NCBI GenBank assembly: GCA_964560215.1
Contig: CAZLKW010000001.1
Location: forward strand, 10,525-74,524
From: an uncultured Sediminibacterium sp.
Lineage (GTDB): Bacteria > Bacteroidota > Bacteroidia > Chitinophagales > Chitinophagaceae
Reading direction: 5' to 3'
DNA: 64,000 nt
Shown: positions 1 through 64,000 of the stretch, one piece after another
Layout: each line of letters begins with the position of its first letter
How positions within the stretch are numbered: position 1 is the first letter of the stretch
The notes under the pieces: model-generated
Databases searched by the model: none
What the model saw: only the letters and a program-made list of their open reading frames with translations
What the model was told of the DNA's origin: nothing
Program-made: the position numbers and the translations under genes

Positions 1-262
1 CTTGTATAGTTTTTCGAGTAGCCTCTTTTTGCTCATTGTAAACTGGCCAAAATTTTTCTGCTTCTTCTGGTGTAAGTCCAAGCTTTTTTGTAATGAATTG
101 TATTTTAAAAGATTCAAGCTGTGCTCTTTTCTCTTTACTCATACGCTCTTCCATTGGCGGCGGCGGTGGAGGCGTTGCTCCTTTTCGATGCATTGGTCTT
201 TGTTGGGCATTTGCAAAAAGCATTGTCAGCATAAATACAAAAAGAGAAAGTAATTGTTTCAT
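1..262 (-). CDS. Secreted helical protein accompanying ECF sigma/anti-sigma (Spy/CpxP-like 'sensor of ECF sigma factor'); runs off window start
   Basis: Not in ORF track. Manual translation from ATG at 262: MKQLLSLFVFMLTMLFANAQQ...KIQFITKKLGLTPEEAEKFWPVYNEQ. Signal peptide plus the LT.EEA.KFWPVYN motif typical of this Bacteroidota family. Confidence 0.8.
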   Translation of the reverse strand, partial: MKQLLSLFVFMLTMLFANAQQRPMHRKGATPPPPPPMEERMSKEKRAQLESFKIQFITKKLGLTPEEAEKFWPVYNEQKEATRKTIQ

Positions 263-280
263 AATTTTATAATTTAATTA

Positions 281-309
281 TTAGATGTTTTATTCAAGAA
301 AAAGTTTAA
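281..309 (-). promoter_or_regulatory. Putative ECF sigma promoter TTAAAC-N17-ATCTAA
   Basis: Same architecture as the sites at 756-784 and 1332-1360. Confidence 0.7.
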
Positions 310-345
310 TTTAAAATTTATTTTATGAGTTAAAATCGACATAAA

Positions 346-747
346 TTAATTATTTAAATTTACTTCAATTTCAACCGCTTCTATAGCCTCGCTCCAATCT
401 ACCTCAGCTAATACTTCATTGTCATTTAAATAAGCTTCAATTGATTCATCAGGTAACGCTTCAATTTGAACTAGTTCGCCTTGAAGAATTAATTTATTAT
501 TGCCCTTGTCATATAAAAAATAACCAGTAGCAACCACTAAAATTAAACTTGCAGCAACTAGGTATTTTTTTTGTGCAGAAAAAATCGATAAAATTTTTGC
601 TTGCTTAGGTGCATTCTTTTCAGCTTGAATTTTGCGCATAAGATTCAACTCAAATTGGTCAAAGTAGCCCTCTGGTACTTGATTGTTTTTTGCTTCAAAG
701 CTTTTTAATGCAGCTTCTAATTCTTTTGAAATGATTTCGTTTTCCAT
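346..747 (-). CDS. Putative anti-sigma factor (single TM)
   Basis: VPEGYFDQF motif and one TM helix, directly downstream of the ECF sigma gene. Confidence 0.75.
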   Translation of the reverse strand: MENEIISKELEAALKSFEAKNNQVPEGYFDQFELNLMRKIQAEKNAPKQAKILSIFSAQKKYLVAASLILVVATGYFLYDKGNNKLILQGELVQIEALPDESIEAYLNDNEVLAEVDWSEAIEAVEIEVNLNN

Positions 748-755
748 GCTATTAT

Positions 756-784
756 TTAGACCTCTTTAAAGATCAATGGTTTAA
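756..784 (-). promoter_or_regulatory. Putative ECF sigma promoter TTAAAC-N17-GTCTAA
   Basis: Motif repeated before all three genes of the locus. Confidence 0.7.
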
Positions 785-1320
785 TCTAGTTGTATTAATT
801 CTGTCATTTTTTTAACCGCTTGGTGGTAATTGGCTTTAGCGCCACCCACTGTTGTGCCAGTTATGGATGCAATTTTTTCATAATCTAAAGCTTCATAATA
901 CCTTAACATAAACACAAAACGTTGTTTTTCAGGCAATTCTGTAATTGCACGTTCTAGTTTGATTTGGATTTGACTTTCTTTTAATGATTCAGCATTGGAA
1001 GCTGGCTCTATTTCAAGTTCATGCCCGCTTTGCTTTAATTGTCCCTGAATTCGTTTTTTTTGAGCTATGAAATTCAAAGTTTCATTATAAGCCACCCTGA
1101 ATAACCAGGTACTAAAAGCACTTTCTTGCTTAAAGCCATCTAATTTATCCCAAACTTTGATCCAAACTGCTTGCGCTATATCATCTGCATCAGCATGTTC
1201 TATCACCATTTTTTTAATCTGGAAAAATACGGATTCACGATGTCGCTTTAACAACTGCGTAAATGCGCTTTCTTTCTCGTCACCGGCTTGAAATTGTATA
1301 ATAAGTGCTTGGTCTGTCAT
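781..1320 (-). CDS. ECF RNA polymerase sigma-70 factor
   Basis: Region 2 (DADDIAQAVWIKVW, FSTWLFRVAYN) and region 4 (LPEKQRFVFMLRYY...YEKIA). Confidence 0.95.
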   Translation of the reverse strand: MTDQALIIQFQAGDEKESAFTQLLKRHRESVFFQIKKMVIEHADADDIAQAVWIKVWDKLDGFKQESAFSTWLFRVAYNETLNFIAQKKRIQGQLKQSGHELEIEPASNAESLKESQIQIKLERAITELPEKQRFVFMLRYYEALDYEKIASITGTTVGGAKANYHQAVKKMTELIQLD

Positions 1321-1331
1321 GCGATTTGAAG

Positions 1332-1360
1332 TTAGACCAATTTTTATTGTAAAAGTTTAA
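1332..1360 (-). promoter_or_regulatory. Putative autoregulatory ECF promoter TTAAAC-N17-GTCTAA
   Basis: 11 nt upstream of the sigma ATG; matches the two downstream copies. Confidence 0.7.
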
Positions 1361-1371
1361 ATGAATCCAAT

Positions 1372-2943
1372 TTAGATTTTCAGAATGGACTTTATATGTT
1401 GATGAATCCCATTTTGGATTCTTATATAGTACACCCCCGATATAAGTTCTTTACCGTGAATGGTAACACTATTCATACCAGCATAACTATAGGTAGCGTC
1501 TACTAATAATTTAATAACAGTTCCTGTTGCATCTAAAAGTTGAACAAGGGTATGCCCACCTTCTGTTTTAAATTCAATTCTCGATTGGTTGTTAAAAGGA
1601 TTTGGGTAAGCCACAATCATAGTATTTTTTTCAAAAACTGGATTGGCCATTTCTATTGCACATGCACTGGCATTAATTAAGTTTAATGTTGGAAACTGTT
1701 TCAACATAATTTGCATGTTGTCTGTTTCCTTCACACAGAACCAGTGCTTTAAGATAGAATTATAAATTGTTCTAAAATCATGTTGATAGGGTACATTATC
1801 ACTTGTGGAAACGGTAGTTGGTAAGGTTGGATTTTCTCCAAAAACACCCCCTCTCACATTTTTTCCAAACAAAAACAATGGCGCAGCAGCACCATGATCC
1901 GTTCCGCCACTTGCATTGGACTTGATTCTTCTTCCAAACTCAGAATAGGTCATTCCAATAACCCTGTCTTCTATTTCTTGGTTTTTAATATCATTTTGAA
2001 AAGCACCAATTGCTTCAGAAACTGCGCCTAATAAATTTGCATGCGTACCTGTGGTTGTGTCAGTAGCAACAGCTTGACTTGCATGTGTGTCAAAACCTCC
2101 ATAGTTCACCAAGTAGACTTTAGTTTTTAATCCACCTTTAACTAGTCTAGCAACAATTTTTAATTGATTAGCAAGACTTGTATTTGGATAAGTGGTTTGT
2201 TGTGTTACTGCATCAGAAGCTGCTTTTATTCGTGTTGCATATTTATTTGTTTGCTTTGAAATTCTTCTTATAAAACTTAACTCATAACCTGCATTGGTAT
2301 TTGGAACGGCTTCTTCTGTTGAGTCAAATAAGTTATAAAATGAATTAGGATCAGAAATACTCATACCCATATTCACCATTGGACCTTGACAAGTCAATGA
2401 AGTAATTGAGCCAATTTGTATTGCCAATGGATCTGTGTCAACTTCATTTGGATAATTGTCAGGGTAGCCAGGATAATTTGTATCAAGAAATCTACCTGCC
2501 CAACCTGTATTCAAATATTCATTGCTATCTGAACCGCTCATCCATATATCTGTCGCTCTAAAGTGCGAAAAATTGGGTTGAGGATAGCCTACCGCTTGAA
2601 CAATATCAAGTTGACCTTCATTAAATAATCTTTGCATCGCTGTCATGGAAGGATGTAAGCCCGTCGCATTGTTGCCTGCTAATGAAAGAATCTTTTTTTC
2701 TGGGATAGCAATATTGGTCCTTGCGTTGTAATAATCCCCGTATTGACTTATTGGCAATACTGTATTGAGTCCATCATTCCCTCCATTCAACTGAATGATC
2801 ACTAGAACTCTATCATTAGTCACTTTGGCTAAAACTTCTGTTTCAACCATGCTATGGTTGTTTAGCACATGGATTGGGTTACCACTAATTACAGTAGGTG
2901 TAAGTACTGCAAGACTATTACGTAAAAAAGTGCTTCTTTTCAT
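1372..2943 (-). CDS. DUF1501 family protein with T9SS type A C-terminal sorting domain
   Basis: GGNDGLN, SHFRATDIW, GGFDTH, SEFGRR...GTDHG motifs; C-terminal YPNPFN...SGVYYIRI. Confidence 0.9.
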   Translation of the reverse strand: MKRSTFLRNSLAVLTPTVISGNPIHVLNNHSMVETEVLAKVTNDRVLVIIQLNGGNDGLNTVLPISQYGDYYNARTNIAIPEKKILSLAGNNATGLHPSMTAMQRLFNEGQLDIVQAVGYPQPNFSHFRATDIWMSGSDSNEYLNTGWAGRFLDTNYPGYPDNYPNEVDTDPLAIQIGSITSLTCQGPMVNMGMSISDPNSFYNLFDSTEEAVPNTNAGYELSFIRRISKQTNKYATRIKAASDAVTQQTTYPNTSLANQLKIVARLVKGGLKTKVYLVNYGGFDTHASQAVATDTTTGTHANLLGAVSEAIGAFQNDIKNQEIEDRVIGMTYSEFGRRIKSNASGGTDHGAAAPLFLFGKNVRGGVFGENPTLPTTVSTSDNVPYQHDFRTIYNSILKHWFCVKETDNMQIMLKQFPTLNLINASACAIEMANPVFEKNTMIVAYPNPFNNQSRIEFKTEGGHTLVQLLDATGTVIKLLVDATYSYAGMNSVTIHGKELISGVYYIRIQNGIHQHIKSILKI

Positions 2944-4575
2944 TTAACTTAATTGATAGTCAGGCAGGTTCATAATATATTTCATCAAATTCTTTAATCT
3001 ACTATTCACTAAATTAAAATTGATTGTATTTTGAATAGATTGATAACTATTCCATGCATCAGTCCAATAATAATCTGAAGTTTGTCCACTCAATAAAATT
3101 TGTTTCTTTAAATTGTCTTTTGTAGATTGATCTATTTCAGTAGAAATAAATAGTTCAAAAAAATCTTGAATCAATTGATTTGGATCGGATGGATTACTTG
3201 AAATATTTTTAGCTAAAGAGATGGCATCTACAATAACCCTTCTTCCATTTCTCGTATAGCCAGTGTCAATCATCAAGTCGGTAAATTTATTTCTTTTTGG
3301 TAAAGTATCTGCATTGATCCATAGTTCATAAAATTCAGGAGATTGATAATAAGCAGGCCAGCCAGCGACATTAGGAGGATCGGCAAGATTTTGACCAAAG
3401 CTAGTCAGTTGCGCAACCATATTGTTAAAATGCAAGTAGGCATCTGCATAGTCAGAAATAGCATCAGGGAAAACTACATTTGTTTTACGTAATGTTCCAA
3501 TAATATGATCTATTGGACTTTTGATTTGACAGCCAATATAGATTGGGTCATAAAAATGCGCACTATTAAAAAGTGCAGACAATACTGGCTTTATTTCAAA
3601 ATTGCTATTTCTAAAAATAATTGATAATGGTGTGATGATATTTTTTTCAACTGTTTCATCTATATAATAGTAAACAAACCACCTGTATAATCTTCTACAG
3701 ATATATTTTGCTGTATCTTCTTTTTCAAAAAGCATATCAATGAGTTCATCTGTTTCTGATGCACCATCCTGACCAGTTTTTCCAGTAATGACTTTATTAT
3801 TATAATAGCTTGAAAATTGTTTATTCCCAGTGTCATGTCTTTTTTCGTCAAAATAGCTTGTATAACTCGCATTAATGCGCCATCCGGTTAAAACCCTTGC
3901 AGCAGCTTTTACATCAGATTCGCTGTATTGAATGACATTGTCTTTACCAACTGTAAATAATTCCTGTAATTCTCTCCCATAGTTTTCATCAGGCGCAGAT
4001 GCTGTATTAAGGTATCCATTTAAATACCTTAACATGCCAGGATCGATTGTAACTGCTTTCACCATTGTCTTAAAATTACCTAAAGCATTTTTTCTTAATG
4101 TGTCATGGTGTTGATACAAATAATTGGCATTAGAGATGATATCCGCTTCTGTTCCAAAATGATTGCCCCAAAACAAGGTTAATTTTTCTCTAATACTTAT
4201 GTCTTGGTGTATCATGACTCCGGTGAGCCATTTTTTATAATTATTCCTTCTTAAACTATTTATAGTGCCATTTCCAGTTGGATGATTGACCCATGTACTT
4301 CCTAGAGGTACAGCAGGATCTATGACTGTTGCCGTATTGTATTCATTTAAAGGAGGAGCGGGTATGGGGGTAGATGCATTTAGTAATTCATTTACCGAAG
4401 CACTTAGGCCTTTTTTTAAAAAGGATTGAATCTCGGATTGTTTTGCCCCAAATAATACTCTATTTAATAAATGAGTCGTTGTCTGCTTCGTCCAACTGCC
4501 TTTAAATGGTTCAAGGCCTAAATTACTAGAAAGGGGACTTTGGGGCATACATTTTATTTGTGACAATTTAGACAA
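2944..4575 (-). CDS. DUF1800 family protein
   Basis: HLLNRVLFG, EKLTLFWGNHF, DENYGRELQELFTVG, PPNVAGW; usual partner of DUF1501. Confidence 0.9.
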   Translation of the reverse strand: MSKLSQIKCMPQSPLSSNLGLEPFKGSWTKQTTTHLLNRVLFGAKQSEIQSFLKKGLSASVNELLNASTPIPAPPLNEYNTATVIDPAVPLGSTWVNHPTGNGTINSLRRNNYKKWLTGVMIHQDISIREKLTLFWGNHFGTEADIISNANYLYQHHDTLRKNALGNFKTMVKAVTIDPGMLRYLNGYLNTASAPDENYGRELQELFTVGKDNVIQYSESDVKAAARVLTGWRINASYTSYFDEKRHDTGNKQFSSYYNNKVITGKTGQDGASETDELIDMLFEKEDTAKYICRRLYRWFVYYYIDETVEKNIITPLSIIFRNSNFEIKPVLSALFNSAHFYDPIYIGCQIKSPIDHIIGTLRKTNVVFPDAISDYADAYLHFNNMVAQLTSFGQNLADPPNVAGWPAYYQSPEFYELWINADTLPKRNKFTDLMIDTGYTRNGRRVIVDAISLAKNISSNPSDPNQLIQDFFELFISTEIDQSTKDNLKKQILLSGQTSDYYWTDAWNSYQSIQNTINFNLVNSRLKNLMKYIMNLPDYQLS

Positions 4576-4680
4576 TGATTAAATTTAAAAGTTTAATTGC
4601 ATAAGATTCCGTCTATCAACCTTTTTTTCATTTGCATTCAAAATGAAATTATCTTTAAAGCAATTCTAAAAAAGAACAAT

Positions 4681-5970
4681 ATGAGAATAATAAAATTAAT
4701 ATGTATTGCATTGTTAATGCCATATTTAGGCATTAGCCAGTTCATCGAGAAGGTAGTTACAAAAGCCGAAACCGAAAGAATTGAACGTGTTTTATCTTCC
4801 GATGCCATGGAAGGCCGAAGAACCTTTAGTTCAGGTATCGATAAAGCAGCAGCTTTTATTGCAAAAGAATTTGAGTCAGCCGGCCTTATATCAATGAAGG
4901 GCGATAATAATTATTTGCAAAGCTTTTCAATCATTAGACCAAAGTTCATTCGTTTAAATGCAAGTATCAATGGATCTGCGATTGATACCAAGCAAGTAAT
5001 CGTTGTCACTATTGAGCCTGAATTAATAATTAATGAACAAGCAGGATACAATGTAACAAAAATTACTGCTACAGAAAACTTAAATCAAGCGGCTAGCAAA
5101 CTAATGAATGCAAACCAAAAATCAATTGTATTGGTAGACGAAGCGCATGCTCAAAATTTCAGTAGATTGATGAGGTTTAAAAATAATTTATCGTCTACAC
5201 AAAATACAGTGGTGTTTATTTTAACGAATCTTCAACCCAATAGTTTTACTATTCAAGCAAATCATCAGATAGAAAAAATGCCTTTGGCAAATGTGGTAGC
5301 AATGATTCCTGGAAAGACCTTGCCAAATGAATATGTAATTTTCTCTGGTCATTATGATCATTTAGGAATTAATACAAGAAATATGGTGAATGGAGATTCT
5401 ATATATAATGGCGCAAATGATGATGCAGCAGGCACGACAGCAATGATTATGTTATCTAAGTATTATAAAGCATTAAATAATAATGCAAGAACTATTTTAT
5501 TTGCAGCGTTTACTGCGGAAGAAGTAGGTGGATATGGTGCACAATATTTTTCGAAGCAATTAGACCCCGCTAAAGTTGTAGCAATGTTTAATATCGAAAT
5601 GATTGGAACAGAAAGTAAATGGGGTAAAAATAGTGCCTATATCACTGGATTTGAAAAAACAAATATGGGTGCAATTTTACAAAAAAATTTAGAAGGATCT
5701 AGTTTTAAATTTTATCCTGATCCATATACAGAACAAAATTTATTTTACCGCTCAGACAATGCAACGCTTGCTAGACTTGGTGTAGCAGCACATACAATCT
5801 CTACTTCTAAAATGGACTCTGAGCCAAATTATCATAAAGCGTCAGATCAAATTGAAACATTAGATTTAGACAACATGAATGAAATCATTAAGGCAATTGC
5901 ATTAAGTGCACAGTCAATTATTGCGGGAAAAGATACGCCAAGTAGAGTAGACACTACCCAATTAAAATAA
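4681..5970 (+). CDS. M28 family metallopeptidase
   Basis: GHYDHLG, NGANDDAAG, AEEVG, YRSDN, YH zinc-ligand motifs; signal peptide from ATG 4681. Confidence 0.92.
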   Translation: MRIIKLICIALLMPYLGISQFIEKVVTKAETERIERVLSSDAMEGRRTFSSGIDKAAAFIAKEFESAGLISMKGDNNYLQSFSIIRPKFIRLNASINGSAIDTKQVIVVTIEPELIINEQAGYNVTKITATENLNQAASKLMNANQKSIVLVDEAHAQNFSRLMRFKNNLSSTQNTVVFILTNLQPNSFTIQANHQIEKMPLANVVAMIPGKTLPNEYVIFSGHYDHLGINTRNMVNGDSIYNGANDDAAGTTAMIMLSKYYKALNNNARTILFAAFTAEEVGGYGAQYFSKQLDPAKVVAMFNIEMIGTESKWGKNSAYITGFEKTNMGAILQKNLEGSSFKFYPDPYTEQNLFYRSDNATLARLGVAAHTISTSKMDSEPNYHKASDQIETLDLDNMNEIIKAIALSAQSIIAGKDTPSRVDTTQLK

Positions 5971-6024
5971 AATCTTCATTGTAATAAATACAATAATCAA
6001 ACATTTAGCTCTTAACTAATACTC

Positions 6025-7233
6025 ATGAATCAATATTTAACGGTTCTATTATTGACTATTTGTTTTACCACTAGCGCTCAAGTAAAGACCTATTTTCCAT
6101 CTGCAGAAAAATGGGAAACAAAAGCTCCAAGTAGTTTTCGTATTGATAGTAGTTTAATCCATCAAGCAATTGAATATGCGGTTGGGCACGAAACTAAATA
6201 CCCTAAAAATCTACTGCTCTCACAAGCGATGCAGTTTGGGAAAGAGCCATTCTCTGACCCGGTTGGTCCAATGGCTAATCGCGGTCCAGCAGCGGGTGTG
6301 ATTGTACACAAGGGGTATATCATTGCAGAATGGGGGAATCCAAATGCGGTAGAAATGGTCAATAGTGTTACCAAGAGTATGTTGTCAACAGTCGTAGGGT
6401 TAGCAGTAGACAAAGGATTAATCCGTTCGATAGAAGATAAAGTAAACCCCTATTTGCCACCGGTTGAATTGCTGAATGAATCCAATACAATTGACCAAAA
6501 CCCCCTTGCTAAAACCTCTTTTATATATCCATTTGACACAGAGCATAATCGAAAAATCAACTGGGAACATTTATTAAGACAAACAAGTGATTGGGAAGGC
6601 ATCTTATGGGGCAAGCCAGATTGGGCAGATCGTCCATCAGATAAACAAGACGAGTGGACAACAAGGAAACGATATGAACCAGGTATGGTATACAAATACA
6701 ATGATACAAGGGTGAACGCTTTGGCCTTGGCAGCTACAACAGTCTGGAGAAAGCCTTTGCCCGAAGTATTAAGAGAGCAAGTGATGCAACCAATTGGCGC
6801 TAGTAATACTTGGGCATGGACTGGTTATAAAAATGCATGGATTGTGTTAGACGGCAAGATGATTCAATCTGTTAGTGGCGGCGGTCACTTTGGAGGAGGC
6901 TTATTTATCAATGCTTATGATATGGCTAGATTCGGATTGCTTACATTAAGAAAGGGCAATTGGAATGGGAAGCAAATTATTTCAGAAGCGTGGATAAAAA
7001 AATCTACTACACCTACTACAGTTCAAACAGGCTATGGCTTTATGAACTATTTCTTAAATACAGATCGTAAAATGTATCCCTCAGCTCCAGCTTCTGCTTT
7101 TACCCATATCGGTAATGGTACAAATGCGATTTATGTAGATCAAGAAAATGATTTGGTCATTGTGATTAAGTGGATGGATGATAAGTCAATCGATGGCTTT
7201 TTAAAATTAGTTTTAGCTGCATTGCCTAAATAA
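6025..7233 (+). CDS. Serine hydrolase, beta-lactamase/AmpC-like family
   Basis: SVTK (SxxK), Y-x-N-like YKYN, DMARFGLL and HIG motifs; signal peptide. Confidence 0.9.
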   Translation: MNQYLTVLLLTICFTTSAQVKTYFPSAEKWETKAPSSFRIDSSLIHQAIEYAVGHETKYPKNLLLSQAMQFGKEPFSDPVGPMANRGPAAGVIVHKGYIIAEWGNPNAVEMVNSVTKSMLSTVVGLAVDKGLIRSIEDKVNPYLPPVELLNESNTIDQNPLAKTSFIYPFDTEHNRKINWEHLLRQTSDWEGILWGKPDWADRPSDKQDEWTTRKRYEPGMVYKYNDTRVNALALAATTVWRKPLPEVLREQVMQPIGASNTWAWTGYKNAWIVLDGKMIQSVSGGGHFGGGLFINAYDMARFGLLTLRKGNWNGKQIISEAWIKKSTTPTTVQTGYGFMNYFLNTDRKMYPSAPASAFTHIGNGTNAIYVDQENDLVIVIKWMDDKSIDGFLKLVLAALPK

Positions 7234-7251
7234 TTTTGAAAGCGCTTTCAC

Positions 7252-7284
7252 AAAAAAGGCGCCGAATTTTCGGCGCCTTTTTTT
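7252..7284. terminator. Bidirectional intrinsic terminator
   Basis: A6-GGCGCCGAA-tt-TTCGGCGCC-T7 between convergent genes. Confidence 0.9.
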
Positions 7285-7300
7285 ATTGCTGTAGTCTAAA

Positions 7301-7669
7301 CTAGTAATTTTTAGCTTTTTGTAATTTGTGAAAGCTTGTATAAGAAACAATCAATAAACCAAAAAACACAATTGCCATAATTGTATTACCCAAAGGATCA
7401 TTTATAGCAATATGCGCTACTGCTGCAGAGATATATAAAATCCCAAATCCTACATAGGCCCATTCTTTAATACGCGCAGGGACAGCTGGAACTATTAATA
7501 AAACGAGTCCAACTAGTTGTCCAATACTTATTTCAAGTCCAAGCCAACGTGGAATGCCAACATGTTTAGTGCCTTCGATGGCCATTTCGGAATTCATGAA
7601 AATCGCAGTAGAGGCAAAAAGGCAAATGATACTAGTGGTTACCCAATAAATTATTTTAGTTGTTTTCAT
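7301..7669 (-). CDS. DoxX-like membrane protein
   Basis: KIIYWVTT start and KEWAYVGF motif; 4 TM helices. Confidence 0.85.
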   Translation of the reverse strand: MKTTKIIYWVTTSIICLFASTAIFMNSEMAIEGTKHVGIPRWLGLEISIGQLVGLVLLIVPAVPARIKEWAYVGFGILYISAAVAHIAINDPLGNTIMAIVFFGLLIVSYTSFHKLQKAKNY

Positions 7670-7789
7670 ATTGTCCAATGTTTTAATAGTGATAAATAAA
7701 ATAGTTTAATTAAATTCACAAACAATTTACAAATTACAAACCATATTATAAAATTTCCTATCAATTCTATTTTTCAAACAAGACGCTTT

Positions 7790-8254
7790 ATGAAAAAATT
7801 ATTCTTTTTTACATTTTCACTTATTCTAGGTTACAACGCATCCATTGCCCAAACTTCAAAAGCAAACCCATCAATTGATTCCGAAAAAGAAGTGAAACAA
7901 GTTATTAATAATATGTTTCAGGCAATGAAACAAGCGGACACTGTTTTATTAAAATCCTGCTTTGCTGATAAAGTAATTTTTCAAACAATTATAAATAAGG
8001 CAGAAGGTGCTGTAGTTAGTAATCAAACTGTTAATGACTTTATTCAAAGCATTGGTAAGCAAACAGCAAATGCTTTAGATGAAAGAATTGAATTCGGTGC
8101 AATTCAAATTGAGCCTTTGATGGCCACAGTTTGGACGCCTTATAGTTTTTATTACAAAGGAAACTATTCTCACAAAGGTGTTAATAGCTTTCAGTTGGTA
8201 AAATTTAAAGAAGGCTGGAAGATCCAATACATCATTGATACAAGGTATAAGTAA
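7790..8254 (+). CDS. NTF2-like / putative lumazine-binding secreted protein
   Basis: ATVWTPYSFY...HKGVNSFQLVK...WKIQYIIDT. Confidence 0.8.
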   Translation: MKKLFFFTFSLILGYNASIAQTSKANPSIDSEKEVKQVINNMFQAMKQADTVLLKSCFADKVIFQTIINKAEGAVVSNQTVNDFIQSIGKQTANALDERIEFGAIQIEPLMATVWTPYSFYYKGNYSHKGVNSFQLVKFKEGWKIQYIIDTRYK

Positions 8255-8257
8255 AAC

Positions 8258-9028
8258 TTATTTATTGCCCTTTAAATACTGCTGGAATTGTAGCGGCTGG
8301 TTTGTTGTAATCCATTCTACACCTTGTTGTTGCAGTATTTTTAAATCTGCAATTTCGTTCACCGTCCAAGAACCAGTTTTCAAACCAGCCTTTACTGCAG
8401 CAGGGGCAAGCATTTCATTTTTCTTAAAATTACTATAATGAAAATTGATGCCATCAAATTGATGCTGCATTACCTGATTGACATTTAAGTCTGCTTCAAG
8501 GTATAAGACAGTTGCAGCAGGTTGTTTTGTTTTAATCCAATCTAAGATATCAGCACTAAAGCTGATGTAAACTATCCTGTCTTCAATTTTTAATCTTTTT
8601 GCCAATTCTAAACTACTCATTGTTGCTAGTCGATCTTGACCTTTGTTATTGATTGCTGCTTTAATTTCACAAATCAATTTTGTATGAGCATTATTGAGTA
8701 TTCCTTTTTCATAATAATTTTCTAGTAATGGCAAATCTTCGCCATTAGATAACTTGTTTCTATTTAAATAAGCATAAGTATTAGTTTGAATAGTGTCTCC
8801 GTAATAAGTCGGATCATGATTTACAACCAATATGCCATCCATCGTCATCCTTACATCAAATTCAGCACCATCACAATTTAATTCAATCGCTTTTTGTAGT
8901 GAAGCAATTGAGTTTTCAGGTAAATTAAATTCTTTCCAAGCGCCACGATGGGCAATGATTTTTGTTTTTTGTGCGAATGAAGAATTCATAAGAAAAATTA
9001 AAATAAGACTAGTGAATGTTTTTAACAT
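8258..9028 (-). CDS. Glycerophosphodiester phosphodiesterase
   Basis: IAHRG, PENSIAS, EFDV, HD, WTVN, ITTNQP motifs. Confidence 0.93.
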   Translation of the reverse strand: MLKTFTSLILIFLMNSSFAQKTKIIAHRGAWKEFNLPENSIASLQKAIELNCDGAEFDVRMTMDGILVVNHDPTYYGDTIQTNTYAYLNRNKLSNGEDLPLLENYYEKGILNNAHTKLICEIKAAINNKGQDRLATMSSLELAKRLKIEDRIVYISFSADILDWIKTKQPAATVLYLEADLNVNQVMQHQFDGINFHYSNFKKNEMLAPAAVKAGLKTGSWTVNEIADLKILQQQGVEWITTNQPLQFQQYLKGNK

Positions 9029-9190
9029 AAATATGATTTGGCAAATTGATATATAGTAAAGTGCGTGCTATTTAAAACCCTAGCAAGTCTTTGTCATTAG
9101 TTTAAACATTAAGGTACTAAACAATTATTAATTAAACAGCGTTTGAAATAAGTTGATATTTCGTTAACTTTGCGGTCTCAAAATAATACG

Positions 9191-9949
9191 ATGAATCCAG
9201 CCATTCAGCAGCTAAAAATAGCGATAGAACCAAGTAGAGCTAAGTTATTAGAACACCCGGTATATCATCAAATTCAAACTTTAACTGAATTGCAAAAATT
9301 TGCCCAAGTGCATGTATTTGCTGTTTGGGATTTTATGAGTTTATTAAAATCCTTACAACAAAAATTAACCTGTGTTCAAACGCCATGGGTCCCTGTTGGA
9401 TCTGCAAATACAAGGTATTTGATCAATGAAATTGTGTTGGGTGAAGAATCAGATGTGGATGCCTTTGACAATCGTATTAGTCATTTTGAATTGTACCAAC
9501 AAGCGATGCACCAAATGGGCGCTTCTACAGCTGCTATTGAAAACTTGATTCAGGGTATTCAATCTGGCAAATCCATTGAACAAGCTATTTCTGAAATAGA
9601 TTGCGCCACCTCTATCAAAGACTTTTTAAACTATACCTTTAAAATTGTCAATCATGCGCCAGCACATGTGCAAGCTGCTGTCTTTACATTTGGTAGAGAA
9701 GACTTAATCCCAGACATGTTCACAAGATTATTGGAAAAGCTTGTTGCAGAAACCCCAGAAAAAGTATCCATTTTCAAATACTATATCGAAAGGCATATTG
9801 AAGTAGATGGCGGGCATCATAGTCATTTAGCATTGGAAATGGTATCTGAGCTATGTGGCGAAGATGCTGTAAAATGGAAAGAAGCAGAAACGGCCTCCAT
9901 CGAGGCCTTGCAAATTCGTACGAAGTTGTGGGATGCGGTACTAGCTTAA
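9191..9949 (+). CDS. DUF3050 family (heme-oxygenase-like diiron) protein
   Basis: HVFAVWDFMSLLK, INEIVLGEESD, SHFE, FGREDLIP, RHIEVDGGHH. Confidence 0.88.
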   Translation: MNPAIQQLKIAIEPSRAKLLEHPVYHQIQTLTELQKFAQVHVFAVWDFMSLLKSLQQKLTCVQTPWVPVGSANTRYLINEIVLGEESDVDAFDNRISHFELYQQAMHQMGASTAAIENLIQGIQSGKSIEQAISEIDCATSIKDFLNYTFKIVNHAPAHVQAAVFTFGREDLIPDMFTRLLEKLVAETPEKVSIFKYYIERHIEVDGGHHSHLALEMVSELCGEDAVKWKEAETASIEALQIRTKLWDAVLA

Positions 9950-9977
9950 TTTTAAAATAGGCGAAATGCTTGCAATT

Positions 9978-10469
9978 TTAAATTGCTTCAAACTCTCCTT
10001 TTTCAGTATTTTTTCTAACTTTATCCGCTTCAAAATATTTTCCATTCATGGCGATATAAACACCATGTGGTAATATTTGTGTAAATGCCAAGGCACTTCC
10101 TAAATTAAATAGTCCATCAGAGCTACCAAATTTATAAGGAATCATTGCGCCAGTAAGAACGATTGTTTTATTGGGGCAAGTTTTTTGCAAATACAATGCA
10201 GTAATGGTCATGGTGTCCGTACCATGTGTTATCAATATTTTTTCTGCATTTGTTTTATTACAAGCTTCAGAAATCATAGCACGATCAGCATCTACAAAGT
10301 CTAAACTATCTTTCATCATTAATGAATTGATCGATAAGTTCAGTTTACTTCGGCCAAGATCTAGCATTTCATGAAGATGTGTGTCTTTAAAATAGAGACT
10401 ACCATTTAATTCGTTGTATTCTTTATCAAAAGTGCCACCTGTAACAAATACCTGTATACTTACATCCAT
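9978..10469 (-). CDS. Short asparaginase-domain protein
   Basis: TGGTFDK and HGTDTM catalytic motifs. Confidence 0.9.
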   Translation of the reverse strand: MDVSIQVFVTGGTFDKEYNELNGSLYFKDTHLHEMLDLGRSKLNLSINSLMMKDSLDFVDADRAMISEACNKTNAEKILITHGTDTMTITALYLQKTCPNKTIVLTGAMIPYKFGSSDGLFNLGSALAFTQILPHGVYIAMNGKYFEADKVRKNTEKGEFEAI

Positions 10470-10474
10470 AAAAA

Positions 10475-11878
10475 TTATTTTGGGTCCATCCACATTTCTT
10501 TTCTATCTAACCATTTGTTATCAGAAAAGGATTCTTTACTAGCCAAAGTTCGTGTATATTTTTTAATAGTTTCTGTTGAACTTGATTGATAAGCTACACC
10601 GCTAATAATATTCAAGGCTTTATTAAAATAGGTTTCATAAGGATTACCTAGGGTTCTATATGGTAATACATTATCAGCTAAAGTATAATTAGGTAAAAAA
10701 CCGTTTACAGTGCCATAATTGGATTCTCCAATGGCGTTATTTGTTAAGAAAGTAATTGGTTGCAAACCAAAGTCCCATCTTTTACTTGGATCGGTCAGTG
10801 TAAAGGAGCCCACATTTTTCCCGTAAGTATGTTCTCCTATAAGAATCACATCCATAAATGGTTTAAGATTATTAATTACTAGTTCACTTGCAGATGCAGT
10901 ATTGCCAGCAATAAGTACAAAAACTCGATTCAATGTTCCTAAATTATTTGGCTCTGCTTTAAACAAAGTTTCAAAAGCACTCGCGCCTGAAGTCCTTTCT
11001 AGGTAAGCGGTATAGGTGCTATTGTAAACTTTTTTATTCATTAGTTTGCCCACTTTTGCTGCCGCGTCTTTAACAGTCAAGTTGGTAATTAAATCAGATG
11101 AAACAACATAGCCTCCACCATTATATCTAAAATCTAATACCAATTCATTAACCCCTGCTGCTTTAAAGCGACCAAAAATTGCTCTTAAACTATCGTCATA
11201 GCTTGTTAAAAATTGACTGTAAGCCAAATAGCCAACTTTTTTACCTGACCAAGCAATGATCGTATCCGCTAAGATCGGATTGGTTTGAAGTTCCACTTTT
11301 GTAACTGTTACATTTCTGCCGTTACTTACAAATGCGCCATTGGAAAAATCACCAAGACCAAGCTTTAAGGTTTGATTAGATAAGATGGTTGTATAATTAG
11401 AATTTGTTATTGTTTGATCATCTACCTTTAAGATAATATCACCTCTTTTTAATCCTGCTTTATCTGCTGGACTGCCTTTTAACACATAAGCTAATACGAA
11501 TGCTAGTGTTGTTTTTGTATCATCGGTATAAAATGCATTGTTTTTGATTCCTAAAACGGTACTCACCCCATTCAATTGATTTTGCAGGTTTGTATAACTT
11601 TCGTCAATCCAAGAGAAACGATCTGTTTTACCGTAATCATTTAAAAGCGTATAAAAATAATCTGTTGGTTTAGCGCTTGTATTTGAACTTGCCAAAGTTG
11701 GCATTTTTGTATTCCATAAATAATAATAATTCATTGCTTCATGTATCCAAGTATTTGCTGCAACATTTGGATTTGTTGTTGTCGTTGGAGTCGTAGGCTT
11801 AGGTGCCGGATCGACAGTGTCTTTTTTACATGCAATAAAAATTACCCCAATCAATAAAAATAAGAATAGCTTTTTCAT
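10475..11878 (-). CDS. S41 family peptidase lipoprotein with PDZ domain
   Basis: Lipobox IAC, GSPADKAGLKRGD (PDZ), LDFRYNGGG, TASASE, GEHTYGK. Confidence 0.92.
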   Translation of the reverse strand: MKKLFLFLLIGVIFIACKKDTVDPAPKPTTPTTTTNPNVAANTWIHEAMNYYYLWNTKMPTLASSNTSAKPTDYFYTLLNDYGKTDRFSWIDESYTNLQNQLNGVSTVLGIKNNAFYTDDTKTTLAFVLAYVLKGSPADKAGLKRGDIILKVDDQTITNSNYTTILSNQTLKLGLGDFSNGAFVSNGRNVTVTKVELQTNPILADTIIAWSGKKVGYLAYSQFLTSYDDSLRAIFGRFKAAGVNELVLDFRYNGGGYVVSSDLITNLTVKDAAAKVGKLMNKKVYNSTYTAYLERTSGASAFETLFKAEPNNLGTLNRVFVLIAGNTASASELVINNLKPFMDVILIGEHTYGKNVGSFTLTDPSKRWDFGLQPITFLTNNAIGESNYGTVNGFLPNYTLADNVLPYRTLGNPYETYFNKALNIISGVAYQSSSTETIKKYTRTLASKESFSDNKWLDRKEMWMDPK

Positions 11879-12045
11879 AATGTTAAATGATTCAACGTAA
11901 ATTTAATCAAACAAATGTTAATAGGAATAAAAAATATACCCTACTAATTTGATAGACAAATAAAATTGTCTAATTTTAGGCCCCAATAAGGAATCATAAA
12001 CTAAAACAAAGTCGCCGATCCCTAAAAACTCAATTTAATCTACCT

Positions 12046-12945
12046 ATGATACGAAATTTATTAAGCGCATCCCTTTTGACATTGATTACTTTAACAAGTA
12101 TGGGTCAATCAAATACAATTTTGACTGAAACAAATGCATGGCACGCGACAAGAATAGACGCATTAAAACAACCCAATGGCTGGTTAAATTTGGAGGGTTT
12201 ATTTTGGTTTAAAACTGGCGTAAATCGTTTTGGATCAAATATTAAAAACGACCTAGTATATGCTAATCCTGCTTTTCCGGCTTATCTTGGAGATTTTATT
12301 TTTGAGGATGGTAAAGTATTTTGGAAAGATGCAAAAGCAGAAAAGGTTACTATAAAAAACAATGCAGGCGCGCTTATTCAAAATACGAGTTCGCTTAATC
12401 TATTAACCGAAAAGGAAGGAGAGTACACTTGTCAATGGAAGGATTTTGTGTGGATTGTGATTAAAAGAGAAGACAAAATTGGAGTTCGTTTCAGAAACCT
12501 TAAATCAAAGACCTTATTAGGATTTAAAGGGATTGAAAGATTTCCGGTAGATGCTAAATGGCGCGTTAAAGCTAAAGTGATTCCTCAGGATCAAAATCCA
12601 TTGATGATCATGAATGTATTAGGACAGAATACAGCGCAAAAGCATGGAGGACAGCTTGTTTTTGAACTAGAGGGTAAAACTTATAAATTAGATGCAATAG
12701 ATGAAGGTGGAGTAAGGTTATTTATAACTTTTGCAGACGCCACATCAGGTAAAACAACCTATGGTTCTGGTAGATTTGTCGAATTAGATAAACCGGATGC
12801 CAATGGGGAAACTTATATAGATTTCAACAGAGCCTATAATCCACCATGTGCCTTTACTGAATTCGCTACTTGCCCTTTACCGCCAGCTCAAAATAGGCTT
12901 ACAATCGCAATTCCTGCTGGAGAAAAAAAATATGGACATCATTAA
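12046..12945 (+). CDS. DUF1684 family protein
   Basis: TYGSGRF...DFNRAYNPPCAFTEFATCPLPP..N.L...IPAGEK. Confidence 0.9.
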   Translation: MIRNLLSASLLTLITLTSMGQSNTILTETNAWHATRIDALKQPNGWLNLEGLFWFKTGVNRFGSNIKNDLVYANPAFPAYLGDFIFEDGKVFWKDAKAEKVTIKNNAGALIQNTSSLNLLTEKEGEYTCQWKDFVWIVIKREDKIGVRFRNLKSKTLLGFKGIERFPVDAKWRVKAKVIPQDQNPLMIMNVLGQNTAQKHGGQLVFELEGKTYKLDAIDEGGVRLFITFADATSGKTTYGSGRFVELDKPDANGETYIDFNRAYNPPCAFTEFATCPLPPAQNRLTIAIPAGEKKYGHH

Positions 12946-12969
12946 GGTCTCCATTAACTTTGGCGTCAA

Positions 12970-14244
12970 ATGCAACAATTGACGCCATCCAATCCTCCTA
13001 TAATTGCCGTTATCGGTTTAGGCTATGTGGGCTTACCATTGACTTTGGCATTTTCTAAACAATACCATGTTATTGGGTATGATTTAGATGCTACTAGGGT
13101 AGATGCGCTTAATAAAGGAAATGATATAACGCTTCAAGCTACGGAGGAAGCGTTGAAGTCAAATCCTCAATTAGTTTTTACTACTGCCTTATCAGAAATC
13201 TCGAAAGCTACAATCTATATTGTCACTGTTCCTACTCCAGTAAATTCAGATAAGACGCCCGATCTAAAGCCATTATTACATGCAAGTACTCAGATTGCAA
13301 CCCAATTAAAAAAGGGTGACATTGTAATTTATGAAAGTACCGTTTACCCTGGTTGTACAGAAGAAGATTGCGTTCCGGTACTTGAAAAAACATCGGGTTT
13401 AAAATACAACCATGATTTTTATTGCGGCTATTCTCCAGAAAGAATTAATCCAGGAGATAAAGTCAATACATTAACAAAGATCAAAAAAATTACTGCTGGT
13501 TCAACTCCTGATATTGCAACCTATATAGATAAGCTATATGCAAGTATCATCACAGCAGGTACTTATCTTGCACCATCCATTAAGGTTGCTGAAGCGGCAA
13601 AGTCAATTGAGAATGCACAAAGAGATATCAATATTTCTTTTGTGAATGAATTGGCATTGATTTTTGATCGTATGGGTATTGACACGCATGAGGTGCTAGC
13701 TGCAGCAAGTACGAAATGGAATTTTCTCCCTTTTAAGCCAGGATTAGTGGGCGGACATTGTATTGGCGTAGATCCTTTTTATTTGGCGCATAAGTCAAAA
13801 ACATTGGGCTATCATCCTCAAGTGATTTTGTCTGGCCGTAATGTAAATGATCAGATGAGTTTGTTTGTGAGTGATAAATTAATTCGATTATTGGAAGAGA
13901 GGGGCAAGTCTATTGAAAATGCGCATGTTTTAGTGCTAGGTGTCACGTTTAAAGAAAACTGTCCAGATATTAGAAACTCTAAAGTTTTTGAAATTATACA
14001 TTACCTGCAAAATAAAGGTGCAGTGGTAGATGCATTTGATCCATTTGCAAATGCTGCAGAGGTATTGCAAAAACAACAAGTACAATTGGTAACTGCTCTA
14101 AATCAATACGATGCAATTTTATTAGCAGTTGCGCATGATTTTTTTAAGGCATTAGATTTTAATGTTTTGAAAAAAGAGACAAGCTCCGTCTTATATGACA
14201 CGAAGGCTTTTTTAGATAGATCCGTCGTGACAGCTAGATTATAA
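12970..14244 (+). CDS. UDP-N-acetylhexosamine dehydrogenase (WbpO/TviB-like)
   Basis: GLGYVGLP, ESTVYPG, YSPERINPG, PGLVGGHCIGVDP, FKENCPDIRN. Confidence 0.92.
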   Translation: MQQLTPSNPPIIAVIGLGYVGLPLTLAFSKQYHVIGYDLDATRVDALNKGNDITLQATEEALKSNPQLVFTTALSEISKATIYIVTVPTPVNSDKTPDLKPLLHASTQIATQLKKGDIVIYESTVYPGCTEEDCVPVLEKTSGLKYNHDFYCGYSPERINPGDKVNTLTKIKKITAGSTPDIATYIDKLYASIITAGTYLAPSIKVAEAAKSIENAQRDINISFVNELALIFDRMGIDTHEVLAAASTKWNFLPFKPGLVGGHCIGVDPFYLAHKSKTLGYHPQVILSGRNVNDQMSLFVSDKLIRLLEERGKSIENAHVLVLGVTFKENCPDIRNSKVFEIIHYLQNKGAVVDAFDPFANAAEVLQKQQVQLVTALNQYDAILLAVAHDFFKALDFNVLKKETSSVLYDTKAFLDRSVVTARL

Positions 14245-14327
14245 AAAAATAATTTTACTTTTGATCGCTTAAAACGACAAGTGTAAATTTGGAAAAACAT
14301 TTATTCATCACTACATAATTTATTTAA

Positions 14328-14669
14328 ATGATAGAGTCAAAAAGATTCGGTTCAAAAAAAGCTTTAATTGATATCGACGAAACAATTTGTTTTTACTCAG
14401 ATAAAAGGGTGTATGAATTGGCCGAGCCTAATTTTGAAAACATTGCCAAGATCAATAAACTATACGATGAAGGCTGGCATATCACTTACTGGACAGGAAG
14501 AGGCGAAAGTTCTAAAAGAGATTTAAGGCCATTAACTTTAGAGCAGTTGACAAAATGGGGTTGTAAATTCAATGACTTGATTACAGGCTATTGCCCTAAT
14601 GGCGGCGCAGTAAAGCCAAACTTTGATTTAGTGATTGATGATAAAGCAAAACGTATCGAAGAATTATAG
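14328..14669 (+). CDS. Minimal HAD-superfamily phosphatase (capsule-phosphatase-like)
   Basis: DIDETI motif I, YWTGR motif II, KP..DL.IDDK motifs III/IV. Confidence 0.8.
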   Translation: MIESKRFGSKKALIDIDETICFYSDKRVYELAEPNFENIAKINKLYDEGWHITYWTGRGESSKRDLRPLTLEQLTKWGCKFNDLITGYCPNGGAVKPNFDLVIDDKAKRIEEL

Positions 14670-14723
14670 ATTTATCCAGGTTTATCCTAATAAAATTGAG
14701 TGCTAAATTTATTTATAATTTTT

Positions 14724-15431
14724 TTAAAGGGCCAATGCGGCCCTTTTATTTTTTTTAGCAAATGGTAGATAGAATAACCAAAAATGAGAGATTTCTGCTA
14801 GTTCAAATGTAATTAGATAAAATGGCCATTCACCAATGATAAGCGGATTTTCTGCAGTTGGACGTGCTCTTAAAAACATATAATTAGTACCTATTGCATA
14901 ATTCATCATGCCAACAGAAAGCACCACGAATTGAGAGTAGCCAAAAATTCTTAACCAAGATTTTGGTCTTGGCACAAAACCATTGTGTTTGACCATATAC
15001 AATACCACTAGCAATAATCCCCCGTGTCCAATAAAAAAGCTATAAAAATTATAACCAATTACGCCGGTGTTGAATTCTGGCGTAAGTAAAGCATGTATAC
15101 CTCCCAATAATCCCCAATAGTAAACAAACTCGCCAAGTAATTGATTTTTATTGAAAAGATAAATGATGCAAAGGATATTACTGATACTACATAAGTGAGC
15201 CGGAATGTTTTGTTGAATATTCCATATCCCGTTGTAGTAATTATAGCTTTGTTCAATTAAAAAATTAGCTATCAAAACAATCGCAATAAATAAATCATAT
15301 TGCTTGATTTTTATTTTGCTGATATATTTTGGTAATTGAATTAAAATAAAAATAATAGCACTAATCAATAAAATACTTTGCCACCAGAGCGGAGAAAAAG
15401 TAGCAAGTGTTATTGATTTTTCGAATTGCAT
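14724..15431 (-). CDS. TIGR02206/YwaF family integral membrane protein
   Basis: PAHLC, ALLTP, FFIGHG, NYMFL, WPFY. Confidence 0.85.
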   Translation of the reverse strand: MQFEKSITLATFSPLWWQSILLISAIIFILIQLPKYISKIKIKQYDLFIAIVLIANFLIEQSYNYYNGIWNIQQNIPAHLCSISNILCIIYLFNKNQLLGEFVYYWGLLGGIHALLTPEFNTGVIGYNFYSFFIGHGGLLLVVLYMVKHNGFVPRPKSWLRIFGYSQFVVLSVGMMNYAIGTNYMFLRARPTAENPLIIGEWPFYLITFELAEISHFWLFYLPFAKKNKRAALAL

Positions 15432-15618
15432 TGTATCGGGATTGTTTATGCTGTAGTGATGGGCACAATTTAATTCTTTCTGCCTATATTCTAGCTACTT
15501 GCTTACTAAACAATCAAATTAGACCATATAACAAGGGGCTGAAAACCTTAAATAAACTACCCTTCTGTGTAAATAAGATAGGATCTAGATTTATTCTACC
15601 AGATCTGTAGTTTTTTTA

Positions 15619-16356
15619 ATGATGCAAAACAAATACCAAGTACAATCCGCCCTCAAAGAAGTATATATATGTGATCAACAAGCTATCTATGCGATGGGTT
15701 GTAGTCAGTTAGTTAATGCACATCCTATGTGCAATGGTTTTCAGGTAGTATCTTCTTTTGAGGATATGACACAAATCGATTTATCTCAAAACAAGGGGTT
15801 ATTAATCATTGACTGCGGAATGTTTGACTTGTCTTTGTTAGAACTAAGACAAAAGATTAAAATGCTTCAATTAAGTTGTCCATTGATTATTCTATTAAAC
15901 GAGGAGACAACCGATTACACACTATATCAATTGTTAGACTTAGAATTTGAAGTGATTGTGTCAAGAAACATGTCTTCTGCTGAATGGAATAAGGCGGTTG
16001 AAATGGCTTGCCAGCGTAAGGTCTATTTTTGCAATCATACTGCTGAACGTGTTTTTGCATTAACCCAAGGTATGAATCAAATAAACTTGATTGAAAAAGT
16101 TCAGTCACTATCACTTTATGATAAATTCATATTGATTCGAATTTGCGAAGAAGCCTCCAGTAAGCAAATTGCTGCAGAACTAGGCCATAGTAAAAGAACC
16201 ATCGAGGGGCATAGAACTAGACTTATGCAATTATTTGCAGTAAAAAATGTAGCCGGATTGGTCAAGATCACGCTCGTGACAAAATTGTACGAACATTATC
16301 TATCTAATCCAGGATGGTACGCAAGCTTTTTATTAGCTAAAACATCTTCCTTATAA
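15619..16356 (+). CDS. NarL/LuxR-type response regulator with degenerate receiver domain
   Basis: C-terminal HTH SSKQIAAELGHSKRTIEGHRTRLM..F.VKN.AGL. Confidence 0.85.
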   Translation: MMQNKYQVQSALKEVYICDQQAIYAMGCSQLVNAHPMCNGFQVVSSFEDMTQIDLSQNKGLLIIDCGMFDLSLLELRQKIKMLQLSCPLIILLNEETTDYTLYQLLDLEFEVIVSRNMSSAEWNKAVEMACQRKVYFCNHTAERVFALTQGMNQINLIEKVQSLSLYDKFILIRICEEASSKQIAAELGHSKRTIEGHRTRLMQLFAVKNVAGLVKITLVTKLYEHYLSNPGWYASFLLAKTSSL

Positions 16357-18527
16357 TAGTGAATGGTTTTGAATTGACCATTTATAAAACCATAAGCCTG
16401 GTCCGTGAAATTTTTACTCTCTGCAAACCTACTTTGACCACCTGTAATGATCGTTTTAGCTTTTAGTTTTTTACCAAATTCAACAGCGGCAACAAAACTA
16501 TTACCAGTATAGCCATAGCGTTTCACTGTATTTGGATAACGTCTGCTTTCAAAAGAAGGTAAGGCACCCCATTTTGAAGAAGCTTGATTCACTGCTAAAC
16601 TAAATTCCGTATCCTCGAAATTTTTGCCTGGACCAACTCGTTGAAAACGATTGATCGAACCCCATTTGATTTCCCAGTTACCATACCATTTTTCAAATTG
16701 GTCTAAAGTGGCTTCTAATAATTTTACCTTGGTTCCAAAAGGTACTTCTAGGTCCATGCGATTGTATTTCACAATAATCTGTGTAGCCGCTTCCTCTGTA
16801 TTTGCAGGTGGAATTTCTGCACTCCATTTTGTAGCCCATTCAATTGCAATACTCGTAGCAATTGAGTTACTGTCTGCATATCGATCCCAATTGGCTAAAT
16901 AGTCAATGGCCTTTCTTGTTCTTGGAGCAAGGGTTACTTTTTTAGCATCTTCAATAAAACGAGGCAGTAAAATATCAAAAGCGCTTAATTTTTTATTATA
17001 CCCAAGGGCAATCAGTTCATCCAAATTGATTTTGTCTATTTTAGACAACAATGCAACTGCAGTAATACCTCTTCCGTTTTCTCCATCAGGTGCCATATAA
17101 GCCGGATAATTAGCAGCTTTTGGACTTTGATCTCCAGCAACAGTAAATGGTGTCGCATTGCAATTTTGTAACCAGCCATTAGTTGGGTTGATGCTTTGTA
17201 CAATTTCATTTAAACTATGCATGCCCATCCAATCAGTCGCCTTGGTACTTCCATCTACTGGTCTTGTGTAATCGAATTTAGGATCACGCTTTGGCATAAA
17301 ATTACCATGCCAATAAGCAATATTGCCAGCGTTATCTGCATAGACTGTATTATTACTATTATTTGCTAAGAGCTCCATTGCTTTTGTATAATCTGCTAAG
17401 CTCTTAGATTTTGTTCTTGACCAACATTCCATTAAAGCGTCAAGGGAACGATTGTTTTCTTGTAGGCTTAGCCATTTACCTTTTTGCATCCCCATCACTG
17501 GACCATGTCCTGTGAAGTAAGTATCAAATGATTTATTTTTTAGCACACCATGCTCTACATATTTGATATCAATTTTGCGCGCGCCAATTTTTTTGTTTTC
17601 TTTTTCGTAGGTATAAAACAATTCATTATTAATTTTTTTTATTTGCTCTTCATATACATCCGCCACATCTGCATAGCTGCTTGTATGCATCCATCCGCAA
17701 TTTTCATTAAATCCTTGGTAGATAAAAAACTGCCCCCAGGTGACCGCTCCATATGCGTTTAAACCTTCTTCACTCACCATATGCATTTCTGATCTAAAAT
17801 AAAAGGGCACATGTGGATTGATATATAACATAGCGTTTCCACTCTTGCTATGCTTTGGGGCAATTGCAAAACCGTTTGAACCTTTTAAGGTTTTATCTTC
17901 CATGTCATAATTAGGCTGCTCAAAAATGGGGTAAGGTTCTTTTAAATTTTGGTTTGTAATTGCTGCAGTTGTGTTAGAGAATAATGCTTGGCCATAAAAT
18001 GCTTCAACATGTTTTTCAGTAATACCTGCCGATCTTGTTGGTGAAACACTGCCATCGGTCCACATCAAATGGTACCATGGCTTGAATTTTTTAAGGACAA
18101 CTGGTTTTACTTCTGGATGTTTGTATAAATAATAGTTTATACCATCTGCATGTGCAATCAACAATTGCTTAAACCACAAAGGGCTTCTTTCATAGTCTTT
18201 TACTGCATCGACACTATCTTGAATCAATTGCATCATCAGGTCCTCATAAATAACTTTAGGCCCTTCCATTTCGGCACGTCGTCCTAACATTTCTAAAAAA
18301 TTCTTTTCTATCTGCGGAAAGTTCTCTTCGCATTGTGCGTACATCAAACCAAACACTGCGTTTGCATCGGTCTTCCCATAGACATGTGGAATATCCCATT
18401 CGTCTCGAATAATTGTCGTTTGCTTGGCATGCTGATTCCATCTAGCCAGTTCGGCATTCGTTGGTTTTTGTGCAAACAAAACAACACTTGTACACAACCA
18501 TAAAAATAAAAAAGTAATTTTTTTCAT
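16296..18527 (-). CDS. Penicillin/AHL acylase family Ntn hydrolase (S45)
   Basis: IIRDEWDIPHVYG, GSN nucleophile, NPH, signal peptide. Confidence 0.92.
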   Translation of the reverse strand: MKKITFLFLWLCTSVVLFAQKPTNAELARWNQHAKQTTIIRDEWDIPHVYGKTDANAVFGLMYAQCEENFPQIEKNFLEMLGRRAEMEGPKVIYEDLMMQLIQDSVDAVKDYERSPLWFKQLLIAHADGINYYLYKHPEVKPVVLKKFKPWYHLMWTDGSVSPTRSAGITEKHVEAFYGQALFSNTTAAITNQNLKEPYPIFEQPNYDMEDKTLKGSNGFAIAPKHSKSGNAMLYINPHVPFYFRSEMHMVSEEGLNAYGAVTWGQFFIYQGFNENCGWMHTSSYADVADVYEEQIKKINNELFYTYEKENKKIGARKIDIKYVEHGVLKNKSFDTYFTGHGPVMGMQKGKWLSLQENNRSLDALMECWSRTKSKSLADYTKAMELLANNSNNTVYADNAGNIAYWHGNFMPKRDPKFDYTRPVDGSTKATDWMGMHSLNEIVQSINPTNGWLQNCNATPFTVAGDQSPKAANYPAYMAPDGENGRGITAVALLSKIDKINLDELIALGYNKKLSAFDILLPRFIEDAKKVTLAPRTRKAIDYLANWDRYADSNSIATSIAIEWATKWSAEIPPANTEEAATQIIVKYNRMDLEVPFGTKVKLLEATLDQFEKWYGNWEIKWGSINRFQRVGPGKNFEDTEFSLAVNQASSKWGALPSFESRRYPNTVKRYGYTGNSFVAAVEFGKKLKAKTIITGGQSRFAESKNFTDQAYGFINGQFKTIHYYKEDVLANKKLAYHPGLDR

Positions 18528-18604
18528 AACCTAATTTAAGACAGGCTCCCGATTATTGTATACAATCTCTTGAAATAAACTTTCGGGTGTATTGTCGGTT
18601 TAAT

Positions 18605-19528
18605 TTATAATCCCCAGGTCTTAATTCGCTCTAAGTTAATGCGCGCACATTCCAAAGGAGTAATGCCTTGATAAGATTCTTGTTCAATAATAAAATGATG
18701 TGTGCCTCCAATTGCTTTCGCAAGCAAGCTGACTGCTTTTGGATCTACAAGTCCATTTCCTAAAATGGTACTATCATGTCCGTCATTCATTTCTCCAATA
18801 GGCACTTTGATTTCATCTTTTACATGAACAGATGCAAACCTGCCCGGATATTTTTTAATCCAATCCATGCCTCTTGCACCAATGCCGAACATATTTCCAA
18901 AATCCAACTGATGGATCACTAAATCAGGATCTGTTTCTTTTAAGATGATATCATAAATCAGTTGGCCATTTACTTTTTCAACAAATTCAAAATTGTGGTT
19001 ATGGTAGCCAAAGCGCATGCCTGACTCCTGACACAACTCTCCCGACAAATTAAATATTTCTAATTGATGCATCAATGCATCATAAGAGGTTCTCACTTTT
19101 TCATCCATCCAAGGACTAATTACATAATCTTGACCTAGGGTAACCGCATCGTCGATGGTGTATTTCCAAGCATCGGTAAATTCCTTTTTTGTTTTATCCC
19201 AGTGCGATGCATTCATTACGGTGTGCCCGCTCGGCATTTGCATCCCGAGGTCTGTTAAAATCTTTTTAAATTCAATTGCAGTATATCCATAAAATTTTCT
19301 ATTAGCATAATTGGCATGCTCTACATATTGGTAGCCCATTTTAGATAAGGCTTTCAAAGTGCTTAATGGATCTTTAAACATGGTATCACGCACAGTATAT
19401 AACTGAATACCGACTTTTATTTTTGAGTCTGCTAATACATTTTTATACCACAACGATTTTGGAGCAAGACTAATACCTAATAAGGCTAAACTACTGTTTT
19501 GTATAAATTTTCTTCTTGAGTTTTGCAT
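18605..19528 (-). CDS. Tat-exported sugar phosphate isomerase/epimerase (xylose-isomerase-like TIM barrel)
   Basis: SRRKF Tat signal; GIQLYTVRD, YHNHNFEF, HVKD, IIEQE. Confidence 0.9.
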   Translation of the reverse strand: MQNSRRKFIQNSSLALLGISLAPKSLWYKNVLADSKIKVGIQLYTVRDTMFKDPLSTLKALSKMGYQYVEHANYANRKFYGYTAIEFKKILTDLGMQMPSGHTVMNASHWDKTKKEFTDAWKYTIDDAVTLGQDYVISPWMDEKVRTSYDALMHQLEIFNLSGELCQESGMRFGYHNHNFEFVEKVNGQLIYDIILKETDPDLVIHQLDFGNMFGIGARGMDWIKKYPGRFASVHVKDEIKVPIGEMNDGHDSTILGNGLVDPKAVSLLAKAIGGTHHFIIEQESYQGITPLECARINLERIKTWGL

Positions 19529-19585
19529 AGTGCTTAATTGAATACTTAAACTTACAAAATTTCGCGCGGATGCGCGCGAAAAAAC

Positions 19586-19616
19586 AACAGAGGCGGACCA
19601 TTGGTCCGCCTCTGTT
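19586..19616 (-). terminator. Intrinsic terminator after amidohydrolase
   Basis: AACAGAGGCGGACCA-t-TGGTCCGCCTCTGTT followed by a T run on the minus strand. Confidence 0.8.
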
Positions 19617-19712
19617 TACTTGATAACTTAAATTCCAATAAAACTAAAAATTCGGCTTTATTAAAATTCAATTTCGTTTATTAAGGCCCTAATTTAAAGC
19701 CCTAATAAAGGC

Positions 19713-22700
19713 TTATTCAGCAACTTTGGTATTTTTAACTGGCTTTTTATCTAAATATTCCTTGCGGTCTACTTTTGAATTACCTGTTACCATTTCATCT
19801 AAATTATCGCCCTTGTATAAACGACCATTTTTCATGATGTATTGAATGCTATTGGTGTTCTTAATATCTTCCAATGGATTCTTATTTAAAATAATTAAGT
19901 CAGCTAATTTGCCTACGCTAATACTTCCAAGGTCTTTGTCTAATCCAAGGCTTTCGGCACCTAAAATAGTAGCTGTTTTTAATGCATCTAAATTACGCAT
20001 ACCGCCAGACTGCATCGACCAAAGTTCCCAATGGTAACCCAGGCCTTGTAATTGACCATGACTTCCAATACCAGCAAGACCGCCGGCTTCAACGATTTGC
20101 TTCATGCTCTTTGCGTGCTTTTGAAACACATGTTCTTCTGGAAGGAACCAAGTTGCACGACGTCTAGACTTACTTGCCAATTCCTCGTAAGGGGTATAGT
20201 ACTGCATCTTCTCATCGCCATATACATTTTCTGTTTCGTAATAATAGTTCTCTGCCCAAGGTCCACCATAAGAAACCAATAAAGTTGGTGTTACTGCCAT
20301 CTTAGAACTTGCAATTGTTTTCACTACGTCATTGTATAAAGGATAAATTGGTAAAGAGTGTTCATGACCAGGGTACCCATCTATTAAATTAGTCATGTTC
20401 AATTTAAAGTCCAATCCACCTTCTGTTGTAGGCATTAATTTTTGATTCTTAGCTGCTTGAATCACCCATTGTCTATGTTTACGATTACCTACTAAATACA
20501 TTTTAATATACTTTGTATTAAAGTATTTACTGTATTGAGCTAATACAGATTCAGCTTGTGCAGAATCTTTTAAATTATAGGACCAGTAGCCAACCCCAGG
20601 ACCAGTTGAATAAACCCTTGGCCCTACCATTTTACCTGCATCTACTAAGTCACTATACGTTAGAACGTCTGTGGTAGCAGTTTGTGGGTCACGAGTCGTA
20701 GTTACACCATAAGCTAAATTAGCCGCATAAATCCATGCTTGATTTTTATGGATTCCCCAGCTTGGCCACATATGAGAGTGTGTATCCACAAATCCTGGTA
20801 CGACAGTTTTGCCAGCAAGGTTCACTCGTTTAGCACCAACTGGTACTTTTAAAGAACCTGATTTTCCAACCGCTTGAATTCTATTTTTTACAACTAAGAT
20901 ATCACCTTTATTAATGACTTGATCGCCATTCATAGTGATGATGCGCGCGTTCGTTAACAAAACAGTGGTGCTAGGCATATCATTTTCATAATAGACTTTC
21001 ACCCAATTTTCAGTCGCTTTATACCTAGGTGTATCTTTTTTATCTTCTTTCTTAACAATATTAGTACTGTCTTTTTTAGTGGTATCTTTTTTAACGGATG
21101 CTTCTAATTTTTTTGCAGTAGCCAAGCTATCATCAAATGCATAAGCTGCATCCACATTATAAGTGAAATGCGCTGCGCCTAAACTCCAATGAATTGTTTT
21201 TCCATCTGCTTGCCAGCTTGGAAATTCGCCACCAATTTCAGTTAATAGTCTACTAGGAAATGCAGCGTTCTTTGCGTCAGCTACTGAAATCGAAACTGAT
21301 TTACCTGACTGCGGTATCGTTACATAATAAATATTGTTATTTACTTTGGCAATCGCAGCGCTACCTTTTGGTGACAACAAAATTGTATTGGCACTTGATG
21401 GCGGATTGTTTTCTTTCGCAGCAGCATCGTCTTCTTCCATAATTTCTGGAATAATACAAGGGTCTGCAACTGGTTTGCCGCGGTGTTCTGGAATACTTCC
21501 AAAAGTGGTGATACCAGAAATTTTTGCAATTTCTTTTTCATCACCGCCATCCCACTGAATAGAAATCAACCTGCCACGATTGTTTAAATAAATGCGACCA
21601 TCGTTTAAAGCAAAGTGTGGATTGTATCTGCCATTTGCTTTATCAATCATTGTTTCATTGCCAGTAGTTAAATCTATCCACGCTAACTCATCTTCTGAAT
21701 CATCATAAGTAGGTTCAATAGCGTCTTTAAATTTTTGTGCATTGGTTTTATTAAAAACTAATTTTTTTCCAGATGGATCAATTGCCACACTTTGGTATAA
21801 GGCGTTTTCCTTTGTGATAATTTTTTCGTTCGAACTAGTTAGGTCCACAAAACGAATACTACCACCCCCTGCATTCCATGTGGTAAAAAAAATACCATTG
21901 CCTTCAATATTCCAAACTGGTTGTGCTTCGGTGAAATCATTTTTAGTTAAACGCTTTGGTGTACCATTTGGATAATCCATTAAATATAAGCGATTCAATA
22001 CTGTAAATGCTAATTGCTTGCCATTTGGCGATGGAACTGCATCTCTAATCTGAGTAGCCATTGTTGCAACTGTATCTTTGATAGGATACTTGAATAATAC
22101 TTCTGGTCCCATTTCAATTTTAGCATCCACTGTATAATCAATCTCTGTTTGAGTTGCAGTTTCAATATTAATCTTATTAATTTTTCCACCATAAGATGCG
22201 AGTAAATATTTACTATCTGGCGTAAAACTCATTGCAGGTAAAACACCTAACACTGCAATTGATTCTTGATCGTCTCTTTGCACAGGATAAGCCAACCAGC
22301 TTTCTTCGCCTGTTGCTAAATTTCTTTTTACCAATCCAGTTTTATCTTCAAATCTTGAACCATACACCATCCACTTGCCATCTTTTGATAAGACAGGAGT
22401 AAATGCAGATCCATATCTAGAAGCAATTGTGCGACTAGTTCCTTTTTCTCTATCATATACGCCGATACTATATTGAGGCAACATTGCGTTGTAGTTCCAA
22501 GCACCATTGCGTGCACTATAATAAATATAACGACCATCTGCGCTTACTGCTGGATCAATCGTTTTTAAAGTGGCAGGGGCATCAATCAAACTAGTTCCCG
22601 CACCACCGTTTTTATGCATCAAATATAATTTTGTGTTACGACGTCCCTTGGTGTAGACGATATAATTTCCATCAGGCGTATACACTGCGCCAGGAAAATT

Positions 22701-23114
22701 ATTGTTTTGCTCTTCTGTTAAAGCAAGGGTATCTTTTTTCTCTAAATCGATGTACCATAAATTTTCTGCACCAGAACGGTCAGAGATAAAAAGAATTCTT
22801 TTACCATCTGGGCTATAACTTGGATGGTTGTCATAGGCCATGCCTTTTGTAATGGCAGTCGCCTTTCCGCCTTCCATCGGGATACTATAGATATCTCCCA
22901 TTAGATCAAATAAAATCGTCTTTCCATCTGGGCTCACCGCCAAAGAAGTCCAAGTGCCTTCGTTGGTGGTAAAGTCGATAGACCTTGTAGCTTTAAGGGG
23001 CAATCCCTTAAATTGACTAAAGCTAAGGCTATCCTTTTTAGGACTTTTATTGTCTTGAGCTTGCGCATTGATTAAACCAAGGCCCAAAATGAGGGTCAAA
23101 GCATATATTCTCAT
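19713..23114 (-). CDS. Secreted amidohydrolase with TolB-like (PD40) beta-propeller
   Basis: SPDGK repeats; PGFVDTHSH, GHEH, GSHG, GSISVGKLAD. Confidence 0.92.
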   Translation of the reverse strand: MRIYALTLILGLGLINAQAQDNKSPKKDSLSFSQFKGLPLKATRSIDFTTNEGTWTSLAVSPDGKTILFDLMGDIYSIPMEGGKATAITKGMAYDNHPSYSPDGKRILFISDRSGAENLWYIDLEKKDTLALTEEQNNNFPGAVYTPDGNYIVYTKGRRNTKLYLMHKNGGAGTSLIDAPATLKTIDPAVSADGRYIYYSARNGAWNYNAMLPQYSIGVYDREKGTSRTIASRYGSAFTPVLSKDGKWMVYGSRFEDKTGLVKRNLATGEESWLAYPVQRDDQESIAVLGVLPAMSFTPDSKYLLASYGGKINKINIETATQTEIDYTVDAKIEMGPEVLFKYPIKDTVATMATQIRDAVPSPNGKQLAFTVLNRLYLMDYPNGTPKRLTKNDFTEAQPVWNIEGNGIFFTTWNAGGGSIRFVDLTSSNEKIITKENALYQSVAIDPSGKKLVFNKTNAQKFKDAIEPTYDDSEDELAWIDLTTGNETMIDKANGRYNPHFALNDGRIYLNNRGRLISIQWDGGDEKEIAKISGITTFGSIPEHRGKPVADPCIIPEIMEEDDAAAKENNPPSSANTILLSPKGSAAIAKVNNNIYYVTIPQSGKSVSISVADAKNAAFPSRLLTEIGGEFPSWQADGKTIHWSLGAAHFTYNVDAAYAFDDSLATAKKLEASVKKDTTKKDSTNIVKKEDKKDTPRYKATENWVKVYYENDMPSTTVLLTNARIITMNGDQVINKGDILVVKNRIQAVGKSGSLKVPVGAKRVNLAGKTVVPGFVDTHSHMWPSWGIHKNQAWIYAANLAYGVTTTRDPQTATTDVLTYSDLVDAGKMVGPRVYSTGPGVGYWSYNLKDSAQAESVLAQYSKYFNTKYIKMYLVGNRKHRQWVIQAAKNQKLMPTTEGGLDFKLNMTNLIDGYPGHEHSLPIYPLYNDVVKTIASSKMAVTPTLLVSYGGPWAENYYYETENVYGDEKMQYYTPYEELASKSRRRATWFLPEEHVFQKHAKSMKQIVEAGGLAGIGSHGQLQGLGYHWELWSMQSGGMRNLDALKTATILGAESLGLDKDLGSISVGKLADLIILNKNPLEDIKNTNSIQYIMKNGRLYKGDNLDEMVTGNSKVDRKEYLDKKPVKNTKVAE

Positions 23115-23277
23115 GATAATTATTTTTTGAAAGTTACGTTAATACCATATCTCATTGAAAAAAATGACCCAAATGAGGATCGCCGTTCATCAAATTTTTC
23201 ACTCATTTTAACATAAAACGAAGCTATAACGGGCTTTCTGTGACTTATGTTTACGAACTCAATCGTATATTTACACT

Positions 23278-26094
23278 ATGAATAAACAAAAACTAGCTCA
23301 ATTTTTTATCATAAATACTTTATTATTAATAAGTTATGTTGGTTTAGCTCAGAATATGACCATTCAAGGATCGTTAAAAGATAGTATTGCTAATCGTGCT
23401 TTGAATTCGGCAACTGTTTCACTTGTTTATGCAATAGACTCCTCTTTGGTTAGTTTTTCGAGAACCAATGAGTCAGGAGTCTTTAGTTTTAAAAATGTGG
23501 TACCTGGTGCCTACTTGATCTCCATTTCTTATGTTGGCTACCAACCTAAATGGGTTCCTGTCGTAAATGCTTCAGATAAGACGGTAGAAATGGGGACTAT
23601 TTACATGAATGATGTCAATAATATGTCTACCGTTACGGTAACTGCTCGTAGACCGCCAGTAGTTATTAATGGAGATTCGGTTGAATTCAATTCTGAAAAT
23701 TTTAAAACAGCACCGAATGCGGTGGTGGAAGATTTATTGAAAAAAATGCCAGGAATAGAAGTAGATAAATCTGGTGGCATTACAGTGAATGGTAAAACGG
23801 TCACAAAAGTTTTTGTGAATGGAAAAGAGTTTTTCACTGGAGATCCGAAAATGGCGACCAAGAATTTACCTGCTGATGCAGTAGATAAAATTCAAGTGTA
23901 TGATCGCAAATCAGATCAAGCAATGTTTACTGGTATAGATGATGGTTCAGAAGAAACAGCCATCAATTTAAAATTAAAAAAAGATCGTAACAGATCTACT
24001 TTTGGAAAATTAAGCGGAGGAGCCGGTACGCCATCTGTATTTGATACACAAGGCAATATCAATGTTATTAATAATGACGAACAGTTTTCGGCAATAGGGG
24101 GAGCGAACAATACCAATCGCCAGAATTTTTCTACAAGAAATATTGTGAATTTTTCAGGCGGAGGTGGACGTAGACCTGGTGCAGGAGCTGGTGTCACAAT
24201 CAATATTGGAGGTGGTGGCTCAGGAGAGACGGATGCGAATGCGCAAGGCATTTCTGAAACCTATTCTATCGGTGGAAATTATTCCAATTTATTTAATAGT
24301 AAGAAAATAGAATTCAATGCGAATACGGCTATTAATGATGTGGAGCGCAATAATAATAGTGTATCGTTTACGCAGAATTTAACACCGAATAATCAATTTA
24401 ACAGAAAATCAAATTCAAATTCTGTTAATAGAAACCAACAACAAAGTTTCGGTAGTACAATTGATCATAAAGTAACAGAAACATTTTCATATAGATTTAC
24501 GCCAAGTTTAAGTTGGCAACAAACAAGTTCATCAAGCGAAGACACTACCTTAACCAGATTGGGATTGGATCCAAATGGTGCAATTACGAATCGTAATACA
24601 ACAGCAGCAACTAGTATTTCTGATGCGGTGAATGCTTCTAGTAATTTATTATTAAGAAAAAAATTCGCCAAAAAAGGAAGAACAATATCCTCTACGATTA
24701 CGCAAAGTTATAACCAGTCAAACTCGACAGGTAGTCAATATACAAGTCAGTTTTTTTATGCAGGAGGTAATTTAACTTCAGACTCAATATTAGACCAACA
24801 AAATATTCGCAAGGGAAATACAACGACTTATTCTGCCAATGTGATTTATACCGAACCAATTAGTAAAAGGTCTTTATTAGAGTTCAATAGCTATTTAAGT
24901 AAGTCTATTGGCTCGTCAAGTAGAAAAGTGTTTGATCAAAATGAGATAACAGATTCATATGACTTATTGAACAAGCGCTTAACAAACGAATTCAATAGCG
25001 AGTATACTTATTCTGGTGGTGGAATGAGTTTTAGATCTAATCAAAAGAAATTTAATTTTGCGACGGGTGTGTCATTACAAAATGCGGTATTAAATGGAGA
25101 GAATATCAGCGCAAACACAAAATTAAGCCAAAGCTTCCAAGACATCTTACCTAATGCAAACTTTAGGTACAATTTTTCTCAAACGAAAAACTTAAATATT
25201 GATTACCGAACTTCAACTAATCAACCTTCTATTACACAGTTACAGCCTGTTTTAGATCAAAGCAATATCAATAGACAAGTCATTGGTAACCCAGATTTAA
25301 AAAGAAGCTATGTACATAATTTAAATATTCGTTTTTTCTCTTCTAAAATATTAGCAGGTAAAAATTTCTTCTCAACACTTAATGCATCTACTACTAATAA
25401 TTCTATTGTGAATTATGATAGTGTTTTGCCGAACAGAACAATCCTTACTAAGCCAGTGAATGTGAATGGCGCTTATAGGCTCAATGGATCTGTGAACTAT
25501 GGTTTTGGTATTAAAAAAATTAACTCTAGGTTAAACTTTGGATTAAGTGCCGGTTTAAATAATAATATCTCCTTTGCGAACGGCTTATTGAATACAATTG
25601 TAACAAAATCTACTGGTCCGAGTATGACGTATAGTTATATTTTAGACGATGTAATAGATATTAATTTAACAGCTCGCTATTCCTATAGCAAAACAAATAA
25701 CGAAGTAAACCCATCTCTAAATACCAATTTCCTTACAAAAGTATTTGGCGCAGACATGACCAATTATTTACCATTTAATATAGTATTAAATCAATCTTTC
25801 AATTACGCAATCAACAGTGGGCGTGCAGAAGGATTTAATACAGCAGTGCCAATATGGAATGCTAGTTTTTCTAAATTCTTTATGAAAAACAAAAGAGCAG
25901 AATTAAAAATGAGTGCTTTTGACTTATTGAATAAAAATATTGGTATCAGCCGAAATGTATCACAGAATCAGATTGTGGACAGGTCTTATAATGTGATTAG
26001 TCAATACTTCTTATTGAGCTTTACCTATAGTTTACAAAAGTCTGGCCTAGGCGGTGGAGGCCGAAGATCTGGTGCAGTAATGATTAGAATGTAG
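23278..26094 (+). CDS. TonB-dependent-like outer membrane beta-barrel with carboxypeptidase-regulatory-like N-domain
   Basis: EDLLKKMPG, NGKEFF, GNPDLK, C-terminal barrel strands; upstream of GLPGLI gene. Confidence 0.85.
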   Translation: MNKQKLAQFFIINTLLLISYVGLAQNMTIQGSLKDSIANRALNSATVSLVYAIDSSLVSFSRTNESGVFSFKNVVPGAYLISISYVGYQPKWVPVVNASDKTVEMGTIYMNDVNNMSTVTVTARRPPVVINGDSVEFNSENFKTAPNAVVEDLLKKMPGIEVDKSGGITVNGKTVTKVFVNGKEFFTGDPKMATKNLPADAVDKIQVYDRKSDQAMFTGIDDGSEETAINLKLKKDRNRSTFGKLSGGAGTPSVFDTQGNINVINNDEQFSAIGGANNTNRQNFSTRNIVNFSGGGGRRPGAGAGVTINIGGGGSGETDANAQGISETYSIGGNYSNLFNSKKIEFNANTAINDVERNNNSVSFTQNLTPNNQFNRKSNSNSVNRNQQQSFGSTIDHKVTETFSYRFTPSLSWQQTSSSSEDTTLTRLGLDPNGAITNRNTTAATSISDAVNASSNLLLRKKFAKKGRTISSTITQSYNQSNSTGSQYTSQFFYAGGNLTSDSILDQQNIRKGNTTTYSANVIYTEPISKRSLLEFNSYLSKSIGSSSRKVFDQNEITDSYDLLNKRLTNEFNSEYTYSGGGMSFRSNQKKFNFATGVSLQNAVLNGENISANTKLSQSFQDILPNANFRYNFSQTKNLNIDYRTSTNQPSITQLQPVLDQSNINRQVIGNPDLKRSYVHNLNIRFFSSKILAGKNFFSTLNASTTNNSIVNYDSVLPNRTILTKPVNVNGAYRLNGSVNYGFGIKKINSRLNFGLSAGLNNNISFANGLLNTIVTKSTGPSMTYSYILDDVIDINLTARYSYSKTNNEVNPSLNTNFLTKVFGADMTNYLPFNIVLNQSFNYAINSGRAEGFNTAVPIWNASFSKFFMKNKRAELKMSAFDLLNKNIGISRNVSQNQIVDRSYNVISQYFLLSFTYSLQKSGLGGGGRRSGAVMIRM

Positions 26095-26167
26095 ATACAT
26101 TTTAATCAAATTAATTCAAACAAGAAATGATAAACAATAGACTTAAAAAAAATATAAAATAGCATTT

Positions 26168-27004
26168 ATGAAAAAAATACAATTGGCATTCGCCCTTTTA
26201 GTTGTTTTGACAACAACTGCAAGTGCACAAATGAAAGAAGGTAAGATTAGTTATGAGCGTAAAGTGAATATGCATCGTAATATTCCTGATCCTCAAATGA
26301 AATCGATGATACCTGAGTTTAGAACAGATAATTTTGAATTGATTTTTAATGAATCAGCAAGTTTATTCAGATCTGTGGTGGATGATGAAGCGCCGGATCC
26401 ATTTGCAAACGCAGGTGGTGGCGGTGGCGGTATGCGCATGAACTTTAGAATGCCAACAACTACAACTTATACAGATATCGCAAAACAAACACAATACGAA
26501 GAGCGCGCTTTTTTTGAAAAAGAGTTCTTGATTGTAGATTCTTTAAAACAATATAAGTGGAAATTGTCAGAAGAGACAAAGACGATCGCGAAGCAATTAT
26601 GTAAAAAAGCAACTACAATGGTAACGGCGCCTCAAATGCGTGTTCGTATTAGTAGAGGCGGCGAAAACAACAATGATTCAACTGCGAATGCGCCTAAGCC
26701 ACCAAAAGAAACTGAATTAGTAGTGTGGTATGCAGAGAATATTCCAGTATCAGTAGGTCCAGATAATTACAGTGGATTACCTGGTGTGATTATGGAAATG
26801 GATTTAGACAATGGGGCTACTGTTACAACAGCAGTGGAGGTAAGTGCTAAATATCCTAAAAAGGAATTAGTACAACCTACAAAAGGAGAGAAAATGACTA
26901 GGGCGCAATTTCAAGAAAAAATGCAAAAATTAATGCAAGATATGCAACGTGGTGGCGGCATTAGAATGGGTGGGGCTTCGTTCAGAATTGGCGGGGGTAA
27001 TTAA
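26168..27004 (+). CDS. GLPGLI family protein
   Basis: WY..IP...GP..YSGLPGVI motif; signal peptide. Confidence 0.92.
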   Translation: MKKIQLAFALLVVLTTTASAQMKEGKISYERKVNMHRNIPDPQMKSMIPEFRTDNFELIFNESASLFRSVVDDEAPDPFANAGGGGGGMRMNFRMPTTTTYTDIAKQTQYEERAFFEKEFLIVDSLKQYKWKLSEETKTIAKQLCKKATTMVTAPQMRVRISRGGENNNDSTANAPKPPKETELVVWYAENIPVSVGPDNYSGLPGVIMEMDLDNGATVTTAVEVSAKYPKKELVQPTKGEKMTRAQFQEKMQKLMQDMQRGGGIRMGGASFRIGGGN

Positions 27005-29069
27005 TATTCCATTTCCAGCCAATAGCAATCGTCCTGTTATCTCCTAAATAATAGGCATAGGCATTATTGCCCTTTACGCTAAAATTTCTTGTAGCCATGG
27101 TAGCATAAAACTTGTCTGTTAGGTTAAAGCATTGAAACCAGAATTCGTTTTTCTTGCTTGTATAGTTCACCCTTAGATTCAACACATCAAATCCTGTGTA
27201 GCTAGTAGCATTAATCTCGTCCATATAATAACCAGATTGATGTTGCCATTCAATTGAAGAGGTTAATTTTTTATTCCACTGACTTAATACAGTCAGGTTA
27301 CTAAAAAAACGAGGGGCTGCAACCATTTCTTTGTTGCTAATATCTGTACCTTTTAAAATGGTATTTATATAAATATGCTTTGCATTGCTTCCGTTAAAAT
27401 TGATTTGTACTAAAGGGTCAATTTTATATTTTATTTGGTACTCAATGCCATAATGTTTTGTTTGACCTGTATTTTGGTTTAGGTTGACGCCATCTGGCTG
27501 TCTCACAGAAATAATTTCATTACGACCATTTAATTGGTAAAGCGACCATTCGATAGATCCATTTGGAATTGCAATCCAATTGCCAATTTCAATATTTGAA
27601 AAACTTTGAGGTAATAAGTAAGGCACTCGTACTGCATTATAGATCTCAGTAATTTGAGGTGGAACAAAACCCTTGCTATAATTTATATACCCTCCCCATT
27701 TAGGCTGATTGAAAGTAAGGCCTAATTTGGGTGTCCAATTTGTGAATAGATTATTTGAACTTGGTGTCCCCGTGTTTAGCTTGTTTTTAAACTTATAATT
27801 AAATTGATCGTATCTAATTGTTGCGTTGACTCTTAGATTTTTTACCACTGGCTGTATCCAATTAATATAAAAAGCCTGATTTGATATACTTGTTTTGTAA
27901 TGCGTGATTAAACTATCTTTTGCAGGTTTTGTAAAACTTGTAAACTTATTGATGATCGTGTCTTTTGTAATATCAATATAGTCTGCCCTAAGGCCTTGTA
28001 GCGTTTCATCAATATAGCCTCCAATTAGTATTTTTGATTTAGTCTTCTTAAGATTTATATGATGTTGTAGATCTAATACATATGCGTCAAAATGATTTGA
28101 ATTTTCTTGCCCTTTAAATTTAGTTGGGTTAGGAGTTGAAGCAATAGCATAGGTTGGATTCTGTGCCATAGTATTACCTCGATACAATAGGTTGATTGTT
28201 GTTGAATTTTGTTCATCCCATTGATAGCTTAAGTTTTGCCTAAGTCTAATTAGTTCCAATTTTCGGTAAGTAAAGCTTTGTTGCGTTGAATAATTTTTTG
28301 ATTGAAATTTTAAGCTATCTACCGTGCCGGTCATTTGTCCATCATAATTGATATATTGAAATTGCTGGTAGCCGCTCAATTTCTTTTTAAAAGAAAAATC
28401 TCTCTTAATACTGATAGCCGTTTTTGAATAGTCACTGTATTCTAAAACCCCATTTTTCTGCCCAATCTTGCTCATATTAAATGCCCATCCTGCATTTTTT
28501 CCTGATTTGTTCCAAATCAAATCCGATTTTATGAATCCATTGTTATTGATAAAATTGCTAATTGACAAATCCGATTTATTAGGGCGAGGCGCAGATATGA
28601 AATTAACCACTCCTCCTATAGCTTCAGCGCCATACAATGCGGATGCCGGCCCTTTGATGATTTCTACTTGATGTATTGAATTTGTATTTATTTCAATTAA
28701 CGCATTATTACTAAATAAGCCACTTGTTCGAATAGGCAAACCATCTTCTAAATACAAGTATAAACCCTTTAAGGAGATGGGTTGTCGAATAGACATCATA
28801 TGTTGTTCGTTCCCAATGGTAGGCATGAATACGCCACTCACTTTATTTAATAAAAAATCAACCCTGGTCGCTTTGGCTTCCTGTATTAGTTGTTTACCAA
28901 GGACACTTATCGCAATGGGAGATTCTATGCGTTTCTCTTTGGATTTATTTGCAGTAACAATGACTGTATTTAATATAGTATCAACTGATTGCAACGCTTT
29001 CTTTTGACCAGTAGCAAGAAAGGGCGCTAAAATCAATAGCATTAATAATTTATTAGGCTTAAAAGACAT
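26982..29069 (-). CDS. TonB-dependent receptor
   Basis: TonB box TVIVTA; plug EIIKGPASALYGAEAIGGVVN. Confidence 0.92.
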   Translation of the reverse strand: MSFKPNKLLMLLILAPFLATGQKKALQSVDTILNTVIVTANKSKEKRIESPIAISVLGKQLIQEAKATRVDFLLNKVSGVFMPTIGNEQHMMSIRQPISLKGLYLYLEDGLPIRTSGLFSNNALIEINTNSIHQVEIIKGPASALYGAEAIGGVVNFISAPRPNKSDLSISNFINNNGFIKSDLIWNKSGKNAGWAFNMSKIGQKNGVLEYSDYSKTAISIKRDFSFKKKLSGYQQFQYINYDGQMTGTVDSLKFQSKNYSTQQSFTYRKLELIRLRQNLSYQWDEQNSTTINLLYRGNTMAQNPTYAIASTPNPTKFKGQENSNHFDAYVLDLQHHINLKKTKSKILIGGYIDETLQGLRADYIDITKDTIINKFTSFTKPAKDSLITHYKTSISNQAFYINWIQPVVKNLRVNATIRYDQFNYKFKNKLNTGTPSSNNLFTNWTPKLGLTFNQPKWGGYINYSKGFVPPQITEIYNAVRVPYLLPQSFSNIEIGNWIAIPNGSIEWSLYQLNGRNEIISVRQPDGVNLNQNTGQTKHYGIEYQIKYKIDPLVQINFNGSNAKHIYINTILKGTDISNKEMVAAPRFFSNLTVLSQWNKKLTSSIEWQHQSGYYMDEINATSYTGFDVLNLRVNYTSKKNEFWFQCFNLTDKFYATMATRNFSVKGNNAYAYYLGDNRTIAIGWKWNINYPRQF

Positions 29070-29173
29070 TTTGTAAAAATAATCTTTTAATTTCTAATGA
29101 CTTAATTATCTCTTTTAATACATTTATGTATTCGCTTATACACAAGCTATTAAACTTATACAATAAAGGCTAG

Positions 29174-29461
29174 TTATATTACAACCACACTATTAGTCGT
29201 TCCAAAAACATTAGCTGTTTGAGCATCTGCATACTCGTCATTCAACCAAGTTTTCTTGTCTACTAAGTACTTGAATTCATGTTGAGTGCCTTTATCTATA
29301 TTCATTTCAACCGCAAAGCTGCCATCCTTCTTTTTTACCAATGCAATGCCTTTTTTCCATTCATTGTTTAAACCAAAAAGTTCCACTTTTTTAGCTTCAG
29401 CTTCTACAGTGAATTTTACTTTGCAGTATTCTTTTGTTTTGTAGTATTTTTTTTCAATCAT
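29174..29461 (-). CDS. Isoamylase early-set / CBM48 domain protein
   Basis: G..NEW, KKDGSF, EFKYLVD..W..D. Confidence 0.88.
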   Translation of the reverse strand: MIEKKYYKTKEYCKVKFTVEAEAKKVELFGLNNEWKKGIALVKKKDGSFAVEMNIDKGTQHEFKYLVDKKTWLNDEYADAQTANVFGTTNSVVVI

Positions 29462-29619
29462 AAAATGCGTTTTTAAGTTTTTTCTAATTTTTTCGTAAGA
29501 CCAAATAAGGATGTAGTAACTACTATTTAATACAAGTCTTTCTCAAAGGTAACCCTCAGAACCCTTGATAATAAAGGATCTTGTAATAATTTTTTACTAA
29601 CAAACAACCATTATCGCTC

Positions 29620-29632
29620 CGCAAACGTTACA
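29620..29632. promoter_or_regulatory. Possible LacI-family operator
   Basis: CGCAAACGTTACA, LacI-like with a central CG, upstream of the CBM48 gene. Confidence 0.35.
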
Positions 29633-29635
29633 AAT

Positions 29636-29667
29636 AAAAAGAGGCTCCATATTTGGAGCCTCTTTTT
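29636..29667 (-). terminator. Intrinsic terminator of pit operon
   Basis: AAAAAGAGGCTCCA-tatt-TGGAGCCTCTTTTT. Confidence 0.88.
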
Positions 29668-29686
29668 ATTTTATTCCTATAATATT

Positions 29687-31399
29687 TTATCCGTGGAAGA
29701 ATGCCACAATAAAATAAGTGATTGCAGCAAGTATTGCACTAACAGGGATGGTTAGGACCCAAGCCCAAAGTAAGTTGGTTGTTACACCCCATCTTACTGC
29801 ACTCAATCTTTTTGTTGCACCAACACCAATGATTGAACCTGTAATTGTATGTGTTGTTGAAACAGGTATTCCCATTTGGCCAGTAAAGAAGAGCGTGAAC
29901 GCACCTGCTGTTTCTGCAGCAACACCTTCTAATGGAGTAACTTTTGTGATTTTAGAACCCATTGTTTTTACAATTTTCCAACCACCACTCATTGTACCTA
30001 ATCCAATAGCTAAATAACAAGCTACCGGAACCCAGTTAGGTAGTGATGCAAAATCTTGAATACTTCCACTTGCAATCAAAGCGGCACCAATGATACCCAT
30101 TACTTTCTGGGCGTCATTACCACCATGACCAATACTAAATGCAGCAGAACTAAATAACTGTAGTTTTTTAAACATATTACCTACGGTTAAAGCCGTTGGC
30201 GTCTTTATCTTCTCTACATATAAATAAATCAACATGAAAATTAGAGAAGCCCCAAATATACCGTTTACGATCACTGTATTATCTGCCTTGTCAATTTCAG
30301 TAGCAAATGTCTTTTCGATATTAAACTTCTCAATTTTTGCCTTCACCTTGTCAATATTTTTAGGCTGGATTGGGTAGATGGCATTGATTGCAAATAAAGC
30401 AGAATCCATGCTGATTGAACCAGCTAAATAATCTTTAAGCGGCTTTTTATAATCTTCAGTGATCACTTTCGCTTGATCATATTCTTTCTTTGCTGAATCA
30501 TTTTCAGGCGCTTTTGCTTCAAGCACTAAAAAATCATTTGCGTTTCTAACCGCATCTTTTAGTTTGCTTACAGCTATTTGATCTAACCATCCACTATCTT
30601 TAGCCACTTTTGCAATATAATTGGCACTGGTTTTGTCAAAGTTTTCGATGTAAGGATGCACATGAACAAAACTTGCATTTGCTTTCGCCAGCTTTTCATT
30701 TGCTATTGCAATTTTTTGCAATAAGATCGTGTCTGCATTTTTCTCTTCCAATTCGGCTGTCAAATTAGCAACCTCCACTTTGTATTTATCTATTCCGTAA
30801 AATTTTTGCGCATTTTCATTCATCTTGTTATTTTCAAAATAATCAAACAAGAATGCAGTTAATATTGTCACTACAACAATGATACCAAGTCGATACCATA
30901 CGTTACGCATGATTGTTACAACTGTGATAAACATAGAGATAATAATACCAATAATTGGCGCTAAGAAAATAAACAATACCGTTTTAATAATCGTTTCAGC
31001 ATCTACAATTTTAGCCCAAGAAAAATTAATGCCTTTTATTGACAACGCATGTGCTATCGCAGCCCCAGCAAATCCTCCAATCAAAGTATGTGATGAAGAA
31101 GATGGAATACCATACCACCATGTTAGTAGATTCCAAAATATTGCCGCCATTAATCCGGAAAAAATAACTGGCAAAGTGATAAACTCTTTGTAAACTGTTT
31201 TACTAATTGAGTTAGCTACTGCGTGGTCTTTGAAAATCCAGAATGCCACTGAATTAAACAATGCAGCCCAAAGTACGGCTTGAAAAGGTGTCAATACTTT
31301 TGTTGAAACCACTGTAGCTATTGAATTAGCGGCGTCATGAAAACCATTGATATAGTCAAATATAAGCGCAAGCGCTATAATGATGATTAATAAACTCAT
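29687..31399 (-). CDS. PiT family inorganic phosphate transporter with large internal soluble insertion
   Basis: NGFHDAANSIAT, GIPSSSSH, HGGNDAQK, PVSTTH signature motifs. Confidence 0.93.
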   Translation of the reverse strand: MSLLIIIIALALIFDYINGFHDAANSIATVVSTKVLTPFQAVLWAALFNSVAFWIFKDHAVANSISKTVYKEFITLPVIFSGLMAAIFWNLLTWWYGIPSSSSHTLIGGFAGAAIAHALSIKGINFSWAKIVDAETIIKTVLFIFLAPIIGIIISMFITVVTIMRNVWYRLGIIVVVTILTAFLFDYFENNKMNENAQKFYGIDKYKVEVANLTAELEEKNADTILLQKIAIANEKLAKANASFVHVHPYIENFDKTSANYIAKVAKDSGWLDQIAVSKLKDAVRNANDFLVLEAKAPENDSAKKEYDQAKVITEDYKKPLKDYLAGSISMDSALFAINAIYPIQPKNIDKVKAKIEKFNIEKTFATEIDKADNTVIVNGIFGASLIFMLIYLYVEKIKTPTALTVGNMFKKLQLFSSAAFSIGHGGNDAQKVMGIIGAALIASGSIQDFASLPNWVPVACYLAIGLGTMSGGWKIVKTMGSKITKVTPLEGVAAETAGAFTLFFTGQMGIPVSTTHTITGSIIGVGATKRLSAVRWGVTTNLLWAWVLTIPVSAILAAITYFIVAFFHG

Positions 31400-31409
31400 T
31401 GTAAATAGA

Positions 31410-32057
31410 TTAAGCGTACTTGATAATAATTGATTCAATCACATTTGACACATCTTCAATTTTATCAGTAGCAATTTCAAGTACTTGATAGATTTCTCTT
31501 TTCTTAATCACTTCTTTGAAATCATTTTCTTGTTCAAATAATTTCTCAATACTCATATCAAACACATCATCTGCCTGATTTTCGATACTATTTATCTTAA
31601 TCATAGCATCTGTCATTTCTTTGATATTCTTCATGTTACGCAAACCAAGTACTGCTTTCTTTGTTTCTTGAGTTCCTTGTAAAACCAGTTCGGCTAATTT
31701 ATGGATTCCCGTATCATTAGGGTTTACCTTATAGAAATTAATTTTTTTAGCAGAAGCGTAAATATAATCTGCAATATCATCTAATGAAGTAGCTAGGTAG
31801 TGGATATCCTCTCTATCAAATGGTGTGATGAAATTTCTACCTAATTCCGTGAAAATATTATGTGTTAATTCGTCGTTTTTATGCTCTAGATTTTCGATCT
31901 GAGCTAAAATATTTGCTCTTATATCTATATCTGGTTCATTTACCATTTCTTTTAATTTAACACCCATTTCATTTACGTGTTCAGCTACTTCTTCAAAAAG
32001 TTGAAAAAAAACCCTGTCTTTTGGTAAAAAAATCTTCATAATTGAGTTAAAGTCCAT
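31410..32057 (-). CDS. DUF47 / PhoU-like Pit accessory protein
   Basis: FITPFDREDIH.LA..LDDI; adjacent to pit. Confidence 0.93.
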   Translation of the reverse strand: MDFNSIMKIFLPKDRVFFQLFEEVAEHVNEMGVKLKEMVNEPDIDIRANILAQIENLEHKNDELTHNIFTELGRNFITPFDREDIHYLATSLDDIADYIYASAKKINFYKVNPNDTGIHKLAELVLQGTQETKKAVLGLRNMKNIKEMTDAMIKINSIENQADDVFDMSIEKLFEQENDFKEVIKKREIYQVLEIATDKIEDVSNVIESIIIKYA

Positions 32058-32139
32058 AATTTGTAATTTGGTGTTATTTTAGTCTGTAAATTTCCTCAAA
32101 ATTGACCTAATGAGGAGCGCTCGTATATTACGAAATTGT

Positions 32140-32266
32140 TAACAAAAGGCAGGTATAAAACGCTGCCAACCAACGTGAAAGGACTGACCATCTGAGGTAA
32201 TGAAAAGGGGAGTACGGTTGCCCGACTCCCCTATAAAATCCATAGCTTTCCCCCAAAAGCTATGGC
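32140..32266 (-). ncRNA. Candidate structured sRNA or leader RNA
   Basis: Three GC-rich hairpins in AT-rich DNA; GCAA tetraloop and U-tracts on the minus strand; no family assignment. Confidence 0.5.
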
Positions 32267-32287
32267 GAAATTCATACTTTTTGAAAA

Positions 32288-32309
32288 GTTTACTTAGAAT
32301 TAAGTAAAC
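32288..32309. promoter_or_regulatory. Palindromic operator candidate
   Basis: GTTTACTTA-gaat-TAAGTAAAC perfect 9-bp inverted repeat. Confidence 0.5.
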
Positions 32310-32399
32310 AAACCTGTGAAGTAATAGGTTATTTCTTATTTTTATATGGTAATATTACATAATAAATAAGTTACTTTCCTAATTAATTATTGATAATCA

Positions 32400-33803
32400 A
32401 TGCGTTATAAAATAAGTATATTTTCTCTTTTTTTCACTATTTTACTAAATACACCTCGAGTAAATGGTCAATTTGTTCCTTGTGAGAAAGCCTATACAGT
32501 TCAATTTAACCCAATTTTGCAGAAAATTACCCAGTTATCTGACTATAATGGGAGCATAATACTCGGTAATAGTACTAAAATTTTGCCATTGCAAGGGACA
32601 ACTTTTGACCCCAATGGACAGGAATTGATTAAGAATAATGGTAAAATTTATATCATTATAGATCAAACAGGCTTCATTTTTCAAATGTCAGACCCGGTTG
32701 GGGACAGTGTTGTTTTTAGAAAAATCGATAATACGATCAATATCAACTATAATATAGATTGTACCAATTTTATATACAAGGATGAGATTTACAATTATGG
32801 AGGCTATGGATTTTGGACAAAAACCCCACATGTCAGAAAATTTAATACAACTGACCAAGAATGGGATATAATACCCACTAATATCGAGGTTTATACTGCT
32901 AATTATGAATGGTTCTCACCAACTGAGGGCAGATTGTATGTGCCTTTTCAAAAATTTGAGAATAAAGGATTGAAGGATCCAGCCCTAAATAATGGCGTAT
33001 TTTATTACTCAAGTCATTACTTAGATATTAAAACTGCTGAATGGATAAAAATTGGCAAAATCTCCAACGAACTCATAAAGCTACTTGATAAAAAAAGTAA
33101 TTATCCAAACTACGACTATGATAATGGAAGAATTTTCATTATCAATGATGAAGCTTATTTATTAGATTATGTTCATAATAAAATATATAAATCTAAGAGA
33201 GCGGATTTGAATCAGTTTTTTATTCGTAATTCAGTGGACATGACTGTCTTTTTTTACAAAGGACAATTTTATAAATACCAACTTAGTACCAAATCATTTA
33301 AGAATTGGGCATTAAATATGAACGACTTCCAGTTATTGGATTTTCCAATCTGGGGTTTTGATTATAAAATTGCGATGACTATAATAGTCTTCGTTAGTAT
33401 TTTAATTATGATTGTATTTTTAGGATGGTTGTTTAATAAAAGTGTAAAAAAGAAAATCGAAAAAGCACAATTAAAAGCTTTAAAAGCTAAATCAATCAAT
33501 CAAGCTTTTACAGAAATAGAATTATGCTTAATTCAGTTATTAATTGACGCATATCGATCCAAACACAACGTTGAAATAGCTGAGATAAACCATGTGCTTG
33601 GGATTAAGGATAAAAACATAGGACTTCAGAAAAAAGTTAGAAGCGATGTCATGAACTCCATTAATGACAAATATATGTTTATCACTCAAAGAGATACAGG
33701 CATGATAGGCAGTATTCGTAAAGAGGATGATAAAAGATTTTTTGAATACTTTATCATTGAGTCTGAATTAAAAACAGTTCAGAAATTGATAGAAAAGGAT
33801 TAA
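32400..33803 (+). CDS. Hypothetical bitopic protein: exported Kelch-like domain, TM, cytoplasmic putative DNA-binding domain
   Basis: Signal peptide, IYNYGGYGFW Kelch-like motif, TM near aa 325-345, basic helical C-terminus. Confidence 0.6.
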   Translation: MRYKISIFSLFFTILLNTPRVNGQFVPCEKAYTVQFNPILQKITQLSDYNGSIILGNSTKILPLQGTTFDPNGQELIKNNGKIYIIIDQTGFIFQMSDPVGDSVVFRKIDNTININYNIDCTNFIYKDEIYNYGGYGFWTKTPHVRKFNTTDQEWDIIPTNIEVYTANYEWFSPTEGRLYVPFQKFENKGLKDPALNNGVFYYSSHYLDIKTAEWIKIGKISNELIKLLDKKSNYPNYDYDNGRIFIINDEAYLLDYVHNKIYKSKRADLNQFFIRNSVDMTVFFYKGQFYKYQLSTKSFKNWALNMNDFQLLDFPIWGFDYKIAMTIIVFVSILIMIVFLGWLFNKSVKKKIEKAQLKALKAKSINQAFTEIELCLIQLLIDAYRSKHNVEIAEINHVLGIKDKNIGLQKKVRSDVMNSINDKYMFITQRDTGMIGSIRKEDDKRFFEYFIIESELKTVQKLIEKD

Positions 33804-35365
33804 AATTTTGGCCCTGCATCGATGATTGCAGCTTCAACACCTGCTTCAAATTTTTTGAAATTATTTTGGAATAATTCAGCTAAATAAATCCGCTGTTCTC
33901 CATATTTAATTTTGTCATCCCATGTGTTTTCTGGTTGTAAGATTGTTGCATCTACCCCATCGACATGTTTGGGAATTTTGAAATTAAAAACTGGGAAATT
34001 TTCGTAGCCCCCTTTCTCAATGGTTTCATTTAAGACGGCCTCAATCATTTTGCGTGTATAATTTAAAGACATTCTTTTGCCTGTTCCATATGCGCCTCCA
34101 GACCATCCAGTATTGATTAACCAAACCCTACATTTATTTTCTTCTATTTTTTCGCCTAATAGTTTGGCATAAACCCCTGGGTGAAGTGGCATAAATGGCG
34201 CACCAAAACAACTGCTAAATGTTGCTTTAGGCGATTTAATACCTTCTTCGGTTCCGGCAATTTTTGCCGTATAGCCACTAATGAATTGATACATTGCTTG
34301 TTCTGCTGATAACTTACTTATAGGAGGTAATATGCCGTAGGCATCACAGGTAAGAAAGAAAATATTTTTAGGTACAGCGCCAATAGAAGGACGAACTATA
34401 TTATGGATATGTTCAATAGGATAACTTACTCTAGTATTCTCGGTAATGGTTGCATTACTATAGTCTACTTTGTTTGAACCATCAAAAAATACGATGTTTT
34501 CTAATAGTGCGCCTGGCTTTATTGCGCCATAGATATCCGGTTCATTTTCTGCAATTAAATTAATGGTTTTTGCATAACAGCCTCCTTCGAAATTAAAAAC
34601 TGAATCATTTGCCCACCCATGTTCGTCGTCGCCTATCAATTTTCTTTTAGGATCTGCGCTTAATGTAGTTTTCCCTGTTCCGCTTAAACCAAAAAATAAA
34701 GCCACCTCTCCCGCTGCCCCTTCATTTGCACTACAGTGCATACTTAATACCTGTTTGGTATGAGGTAATAAAAAGTTTAATACAGAAAAAATTCCCTTTT
34801 TAATTTCTCCTGTATAGGCTGATCCTCCTATTAATATTGTTTTTTCAGTAAATGAAATGATAGAAAAATTTTCTGCTAAGGTACCATCTACCGAAGGGTC
34901 TGCTTTAAAATTTGGCGCATGAATAATTTGCCATTCAGGCTCAAAATTTTCTAACTCATTTTCAGCCGGTCTAATAAACATGTTATTTGCAAACAAGGCG
35001 CTCCAAGAAAGTTCACTGAATAACCTTAATGGTAATTGATATTTTTTATCGGCACAAGCGAATGCATCCCGAACCCAAACTTCTTTCTGCGCTTCTAAAT
35101 ATGAAATCATCTTATCTCGAAGCGGATTAAAATACTTCGCATCCATTGCATGATTAAAACCACCCCAGTCAATTACACTTTCCGTTATCGCATCTTTTAT
35201 AAAAAATTTATTCTCAGGACTACGCCCAGTAAATTTCCCTGTATTGACACATAGTGCACCATTGTCTGCCAGCTTACCTTGTCCAAGCTCGATCGTATGT
35301 TCAACTAATTCCTTAACCGTATTTTGATAATGCACCACTGGTTTAGAGAAAATAAATTTTGACAT
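33800..35365 (-). CDS. pckA: Phosphoenolpyruvate carboxykinase (ATP)
   Basis: TGRSP, MHCSAN, GLSGTGKTTLS, LIGDDEHGW, FNFEGGCYAK. Confidence 0.97.
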   Translation of the reverse strand: MSKFIFSKPVVHYQNTVKELVEHTIELGQGKLADNGALCVNTGKFTGRSPENKFFIKDAITESVIDWGGFNHAMDAKYFNPLRDKMISYLEAQKEVWVRDAFACADKKYQLPLRLFSELSWSALFANNMFIRPAENELENFEPEWQIIHAPNFKADPSVDGTLAENFSIISFTEKTILIGGSAYTGEIKKGIFSVLNFLLPHTKQVLSMHCSANEGAAGEVALFFGLSGTGKTTLSADPKRKLIGDDEHGWANDSVFNFEGGCYAKTINLIAENEPDIYGAIKPGALLENIVFFDGSNKVDYSNATITENTRVSYPIEHIHNIVRPSIGAVPKNIFFLTCDAYGILPPISKLSAEQAMYQFISGYTAKIAGTEEGIKSPKATFSSCFGAPFMPLHPGVYAKLLGEKIEENKCRVWLINTGWSGGAYGTGKRMSLNYTRKMIEAVLNETIEKGGYENFPVFNFKIPKHVDGVDATILQPENTWDDKIKYGEQRIYLAELFQNNFKKFEAGVEAAIIDAGPKF

Positions 35366-35551
35366 GCGCTTAATTTGTTTAAAGTTAATGCAATTAAGTT
35401 GAGTTAAAAATGATCAAGATCAGCTTTTGCAAAACCAATTTTTAAAAGAAAAACGTAATGTCATCTTAATGTCAAAATATGGTTCTTAAAGCTCAATTCT
35501 TGCTTATATAATTATACAGATCTATGAATCAGGTGCACCTTTGCATTCTGA

Positions 35552-37657
35552 ATGAAAAAACACTATTTTCTTATAACCTATTTGACGCTTTTGATTGCAG
35601 GAATCTTGCAAGCACAAACTCCTGTCATTAAAGACACATTGGATCAAAATGCAGATAGTGTTGTTGTTACAGCAACCAGGACGGAACGAAAATTAAGTAA
35701 TCTTACGGTGCCGGTAACCATCATCAATGCAAAGACCATCCAACAAAACGGCTCTTTACGCTTGACAGATATTTTAAAAGAACAAACCGGCCTTAATCTA
35801 ACGAGTGGGTTTGGAGCAGGTATTCAATTACAGGGCTTAAATCCAGACTACACCATTATTTTGATAAATGGAGAACCCTTGGTTGGAAGAACAGCAGGTG
35901 TTTTGGACTTAAATAGAATTGCGCTAGGTAATATTAAAAAAATTGAAATAGTAAAAGGGCCCTCTTCAAGTTTGTATGGTAGCGAAGCAATGGCTGGCGT
36001 TATCAATATTATTACAGATGCTGCAATTGGAGTACCGCTAAGTGTGGGATTTAGGTACGGCACTTATAATACCATTGACGCGAATGTGGAAACGAAATTG
36101 AATTCAAGAAAAATCGCCTATCAAGGTTTTTATAATTTATACAATACAGATGGATATAGTATTCGTCCAAACAGCAATAGTCGAGTGACTACGCCTATTG
36201 AAAGGTATACGAGTACACAGCAATTAAAATGGCAATTCAACCCAAAGACAAATATTTTGTTAAATGCACGATATACAAATGAGCAAATTCAAAATGAAAT
36301 CGCCGTTGCTAATAATGGAGTAACTATTTATTCGATAGGGAAAGAATCCATCAACGATTTAAACTTATCTACTACTTTAAATCATCGCTTTTCGGAAAAG
36401 CTAAAAACAAGTTTTAGGGCCTACAATACAACCTATGACGCAGTTCAAAATTTAGTTACCATCAATGGTCAACCTTATCGAGATGTCTTGAATCATAATT
36501 TTAAAAGAATTGAAAATCAAACAGATTGGGATATTCAAAAAAATGTACAAGTTGTTTTTGGAATGGGTGCGGTATGGGAAGGGGTAAAAAGTAGCAGGTA
36601 TGATAGCGAGAAAATAAGGAAGCAAAATGAAATTCATTATGCATTCACGCAAATAGAATGGAAACCCATCGAAAAATTCACAATTATTGGAGGGGTAAGA
36701 TTTGATAATAATACGCAGTTTGCCTCTGCATTCAGTCCAAAGGTTTCGATGTTGTATAAATTAAACCAGCAACATCAGTTTAGGCTAAGTGTTGGACAAG
36801 GGTTTAAAGCACCAGATTTTAGACAGCTCTTTTTGGACTTTACCAATGCGGCTGCTGGAAGCTATAGTGTTTATGGTGTAGCTCAAGCACAGCAAGTGAT
36901 TGCTAAATTAGATGCTCTTGGACAAATTGGTAATTTATTCCCTAGTTATTATCAATTAAAATCTTTGAAGCCAGAATACTCAAACGGCATCCACTTTACA
37001 TGGGACTGGAAAGTCAGTGAACGTTCAAATGTTTCGGCTCAATTTTTCAGAAATGATATAACCAATTTAATCGAATCACAACAAGTGGGCACTTATGTAA
37101 CTGGTGCGCAGATTTACAGTTACTTAAATATAGGTCGTGCGTTTACGACAGGCTTTGAGTTGGAAGGGCAATATAAATTGAATCCGAATTGGACAATTAG
37201 CGGAGGTTATCAATATTTAGTGACAGGAGACAAAGATCAAATTAAAGAAATAAAATCTGGTACTGTTTATACAAAAAATAGCCAAGGCTATAGTAGGCTC
37301 TTAACGATGAAAGAATATGTAGGCTTGCCAAATACTAGTAAACACAAACTACAGTTTAAATTAAATTATAATTCCCCCAAGGGTTATTACTTGAATGCAA
37401 GAGCCATTTATAGAAGTCGTTGGGCTGTTAATAATAACAATGGTAACGAGGTTTTTGACGATGGCGATGTTTTTGCTAGTGGTTATGTTGCCATCAACAG
37501 TGCTACTGGCAAAACATTCAAGAATGGATTGACTACGCAAGCTGGTGTTGATAATATCACCAATTATATTGACGCAGCCAATTTACCAAACTTACCAGGA
37601 AGGACATTTTATATGAGCATTAAATATCAAATTCAAAACAGAACAAAGAAATTTTAA
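35552..37657 (+). CDS. TonB-dependent receptor, probable heme uptake (HmuR-like)
   Basis: VVVTATRT, EIVKGPSSSLYGSEA, GFKAP; co-oriented with HmuY. Confidence 0.88.
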   Translation: MKKHYFLITYLTLLIAGILQAQTPVIKDTLDQNADSVVVTATRTERKLSNLTVPVTIINAKTIQQNGSLRLTDILKEQTGLNLTSGFGAGIQLQGLNPDYTIILINGEPLVGRTAGVLDLNRIALGNIKKIEIVKGPSSSLYGSEAMAGVINIITDAAIGVPLSVGFRYGTYNTIDANVETKLNSRKIAYQGFYNLYNTDGYSIRPNSNSRVTTPIERYTSTQQLKWQFNPKTNILLNARYTNEQIQNEIAVANNGVTIYSIGKESINDLNLSTTLNHRFSEKLKTSFRAYNTTYDAVQNLVTINGQPYRDVLNHNFKRIENQTDWDIQKNVQVVFGMGAVWEGVKSSRYDSEKIRKQNEIHYAFTQIEWKPIEKFTIIGGVRFDNNTQFASAFSPKVSMLYKLNQQHQFRLSVGQGFKAPDFRQLFLDFTNAAAGSYSVYGVAQAQQVIAKLDALGQIGNLFPSYYQLKSLKPEYSNGIHFTWDWKVSERSNVSAQFFRNDITNLIESQQVGTYVTGAQIYSYLNIGRAFTTGFELEGQYKLNPNWTISGGYQYLVTGDKDQIKEIKSGTVYTKNSQGYSRLLTMKEYVGLPNTSKHKLQFKLNYNSPKGYYLNARAIYRSRWAVNNNNGNEVFDDGDVFASGYVAINSATGKTFKNGLTTQAGVDNITNYIDAANLPNLPGRTFYMSIKYQIQNRTKKF

Positions 37658-37690
37658 TAAACAATCTTAATAAATCAAAACAAATAAATC

Positions 37691-38338
37691 ATGAAAAAGA
37701 GTGTATCAAAAATCGCGATGGTGTTAGGATTAAGTATTGCAATGGTGGCTTGTTCAAAAGATGAGGATACTGTTGTGGTGCCAGTGAGTGCAGTAACAGT
37801 AAAAGACCTTGCCGCAGATACAGTAACGGGTATTGGACCTGATGGTAGACCTCAAAGTGCAGGAACAATCACTTATTATAGTTTAGTGGATAATAAGCAG
37901 ATTGCTTCAACGGATGCAGCGACTACAAAATGGGATATAGCGTTTACGTCAACTAAAATTTTAGTAAATAGTGGAACAAGTGGCCCTGGTTTAGGAGGTG
38001 CATTTGTTTTCAAAGGCTTGTTCGATGATTTAAAAACAATTCCAACAGATTCTACTTTTGCAACAGATAATGCAAATGCATCTTCTTTTGCTATACCATG
38101 GGGAAGTGGAAGAGGTTGGTATACCTATGATGGTTTAACTACTTTGGTGAATCCAATTGCTGGACGTGTTTTGGTGATTAGAACAGCTGCAGGAAAATAT
38201 GCAAAAATCGAAATCCTAAACTATTATAAAGGTGGCGTAACTTTAGCAGCAACAGCAGCGGATATGGACAAATTGACTAAACAACGTTATTATACATTTA
38301 GATATGCTTATCAGCCAAATGGTTCAACAACGTTTTAA
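37691..38338 (+). CDS. HmuY family heme-binding lipoprotein
   Basis: Lipobox VAC, WDIAF, GWYTY, VIRTAAGKYAKIEILNYY. Confidence 0.88.
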   Translation: MKKSVSKIAMVLGLSIAMVACSKDEDTVVVPVSAVTVKDLAADTVTGIGPDGRPQSAGTITYYSLVDNKQIASTDAATTKWDIAFTSTKILVNSGTSGPGLGGAFVFKGLFDDLKTIPTDSTFATDNANASSFAIPWGSGRGWYTYDGLTTLVNPIAGRVLVIRTAAGKYAKIEILNYYKGGVTLAATAADMDKLTKQRYYTFRYAYQPNGSTTF

Positions 38339-38820
38339 GACTTTGCTTTAAAGCTCCAAGTGATTAAAAACTCCGCAACGGTTTCGTTCGCGGAGTTTTT
38401 TCCTTTAGAAAGTGTTGTGATTGTTTTTCCTTCACCAGTGGCAATAGATTCGTTGATTGCTGCTTGAATTGCTGCCCCGTCTTCGCATGTAAACAAAATA
38501 GTTCCTGTTGCTTTCTTCACAAAGTTCACTTCTAGTTTTACAACTAGCATGCTAATCTTAGGATTGCGTTTGTAGACTTGTCCAAAAGCCAACATCCCTG
38601 AACACATTTCTGCAGCCATTGCCTCTACTGCGAAATAGACTGACTTGAATGGGTTTTTACTAAACCAGCTATATTTTATTTTTACTGTACAGCTATTTGC
38701 ATCAAAATGATGAATTCTTAATCCCGAAAAAAATGCGGCAGGTAGTTTTTGAAATAAAAAAAATCTAAAAGATATAGGGTTGCTAATTAGCTTACTAAAT
38801 TGATTAAAATTAGGGTTCAT
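38335..38820 (-). CDS. DUF4442 / hotdog-fold thioesterase
   Basis: KLPAAFFSG, NPFKSVYFA, F.KKATG.I.F. Confidence 0.85.
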   Translation of the reverse strand: MNPNFNQFSKLISNPISFRFFLFQKLPAAFFSGLRIHHFDANSCTVKIKYSWFSKNPFKSVYFAVEAMAAEMCSGMLAFGQVYKRNPKISMLVVKLEVNFVKKATGTILFTCEDGAAIQAAINESIATGEGKTITTLSKGKNSANETVAEFLITWSFKAKS

Positions 38821-38884
38821 AACCTTTGAATTATAGTTAAATATAATAGATAAACCTTAATTTAGTAAACTTAAACGAAGCTTT

Positions 38885-40591
38885 ATGAATCAAGGATTGC
38901 AAACCTATGACTACATTGTATTTGTACTGTATTTTATTTTAATCTCCTCCTATGGGATTTGGATTTATAGAAAAAAGAAAGCAGACACAACTAATACCAA
39001 GGATTTCTTCTTGGCCGAAGGTCAATTAACATGGTGGGCGATCGGTGCAAGTTTAATAGCATCCAATATATCTGCGGAGCAATTCATAGGCATGAGTGGT
39101 AATGGGTTTAGATTAGGTCTTGCTATATCTGTTTACGAATGGTTAGCTGCAGTCTCCTTGGTGGTAGTAGCGATTTTCTTTATGCCGGTTTATTTGAAGA
39201 ACCGCATTTACACCATGCCTCAATTTTTAAAAACAAGGTATAATGAAACAGTAGCGATGATCATGGCTATTTTTTGGTTGTTCTTGTACATTTTTGTGAA
39301 CCTAACTTCGATTTTATATTTAGGATCAATTGCAATTAATAATTTAACTGGCGGGGAACATTTTCATTTGATCATGATTGGACTTGCTGTATTTGCATTG
39401 TTCATTACGTTGGGAGGAATGAAAGTGATTGGATATACTGATGTATTTCAAGTGCTGATATTAACGGTAGGTGGCTTGATCACTACCTATATTGCATTAA
39501 CAGTGGTGAGTGAACAATTTGGTATGGGCAAGGATATGATTGCTGGCTTTAAACATTTAATGAAAGCAGCACCAGATCATTTTAAAATGATTTTTGATAA
39601 ACCTGGTCCTGGTTCAACACAAAAAGAGATTGAAGATTATTCAAGTTTGCCAGGTATAGCAATGATGGTTGCTGGTATTTGGATTGCGCATTTAAATTAT
39701 TGGGGATGTAATCAATATATTACTCAAAGAGCATTAGGGGCAGATTTAAAAACAGCAAGAACGGGTATTTTATTTGCTGCATTTTTAAAATTAATGATGC
39801 CAATTTTGGTCGTTGTTCCAGGTATTGCAGCTTATGTGTTATACCAAAATGGCGGATTGCAAACACAAATGATGACCAACGGAGTATTGAATCAAGACAA
39901 TGCTTATTCCTCTGTGGTAGGCTTCTTGCCTGTAGGCTTAAAAGGTTTATCTATGGCAGCTTTGACGGCAGCAATCGTAGCATCCTTGGCAGGAAAAGCA
40001 AATAGCATCTCAACCATTTATTCTTTAGATATTTATAAAAAATACATTAATAAAGATGCAACTGATACCAAGATTGTTACCACTGGCAGAGTGATTATTA
40101 TTCTTTCTTTATTAATTGCAATCGTGATTAACTGGAAAGATACTTTAGGTATTGGTGGCAAAGGTGGATTTGAATTTATTCAAAAATATACTGGGTATAT
40201 TTCTCCTGCTATTTTCCCAGTATTTCTTTTAGGCTTCTTCTGGAAAAAAGCAACTTCAAAAGCAGCTATCACAGGTATCTTTTTGGGTGTCGTACTTTCT
40301 GTGATTTTTGATAAGTTCTTGCCAGGATGGATGGGTAATGAAACCATTTTATATACGGCTTATCAAACTGCATCTGGTAGTTTTGAAATTCCTTATTTAA
40401 TTCAGATGGGCTGGGTATTTTGTTTCACAACTTTAGCGATCATCCTTATTAGTTTATTGGATGTGAAAGGTCAAAAGCACGAAAATGAAATTACAGAAGA
40501 CGAGGGACAGTTTAAATTATCCAATGCACACTTGGCGATGGTCATGCTTGTTTTAGGTGTGGTGATTGCGCTGTATATTAAATTCTGGTAG
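38885..40591 (+). CDS. Sodium:solute (sugar) symporter
   Basis: IASNISAEQFIGMSG, YWGCNQYITQRAL; multi-TM. Confidence 0.93.
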   Translation: MNQGLQTYDYIVFVLYFILISSYGIWIYRKKKADTTNTKDFFLAEGQLTWWAIGASLIASNISAEQFIGMSGNGFRLGLAISVYEWLAAVSLVVVAIFFMPVYLKNRIYTMPQFLKTRYNETVAMIMAIFWLFLYIFVNLTSILYLGSIAINNLTGGEHFHLIMIGLAVFALFITLGGMKVIGYTDVFQVLILTVGGLITTYIALTVVSEQFGMGKDMIAGFKHLMKAAPDHFKMIFDKPGPGSTQKEIEDYSSLPGIAMMVAGIWIAHLNYWGCNQYITQRALGADLKTARTGILFAAFLKLMMPILVVVPGIAAYVLYQNGGLQTQMMTNGVLNQDNAYSSVVGFLPVGLKGLSMAALTAAIVASLAGKANSISTIYSLDIYKKYINKDATDTKIVTTGRVIIILSLLIAIVINWKDTLGIGGKGGFEFIQKYTGYISPAIFPVFLLGFFWKKATSKAAITGIFLGVVLSVIFDKFLPGWMGNETILYTAYQTASGSFEIPYLIQMGWVFCFTTLAIILISLLDVKGQKHENEITEDEGQFKLSNAHLAMVMLVLGVVIALYIKFW

Positions 40592-40597
40592 GGTATC

Positions 40598-41020
40598 TTA
40601 AAATAACTGTAAGCTAAAATGGCCTATGGCTGTAAAAAGCGCGCAACGAATAAGTACGCCCATAGAACACCAAAAGACCATTTTATTAGTAGGCACATTA
40701 AAACCAACACCTACTCCAATACTTATTGGCGCACCAACTGTTATGGTGCCTAATAAGCCAAGTCCAATCACGCCATATTTTTCCCAGATTTTTAAAACAA
40801 ATCCAGGCTCTGACTTAGCAGGTTTTGGCTTTCTGAATTTATTAATCCATTTTTTAATGATGTCTCCAAGATAGGCTGCTACAAAAACACCTACTAAGCC
40901 TCCGATAGCGCTTGATAAGAAAATTACAAATGGAGAAAGCTTAAAAGCGAATCCTGCAGGAATGGCCGCATAAATTTCGAAAGTAGCGAGTCCTGCAACG
41001 GTTAATATTTTATACAGCAT
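40598..41020 (-). CDS. Small multi-drug export family membrane protein
   Basis: E.YAAIP.G and KYG..GL motifs. Confidence 0.65.
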   Translation of the reverse strand: MLYKILTVAGLATFEIYAAIPAGFAFKLSPFVIFLSSAIGGLVGVFVAAYLGDIIKKWINKFRKPKPAKSEPGFVLKIWEKYGVIGLGLLGTITVGAPISIGVGVGFNVPTNKMVFWCSMGVLIRCALFTAIGHFSLQLF

Positions 41021-41058
41021 TGTAAATTTTGAGTCCTAAAGCTAATCAATAATAGACC

Positions 41059-41089
41059 AAAAAAAGGGACTTAATATTAAGTCCCTTTT
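41059..41089 (-). terminator. Intrinsic terminator
   Basis: AAAAGGGACTTAATATTAAGTCCCTTTT palindrome. Confidence 0.8.
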
Positions 41090-41096
41090 AAATTTT

Positions 41097-41318
41097 TTAA
41101 GCTTTTTTCGGAGGCAATGCAAAAGCAGTTGCTTGATGTTCAAATTGGCCGTTGTGGGCGCCATCGCAGAATGGCTTATTCTTACTTAACCCACATCTAC
41201 AAAGACCTAGAACATTTCTTCCACCTAAATCGTAGGCATTACCTTCTCTATCTACGATTGTAAAATCTCCTTCTATTTTTAAAGAGCCATTGTTGTTGAC
41301 TGTAATTTTAGTTGACAT
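41097..41318 (-). CDS. CDGSH iron-sulfur domain protein
   Basis: LCRCGLSKNKPFCDGAH. Confidence 0.93.
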   Translation of the reverse strand: MSTKITVNNNGSLKIEGDFTIVDREGNAYDLGGRNVLGLCRCGLSKNKPFCDGAHNGQFEHQATAFALPPKKA

Positions 41319-41356
41319 ATTATTTATTTTAATTGAACTATAAAGATATTGATAAA

Positions 41357-42331
41357 TTAGTATAAATCTATTTTAGTTGCTTGAGAAGGATATTGAATTT
41401 TCAGGTTCAATTGATTCGCCTCTTGTATTTGTTGTTGAATATTTTTTTCACAATCAGTACAAGGTTTCAAATGGGTTATATAAATAGGTGTTTTCATCAA
41501 ATTGCCTTTCGATAAATTATTTAGTTTGCTTAATTCCTGCATGAACAATGTTGGGTTTAAATGACCAAACAAAGATTTTGCAGGCACGCTATTATCAAAA
41601 GACACTTCTATAAAAATGGCCTTAAGTTGCCCTTGAATGATCAAGGGTGCAATTGTTTCCCATAGCTGAAGCAACTGATTACTTTGCTCAATGCTATCAG
41701 CGCCTGTATCACCCAAGTATAGTAAATAGCTTGATTGATTACGTACTAAAAAGGCAGTACTCTCATAGGGCTTTACATGGCTTAGAATAAATGGGGTCAC
41801 AAATAGCCCTGTGCCTTCAATCGCTATTTCTTGCTTTGCTACTAGGGGAGCATAACTGTATTTTTTTAAAATAGGCGCTTCTCCTTCATTTCCAAAATTG
41901 GCCCATGCAGACCAGGTAAAATAATTCTTTTTAAACACTTCTAAAACCGATGGAAGCCCATATAATTTTTTTGACGCATCGTTGGGCGAATTCATTATCA
42001 ATCCAGCCGTATGGTCTAAGTGTGCATGAGAAATAAAATAACTATTGATTTGTTTTTGCTGGACAATAGAAGGATTGGTTTCTTTGAATAATTTTTTAGT
42101 AATTGCAAGATCTAATCCTTTATAAATCGTGCCCGCATCTAAACAAATATACTGTTCGCTCCCATTTGCTGCAACTAAATAAGCAGAAAGGTTTGACTCG
42201 TCTAATCCACCTTTTACACCAAGTGGGATGACTTTGAATCCTTGATTTGAATTGGAGACATTATTTGATTGCGCATGCACATTTGTAAAAGCAAAACAAA
42301 TAATCGATAAAAAGGAAAAAAATATTTTCAT
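41357..42331 (-). CDS. Class II cyclic-nucleotide phosphodiesterase (CpdP-like, MBL fold), exported
   Basis: LG..GG..E.NLSAY, HAHLDH, GDTG.D, IEVSF, LFGHL.P, THLK. Confidence 0.88.
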   Translation of the reverse strand: MKIFFSFLSIICFAFTNVHAQSNNVSNSNQGFKVIPLGVKGGLDESNLSAYLVAANGSEQYICLDAGTIYKGLDLAITKKLFKETNPSIVQQKQINSYFISHAHLDHTAGLIMNSPNDASKKLYGLPSVLEVFKKNYFTWSAWANFGNEGEAPILKKYSYAPLVAKQEIAIEGTGLFVTPFILSHVKPYESTAFLVRNQSSYLLYLGDTGADSIEQSNQLLQLWETIAPLIIQGQLKAIFIEVSFDNSVPAKSLFGHLNPTLFMQELSKLNNLSKGNLMKTPIYITHLKPCTDCEKNIQQQIQEANQLNLKIQYPSQATKIDLY

Positions 42332-42338
42332 AATTTAA

Positions 42339-42869
42339 TTAATCTATTGTTAAGAGCATATCGTAATTGCCGCCTTCATAGTCGAAATGTCCCATAAGTT
42401 TAAACCCATTTTTTAAATAAAATTGCACTGCAGGTATATTGGTACATTTTACACCACCCCATAATAAAATATTTATAGTAGACATTTCTTTTAATATTGC
42501 TGTTGTAAAATTTAACAACTTAGTCCCGATACCTGCATGATGATATTCGTCTGCCACTGATGGTGCAAAACAAGCGAATTTCCTTTCCTCATTATTAATT
42601 GCTTGACTATATTTTGCCCACCTTTCAATATCGTAATCAAATATCCATAATTGGGTTACTGCATAACCAATCACCTCTTCCGTATTTTTATCCATGGCTA
42701 GGATGGCTAGATAATGATCGTTTTCTAAAATATGATTTGACAGGTATTCGATTTCGAATGGATGTGGTGCAAATTTATGTTTACTATCAACGCTTAATTT
42801 CTGGTAGTAGTTAACAGTTGCTTGCACATCTGATTTTTTAGCAATACTTATGTATACTGATTGATTCAA
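42339..42869 (-). CDS. GNAT family N-acetyltransferase
   Basis: V..EYHHAGIG and N..A..FY.K.GF motifs; TTG start. Confidence 0.85.
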   Translation of the reverse strand: MNQSVYISIAKKSDVQATVNYYQKLSVDSKHKFAPHPFEIEYLSNHILENDHYLAILAMDKNTEEVIGYAVTQLWIFDYDIERWAKYSQAINNEERKFACFAPSVADEYHHAGIGTKLLNFTTAILKEMSTINILLWGGVKCTNIPAVQFYLKNGFKLMGHFDYEGGNYDMLLTID

Positions 42870-42911
42870 TCTTAGGTTTTGATAAAAGTACCAAATTTTG
42901 TAAATTCGAAC

Positions 42912-43877
42912 ATGAATAATTTATTGCGAAAGCTAATCCAAAGAATGGGCCTTTTGAAAGAGAAAGGTCATTCAAGCATGTCAAGTTATTCATATGCAAA
43001 AGCGTATTTGGATTTTTTAATTATTACAAAAGGCACAATTAAAGATATTGTCCTCATTACTATTGGTATTTTTTCGGCAAGTTTTGGTTTTAAAGGTTTT
43101 TTGATGTCAAATCATTTTATTGATGGTGGTGCAACTGGCATCTCTTTATTGATATCTAATTTAACTTCTATTCCATTGTATGTTTTACTCATTGTTATCA
43201 ATATTCCATTTATAGTTTTAGGATATCATATTATTGGCAAGCAATTTGCAATTCGAACTGCTTTAGCAATTATAGGTCTAGCGCTTTGCGTAGCTTATGT
43301 TGATTTTCCAATAGTAACGAACAATGATATTTTGGTGGCCATTTTTGGCGGTACTTTTTTAGGTGCTGGGATTGGCTTTTCAATCAGAGGAGGCGCAGTC
43401 ATAGATGGAACTGAAATTTTAGCTATTTATTTGAGTAAAAAGCTTGGTACAACCATTGGAGATATCATCATTGTAATTAACGTATTAATTTTTTCCGCAG
43501 CGATGTATTTCTTATCTGTTGAAATCGCCCTTTTTTCCATGGTAACTTATCTTTCTGCCTCAAAAACACTTGATTTTATTATTGAAGGTATTGACGAATA
43601 TATGGGGGTAACTATTGTCTCAACTCATTTTACAGAAATAAAGGAGATGATTATTAATAAAATGGGGAGAGGAATAACTGTTTATAAGGGTGAAAGAGGA
43701 TTTGGAACCAGGGGCGAGATGGGTGAAGTGAATATATTATATACAGTTGTTACTCGATTGGAGATGAATAAACTTAAAACTGAGATTGAACTTATTGATT
43801 CAAATGCATTCGTTGTGATGCATAGTGTTAAAGACACAAAGGGTGGAATGATCAAAAAGAAGCCATTGAAGCATTAA
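42912..43877 (+). CDS. YitT family membrane protein (DUF2179)
   Basis: DGGATGIS, NIPF, GG..DGTEILA, GRGIT...G..G, ID.NAF. Confidence 0.92.
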   Translation: MNNLLRKLIQRMGLLKEKGHSSMSSYSYAKAYLDFLIITKGTIKDIVLITIGIFSASFGFKGFLMSNHFIDGGATGISLLISNLTSIPLYVLLIVINIPFIVLGYHIIGKQFAIRTALAIIGLALCVAYVDFPIVTNNDILVAIFGGTFLGAGIGFSIRGGAVIDGTEILAIYLSKKLGTTIGDIIIVINVLIFSAAMYFLSVEIALFSMVTYLSASKTLDFIIEGIDEYMGVTIVSTHFTEIKEMIINKMGRGITVYKGERGFGTRGEMGEVNILYTVVTRLEMNKLKTEIELIDSNAFVVMHSVKDTKGGMIKKKPLKH

Positions 43878-43917
43878 TGGCTTAAAATAGTTTCATATTA
43901 TTTATATAGAGTCACTT

Positions 43918-43953
43918 AAAAAGCCCCTATGCAGACATGCATAGGGGCTTTTT
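43918..43953. terminator. Bidirectional terminator
   Basis: A5-GCCCCTATGCA-gaca-TGCATAGGGGC-T5. Confidence 0.9.
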
Positions 43954-43974
43954 AAGTATTATTGAAATTGTCAT

Positions 43975-44487
43975 TTATTTCGGTAATACCACAGCATCTA
44001 CTACATGGATTAAGCCATTGTTCGCAGCTAAATCTGTAGCAACTACAGTTGAAACACCACCTTTTTCGTCAGTTAAGATAACTTTTCCTTCTTTGATAGA
44101 AGCAACTAAGTTGCCACCGCTAACAGTCTTTAATGTAAATGAACCCCCGCCATCTTTAATTGCTTTTACGACAGCTGCTGCATTGAAGCTACCTGCCACA
44201 ACGTGGTAAGTTAAAATTTTAGCTAAAGTTGCTTTGTTTTCTGCTTTTAATAGGAACTCAACTGTACCTGCTGGAAGTTTTGCAAATGCAGCATTAGTTG
44301 GTGCAAATACAGTAAAAGGACCAGCGCTTTGTAAAGTTGCTACTAGGTCAGCGGCTTTAACAGCTGCAACTAAAGTTGTATGATCTTTTGATCCTACAGC
44401 AACGTCTACAATTGTCTTTTGAGCATTAACGGTGACAGTACTAGATACTATTGCAAATAATGCAAGTAATAAATTTTTGATTTTCAT
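43975..44487 (-). CDS. Fasciclin (FAS1) domain protein
   Basis: GPFTVFAPTNAAF, ILTYHVV, NGLIHVVDAVVLP. Confidence 0.95.
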   Translation of the reverse strand: MKIKNLLLALFAIVSSTVTVNAQKTIVDVAVGSKDHTTLVAAVKAADLVATLQSAGPFTVFAPTNAAFAKLPAGTVEFLLKAENKATLAKILTYHVVAGSFNAAAVVKAIKDGGGSFTLKTVSGGNLVASIKEGKVILTDEKGGVSTVVATDLAANNGLIHVVDAVVLPK

Positions 44488-44660
44488 TTTTGTTGTTTTA
44501 ACTATTAACACATGTTTTATTGAATTGTTTAGTTAATTTTTATTTAAAGGCATAATAAATGTTTACTTGCTTGACTGTCAAGCAAGTAACGGAAATATTA
44601 TTTTTATTAAACTTATTAGGAGAATTTAAGTGTATATTTAGATACAATCACAAATTTAAA

Positions 44661-44843
44661 ATGTTAAAGAAACTAACTACATCCGATATCTTAATGCTAA
44701 TAGCAGCGTTTTCATCCCTCATTTTTTCCGAGCTATTATGGTTTAAGGGCGAAAAAGAAGCTGCTATTTTTATTGGACTATGGGTTCCCTCAATTTTAGG
44801 GTTCGCAATTTTCTTAAAATTAATAAACAAACAAAATGATTGA
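44661..44843 (+). CDS. 60-aa two-TM small membrane protein
   Basis: ATG 44661; hydrophobic, AAIFIGLWVPSIL segment. Confidence 0.7.
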   Translation: MLKKLTTSDILMLIAAFSSLIFSELLWFKGEKEAAIFIGLWVPSILGFAIFLKLINKQND

Positions 44844-44931
44844 TATTATACCTTATTTCGCTGCTTTGATCACTTTGTTATTTGGTGTCGCTTTCGTTTT
44901 ATCGCTTAACAAGTATAAAGGATATAAATAA
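44836..44931 (+). CDS. 31-aa single-TM small protein
   Basis: MIDIIPYFAALITLLFGVAFVLSLNKYKGYK; start overlaps upstream stop (ATGATTGA) and stop is 9 nt before the next ATG. Confidence 0.55.
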   Translation: MIDIIPYFAALITLLFGVAFVLSLNKYKGYK

Positions 44932-44940
44932 TAAACTTTT

Positions 44941-45822
44941 ATGACTAAGTTTTTACAAATTGCTAGTAATTACTTTGATAGATACTTTAGTCCAGAAGTA
45001 ATTAGGAAAATTGAATTGATACTATTAAGGTTAGCAGTTTTCTCTTTTGTCCTTCATTTATTAATTATTTATTTAGGGAATCAATTTCCCTATTTTGAAA
45101 ATTTTCAACATAGTTACTTAAAAGCTATTTATACGCCTTTTAGTTTTATTCTATTTTATGAAGTTTTTCTTCTAGTGATCATTATACCAAATTCTATCTC
45201 AGAATTTATCGGGAAACAATTTGAAGTAATTACATTAATTACATTAAGAAGTTTTTTCCACGATATTGCCGACTTTGATGTTCATGAAACAATTGATTTT
45301 CAGAATCCCGCTTTTATTAGTTTATTGTATGATCTAGGGGCTTCAATTATTATGCTTGGACTCACTATAGCCTATTATAAAATTTATCATACCAATAATA
45401 AGATAGAAGGGATTAAAGAATTAAGTAAGTTTATCAATATCAAAAAAGTAGTTTCATTGAGTATGATCATAGTGTTATTTGTATTAAGTATTACGAGTTT
45501 GTTTAATTGGTCTGTAGATATGTTAGAAGCGCTAAAAATTAATGACCATTACCCAAATCCAAATACTGTTTTTTACGAAGACTTTTTCTCAATCATGATC
45601 TTTGTGGATGTTTTATTGCTGATTATCTCTTTTACTTATCATTCCTCGTTTTTTATCATATTTCGGAATGCTAGTTTTATTATTACTACTATATTACTTA
45701 GGATGTCCTTGACTATAGAAAAGCCAATGAACTATTTTATAATCATCATCGGATTTTTATTCGCAATCCTATCCTTCTTTTTATATAGATATAGAAATGT
45801 CCATAATAAGAGTGACCATTAG
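44941..45822 (+). CDS. Hypothetical polytopic membrane protein
   Basis: Long ORF with about 8 hydrophobic segments. Confidence 0.7.
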   Translation: MTKFLQIASNYFDRYFSPEVIRKIELILLRLAVFSFVLHLLIIYLGNQFPYFENFQHSYLKAIYTPFSFILFYEVFLLVIIIPNSISEFIGKQFEVITLITLRSFFHDIADFDVHETIDFQNPAFISLLYDLGASIIMLGLTIAYYKIYHTNNKIEGIKELSKFINIKKVVSLSMIIVLFVLSITSLFNWSVDMLEALKINDHYPNPNTVFYEDFFSIMIFVDVLLLIISFTYHSSFFIIFRNASFIITTILLRMSLTIEKPMNYFIIIIGFLFAILSFFLYRYRNVHNKSDH

Positions 45823-45858
45823 TTTTAAAACTGAGAAACTTATCTATTCAGTATATTT

Positions 45859-46308
45859 TTAAGAGAACACCCTCAAATTATTTCCACTTAAAACAGTTTT
45901 ATATTGTTTTAATGGAGCCCCAGCTGGTCCATTAAGAACTGTTCCGTTGGTGCTAAATGTTGAGCCATGTCCTGAACAATAGAACCTATTGTTGTTGGCT
46001 TCAAAATCTAGTGTTACTTGTTGGTGGGTACAGATAGAACTAACAGCTATGAATTCGTTGTTCAAAGTTCTTGCTATGATAATATTATTTGTTCTATCAA
46101 TATAAAAACCCCCAGCAGTGTTTAAATTTGTATAGGGCGCCACAGATATATTAATAGTAAAGTCAATATTTTTAATGGTGTTATTGTTAGATCCACTAGG
46201 CTCATTGGGTGTGGCAGTTTCTGATTTGGAACAAGATTGCATACAACCAAAGACTAGGACGCTAGCAACACTTAATCCTACTTTTTCAATAAAATCTTTC
46301 CTTTCCAT
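45859..46308 (-). CDS. Rieske [2Fe-2S] lipoprotein
   Basis: ERKDF Tat-like N-terminus plus Cys lipobox; CTH and CSGHGS. Confidence 0.9.
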   Translation of the reverse strand: MERKDFIEKVGLSVASVLVFGCMQSCSKSETATPNEPSGSNNNTIKNIDFTINISVAPYTNLNTAGGFYIDRTNNIIIARTLNNEFIAVSSICTHQQVTLDFEANNNRFYCSGHGSTFSTNGTVLNGPAGAPLKQYKTVLSGNNLRVFS

Positions 46309-46390
46309 ACTTTTAATTTTTATTAAACAACAATTTCTTTCGAATATTGTTTAATAAAGTAGCCTTTCAAACTCTTTTATCTATAAGTCT

Positions 46391-47032
46391 ATGATTAATA
46401 AATTGATTTTCAGCAAGTTCCTATTTATGCTATTTATATTGAATTCAATTTCGATAACAACTAATGCGCAAACTGACTCTCTGTTGCAAAACTTACTCAA
46501 TGATGAAGTAGTAGATACCACGTTACTCAAGCCTTCAAAAATGCTATTTACACAACGTATGATATGGGGTGAAGCTGGAATATTGAAAAATAGATATGAT
46601 AAGAATATACTAGTAGAAGTTCGTAAAAATGATTTAAAAATTCGTAGAACTATGCTACAGATGCATCAAGTGGGTGGCTTAATAACTTTAGGCGGTATGC
46701 TTGCTCAAGGTATTATTGGGAGCCAATTATATAAAGGAGACTACGGTCTAAGAAAAACTCATGAACAAGTAGGATTAGGCGTTAACATAGCGTATGGTTT
46801 TACAGCAATAAACGGCTTATTCACACCTCCTTCCACTTTTCAAAGAGATAAAAAAATTACCTCTATAAGATTACATAAGTGGTTAGCAATTGCGCATTTA
46901 TCAGGCATGCTTGCAACCAATATTCTAGGTCCACAAATAAAAAACAATTACGCGCTTAAACCTTATCACCGTGCAGCTGCTTATACTAGCTTTGTTAGTC
47001 TAGCAGCTGCAATGGTTGTTATTAAATTTTAA
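46391..47032 (+). CDS. Four-TM protein with conserved-looking His residues (cytochrome b-like candidate)
   Basis: His at the start of each TM: LQMHQ, KTHE, RLHKW, PYHR. Confidence 0.5.
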   Translation: MINKLIFSKFLFMLFILNSISITTNAQTDSLLQNLLNDEVVDTTLLKPSKMLFTQRMIWGEAGILKNRYDKNILVEVRKNDLKIRRTMLQMHQVGGLITLGGMLAQGIIGSQLYKGDYGLRKTHEQVGLGVNIAYGFTAINGLFTPPSTFQRDKKITSIRLHKWLAIAHLSGMLATNILGPQIKNNYALKPYHRAAAYTSFVSLAAAMVVIKF

Positions 47033-47035
47033 TTT

Positions 47036-47557
47036 ATGTTTCTACAGTTATTCATTTCTTTATTTCTCTTTTTTTCTTACAATCAAAGTCCATCAAAACA
47101 GCTCACAGATTCTTATGTTATTTATGCAATGAAGCACAAACTTCATGCCTGGGAAGGGACTAATGATAAAATCAATGTTGCCACTAAATGGGATGATAAA
47201 AATGAATTAGAGCAAATCTCTGTCTTGATCAAAGTGAGTCATTTCAATAGTGGTTTATCTAATAGAGACAGTCACATGTTAGAGGTACTAGACGCAATCA
47301 CTTATCCTAATATCACATTTAGTAGCACGTCATTAATCAAGACAACAACAGGTGTTATTGCGAAAGGTCGATTACAATTTCATGGAGTTTCAAAAGAAAT
47401 CCAAGTACCCGTTGAATTAGAAAAAACGAATGAGTTTAAAAAATTCAAAGGAAATTTCTCTATTCTCTTGGATGACTACAAAATTACTAGACCTAGTCTT
47501 TTGTTTGTGAAAGTAGACAATGAATTAAAAATACGTTTTCAATTTTCATTGAAGTAA
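47036..47557 (+). CDS. YceI family protein
   Basis: FNSGLSNRDSHM, YPNITF, G.L.FHGV.K. Confidence 0.9.
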   Translation: MFLQLFISLFLFFSYNQSPSKQLTDSYVIYAMKHKLHAWEGTNDKINVATKWDDKNELEQISVLIKVSHFNSGLSNRDSHMLEVLDAITYPNITFSSTSLIKTTTGVIAKGRLQFHGVSKEIQVPVELEKTNEFKKFKGNFSILLDDYKITRPSLLFVKVDNELKIRFQFSLK

Positions 47558-47677
47558 GTTTATCACGACTGCCTTAATGAGGCATCTTAATAATTGACAA
47601 GAATAATATTAAAATAGGCTTGTACTACTATCAATTGTTAGCTTTAAATTTATTAATTAGTACGTTTTGATTTTATA

Positions 47678-47709
47678 AATCCAGCTAGTTTACTAGCTGG
47701 ATTTTTTTT
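47678..47709 (+). terminator. Intrinsic terminator
   Basis: AATCCAGCTAGT-tt-ACTAGCTGGATT plus T run. Confidence 0.8.
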
Positions 47710-47804
47710 GTATTATGCAATTTGTACTCAACTATAGAACTATATTTTTTTAATCTATCTTAATATTAGTATATTTAGGTACACAAGAACTAATCGCCAT
47801 AAGC

Positions 47805-48932
47805 ATGCTAATAGGAGTTGTAAAAGAAACTAAAGATTTTGAAAAAAGAGTAGCCTTAACACCTGATATTGTTAAGCAGCTCATTAAAAAAGGTTTTACT
47901 ATTCAAGTGGAAGAGGGAGCAGGTCTATCTTCATCATTTACTGATATAGACTATTTGAATGCCGGCGCTAAAATTGTAACTAAAAACGAGGTATATACAG
48001 CTAAAATATTACTTAAAGTCAATGTGTTTACTATACTAGAAGTGCAACAAATGCAACCTGAAAGTATCTGTATTTCATTTATGTACGCCTACACGCAACC
48101 TGAAATTGTCCAAGCTTTAATGGATAAAAAAATTAGCTCATTTTCCATGGATGCAGTCCCAAGGATATCAAGGGCTCAAAAAATGGATGCATTAAGTTCT
48201 CAAGCAAATTTGGCTGGCTATAAGGCGGTTTTGTTAGGTGCTAATGCTTTGACAAAAATATTCCCATTAATGATGACTGCCGCAGGGACGATAACGCCTG
48301 CAAAAGTGCTAATTTTTGGTGCTGGTGTTGCAGGTTTACAGGCTATTGCGACTGCTAAACGTTTGGGTGCAATTGTAGAAGTGAGTGATGTTAGGCCCGA
48401 AACAAAAGAACAAGTAGAATCTTTAGGTGGACGTTTTTTAACTGTAGAAGGAGCGGATGCAGTCAAGGTAGAAGGAGGATATGCAAGTGAAATTTCTGCA
48501 GAATTTTTAGCTAAGCAAAAAATGTTAATCGAAGACAAAATTAAAGATTCAGATCTAGTAATAACAACGGCATTAGTCATAGGGAAAAAAGCCCCAATAT
48601 TAGTGACAGAAGATATGGTGAAGTCAATGAAGCCAGGCACTGTCATTGTAGACTTAGCAGTAGAGTCTGGAGGGAATTGTAGTTTATCAGAATTTAGTAA
48701 AACAGTTGTGCAACATGGCGTAACAATCATCGGAGAAGCTAATTTACCTTCTTTGTTATCCACTAATGCAAGCCAATTATATGCAACGAATATTAGCGCC
48801 TTGCTTTTACATTTAGCAAGTGCTGAAACTTTTCATTGGGATATGGAAGAGGAAATTACCAAAGGTGCTTTAATAACACACCAGGGTAGTTTAGTACATG
48901 GTTTTACCAAACAAAATTTACAAAAGAATTAA
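47805..48932 (+). CDS. pntA: NAD(P) transhydrogenase alpha subunit, soluble part
   Basis: EKRVALTP, PRISRAQKMDALSSQAN, GAGVAGLQAIATA, GGYA. Confidence 0.95.
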   Translation: MLIGVVKETKDFEKRVALTPDIVKQLIKKGFTIQVEEGAGLSSSFTDIDYLNAGAKIVTKNEVYTAKILLKVNVFTILEVQQMQPESICISFMYAYTQPEIVQALMDKKISSFSMDAVPRISRAQKMDALSSQANLAGYKAVLLGANALTKIFPLMMTAAGTITPAKVLIFGAGVAGLQAIATAKRLGAIVEVSDVRPETKEQVESLGGRFLTVEGADAVKVEGGYASEISAEFLAKQKMLIEDKIKDSDLVITTALVIGKKAPILVTEDMVKSMKPGTVIVDLAVESGGNCSLSEFSKTVVQHGVTIIGEANLPSLLSTNASQLYATNISALLLHLASAETFHWDMEEEITKGALITHQGSLVHGFTKQNLQKN

Positions 48933-48936
48933 TTTT

Positions 48937-49224
48937 ATGAATATAGATTCACTCATCATTTTGCTTTATGTGCTTGTACTTGCAAGTTATCTGGGCTTTG
49001 AATTAATTGCAAAAGTTCCCCCTACTTTGCATACACCCTTAATGTCCGGATCAAATGCAATTTCAGGCATCACTATTGTAGGTGCGCTATTGGCTTGTAA
49101 TGAACTTGGATATAGCACTTTGAGTAAGTGGCTAGGCATGTTAGCATTGGTACTTGCGGTTATAAATGTAGTGGGTGGATATGCGGTTACAGATAGAATG
49201 CTTAAAATGTTTAAGAAAAAATAA
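48937..49224 (+). CDS. pntA: NAD(P) transhydrogenase alpha subunit, membrane part
   Basis: VPPTLHTPLMSGSNAISG, NVVGGY.VTDRML.MF. Confidence 0.95.
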   Translation: MNIDSLIILLYVLVLASYLGFELIAKVPPTLHTPLMSGSNAISGITIVGALLACNELGYSTLSKWLGMLALVLAVINVVGGYAVTDRMLKMFKKK

Positions 49225-50606
49225 TGATTACAATTCAAATACTATATCTAATTGCTTCTGTATTATTTATCATTGGAATTAAAATGATGAATAAAACTAA
49301 AGACGCACGAACCGGAAATTTATTCTCATCTGTCGGCATGCTGGTTGCAATTATTGCCACTTTGGTACAAATAGAAATTGTATCTATGACTGAAATTTTT
49401 ATTTGCATCATTATTGGATCTATTATCGGCTTATATTATGCTTATAAAGTTGAGATGACACAAATTCCAGAAATGGTAGCCATTTTTAACGGATTTGGAG
49501 GACTAGCATCTGTTGCAGTAGCTGTATCTGATTTTTGGTTAAAAGCCAATATCAATATGCTACAAATAGACCTGATAATTACGATTAGTATAATTTTAAG
49601 TGTCTTTATTGGAGCGCTCACCTTTACAGGATCAATCATTGCATTTTTAAAACTTAATGGCAGGATAACTGGGAGTCCTATCACATTTAAAGGGCAACAT
49701 GTAATTAATCTAATTTTACTACTTCTTTTTATAGCTGTATCTGTTTTCGCAGGAGTATATCAATTAGATACAACGATTGTCATCATCCTTACTTTTATAG
49801 CATTGCTACTTGGTATACTAACTGTATTGCCAATAGGAGGGGCAGACATGCCTGTAGTGATCTCTTTATTAAATTCATACTCGGGAATGGCAGCTTGTAC
49901 AACAGGCTTTATTTTAAATAATAATGTTTTGATTGTGGCGGGCGCATTAGTGGGTGCATCTGGTATTATACTTACTCAAATAATGTGTAAGTCAATGAAT
50001 CGTTCTTTGATTAATGTATTATTAGGTGGCTTTGGACAATCAGTTACCAAAGCCGTATCTGATGGTCCAGAAATAATCGTTAAAGAAGTGGGTGTAGAGG
50101 AGGCTGCTATGTTATTTGATGGCGCATCTTCTGTAATAGTTGTTCCTGGATATGGAATGGCGGTTGCACAAGCACAACACGTAATTCGTGAACTTTATGA
50201 ACTTTGCGAGAAGAAGCATATTGATTTTAAATTTGCTATCCATCCTGTTGCTGGAAGAATGCCAGGACATATGAATGTATTATTAGCGGAAGCAAATATT
50301 TCCTATGATAAGTTAATTGAAATGGATCAGATTAATGACGAGTTTTCAAATACCGATCTTGTTTTTGTTGTAGGTGCTAATGACGTGGTAAATCCAGCCG
50401 CTCAAACTAATCCGCAAAGTCCAATCTTTGGCATGCCTATTTTAAACGCAAGTAAAGCAAGAACGGTAATCGTAAGCAAAAGAAGTATGGGTAAGGGATA
50501 TGCCGGAGTAGAAAATGAATTATTTGGATATCCTAATTGTTTAATGTTATTTGGAGATGCCAAACAAACAATTGGAAAATTGGTTATCGCTTTAAAAGAG
50601 CTTTAA
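49224..50606 (+). CDS. pntB: NAD(P) transhydrogenase beta subunit
   Basis: IGGADMPVVISLLNSYSG, PGYGMAVAQAQ, HPVAGRMPGHMNV, GANDVVNPAA. Confidence 0.97.
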   Translation: MITIQILYLIASVLFIIGIKMMNKTKDARTGNLFSSVGMLVAIIATLVQIEIVSMTEIFICIIIGSIIGLYYAYKVEMTQIPEMVAIFNGFGGLASVAVAVSDFWLKANINMLQIDLIITISIILSVFIGALTFTGSIIAFLKLNGRITGSPITFKGQHVINLILLLLFIAVSVFAGVYQLDTTIVIILTFIALLLGILTVLPIGGADMPVVISLLNSYSGMAACTTGFILNNNVLIVAGALVGASGIILTQIMCKSMNRSLINVLLGGFGQSVTKAVSDGPEIIVKEVGVEEAAMLFDGASSVIVVPGYGMAVAQAQHVIRELYELCEKKHIDFKFAIHPVAGRMPGHMNVLLAEANISYDKLIEMDQINDEFSNTDLVFVVGANDVVNPAAQTNPQSPIFGMPILNASKARTVIVSKRSMGKGYAGVENELFGYPNCLMLFGDAKQTIGKLVIALKEL

Positions 50607-50669
50607 TACAAACAAATCAACAATCAAGTTTAGCATCTTTCTGCAATTAAAAATTTGAGGTTTTAGGGG

Positions 50670-51401
50670 GCGGCTGCCTTTGATGTGAATGGGGGTGTCT
50701 TTGAACCATTGCTTGGAGATAAGGATGCAATCATTTCCGATTCCTTAAACCATGCTTCCATCATATATGGTGTGAGACTTACAAAGTCCATGAGGTATAG
50801 GTATGAACATAATTCTATGGAAGATCTAGAGACAAAATTAAAAAAGCAATTGCTGCAGGGGCGGTTCAAAAAATAATTGTTACCGATGGCGCATTCTCCG
50901 TGGATGGTACCATTGCGCAACTAGATAAAATTGTAGCATTAGCCGAAAAGTATGAAGCACTGGTGATGAGTGACGAGTGTCATACAACTGGTTTTATTGG
51001 AAAAACAGGAAGAGGTGTTCATGAATTAAAAGGCGTGATGGGTAAGGTGGATATCATTACGGGAACCTTAGGTAAAGCACTGGGTGGTGCATCTGGTGGT
51101 TTCACCTCTGGTAAAAAAGAAATCATTGAACTATTAAGACAACGCCAAGGCCTTATTTATTTTCAAACCACGTACTCATCCCATTATACCTATCATGTTA
51201 TATGATGCAGTTGTTTCACAAAATATGGCAGAGAAATTATTAGAAAAGGGAATTTATGTAATTGGCTTTTACTACCCTGTTGTACCAAAAGGCCAAGCTA
51301 GAATTCGTGTACAAATTTCTGCTGCACACAGTATTGCTCAATTAGACCAAGCAATTCAAGCATTTATTGAAGTAGGCAAGGAACTAGGAGTGATTAAGTA
51401 A
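50670..51401 (+). pseudogene. kbl: Glycine C-acetyltransferase pseudogene (5'-truncated, frameshifted, internal deletion)
   Basis: Fragments in several frames: [28 protein letters not shown] / [25 protein letters not shown] / RPYLFSN directly joined to [12 protein letters not shown]...[13 protein letters not shown]. Confidence 0.9.
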
Positions 51402-51426
51402 AAATTTTCAATAAACCTTTAGTAAT

Positions 51427-51678
51427 ATGTGGAATAAGTCCGATGACTGGGTTGAAATAAATAATAAATCCGAAAAGACATTTAGGTTTAATAACTACAA
51501 CGACGTAGTCTTATTCTCCAATAAAGTAATGCAAATTGCAATGGACCAAGACCATCACCCTGAAATCAATATTCATTATAACTTTGTAAAAGTAAAAATC
51601 ACTGATTATGAGAAAGGTGCTGTTTCAGAAATATGCCACCGCTTTATGAGTGAAGTAAATAGGATTAAATTTGACTAA
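51427..51678 (+). CDS. Pterin-4-alpha-carbinolamine dehydratase
   Basis: F.F..Y, DHHPEI motif. Confidence 0.85.
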   Translation: MWNKSDDWVEINNKSEKTFRFNNYNDVVLFSNKVMQIAMDQDHHPEINIHYNFVKVKITDYEKGAVSEICHRFMSEVNRIKFD

Positions 51679-52855
51679 TAGATTTTATATACACAGAAGG
51701 GGTAACGCCCTTTCGCTCTTTAAAAGCATCAATGAATTTTGATCTAGAAGCAAACCCGGAGTTAGATGCAATAGCCTCAATCGTTAAATTTTTAGACTCG
51801 CCTTGTTCGATCATTTTACAAACATAATCGATTCTCAGATTCTTTCTCCACTCGCTAAAAGTGATTTCTAATTCTTTATTAAAATAGATGGACAATGTTC
51901 TTTCTGGAATTTTTAAATCGAAAGACATTTGAGACAAAGAAAATTCTTTTTGTATATAAGGACTTCCTTTTAAATATGCATTTATTGCTTCTTCGAAATC
52001 TTGTATGTTAGCAGATTCCTTGATCTTTTTTGGTAAACTTTGCTTGAACTCCTCAATGAAACCTTCTTTACCTTGCTCAACTGTATAAGATACGTTTCCA
52101 TAAAGAATCTTAGGGAATAAGAATAAGAAAATATTTTGCAAGAAAAACCCACCACCACAAATTTCAAAATAGTATTTCTCAGAAAATATTTCAGCTGAAG
52201 GAATACCAATAATAGAAAAATGATAGCCATAAACAGTAAACATATGTCCAATACTATTTAAAGCAATTACAATCTGAATCCCACAAAGTAAAAAGAACCA
52301 TTTCTTTAATAACATATGGTTAGAATGCAAACGGCCGAACTTTTTAAAAGTATGTTTACTTTGAATTAAAAAGTAAACAATAGAGCCAATCGCATAAATT
52401 AATAAGTGCGCTGATCTTGAAAACAAGATAAACTCAAATGAAACGAATAAAAAATTAAGCCTATAGTCCTCCGTGATATTAACTATCTCGTGCGCAATTT
52501 TCATTTTTTGATCAAATGGTAGGGTCGTAAATGGCAAACAATTAATAATTGTAAGGAAAGCTGGCAGTAAATGCAGCCAATCCCATTTTTGTAATTTATT
52601 ATTATCTGCCAAGGTGGTCTTAACATAATAGAACAATAAAGGCCCCAGTAAATAAGAAAAAGGCAGCCAGTTGACAAATGAAACCCCCTCCCAAAAGATG
52701 TCTTTGGTAAAGTGCAGCCCATAATAAACCATCACAACTAGGTTACAGCATAAGAAAAACAAGGCAAGGAAAATATTGGATCTATTTAATGAACTTAGAT
52801 AGTAGATAAGTATGAAAGAAGTAAAAATTCCAAAAAGGGGGAACAAAATAGCCAT
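51665..52855 (-). CDS. Membrane-embedded AraC family transcriptional regulator
   Basis: N-terminal multi-TM (GPLLFYYV, LHLLP); C-terminal HTH TIEAIASNSGFASRSKF..AFK...GVTPS.Y. Confidence 0.92.
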   Translation of the reverse strand: MAILFPLFGIFTSFILIYYLSSLNRSNIFLALFFLCCNLVVMVYYGLHFTKDIFWEGVSFVNWLPFSYLLGPLLFYYVKTTLADNNKLQKWDWLHLLPAFLTIINCLPFTTLPFDQKMKIAHEIVNITEDYRLNFLFVSFEFILFSRSAHLLIYAIGSIVYFLIQSKHTFKKFGRLHSNHMLLKKWFFLLCGIQIVIALNSIGHMFTVYGYHFSIIGIPSAEIFSEKYYFEICGGGFFLQNIFLFLFPKILYGNVSYTVEQGKEGFIEEFKQSLPKKIKESANIQDFEEAINAYLKGSPYIQKEFSLSQMSFDLKIPERTLSIYFNKELEITFSEWRKNLRIDYVCKMIEQGESKNLTIEAIASNSGFASRSKFIDAFKERKGVTPSVYIKSISQI

Positions 52856-52965
52856 AAAGGTCTGATTACTTGATATTTAGTGGTCAAGATAATCAAATTG
52901 GCCTATTTTCATTCGAATTAGCTCTAAATTTTTATATTCTTCCTATTTTCGACATCAAGCTATTT

Positions 52966-52990
52966 TGTTCCAAAATGCCCAAATGGAACA
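52966..52990. promoter_or_regulatory. Operator TGTTCC-N13-GGAACA (copy 1)
   Basis: TGTTCCAAAATGCCCAAATGGAACA; 21/25 identical to the copy at 54546-54570. Confidence 0.75.
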
Positions 52991-53065
52991 TTATTTTAAT
53001 CTTCCTATTTGATTGAAATTCAGGGTTTTCGTTTTTTTAAACATTCAATCATTAAAACAAAAATT

Positions 53066-53575
53066 ATGAAAAAACTTGTATTATTGGCAATCATCGCCAT
53101 TTCGGTTGTTGCATGTACACAAAAGGCTGAAAATGAATCAACAGCAGCTGATCCACATCAATTTGGGTTTAATTATGATAGCACAGCACAAATGGATATT
53201 ATCAAAAGTACTTTTAAGGACATTGAAATTTATGATACAATGAGTTATGCATCTAAATATGCAGATACTGCAGTTTTCCATGACAATCTAAGATTGACTA
53301 ATTTAAATGAAAACGTCCAAATTCTAAATCAGTTTAAAGCAAAAGGAATCACAGTAAAAGTAAAGGATGGATATCCTATGTGGAGCAGTCATTTTAATTT
53401 TAAAGATGGCAACCAAGGCGATTATGTGTATTGTTATTTAACAACCACTTTTACAAAAGGTGAAAAATCAGTAGATGTGGTAATGTTTCAGGCTGATTTA
53501 TTCAATAAAGACGGTAAGATTGTTGAAGAGTGGTTGGTGTATGATCAAACTGCTATTGGCGCATTATTGAATTAA
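53066..53575 (+). CDS. NTF2/SnoaL-like lipoprotein
   Basis: Lipobox VAC; YADTAVFHDN, FNKDGKIVEEWLVYD. Confidence 0.8.
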   Translation: MKKLVLLAIIAISVVACTQKAENESTAADPHQFGFNYDSTAQMDIIKSTFKDIEIYDTMSYASKYADTAVFHDNLRLTNLNENVQILNQFKAKGITVKVKDGYPMWSSHFNFKDGNQGDYVYCYLTTTFTKGEKSVDVVMFQADLFNKDGKIVEEWLVYDQTAIGALLN

Positions 53576-53591
53576 TTTAATCTATTGCAAT

Positions 53592-53622
53592 AAAAAGCCC
53601 CGGCAAACGCCGGGGCTTTTTT
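53592..53622. terminator. Bidirectional terminator
   Basis: A5-GCCCCGGC-aaac-GCCGGGGC-T6. Confidence 0.9.
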
Positions 53623-53652
53623 GTATTTTTTTCAACCTAAACTTTAAACTAT

Positions 53653-54441
53653 TTATTTGCTCACACGCTTATAAGTCTTTATACTAGTCACTTTGTTTAC
53701 AGTATCAACGATGGTTTGAGTAAACTCATCAGCACCATTGAATGATACTGGGATATTGTATTTACCAGTCCAAGCTTTATTGCTAGAAAATGTTAAATTC
53801 TCGGTTAAGTCATTGTTATTCAATGTAAAAGTACCTTGGCCAACATGCTTCATATAAGTGGTGCTTGTTGCATTCTCTAATGCTCTAGCAGCCCACATAA
53901 AATGACCAGCATGGAAAACTTTATATTCATTGTAAGTATTCACCACTGAATCTTGACCAGTTACATTGATACTTTTTGTTTGGTGCCATACGCCATCTAG
54001 TGCAGATGTACCAGTTGCAGCGATAGAAGTGTAAGTTTCTTTTAAGCTCCACTTTTCCCCATTCATCATAAATTCTGGGATAGTTTGTGTGTAGCCTTTT
54101 TCAGATTGAACGATGTCTAAATTTGCTACTTGAGTAGAATCAAGCGTATTTGTATTGAAAATGTTCGTTTCTACTATTTTACCAGCAGCAAAAGTATAAG
54201 TACCAACACCAAATCCAACAGATGAATCCTTACCTTGATAGATAAAGAAGTAAGCTTCAGGGGTATACAATTTGAATTGTGTATTTCCTTCAGAAGCTAA
54301 ATTAACAGTTTCAATTGTCCCGTCAGATACGACAGCTTGGTCCATACTGTAAACTCCTACAATTGATTCCGTCTTAGATGCTTCAGAGCAGCTAGCCAAT
54401 AAGGCAGTCATGGCAAAGCCTAAAAAGATGTTTTTTTTCAT
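53653..54441 (-). CDS. Lipoprotein with tandem lipocalin-like repeats
   Basis: Lipobox ASC; two repeats beginning IVGVY/LDGVW, each with G.GTY/F. Confidence 0.7.
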   Translation of the reverse strand: MKKNIFLGFAMTALLASCSEASKTESIVGVYSMDQAVVSDGTIETVNLASEGNTQFKLYTPEAYFFIYQGKDSSVGFGVGTYTFAAGKIVETNIFNTNTLDSTQVANLDIVQSEKGYTQTIPEFMMNGEKWSLKETYTSIAATGTSALDGVWHQTKSINVTGQDSVVNTYNEYKVFHAGHFMWAARALENATSTTYMKHVGQGTFTLNNNDLTENLTFSSNKAWTGKYNIPVSFNGADEFTQTIVDTVNKVTSIKTYKRVSK

Positions 54442-54545
54442 GTTTGTGTTTGATTTGTGATTTAAGCAATAAGATCCAAAAATGATCTTAGCGGTTTAAA
54501 ACTACTAAGCCCCAGCTTTTATAGATACTTACCAATAGGATAAGT

Positions 54546-54570
54546 TGTTCCAAAAAGGGCAAAAGGAACA
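54546..54570. promoter_or_regulatory. Operator TGTTCC-N13-GGAACA (copy 2)
   Basis: TGTTCCAAAAAGGGCAAAAGGAACA between divergent lipoprotein genes. Confidence 0.75.
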
Positions 54571-54645
54571 AATTATAAGCAGTATCAACTGAAATAACCT
54601 ATCCGCAGGGCTAAATTGCTGCTTCATCAAACATAAAATCCAAGT

Positions 54646-55131
54646 ATGAAAAAGTTCATTTTATCTTGCTTTGTAGTAAGTTCTATTATTGCATGTTCTC
54701 CAAAAACAGAATCTATTGGAACAGGAGCTGGAACTATAGTGACTACTGGTCCTGAAGTCGAGGCGATGAAAAATAGTTTTACTGCTTTTGCAAATGGAAA
54801 CTGGGATGAATTAACAACCTACTTCGCTGACTCTGCTGTATCCTATCATAATGTTTGGCCTCTTGATACAACTGTAAAAGGTGTTCCAATAAAAGACATG
54901 ATTGAGAATTTCAAAAAAGACAGACCAAATTACGAAGGCAATTTCCAATTAAACACGCCAATTGTAGAAGTAGTCACAATGGCTAATGGTAGCAAGTACG
55001 GCCATATTTGGGTAGAAATAACTGCACAACGTAAAGATGGTAAAAAAATTAAACAAGTAGTGTTTAATTCATTTGGTATTAATAAAGATGGCAAGTTCAC
55101 TTCTGAGTGGCCAATTTATGATAACCAATAA
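54646..55131 (+). CDS. NTF2/SnoaL-like lipoprotein
   Basis: Lipobox IAC; YFADSAVSYHN, INKDGKFTSEWPIYD; distant paralog of 53066-53575. Confidence 0.8.
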   Translation: MKKFILSCFVVSSIIACSPKTESIGTGAGTIVTTGPEVEAMKNSFTAFANGNWDELTTYFADSAVSYHNVWPLDTTVKGVPIKDMIENFKKDRPNYEGNFQLNTPIVEVVTMANGSKYGHIWVEITAQRKDGKKIKQVVFNSFGINKDGKFTSEWPIYDNQ

Positions 55132-55169
55132 GATTTAAAATTTCGAGTGTAAGATTGGTATAAATACGT

Positions 55170-55201
55170 AAGCGCTCCGTGATTTCACGGGGCGCTTTTT
55201 T
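55170..55201 (+). terminator. Intrinsic terminator
   Basis: AAGCGCTCCGTGA-tt-TCACGGGGCGCTT plus T run. Confidence 0.85.
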
Positions 55202-55233
55202 GTATCTTTAATTTCAAATTAAATTTAACTGCT

Positions 55234-55743
55234 ATGACAAAGCCATTAAATACATGTATATGGTTTGACTGAAAATCAAAAGAGGCATTTTTATTTTACA
55301 AGGAAGTTTTTGGAGATGTTGAATTGATTTCCGAAAATCCCTTTGTTGTAAATTATAATTTATTTGGTCGACGCTTTATGCATTTAAATGGTGGTCCAGG
55401 ACATACAGGTGATTTAGATATTTGGATTAATAGTTCAGAAACGAATGCTGAAAAATTAGTACTTGCCATAAATGAATTTGGACTAGCAAGTTTAGGATTA
55501 ACAAAATCTGATTTTATGCAAGCCGGTTATGTTACACAAATAGGATACCCACCACTTAGAATTTATATACTGAATGCCATTGATGGAGTGAAATTTGAAG
55601 ACGCTTTCCCAAATAAATTACTTGTGGATGTAAATGGGATTGAAGTAAAATATATAGGTTTGAAAGAATTCATAGAGAACAAAACAGCTTCAGGCAGAAT
55701 TCAGGATATTGCTGATTTGAAAGAGATTAATGAATTGAAATAA
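55234..55743 (+). pseudogene. Chimeric relic: VOC/PhnB-like N-terminus (in-frame TGA) fused to a nucleotidyltransferase C-terminus
   Basis: MTKPLNTCIWFD*KSKEAF.FY...FMHLNGGP then HTGDLDIWIN...NKTASGRIQDIADL in one frame; TGA at 55270-55272. Confidence 0.8.
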
Positions 55744-55787
55744 TGAATAATTGTATTGAAGGCGTATAAATTATTGTATTTTTATGT

Positions 55788-57080
55788 ATGCTAGTTACAA
55801 TAAAAAAATATTTTTCTATAAAACAAGATATTGATTCATTTGATAATATTCATGAAACAATCATTCAAGGAATAAAATTCAAAGGGACAAATTTAATTGT
55901 ACTTGTATTTGCAATTTTTATAGCGTCATTAGGTTTAAATATTAATTCAACTGCAGTAATTATTGGTGCAATGTTAATATCGCCTTTGATGGGGCCAATT
56001 ATTGGAATTGGTTTCGGTGCGTCTACTTATAATCCGGTTCTTATAAAAGAGGCCATTAAAAATTATCTTTTTGCCACTTTAGTTAGTTTGTTGACTTCAA
56101 CTATTTATTTCTTAGTTAGTCCTATTGACGATGCACAATCTGAATTGTTAGCAAGAACTACTCCCAATATTTATGATGTTTTAATAGCATTGTTTGGCGG
56201 ATTTGCCGGAATTACCGCTATCACTAGTAAATTTAAAGGAAACATTTTACCGGGAGTTGCAATTGCAACAGCCCTGATGCCTCCTTTGTGTACAGCTGGA
56301 TATGGATTAGCAACCTTGCAATTAACGTACAGTTTAGGGGCGTTATATTTATATTTTATAAATACTGTATTTATCATTTTGTCCTCTTATTTGTATTTAA
56401 AATTTATCGACTATCCAATACAAGAAAATAAACAAAATAAAAATGTCATAAAAACTAATAGAATAATTTATTGGATTTCAATTATAACAATCATCCCAAG
56501 TATCTATTTAGGGTATGATTTGATAAATAAAAACCAATTCAATAGAAATGCAAATAAATATATTAGCACTGAATTTAATTTTTCAAATACCTTAGTTTTA
56601 AAGAAAGTAATTAAACCCAGTAAAAATACAATTCAACTATTTTTAGCTGGATATAAGCTAGATTCTAACGAGCTTATTGATTTGACAAATAAGAAAAATA
56701 AATATAATTTAGAAAATACTAAAATTGAAATAAATCAAGGTGCAACATTTGAAAAAAATAGTAATGACTTTAATGATAATCAACAAAATATATTAGAAAA
56801 AACAAATAACATTTTAAATAATATATTAGATAGTATAGCAAGAAAACAACAAAACCATCTTGAATTAACAAAAGAATTGAAATTCATTGACCCTAATATA
56901 GATACAGGATACATTATTAACAATACTTTATTTAATACAAATCAAACTTATCAGAATATTACAATTATTTTAGAGACAATCAAAGCAGATCGAAAAAGTA
57001 AAATTGATAGTGCAAAAATTGCCAATTGGTTAAAAGTTCGACTGCCTAAAGATTCTATCATAATTAAAATTATAAAATGA
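55788..57080 (+). CDS. DUF389 / TIGR00341 family membrane protein
   Basis: AVIIGAMLISPLMGPI, ELLARTTP, GVAIATALMPPL. Confidence 0.93.
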   Translation: MLVTIKKYFSIKQDIDSFDNIHETIIQGIKFKGTNLIVLVFAIFIASLGLNINSTAVIIGAMLISPLMGPIIGIGFGASTYNPVLIKEAIKNYLFATLVSLLTSTIYFLVSPIDDAQSELLARTTPNIYDVLIALFGGFAGITAITSKFKGNILPGVAIATALMPPLCTAGYGLATLQLTYSLGALYLYFINTVFIILSSYLYLKFIDYPIQENKQNKNVIKTNRIIYWISIITIIPSIYLGYDLINKNQFNRNANKYISTEFNFSNTLVLKKVIKPSKNTIQLFLAGYKLDSNELIDLTNKKNKYNLENTKIEINQGATFEKNSNDFNDNQQNILEKTNNILNNILDSIARKQQNHLELTKELKFIDPNIDTGYIINNTLFNTNQTYQNITIILETIKADRKSKIDSAKIANWLKVRLPKDSIIIKIIK

Positions 57081-58450
57081 TAAGTGTAATTATTCCGGCT
57101 TTAAATGAGGCTAAAACAATAAAGGAAGTGATTGATATATTAAATCAATCAGCCTTAGTTGATGAGATTATTGTAGTAGACGACAAGTCATTAGATGATA
57201 CTGTTGCTATCTCCTTAAAAGCAGGAGCAAAAGTTATTACTGGTACTAAATTAGGGAAAGGGGCATCTATGAAGGATGGCCTATTAATTGCCAAGAATGA
57301 AGTCATTATATTTTTAGATGCAGATATTACAACCTATCCCAAGGATATAGTTGAATTAATGACAGATCCAATTTTAAATGAAGAAATTGATTTTGTAAAA
57401 ACATATTTTACAAGACAAGCAGGAAGGGTAACTGAATTAGTAGCAAAACCACTTTTATCAATTTTATATCCAAGTTTCCCTGTTTTCATTCAACCTTTAA
57501 GCGGGATGATTGCAGGAAAAAAGTCATTATTTACTAAAATTGATTTTGAAGAAGGTTATGGAGTAGATATTGGTATATTAATTGATATGTACAAACTTGG
57601 GGCTAAAATTAAGGAAGTGAATATTGGCAATATTGAGAATCGAATGCAATCCTTGGAACAACTAGGAAAAATGTCTAAAGCAGTTGCATCTACAATTATT
57701 GACAAAGCTGCCAATTTTGGTAAAAAGAATTTAGAAGTACTAGAAAATATACAAGTAATTAGAGAACAAATGGAATTTGCAATTAATGAAAAGTCTAAAC
57801 AACTTTCTAAAATTGCCATTTTTGATATGGATAATACTTTACTAACGAAAAGTTTTATACATGCATGTTCTCAAAAATTTAATTTCCAATCGGAATTGCT
57901 TGATATAGTTAGTTCGCAACAAAATCCATTTATTCGAACAAAACAAATTGCTAAATTATTAAAAGGGAAGACAGTTAACGATCTAATTCAAGTTGCGGAG
58001 GAAATACCAATAACTACTAATGCAGAAAAGTTAATTTATCACTTGAGAGAAAGGGGTTATAAAATAGGCATCATAAGTGACAGTTACGATTATATTACTA
58101 ATTATTTTGTAAATAAATTAAGGTTAGACTTTTCTTTGGCTAACGAATTAGAATTTTCAAAAAGCATTGTTACTGGTGAAGTTAAAATACCTTCGTTTTT
58201 TCTTCCAAATTCTAAAAGCATTTGCAATCATGAAATTTGTAAATCTCATGCACTTGTTACTATTTGTAATGAATTAACTATAGATATTGAAAATACTATT
58301 GCAATTGGAGATGGTGAGAATGATATTTGTATGGTCAGAAAAGCTGGCATAGGTATTGCCTATTGCTCGTCAAATCAAACACTTAATTTAGTAGCTGATT
58401 TTATAATTAAAGAAAAAGACATGGGTTTAATAAATGATTTAATTAGTTAA
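57077..58450 (+). CDS. Bifunctional glucosyl-3-phosphoglycerate synthase-like glycosyltransferase plus HAD (SerB-like) phosphatase
   Basis: N-terminal IPALNE, GKG, LDAD, GRVTELVAKPLL, QPLSG, YGVDIGILID; C-terminal FDMDNTL, ISD, K, IGDGEND. Confidence 0.85.
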   Translation: MISVIIPALNEAKTIKEVIDILNQSALVDEIIVVDDKSLDDTVAISLKAGAKVITGTKLGKGASMKDGLLIAKNEVIIFLDADITTYPKDIVELMTDPILNEEIDFVKTYFTRQAGRVTELVAKPLLSILYPSFPVFIQPLSGMIAGKKSLFTKIDFEEGYGVDIGILIDMYKLGAKIKEVNIGNIENRMQSLEQLGKMSKAVASTIIDKAANFGKKNLEVLENIQVIREQMEFAINEKSKQLSKIAIFDMDNTLLTKSFIHACSQKFNFQSELLDIVSSQQNPFIRTKQIAKLLKGKTVNDLIQVAEEIPITTNAEKLIYHLRERGYKIGIISDSYDYITNYFVNKLRLDFSLANELEFSKSIVTGEVKIPSFFLPNSKSICNHEICKSHALVTICNELTIDIENTIAIGDGENDICMVRKAGIGIAYCSSNQTLNLVADFIIKEKDMGLINDLIS

Positions 58451-58485
58451 TTAAATCTGTAGGATTGTATAATGATATATAAGTT

Positions 58486-58637
58486 CTCCATCATCTTTTC
58501 CCTTTTTAAAACACAAAACTTGGTCATAATTTACCCCAAAAAAACGGGTCTACGCTTTTATCAGTATAAATTCTTGATAATGATACCTTTCGGCTGTGGG
58601 CCCACCAGGGTAGATCCTGGGACCCCCTGATTATGAG
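58486..58637. repeat. Imperfect direct repeat of 61102-61271 (tRNA 3' half plus about 110 bp of downstream arm)
   Basis: Shared blocks ACACAAAAC, GGGTCTA, CTTGATAATG, CCTTTCGGCTGTGGGCCCACCAGGG, GATCCTGGGACCCCCTGATTATGAG. Confidence 0.95.
58597..58637 (-). repeat. 3' fragment of tRNA-Ile2(CAT), attR-like site
   Basis: Matches tRNA 61230-61271 from discriminator to anticodon loop with a small T-loop lesion; similarity stops in the anticodon loop. Confidence 0.9.
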
Positions 58638-58719
58638 GGTTCCTAGTGGTATTCCATACCTTTTCATTTATTGATAATCAATAGGATACAAGATTGAAAT
58701 AGATTTATATTTCTCATAT

Positions 58720-58777
58720 TTCACCTGTTTTAGCCAATTTTTTGTGAAAACCTGGCCGTGAACCTGGCCGGAATTTA
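58720..58777. repeat. Arm-type repeat module (TTCACCTGTTTT...AACCTGGCC x2)
   Basis: AACCTGGCC at 58749-58757 and 58761-58769; same module at 61107-61164. Confidence 0.8.
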
Positions 58778-58939
58778 ATGAGTTTTAGATCATCAATATT
58801 GAAGTTTATAATTTGCAATGAGATCATGTATTCCCTTTCATGGATAGAATCTAGGTAGACATTTGTATGGCATTGAAACATGTTATTAGTACTCCTGGTT
58901 GGTGATGATTGAAACATCTAACTGCACCTGAGTTTATTG

Positions 58940-58947
58940 TATATTTG
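58940..58947 (+). promoter_or_regulatory. Bacteroidota -7 promoter element
   Basis: TATATTTG matches TAnnTTTG, 36 nt upstream of the first cargo gene. Confidence 0.55.
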
Positions 58948-58983
58948 TAAGTTATAAACTTTCACTTTTTAATTTGTTGCCCA

Positions 58984-59667
58984 ATGATGAAGAATATGTT
59001 TTATTTATTAGGTGTTCTGTTGTCTTTGGATGGTTATACTCAAACAGGTATTGGAACTACTTCACCTGTTAATAAGTTTCAAGTTGAAACTACCGCAGCA
59101 GCTCCTCTTACTTCGGGATCTGGTTTCAATGGAAACCTAAGATTAGGCGCTACTGGAGCAAATCAAGTTTTAGATTTTGGACTAGGTACAACTTTTGGAT
59201 GGTTACAAGCAAGACATAAAACTATTTATAGTGAAAATTATTTTTTAGTATTAAATCCTAATGGCGGAAATGTGGGGATTAATAAATCAAATCCAGCAAA
59301 AGCACTAGATGTCACGGGTGATATTGCAGTAAGCGGAGCACTAACCGGTGGCAATGTAGTCGCTTCAAAATTAAGCGGTTTTGTTTCTAATATTACATCC
59401 GTATCAACAGACAGGTCTATTGCAGTAACAGACAATGGCACTATTTTACGTTCGACAGCTACATCGGGTATAACGATAACTTTACCAGCTTCTGGTATCC
59501 CAGAGGGTTTTAATTGTATGGTATTACAAAGTGATGTTGGACAAATTACATTTTCAGGGACGTTTTATAATAGAAATGGTTTTAATAAAACTGCAGGCCG
59601 CTATTCAATTGTAACTATTCTTTATGCAGGAGGGATATACATTGTTTCAGGAGAAATGAGTAATTAA
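58984..59667 (+). CDS. Secreted phage-tail-fibre-like protein
   Basis: Signal peptide then QTGIGTTSP; GWLQA..LVLNPNGGNVGI..P...LDVTG; C-terminal ITLP..GFNC.VLQ...GQITF...YIVSGEM. Confidence 0.65.
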   Translation: MMKNMFYLLGVLLSLDGYTQTGIGTTSPVNKFQVETTAAAPLTSGSGFNGNLRLGATGANQVLDFGLGTTFGWLQARHKTIYSENYFLVLNPNGGNVGINKSNPAKALDVTGDIAVSGALTGGNVVASKLSGFVSNITSVSTDRSIAVTDNGTILRSTATSGITITLPASGIPEGFNCMVLQSDVGQITFSGTFYNRNGFNKTAGRYSIVTILYAGGIYIVSGEMSN

Positions 59668-59668
59668 G

Positions 59669-61030
59669 ATGAAAATATTACTACTATTTATATTTGTCCT
59701 TTTTAATTTAAATTCTAACAGTCAAATCCTACCTGTACAATATTCTGTATATGAATCAAATAGAGGTAAAGGTAATGGGAAATTATATTATAAATTATAC
59801 AGCGTATCGACAAGTAGTGTATTTCCTGCAAGTTCTGCCGATTACGACACTTATCTCAGTACCTATGGTACTTTCAGGATAGGTGGTACATTTAATGTAT
59901 TAACGAATAGTGGCACCATTAACAGCTCAACGAGTAATTCAACAAATACAATAAACTTTAATTCCTCTGCACAATTTTTAAATTCAATTAATAACCAAAG
60001 TCCGTATGTGGGGTATGATGGGAATTATTTTTCAGTTATTGTATCTGGATATTTCATTCCAAAACAGACAGGTACGTATACTTTTTCTGTAGAAGGGGAC
60101 GATGCTGTTGATTTATTTATTAATAATGTAAATGTGGCAAATCATTATGGTGGACATGGTGCTTCTGCAATAGGTACGCACACAGGAACTATCAATTTAA
60201 TTGCTGGTAAAAAGTATACTTTAAGAGGCAGATTTCAAGAGCACGCTGGTGGTGAGGTTTTTACATTATTTTGGAAGAAACCTTCAGAATCAAATGGGAC
60301 TGTTTGGTTTCAGGATTGGGAGGAATTATCTTCAAATGAAGTTGTACCTTCTGGTTTAGTTTATTCATTTGACCCAGGAAATTTTTATAGCTATTCAAAA
60401 ATAGGTACTGCAAATGCAACCTATAATGATTTAAATAACAACGTTTCAGGTACTTTATTGGATAACACCACATTTTCTTCTGACAATGGCAATGTTTTGG
60501 TTTTTGATACTGACAAGGATGCGGTTGATTTTGGCACAAATATTCCAAATTTTCCAACGTCTGATATAAGTGTATTTCTATGGATTAATGCAACTTCACT
60601 CAGAAATGGCTGGAATATTTTTTTTACAAAATGGTTTTCTACTACTGCAGGAGATGGAGGCGTGTCCGATTTTCATTATTCAATTAAAACTAATGGCGCG
60701 CAAAATTTTCAAAATTTATACACGACCAATGCTAGTGATATGTTTGGGTCAACTCCCATTTTAACTTCTACATGGTATCATGTAGGTTTTACAATCTCTA
60801 GTGGAAATATGCAAATGTATCTTAATGGACAACCAGATGGTTCTCCGAGGCCTGCAAGTAGAACCAATCAACCTTCTGCTAGATTAATTTTGGGTGATTC
60901 AAGGAGTAATGGTTTAGTTACATTTAATGGGAAAATCGGCACTATTTCTGTTTATAATAGGGCGATAAATAGAGAAGAAGTTTTTCAGAATTTCAATATC
61001 TCTAAACACAGATACGGTTTTACAAATTAA
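59669..61030 (+). CDS. Secreted PA14 plus LamG-like jellyroll domain protein
   Basis: Signal peptide; PA14 (SGYFIPKQTGTYTFSVEGDD, FQEHAGG); LamG (WYHVGFT, MYLNG, FNGKI..ISVYNRAI..EV.QNFN..K.RYG). Confidence 0.85.
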   Translation: MKILLLFIFVLFNLNSNSQILPVQYSVYESNRGKGNGKLYYKLYSVSTSSVFPASSADYDTYLSTYGTFRIGGTFNVLTNSGTINSSTSNSTNTINFNSSAQFLNSINNQSPYVGYDGNYFSVIVSGYFIPKQTGTYTFSVEGDDAVDLFINNVNVANHYGGHGASAIGTHTGTINLIAGKKYTLRGRFQEHAGGEVFTLFWKKPSESNGTVWFQDWEELSSNEVVPSGLVYSFDPGNFYSYSKIGTANATYNDLNNNVSGTLLDNTTFSSDNGNVLVFDTDKDAVDFGTNIPNFPTSDISVFLWINATSLRNGWNIFFTKWFSTTAGDGGVSDFHYSIKTNGAQNFQNLYTTNASDMFGSTPILTSTWYHVGFTISSGNMQMYLNGQPDGSPRPASRTNQPSARLILGDSRSNGLVTFNGKIGTISVYNRAINREEVFQNFNISKHRYGFTN

Positions 61031-61106
61031 AAGAGTTACAATCGAAATTATCAGTGATTTTAATGTCATATAATCAGGTTCCAACAATTCCACTCCTTCA
61101 CCTCCA

Positions 61107-61164
61107 TTCACCCCTGTTTTCCCTCAAAGAACACAAAACCTGGCCCAAACCTGGCCAGAACTTA
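61107..61164. repeat. Arm-type repeat module (TTCACCCCTGTTTT...AACCTGGCC x2)
   Basis: AACCTGGCC at 61137-61145 and 61148-61156. Confidence 0.8.
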
Positions 61165-61229
61165 CCACAAACAAAAAGGGTCTATGCATTTTTACAGCAT
61201 AAACCCTTGATAATGTTGCCTTTCGGCTG

Positions 61230-61303
61230 TGGGCCCACCAGGGCATGATCCTGGGACCCCCTGATTATGAGTCAGGTGCTCTAACCAACTGAGCTATAGG
61301 CCC
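61230..61303 (-). tRNA. tRNA with CAT anticodon, most likely tRNA-Ile2 (lysidine)
   Basis: GGGCCTATAGCTCAGTTGGTTAGAGCACCTGACTCATAATCAGGGGGTCCCAGGATCATGCCCTGGTGGGCCCA; full cloverleaf with Ile-type acceptor; CCA not encoded. Confidence 0.9.
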
Positions 61304-61420
61304 TCATATTGCTATGATGGCTGCAAAAATAGTAAAATTGACCGTCTCTTGGAACATAAAGCACTAATATTTTAACCTTTTTTAAAGTGATCTACCCTTT
61401 TTTTCGATTATTTTTGCTGA

Positions 61421-62155
61421 ATGAAGAAAGTAATTTTAACGCTCCTTACTATTTTGTTATTCAGTGGTTTAGCCAAAGCGCAAACTTCTGGTACCGAAAA
61501 GAAAATGGCAGACTTATCTAGCCGTCCTGCCGACCATTTAATGATCCAGTTCGGATCTGATAGCTGGGTAGGCGCACCAGATAGCGTAAAGACGTCTGGC
61601 ATGGGTCGTCATTTCAACATCTACTTTATGTTGGACAAGCCTTTTAGAACAAATAACAAGTTTAGTCTTGCTTATGGTTTAGGCTTTGGAACAAACAATC
61701 AATACATTGACAACGGCACTTACGTAGATTTAGCACAAGTTGCAAATACGATTCGTTTCAAACAATTAGATTCAAGTGCTAATCGTTATGACAAGCAAAA
61801 AGTGGCGACTGTTTATTTACAACTCCCTGCAGAAGTAAGGTATTACTCCAATCCTGCGAACCCAGCAAAATCTTGGAAACTAGCTGCTGGTGTGAAAGTA
61901 GGCTTGTTATTTAAAGGATTTACAAAAGTGAAAGATTACCAAACATCAACTGGTCAATCTTTATATGGTAAAACATACGTTCAAAAAATGAGCAATAAAA
62001 GGTTCTTTACAAGTAACGACGTCACATTGACTGCAAGAGCTGGATACGGTATCCTATCAGTAAATGTAGGCTACTCTGTAACGCCAGTGATTCGTGATGG
62101 ATATGGACCTTCATTCAATAGATTATCTGTTGGTTTAAGCATCAGCGGATTATAG
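61421..62155 (+). CDS. Outer membrane beta-barrel protein (PorT-like)
   Basis: Signal peptide, YLQLPAEVRY, alternating beta strands. Confidence 0.75.
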   Translation: MKKVILTLLTILLFSGLAKAQTSGTEKKMADLSSRPADHLMIQFGSDSWVGAPDSVKTSGMGRHFNIYFMLDKPFRTNNKFSLAYGLGFGTNNQYIDNGTYVDLAQVANTIRFKQLDSSANRYDKQKVATVYLQLPAEVRYYSNPANPAKSWKLAAGVKVGLLFKGFTKVKDYQTSTGQSLYGKTYVQKMSNKRFFTSNDVTLTARAGYGILSVNVGYSVTPVIRDGYGPSFNRLSVGLSISGL

Positions 62156-62175
62156 TCTACCCCAAAACTATTTAC

Positions 62176-62207
62176 AACCCTCCTTTATATTAAGGGAGGG
62201 TTTTTTT
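62176..62207 (+). terminator. Intrinsic terminator
   Basis: AACCCTCCTTTA-tat-TAAGGGAGGGTT plus T run. Confidence 0.85.
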
Positions 62208-62253
62208 ATTCTAGAAGGGTATTGAGTTATCTTTGTAAAAATTAAGATTCATT

Positions 62254-63441
62254 TTGATAGAGAAGAAGCAAATAATTAAGGAAGAGGAGAAGGCAGTATT
62301 AGTGGGCGTGATTCAACAAGAACATACCGAGGAGCAGGTGAATGAATACTTGGCCGAATTGGCTTTTTTAGCAGAGACAGCTGGAGCGATAGCAGTTAAA
62401 ATTTTCAAGCAAAGATTATCACATCCCGACAGTAAAACATTTGTTGGTAAGGGTAAGCTAGAGGAGATCAAGCAATATGTGGCTGCCAAGGATATTGATG
62501 TAGTAATATTTGATGATGAATTAACTGGATCTCAAATACAGAATATTGAAAAGGAAGCAAAGTGTAGGGTGATTGATCGAAGCGATTTGATCTTAGACAT
62601 TTTTGCACGTCGTGCAAGAACAGCACAAGCTAAAGTACAAGTAGAGTTAGCACAATATCAATACATTTTACCAAGGTTAAAAGGAATGTGGTCGCATTTG
62701 GAAAGACAAGGTGCGGGTATTGGTTCTAGAGGTCCTGGTGAAACAGAAATTGAAACAGACCGTCGTATTGTTAAAGATAAAATTGCTTTACTACGTAAGC
62801 GTTTACAAGAGATAGACAAACAAGCTTTCACACAACGTAAGGATAGAGGTGAGTTTATACGTGTGGCACTAGTAGGTTACACGAATGTGGGCAAGAGCAC
62901 GATCATGAACTTATTAAGTAAGAGTGAAGTATTTGCAGAGAATAAATTATTTGCAACACTAGATACCACCACCAGAAAAGTAGTTTTTGAAGCGACGCCT
63001 TTCTTATTAAGTGATACAGTTGGATTTATTCGTAAGCTTCCGCATCATTTAGTAGAGAGTTTTAAAAGTACGTTAGATGAAGTACGTGAGGCAGATGTAT
63101 TATTACATGTGGTGGACATCTCCCACGAAAAATACGAAGACCAAATTGATGTAGTTAATAAAACATTACAAGAACTAAAAGCATTTGATAAGCCGGTGGT
63201 AACCATTTTTAATAAGATGGATTTATACCGGGAAAAATATTTTGACGAGTGGATATCGGACGAAGTAAAACAAGACATTGAAAGAGACTTAAAAGAAAAA
63301 TGGATTAATGTGACCAATAACAATTGTGTTTTTGTGTCTGCCATCGAAAAACAAAACATCGAAGAATTAAGAACCATCATCTTGCATAAAGTAAGAGACA
63401 TGTACCAGATCAAATATCCTTATAAGACTGTATTCTTTTAA
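62254..63441 (+). CDS. hflX: GTPase HflX
   Basis: GPGETEIETDRR, GYTNVGKST, LFATLDTT, DTVGF, NKMD; TTG start. Confidence 0.97.
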   Translation: MIEKKQIIKEEEKAVLVGVIQQEHTEEQVNEYLAELAFLAETAGAIAVKIFKQRLSHPDSKTFVGKGKLEEIKQYVAAKDIDVVIFDDELTGSQIQNIEKEAKCRVIDRSDLILDIFARRARTAQAKVQVELAQYQYILPRLKGMWSHLERQGAGIGSRGPGETEIETDRRIVKDKIALLRKRLQEIDKQAFTQRKDRGEFIRVALVGYTNVGKSTIMNLLSKSEVFAENKLFATLDTTTRKVVFEATPFLLSDTVGFIRKLPHHLVESFKSTLDEVREADVLLHVVDISHEKYEDQIDVVNKTLQELKAFDKPVVTIFNKMDLYREKYFDEWISDEVKQDIERDLKEKWINVTNNNCVFVSAIEKQNIEELRTIILHKVRDMYQIKYPYKTVFF

Positions 63442-63443
63442 TT

Positions 63444-63791
63444 ATGTCAGAGAACAAGATCAACTGGGTTTTAATTACAGAAGCACCTTTGAGTTTAGAT
63501 TTTCAAGAGAACAATTTATTAGACCTTGAAGTAGATGGGAAGAAAATCACCCTTGCAAAATGGAAAGAAGGCTACTTTGCTTTTGCCCAAAAATGTCCTC
63601 ATGCCAGTGGCAGGATGTCTGCCGGTTATATCAATCCCCTTGGTCAGGTTGTATGCCCTTTACATAGATATGCTTTTGACATGAAAAATGGCCGAAACAC
63701 AAGTGGAGAGGGCTATTTTCTCAAAACCTACCCCATAGAACTGCGTCCAGAGGGAATTTTTATTGGTTTTAAGCCGAATTCTTTCTTTTAA
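63444..63791 (+). CDS. Rieske-type ferredoxin
   Basis: CPH...CPLH motifs. Confidence 0.9.
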   Translation: MSENKINWVLITEAPLSLDFQENNLLDLEVDGKKITLAKWKEGYFAFAQKCPHASGRMSAGYINPLGQVVCPLHRYAFDMKNGRNTSGEGYFLKTYPIELRPEGIFIGFKPNSFF

Positions 63792-63844
63792 ACTTTTGTT
63801 CTTTGGTAAATTTCATTATTTTTGCGTCCCGTAAAAGGGAACAC

Positions 63845-63918
63845 TCCTCCTTAGCTCAGTTGGTTAGAGCATCTGACTGTTAATCAGAGGGTCTCAGGTT
63901 CAAGTCCTGAAGGGGGAG
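63845..63918 (+). tRNA. tRNA-Asn(GTT)
   Basis: TCCTCCTTAGCTCAGTTGGTTAGAGCATCTGACTGTTAATCAGAGGGTCTCAGGTTCAAGTCCTGAAGGGGGAG cloverleaf. Confidence 0.97.
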
Positions 63919-63927
63919 CAAAATGAT

Positions 63928-63961
63928 AAAAAGGTTATACTTTTATAGTGTAACCTTTTTT
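63928..63961 (+). terminator. Terminator after tRNA-Asn
   Basis: AAAAAGGTTATAC...GTGTAACCTTTTT. Confidence 0.8.
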
Positions 63962-64000
63962 ATTTGCAGAAAACCAAACTCAAATTTATTAAAGCCGTGA

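What the first reader, a model, noticed from the sequence alone, without database searches (positions are those of the whole stretch)
58597..61271. Integrase-free 2.63-kb cassette at tRNA-Ile2 with arm-like repeats at both ends
Seen: intact tRNA(CAT) at one end and a 3' remnant breaking in the anticodon loop at the other, 2633 bp apart. Inside each end is the same module TTCACC..TGTTTT-N-AAAACCTGGCC-N2/3-AACCTGGCC.GAA.TTA (58720-58777, 61107-61164) in direct orientation, plus TTGATAAT words near the cores. Only two cargo genes and no recombinase gene are present. Known: tyrosine integrases cross over in tRNA anticodon loops and use paired arm sites flanking the core. Inference: a minimal non-autonomous cassette mobilised in trans that swaps surface-protein modules, integron-like in effect but using a tRNA att site. 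This is the best candidate for an undescribed system here.
Basis: partly seen in the sequence, partly recalled or inferred. Interest (0 to 1): 0.8.

Follow-up and report, generated by a model that had tools for sequence, protein, structure and literature searches.

The report
Integrase-free cassettes, cognate helper integrase identified
A 2.6-kb two-gene insert at a tRNA gene is one of many different recombinase-free gene packets in related Bacteroidota genomes that share the same attachment-site ends, and a rare integrase found beside those same ends likely inserts and excises them, a tidy variant of a known way of building genomic islands.

Summary
Observation confirmed. The unit (58638-61271, 2634 bp) lies between an intact tRNA-Ile2(CAT) and a 3' remnant, and homology breaks in the anticodon loop. 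The two end modules are different arms, attL-type and attR-type, that share a 2x9-bp repeat. A decayed third arm (58497-58533) marks an older element. The attR arm occurs in at least 66 of 281 genus genomes. Of 32 fully bounded units (0.5-13 kb), 29 have no integrase hit, and cargo ranges from surface proteins to efflux operons. A 419-aa tyrosine integrase (IntA, with an excisionase-like gene) is found in only 4 of 281 genomes, in each case upstream of this attR. A 65% homolog ends 12 bp from the arm. A 7.1-kb cassette is 98.5% identical between hosts whose hflX genes are 75% identical. Best reading: CIME-like cassettes moved by IntA, in cis or in trans. Movement of this particular unit is not shown: no circle was seen, and a relative has it at about core-gene identity. 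The class is known (CIMEs, additive islands), and this scan already noted similar arrays on other DNA.

The parts
61229..61303 (-). Intact tRNA(CAT), read as tRNA-Ile2; the target gene, and the host half plus core of attL
   Evidence: Of the three CAT tRNAs of G000, this one has C4:G69 and C5:G68 (TilS determinants, recalled); the others look like initiator and elongator Met (inference)
61265..61271 (-). Crossover heptamer CTCATAA (anticodon loop) at attL
   Evidence: in other genera the same arm joins the host's own tRNA 3' half at this heptamer
61176..61212 (-). IHF-consensus word overlapping an intrinsic-terminator hairpin behind the tRNA
   Evidence: motif at 61212; z -4.0 for 61160-61228; 54 of 125 distinct post-core segments carry the exact motif, with variable central 4 bases
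61137..61156 (-). attL arm: two 9-bp GGCCAGGTT repeats, 2-bp spacer; predicted arm-type integrase sites
61083..61136 (-). Conserved 54-bp attL body inside the arm
   Evidence: profile from 69 distinct copies; 48.8 bits, the only hit in G000
59669..61030 (+). Cargo 2: 453-aa protein with PA14 and Laminin_G_3 domains and a hydrophobic N-terminus; likely a secreted or surface carbohydrate-binding protein
   Evidence: 88% aa identity to the G289 copy, 44-56% to genes in non-att surface-protein clusters
58984..59667 (+). Cargo 1: 227-aa protein with no Pfam or NCBIfam family; paralogs lie in chromosomal surface-protein clusters, including G000:C4
   Evidence: ESM Atlas look-alikes are unnamed viral clusters at 0.91, a lead only
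58749..58769 (-). attR arm: two 9-bp GGCCAGGTT repeats, 3-bp spacer
58638..58748 (-). Conserved 111-bp attR (P-arm) body, including the palindrome ATTGATAATCAAT at 58670-58682
   Evidence: 103.9 bits, the only hit in G000; 86-90% identical over 140 bp to five attR copies linked to IntA or its C-terminal part
58595..58637 (-). tRNA 3' remnant starting at the heptamer (58631-58637), with a mutated T-loop; core of attR
58497..58594 (-). Decayed terminator, IHF word (58579) and degenerate attL-type arm of an older element whose own attR is missing from the assembly
   Evidence: weaker fold, z -1.5; no second attR hit in G000
55788..58450 (+). DUF389 gene and GT2-HAD fusion gene: probable cargo of the older, now unbounded element; also next to the cassette in G289

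Best explanation
The 2634-bp unit is an integrase-free cassette bounded by a full attL-type and a full attR-type site at tRNA-Ile2, and it was likely inserted, and could likely be excised, by a 419-aa tyrosine integrase (IntA) of a rare larger element that carries the same attR. SHOWN: the ends are shared by many units with unrelated cargo; IntA and an excisionase-like HTH_17 gene lie upstream of, and point at, the same attR; the arm joins tRNA 3' halves at the anticodon-loop heptamer; some cassettes are near-identical between distant hosts; one cassette occupies different array positions. INFERRED: IntA binds the GGCCARGTT repeat pairs as arm sites, with an IHF/HU-like host factor on the WATCAAnnnnTTR words, and crosses over in CTCATAA. 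Each new element enters at the intact tRNA and pushes older ones downstream. Cassettes arise when IntA elements lose their integration module, or when deletion fuses an element with older neighbours. They move when an IntA element is in the same cell: in cis (excision through the outer attR carries the cassette along, and later excision of the helper alone leaves the cassette at the tRNA) or in trans. Deletions between the co-oriented arm repeats fuse or empty cassettes. The vehicle between cells is unknown. The unit in this window is probably an old resident with sites still close to consensus.
For: attR arm in at least 66 of 281 genus genomes (hand count of listed rows), against close IntA (74-86% to the query) in 4 of 281. 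In all 4, IntA lies upstream of the arm on the same contig and strand. Also: L165 (full IntA) and L156 (C-terminal part) from the metagenome scan; L272, a 65% homolog whose stop is 12 bp from the arm; L283, a 59-61% C-terminal piece about 55 bp from a divergent arm. A sister element in G264 (35% identical integrase plus xis) ends 4 bp from its own repeat pair CGCCGGGT and uses the same heptamer. Other integrase families at this tRNA have other repeat words (read by eye). 29 of 32 bounded units have no integrase hit and none has IntA. Cross-host identity: L174 vs G009, 98.5% over 7109 bp from tRNA to remnant end, against hflX at 74.7%; G019 vs G007, 94.1% over 6.5 kb against 65-69% control. What follows the cassette in L174 matches what follows the intact tRNA in G027 (93%, core 77%). 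One cassette follows the intact tRNA in G191 but an internal remnant in G014 and G212, at 98% identity. In three genomes of other genera the arm is joined at CTCATAA to differing tRNA 3' halves. The closest relative seen (G293, 95% over hflX-tRNA) has a different element at the site.
Against: No recombination, binding or circle was shown. G000 (84% complete) has no IntA or xis hit. G289 has the same cargo at 88% with core genes at 84-85%, the same downstream neighbours and a decayed attR, which fits vertical inheritance of this unit. No IntA element was seen whole, from attL to attR, on one contig; in G226 and G267 the matching attL is on another contig. Three IntA loci (L165, L156, L283) and the first sightings in G273 and G226 came from searching for the arm, so only searches are unbiased. 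In one search, two full-length copies (L266, L269) have no arm before their contig ends, and four fragments (L270, L273, L274, L275) have no full attR downstream. The first catalytic Arg position reads Asn in all 28 aligned IntA sequences (motif placed by eye from recalled XerD). Arm conservation may reflect recent descent rather than selection; the arm tree is unresolved.
Confidence: 0.72

Rival explanations
1. The units are dead deletion relics of IntA elements. They are inherited vertically or swapped by RecA-type recombination through the shared tRNA halves and arms, and the integrase no longer acts on them.
For: This unit is shared with G289 at about core identity and is decaying there. 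Partial arms, cores lost by deletion, fused junctions (9 of 63 attL bodies follow cargo directly) and emptied junctions (2 of 83 attR bodies; a third flag was false) are common. One 8.4-kb unit keeps a gene 96% identical to one inside an IntA element. The window's arm has a longer terminal branch (0.067) than IntA-linked arms (0.012-0.037; weak tree).
Against: Near-identical att-to-att blocks in hosts 65-75% alike. The arm joins different hosts' tRNA halves at the heptamer. 61 of 88 full attR bodies still abut a core. IntA is intact and diverse in metagenomes (24 clusters of full query coverage at 77-99%).
Confidence: 0.18
2. An integron-like capture system: the short gap between the IntA stop codon and the attR arm is an entry point where new genes are actively inserted, and loaded ends are then released as cassettes.
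For: The gap is 12 bp in L272 and 4 bp in the G264 sister element. It holds different cargo of 631, 941, 1189, 1615 and 2339 bp in five IntA loci and about 11 kb in G267. In 14 of 61 cases an ORF ends within 25 bp of the attR arm region.
Against: No shared sequence follows the IntA stop and there are no attC-like sites. Accretion followed by deletion of an internal junction gives the same layout, and tight packing is expected in roughly 2-Mb genomes (inference).
Confidence: 0.08
3. The repeats are an assembly artefact or chance.
For: G000 is a fragmented assembly (116 contigs).
Against: One contig from another study (run X2) covers 55720-61124 with 37 differences. G289 has the same block. The motif counts exclude chance.
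Confidence: 0.02

Closest known systems
CIMEs (cis-mobilizable elements) and tandem accretion, as in ICESt1/ICESt3-related elements; review PMC5704250 (passages seen, section 2.3)
   Same: Defined there as elements that lost integration and transfer genes but kept attL and attR. They sit in tandem with incoming elements at one gene end, and transfer of CIME-ICE tandems was observed.
   Different: Here the integrase-free forms outnumber helper-bearing genomes about 16 to 1 (at least 66 vs 4 of 281), carry very varied cargo and cross species. The helper shows a phage-type replication initiator and methylases, with no relaxase, mating-pore or capsid hit among the proteins tested.
Additive flexible genomic islands at tRNAs, Alteromonas (PMC4898812, passages seen)
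   Same: [quoted passage not shown]
   Different: That paper has no occurrence of 'integrase' or 'att site' in its main text. Here the arm sequences and a candidate enzyme are identified.
Tycheposons and cryptic integrative elements of Prochlorococcus (bioRxiv 10.1101/2020.12.28.424599, passages seen)
   Same: Tyrosine-integrase elements at tRNAs in streamlined aquatic genomes; new elements push older ones into the island; the helper here also has int, xis and a replication gene.
   Different: Those elements are integrase-carrying by definition, and their remnants are described as lacking clear boundaries. These units have full ends and no integrase.
Bacteroidota tyrosine-integrase elements NBU1/NBU2 and CTnDOT (PMC5704250 table; PMC2817482 passages)
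   Same: [quoted passage not shown] IntA has Phage_int_SAM_5 plus a weak PF00589 match.
   Different: NBUs encode their own integrase and relaxase. IntA was not compared with IntN1 or IntDOT sequences and has no PDB sequence hit.
Integron cassettes and CALINs (PMC11389934, passages seen)
   Same: Integrase-free gene units in arrays, which a recombinase encoded elsewhere can mobilise.
   Different: No attC hairpin sites or IntI were seen. The sites are long, two-armed, lambda-type att sites centred on a tRNA anticodon loop.

Membership tests
CIME | Retains attL and attR | tested here: met
   Both profile hits plus both cores
CIME | Lacks its own integration and transfer genes | tested here: met
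   Two cargo ORFs only
CIME | Related to an autonomous element with the same att sites | tested here: met
   IntA upstream of the same attR in 4 of 4 genus genomes that have it; 12-bp adjacency in L272
CIME | Found in tandem with other elements at the same site | tested here: met
   Older attL at 58497-58594; arrays of 2-3 units in G098, G019 and L179
CIME | Excised or transferred in cis by the helper's integrase | not testable with these tools
   Needs an excision assay; only contigs were available
CIME | Helper is an ICE or IME (conjugative transfer) | tested here: inconclusive
   No relaxase or mating-pore hit among the helper-region proteins sent to Pfam and PHROGs; no helper is complete on one contig
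Integron cassette / CALIN | attC hairpin sites processed by IntI | tested here: not met
   Ends are direct-repeat arms around a tRNA core; the linked enzyme has a SAM_5 domain. No attC model was run.
Tycheposon | Encodes its own site-specific integrase | tested here: not met
   None in this unit; 29 of 32 bounded units have no hit
Additive flexible genomic island | tRNA hotspot with variable cassettes, partial tRNA repeats and content disconnected from core similarity | tested here: met
Prophage or phage satellite | Capsid, terminase or packaging genes | tested here: not met
   None in the unit. Cargo 2 matches a virion-protein PHROG only in its LamG part. No such hit among 25 helper-region proteins. 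No IntA relative in viral contigs.

The most novel reading that the evidence does not exclude
A dedicated helper-and-cassette system of small-genome freshwater Bacteroidota. A rare, non-conjugative, non-phage IntA element loads foreign genes into the gap between its own stop codon and attR. It releases them as minimal att-flanked cassettes kept functional by selection, and shuffles, fuses and empties them across species and genera: an integron-like platform built on a lambda-type tRNA att site.
Probability: 0.2. Interest if true: 0.78.

Novelty: new variant of a known kind. Interest (0 to 1): 0.52.

Why it matters
Additive tRNA islands are often described without an enzyme. Here the sites, a candidate integrase-excisionase pair, near-identical cassettes in distant hosts and intermediate junctions are all in hand. 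This makes it directly testable how small-genome aquatic Bacteroidota gain and drop gene packets while rarely carrying an integrase. If IntA works on these sites, it would also be a site-specific integration tool for this group.

Tried and rejected
Viral scans: the arm-repeat pattern gave 12 loci; the 9 I inspected showed no match to this tRNA core and no clear link to these ends. The arm-body pattern gave 0. IntA, as a single protein and as an alignment, gave 0 relatives. The single-protein scan of genome contigs gave 0; the alignment scan gave 11 loci, five of which repeat loci. PF00589 over 121 genus genomes listed mostly XerC/D-sized hits and did not locate the helper; IntA scores near or below that cut-off. 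A 426-aa integrase beside an arm in G294 (L124) was dropped as helper: an emptied junction lies between them and it is under 45% identical to IntA. Reads: 8 of 21 listed runs were laid, all contigs. No circle (back-joint) was seen. A joint 58523-61190 in X3 and X4 (34 letters on the short side, inside the repeat) and 58705-61241 in X9 cannot be told from other strains' att copies. X11 covers both flanks but not the cargo, and X9 and X10 cover cargo but little or none of the left flank; these are uncovered parts, not evidence. The arm tree was unresolved. No PDB sequence relative of IntA. No structure or complex prediction was run. An early note calling the G009 cassette glycosyltransferases was wrong; it is an efflux operon. 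Literature: 7 searches. One search (Sediminibacterium + genomic island + tRNA + integrase; the genus name is my guess) gave 0 papers. Supplements were not read, and subscription papers (such as the primary CIME papers) were not available.
Full report
Setting. The window is G000:C1:10525-74524 in a 1.84-Mb, 84%-complete assembly. Its genus holds 281 searchable genomes. Record titles of related contigs say Bacteroidetes or Chitinophagaceae. A more precise genus name would be my guess.

Observation. Read in the direction of the tRNA (minus strand), the order is: intact tRNA(CAT) 61303-61229; an IHF-consensus word overlapping a terminator hairpin; repeat pair (2-bp spacer); 54-bp conserved body; two cargo genes on the opposite strand; repeat pair (3-bp spacer); 111-bp conserved body; CTCATAA and the tRNA 3' half (58637-58595); a decayed terminator, IHF word and degenerate repeat (58594-58497); then GT2-HAD and DUF389 genes. 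This is the layout expected of attL (B-O-P'), cargo, attR (P-O-B'), where B' carries the attL arm of an older element. That older element has no attR left in the assembly. A contig from another study reproduces 55720-61124 with 37 differences.

A family of cassettes. The attR arm is matched in at least 66 of 281 genus genomes. This is a hand count of listed rows covering the arm at E <= 2.4e-16; only two candidates per genome were scored and 134 rows were not shown. About three quarters of these genomes are 2.5 Mb or smaller. The arm is in 4 of 300 genomes drawn across the family, and the metagenome scan gave 34 loci. In the loci I fetched (chosen because they had hits; three overlapping loci dropped) there were 88 full attR bodies, 61 abutting a core and 32 units bounded by a core on both sides. 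Sizes were 516-13,326 bp (median about 2.7 kb); 17 had the attL body as well, and about 4 were near-duplicates. None encodes IntA. Pfam on 75 cargo ORFs from 26 of the units shows many FG-GAP and other surface proteins, but also a TetR-TolC-HlyD-ABC efflux operon, phytase with a TonB receptor, amylases, two-component pairs, dehydrogenases and Schlafen/MazG/HNH genes. The 140 bp before the core are 87% identical (median) among 54 distinct copies, while a control stretch is 70-80% identical between G000 and four of five carrier genomes and barely aligns in the fifth. The exact WATCAAnnnnTTR word follows 54 of 125 distinct cores (87 with one mismatch), against 0.6% of random 45-mers, and its central four bases differ between terminator types (the copies are not independent; consensus recalled). 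G000 has one HU/IHF-family gene.

The helper. A 419-aa protein with Phage_int_SAM_5 and a weak PF00589 match (IntA) was first seen in three arm-bearing loci. An independent search of all 281 genomes found close copies in four (G267, G273, G226, G001, plus one stray fragment in G226). Each lies upstream of, and points toward, this attR on the same contig. An HTH_17/excisionase-family ORF precedes it in G267, and a similar frame is visible in L165. The G267 region also encodes two DNA methylases, an AAA protein and a phage-type replication initiator; no capsid, terminase or relaxase hit was seen among the proteins tested. A scan of all genome contigs added L272, where a 65% homolog stops 12 bp before the same arm and the core resembles a tRNA-Asn 3' half. 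Two other full copies end their contigs without an arm, and four fragments lack a downstream attR. A complete 5.3-kb sister element in G264 has xis, a 35% identical integrase, its own repeat pair CGCCGGGT at both ends and the same crossover heptamer. Three further integrase families at this tRNA have other repeat words (by eye). Arm word and integrase family therefore vary together, which is the main ground for calling the repeats arm-type sites of IntA. Binding is inferred. IntA is intact in many metagenome clusters, and distant members carry Arm-DNA-bind_5. Lys286, Arg369, His392 and Tyr402 are invariant; the first catalytic Arg position appears to be Asn (placed by eye from a recalled motif), so activity needs a test. 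G000 itself has no IntA.

Evidence of movement. A 7.1-kb efflux cassette is 98.5% identical from the tRNA to the end of the remnant between L174 (93% identical to G000 over hflX-tRNA) and G009, whose hflX genes are 74.7% identical. A second efflux cassette is 94% identical between G019 and G007 against 65-69% control. Behind the L174 cassette lies what follows the intact tRNA in G027, the pattern of a new insertion pushing an older one down. A phytase cassette follows the intact tRNA in G191 but an internal remnant in G014 and G212, at 98% identity. In three genomes of other genera the arm is joined at CTCATAA to differing tRNA 3' halves; a fourth (G589) has lost the core. This favours site-specific crossover over recombination through a shared 43-bp repeat. 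Fused junctions (9 of 63 attL bodies directly behind cargo, several with attR-type left context) and emptied ones (2 of 83) show that the co-oriented arm repeats also recombine with one another, probably by short-repeat deletion.

This unit. Only G289 of the other 280 genomes has the full cargo (89%). There it follows a fused junction, its attR has decayed and lost the core, and the same GT2-HAD and DUF389 genes follow. Cassette identity (88%) is close to core identity (84-85%), so recent movement of this unit is not shown. Homologs at 44-56% lie in ordinary chromosomal surface-protein clusters, with cargo-1 paralogs in G000:C4 too, a plausible source of the cargo. G293, 95% identical over hflX-tRNA, has another element at the site. 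No circle was seen in 8 contig-only runs.

Comparison. PMC5704250 (passages) defines CIMEs and tandem accretion. PMC4898812 (passages) describes additive tRNA islands with near-identical cassettes across species. The tycheposon preprint (passages) describes stacking at tRNAs by integrase-carrying elements. PMC11389934 (passages) lists CALINs as integrase-dependent hitchers. PMC2817482 (passages) gives the arm-site and IHF background for a Bacteroides integrase. Other papers were seen only as search listings. Seven searches showed no paper on this family; supplements and subscription papers were not seen. The unit meets the structural CIME criteria, the functional one is untested, and it fails the integron and tycheposon criteria. 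Earlier notes of this scan report similar integrase-free tRNA arrays in other taxa (unchecked AI notes) and none for relatives of this stretch.

Verdict. A real feature and a new variant of a known kind. Its value lies in the named helper, the co-varying arms and the abundance of helper-free units, which make the mechanism testable. Interest 0.52.

Noticed in passing
L035, L122, L145, L264 and many other loci: A large paralog family of 240-270 aa proteins beginning MEVHH(P/H) occurs in tandem runs of up to five in this island, often as the first gene after an attL body. The four members sent to Pfam had no hit at 1e-6.
   Followed up: partly
window 61229-61303: The tRNA-Ile2 of this genus has a non-canonical T-loop (ATCATGC in place of TTCRAAT-like). 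Some remnants carry a canonical loop, which may mark passage through other hosts (L126, L156, L285).
   Followed up: no
L186:3936-14602; L168; L120; L194: At least four other tyrosine-integrase families use the same tRNA, each with its own repeat word; G264 stacks several of them.
   Followed up: partly
L046:1764-7663: G017 has a 5.9-kb unit with a related arm pair (CGCCAAGTT) at both ends and no hit to the integrase profile: probably a CIME-like unit of a sister family.
   Followed up: no
window 50663-51401: A gene that looks like an aminotransferase of the glycine C-acetyltransferase type (recalled) is split into three short ORFs, by frameshifts or assembly error.
   Followed up: no
L228 (G000:C4:34000-50000): A chromosomal cluster with a 2060-aa ORF followed by two paralogs of cargo 1; similar clusters with 1300-2600 aa ORFs occur in G215, G144, G264 and G015.
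   Followed up: partly
L100, L103, L105 (viral contigs): Phage contigs with no link seen to this element carry GGCCAGGTTTTGGGCCAGGTTTT-like pairs twice, 3-4 kb apart, between genes; perhaps regulatory sites.
   Followed up: no
L054:1178-1575: G030 has two extra copies of the tRNA 5' part just upstream of the intact tRNA-Ile2.
   Followed up: no
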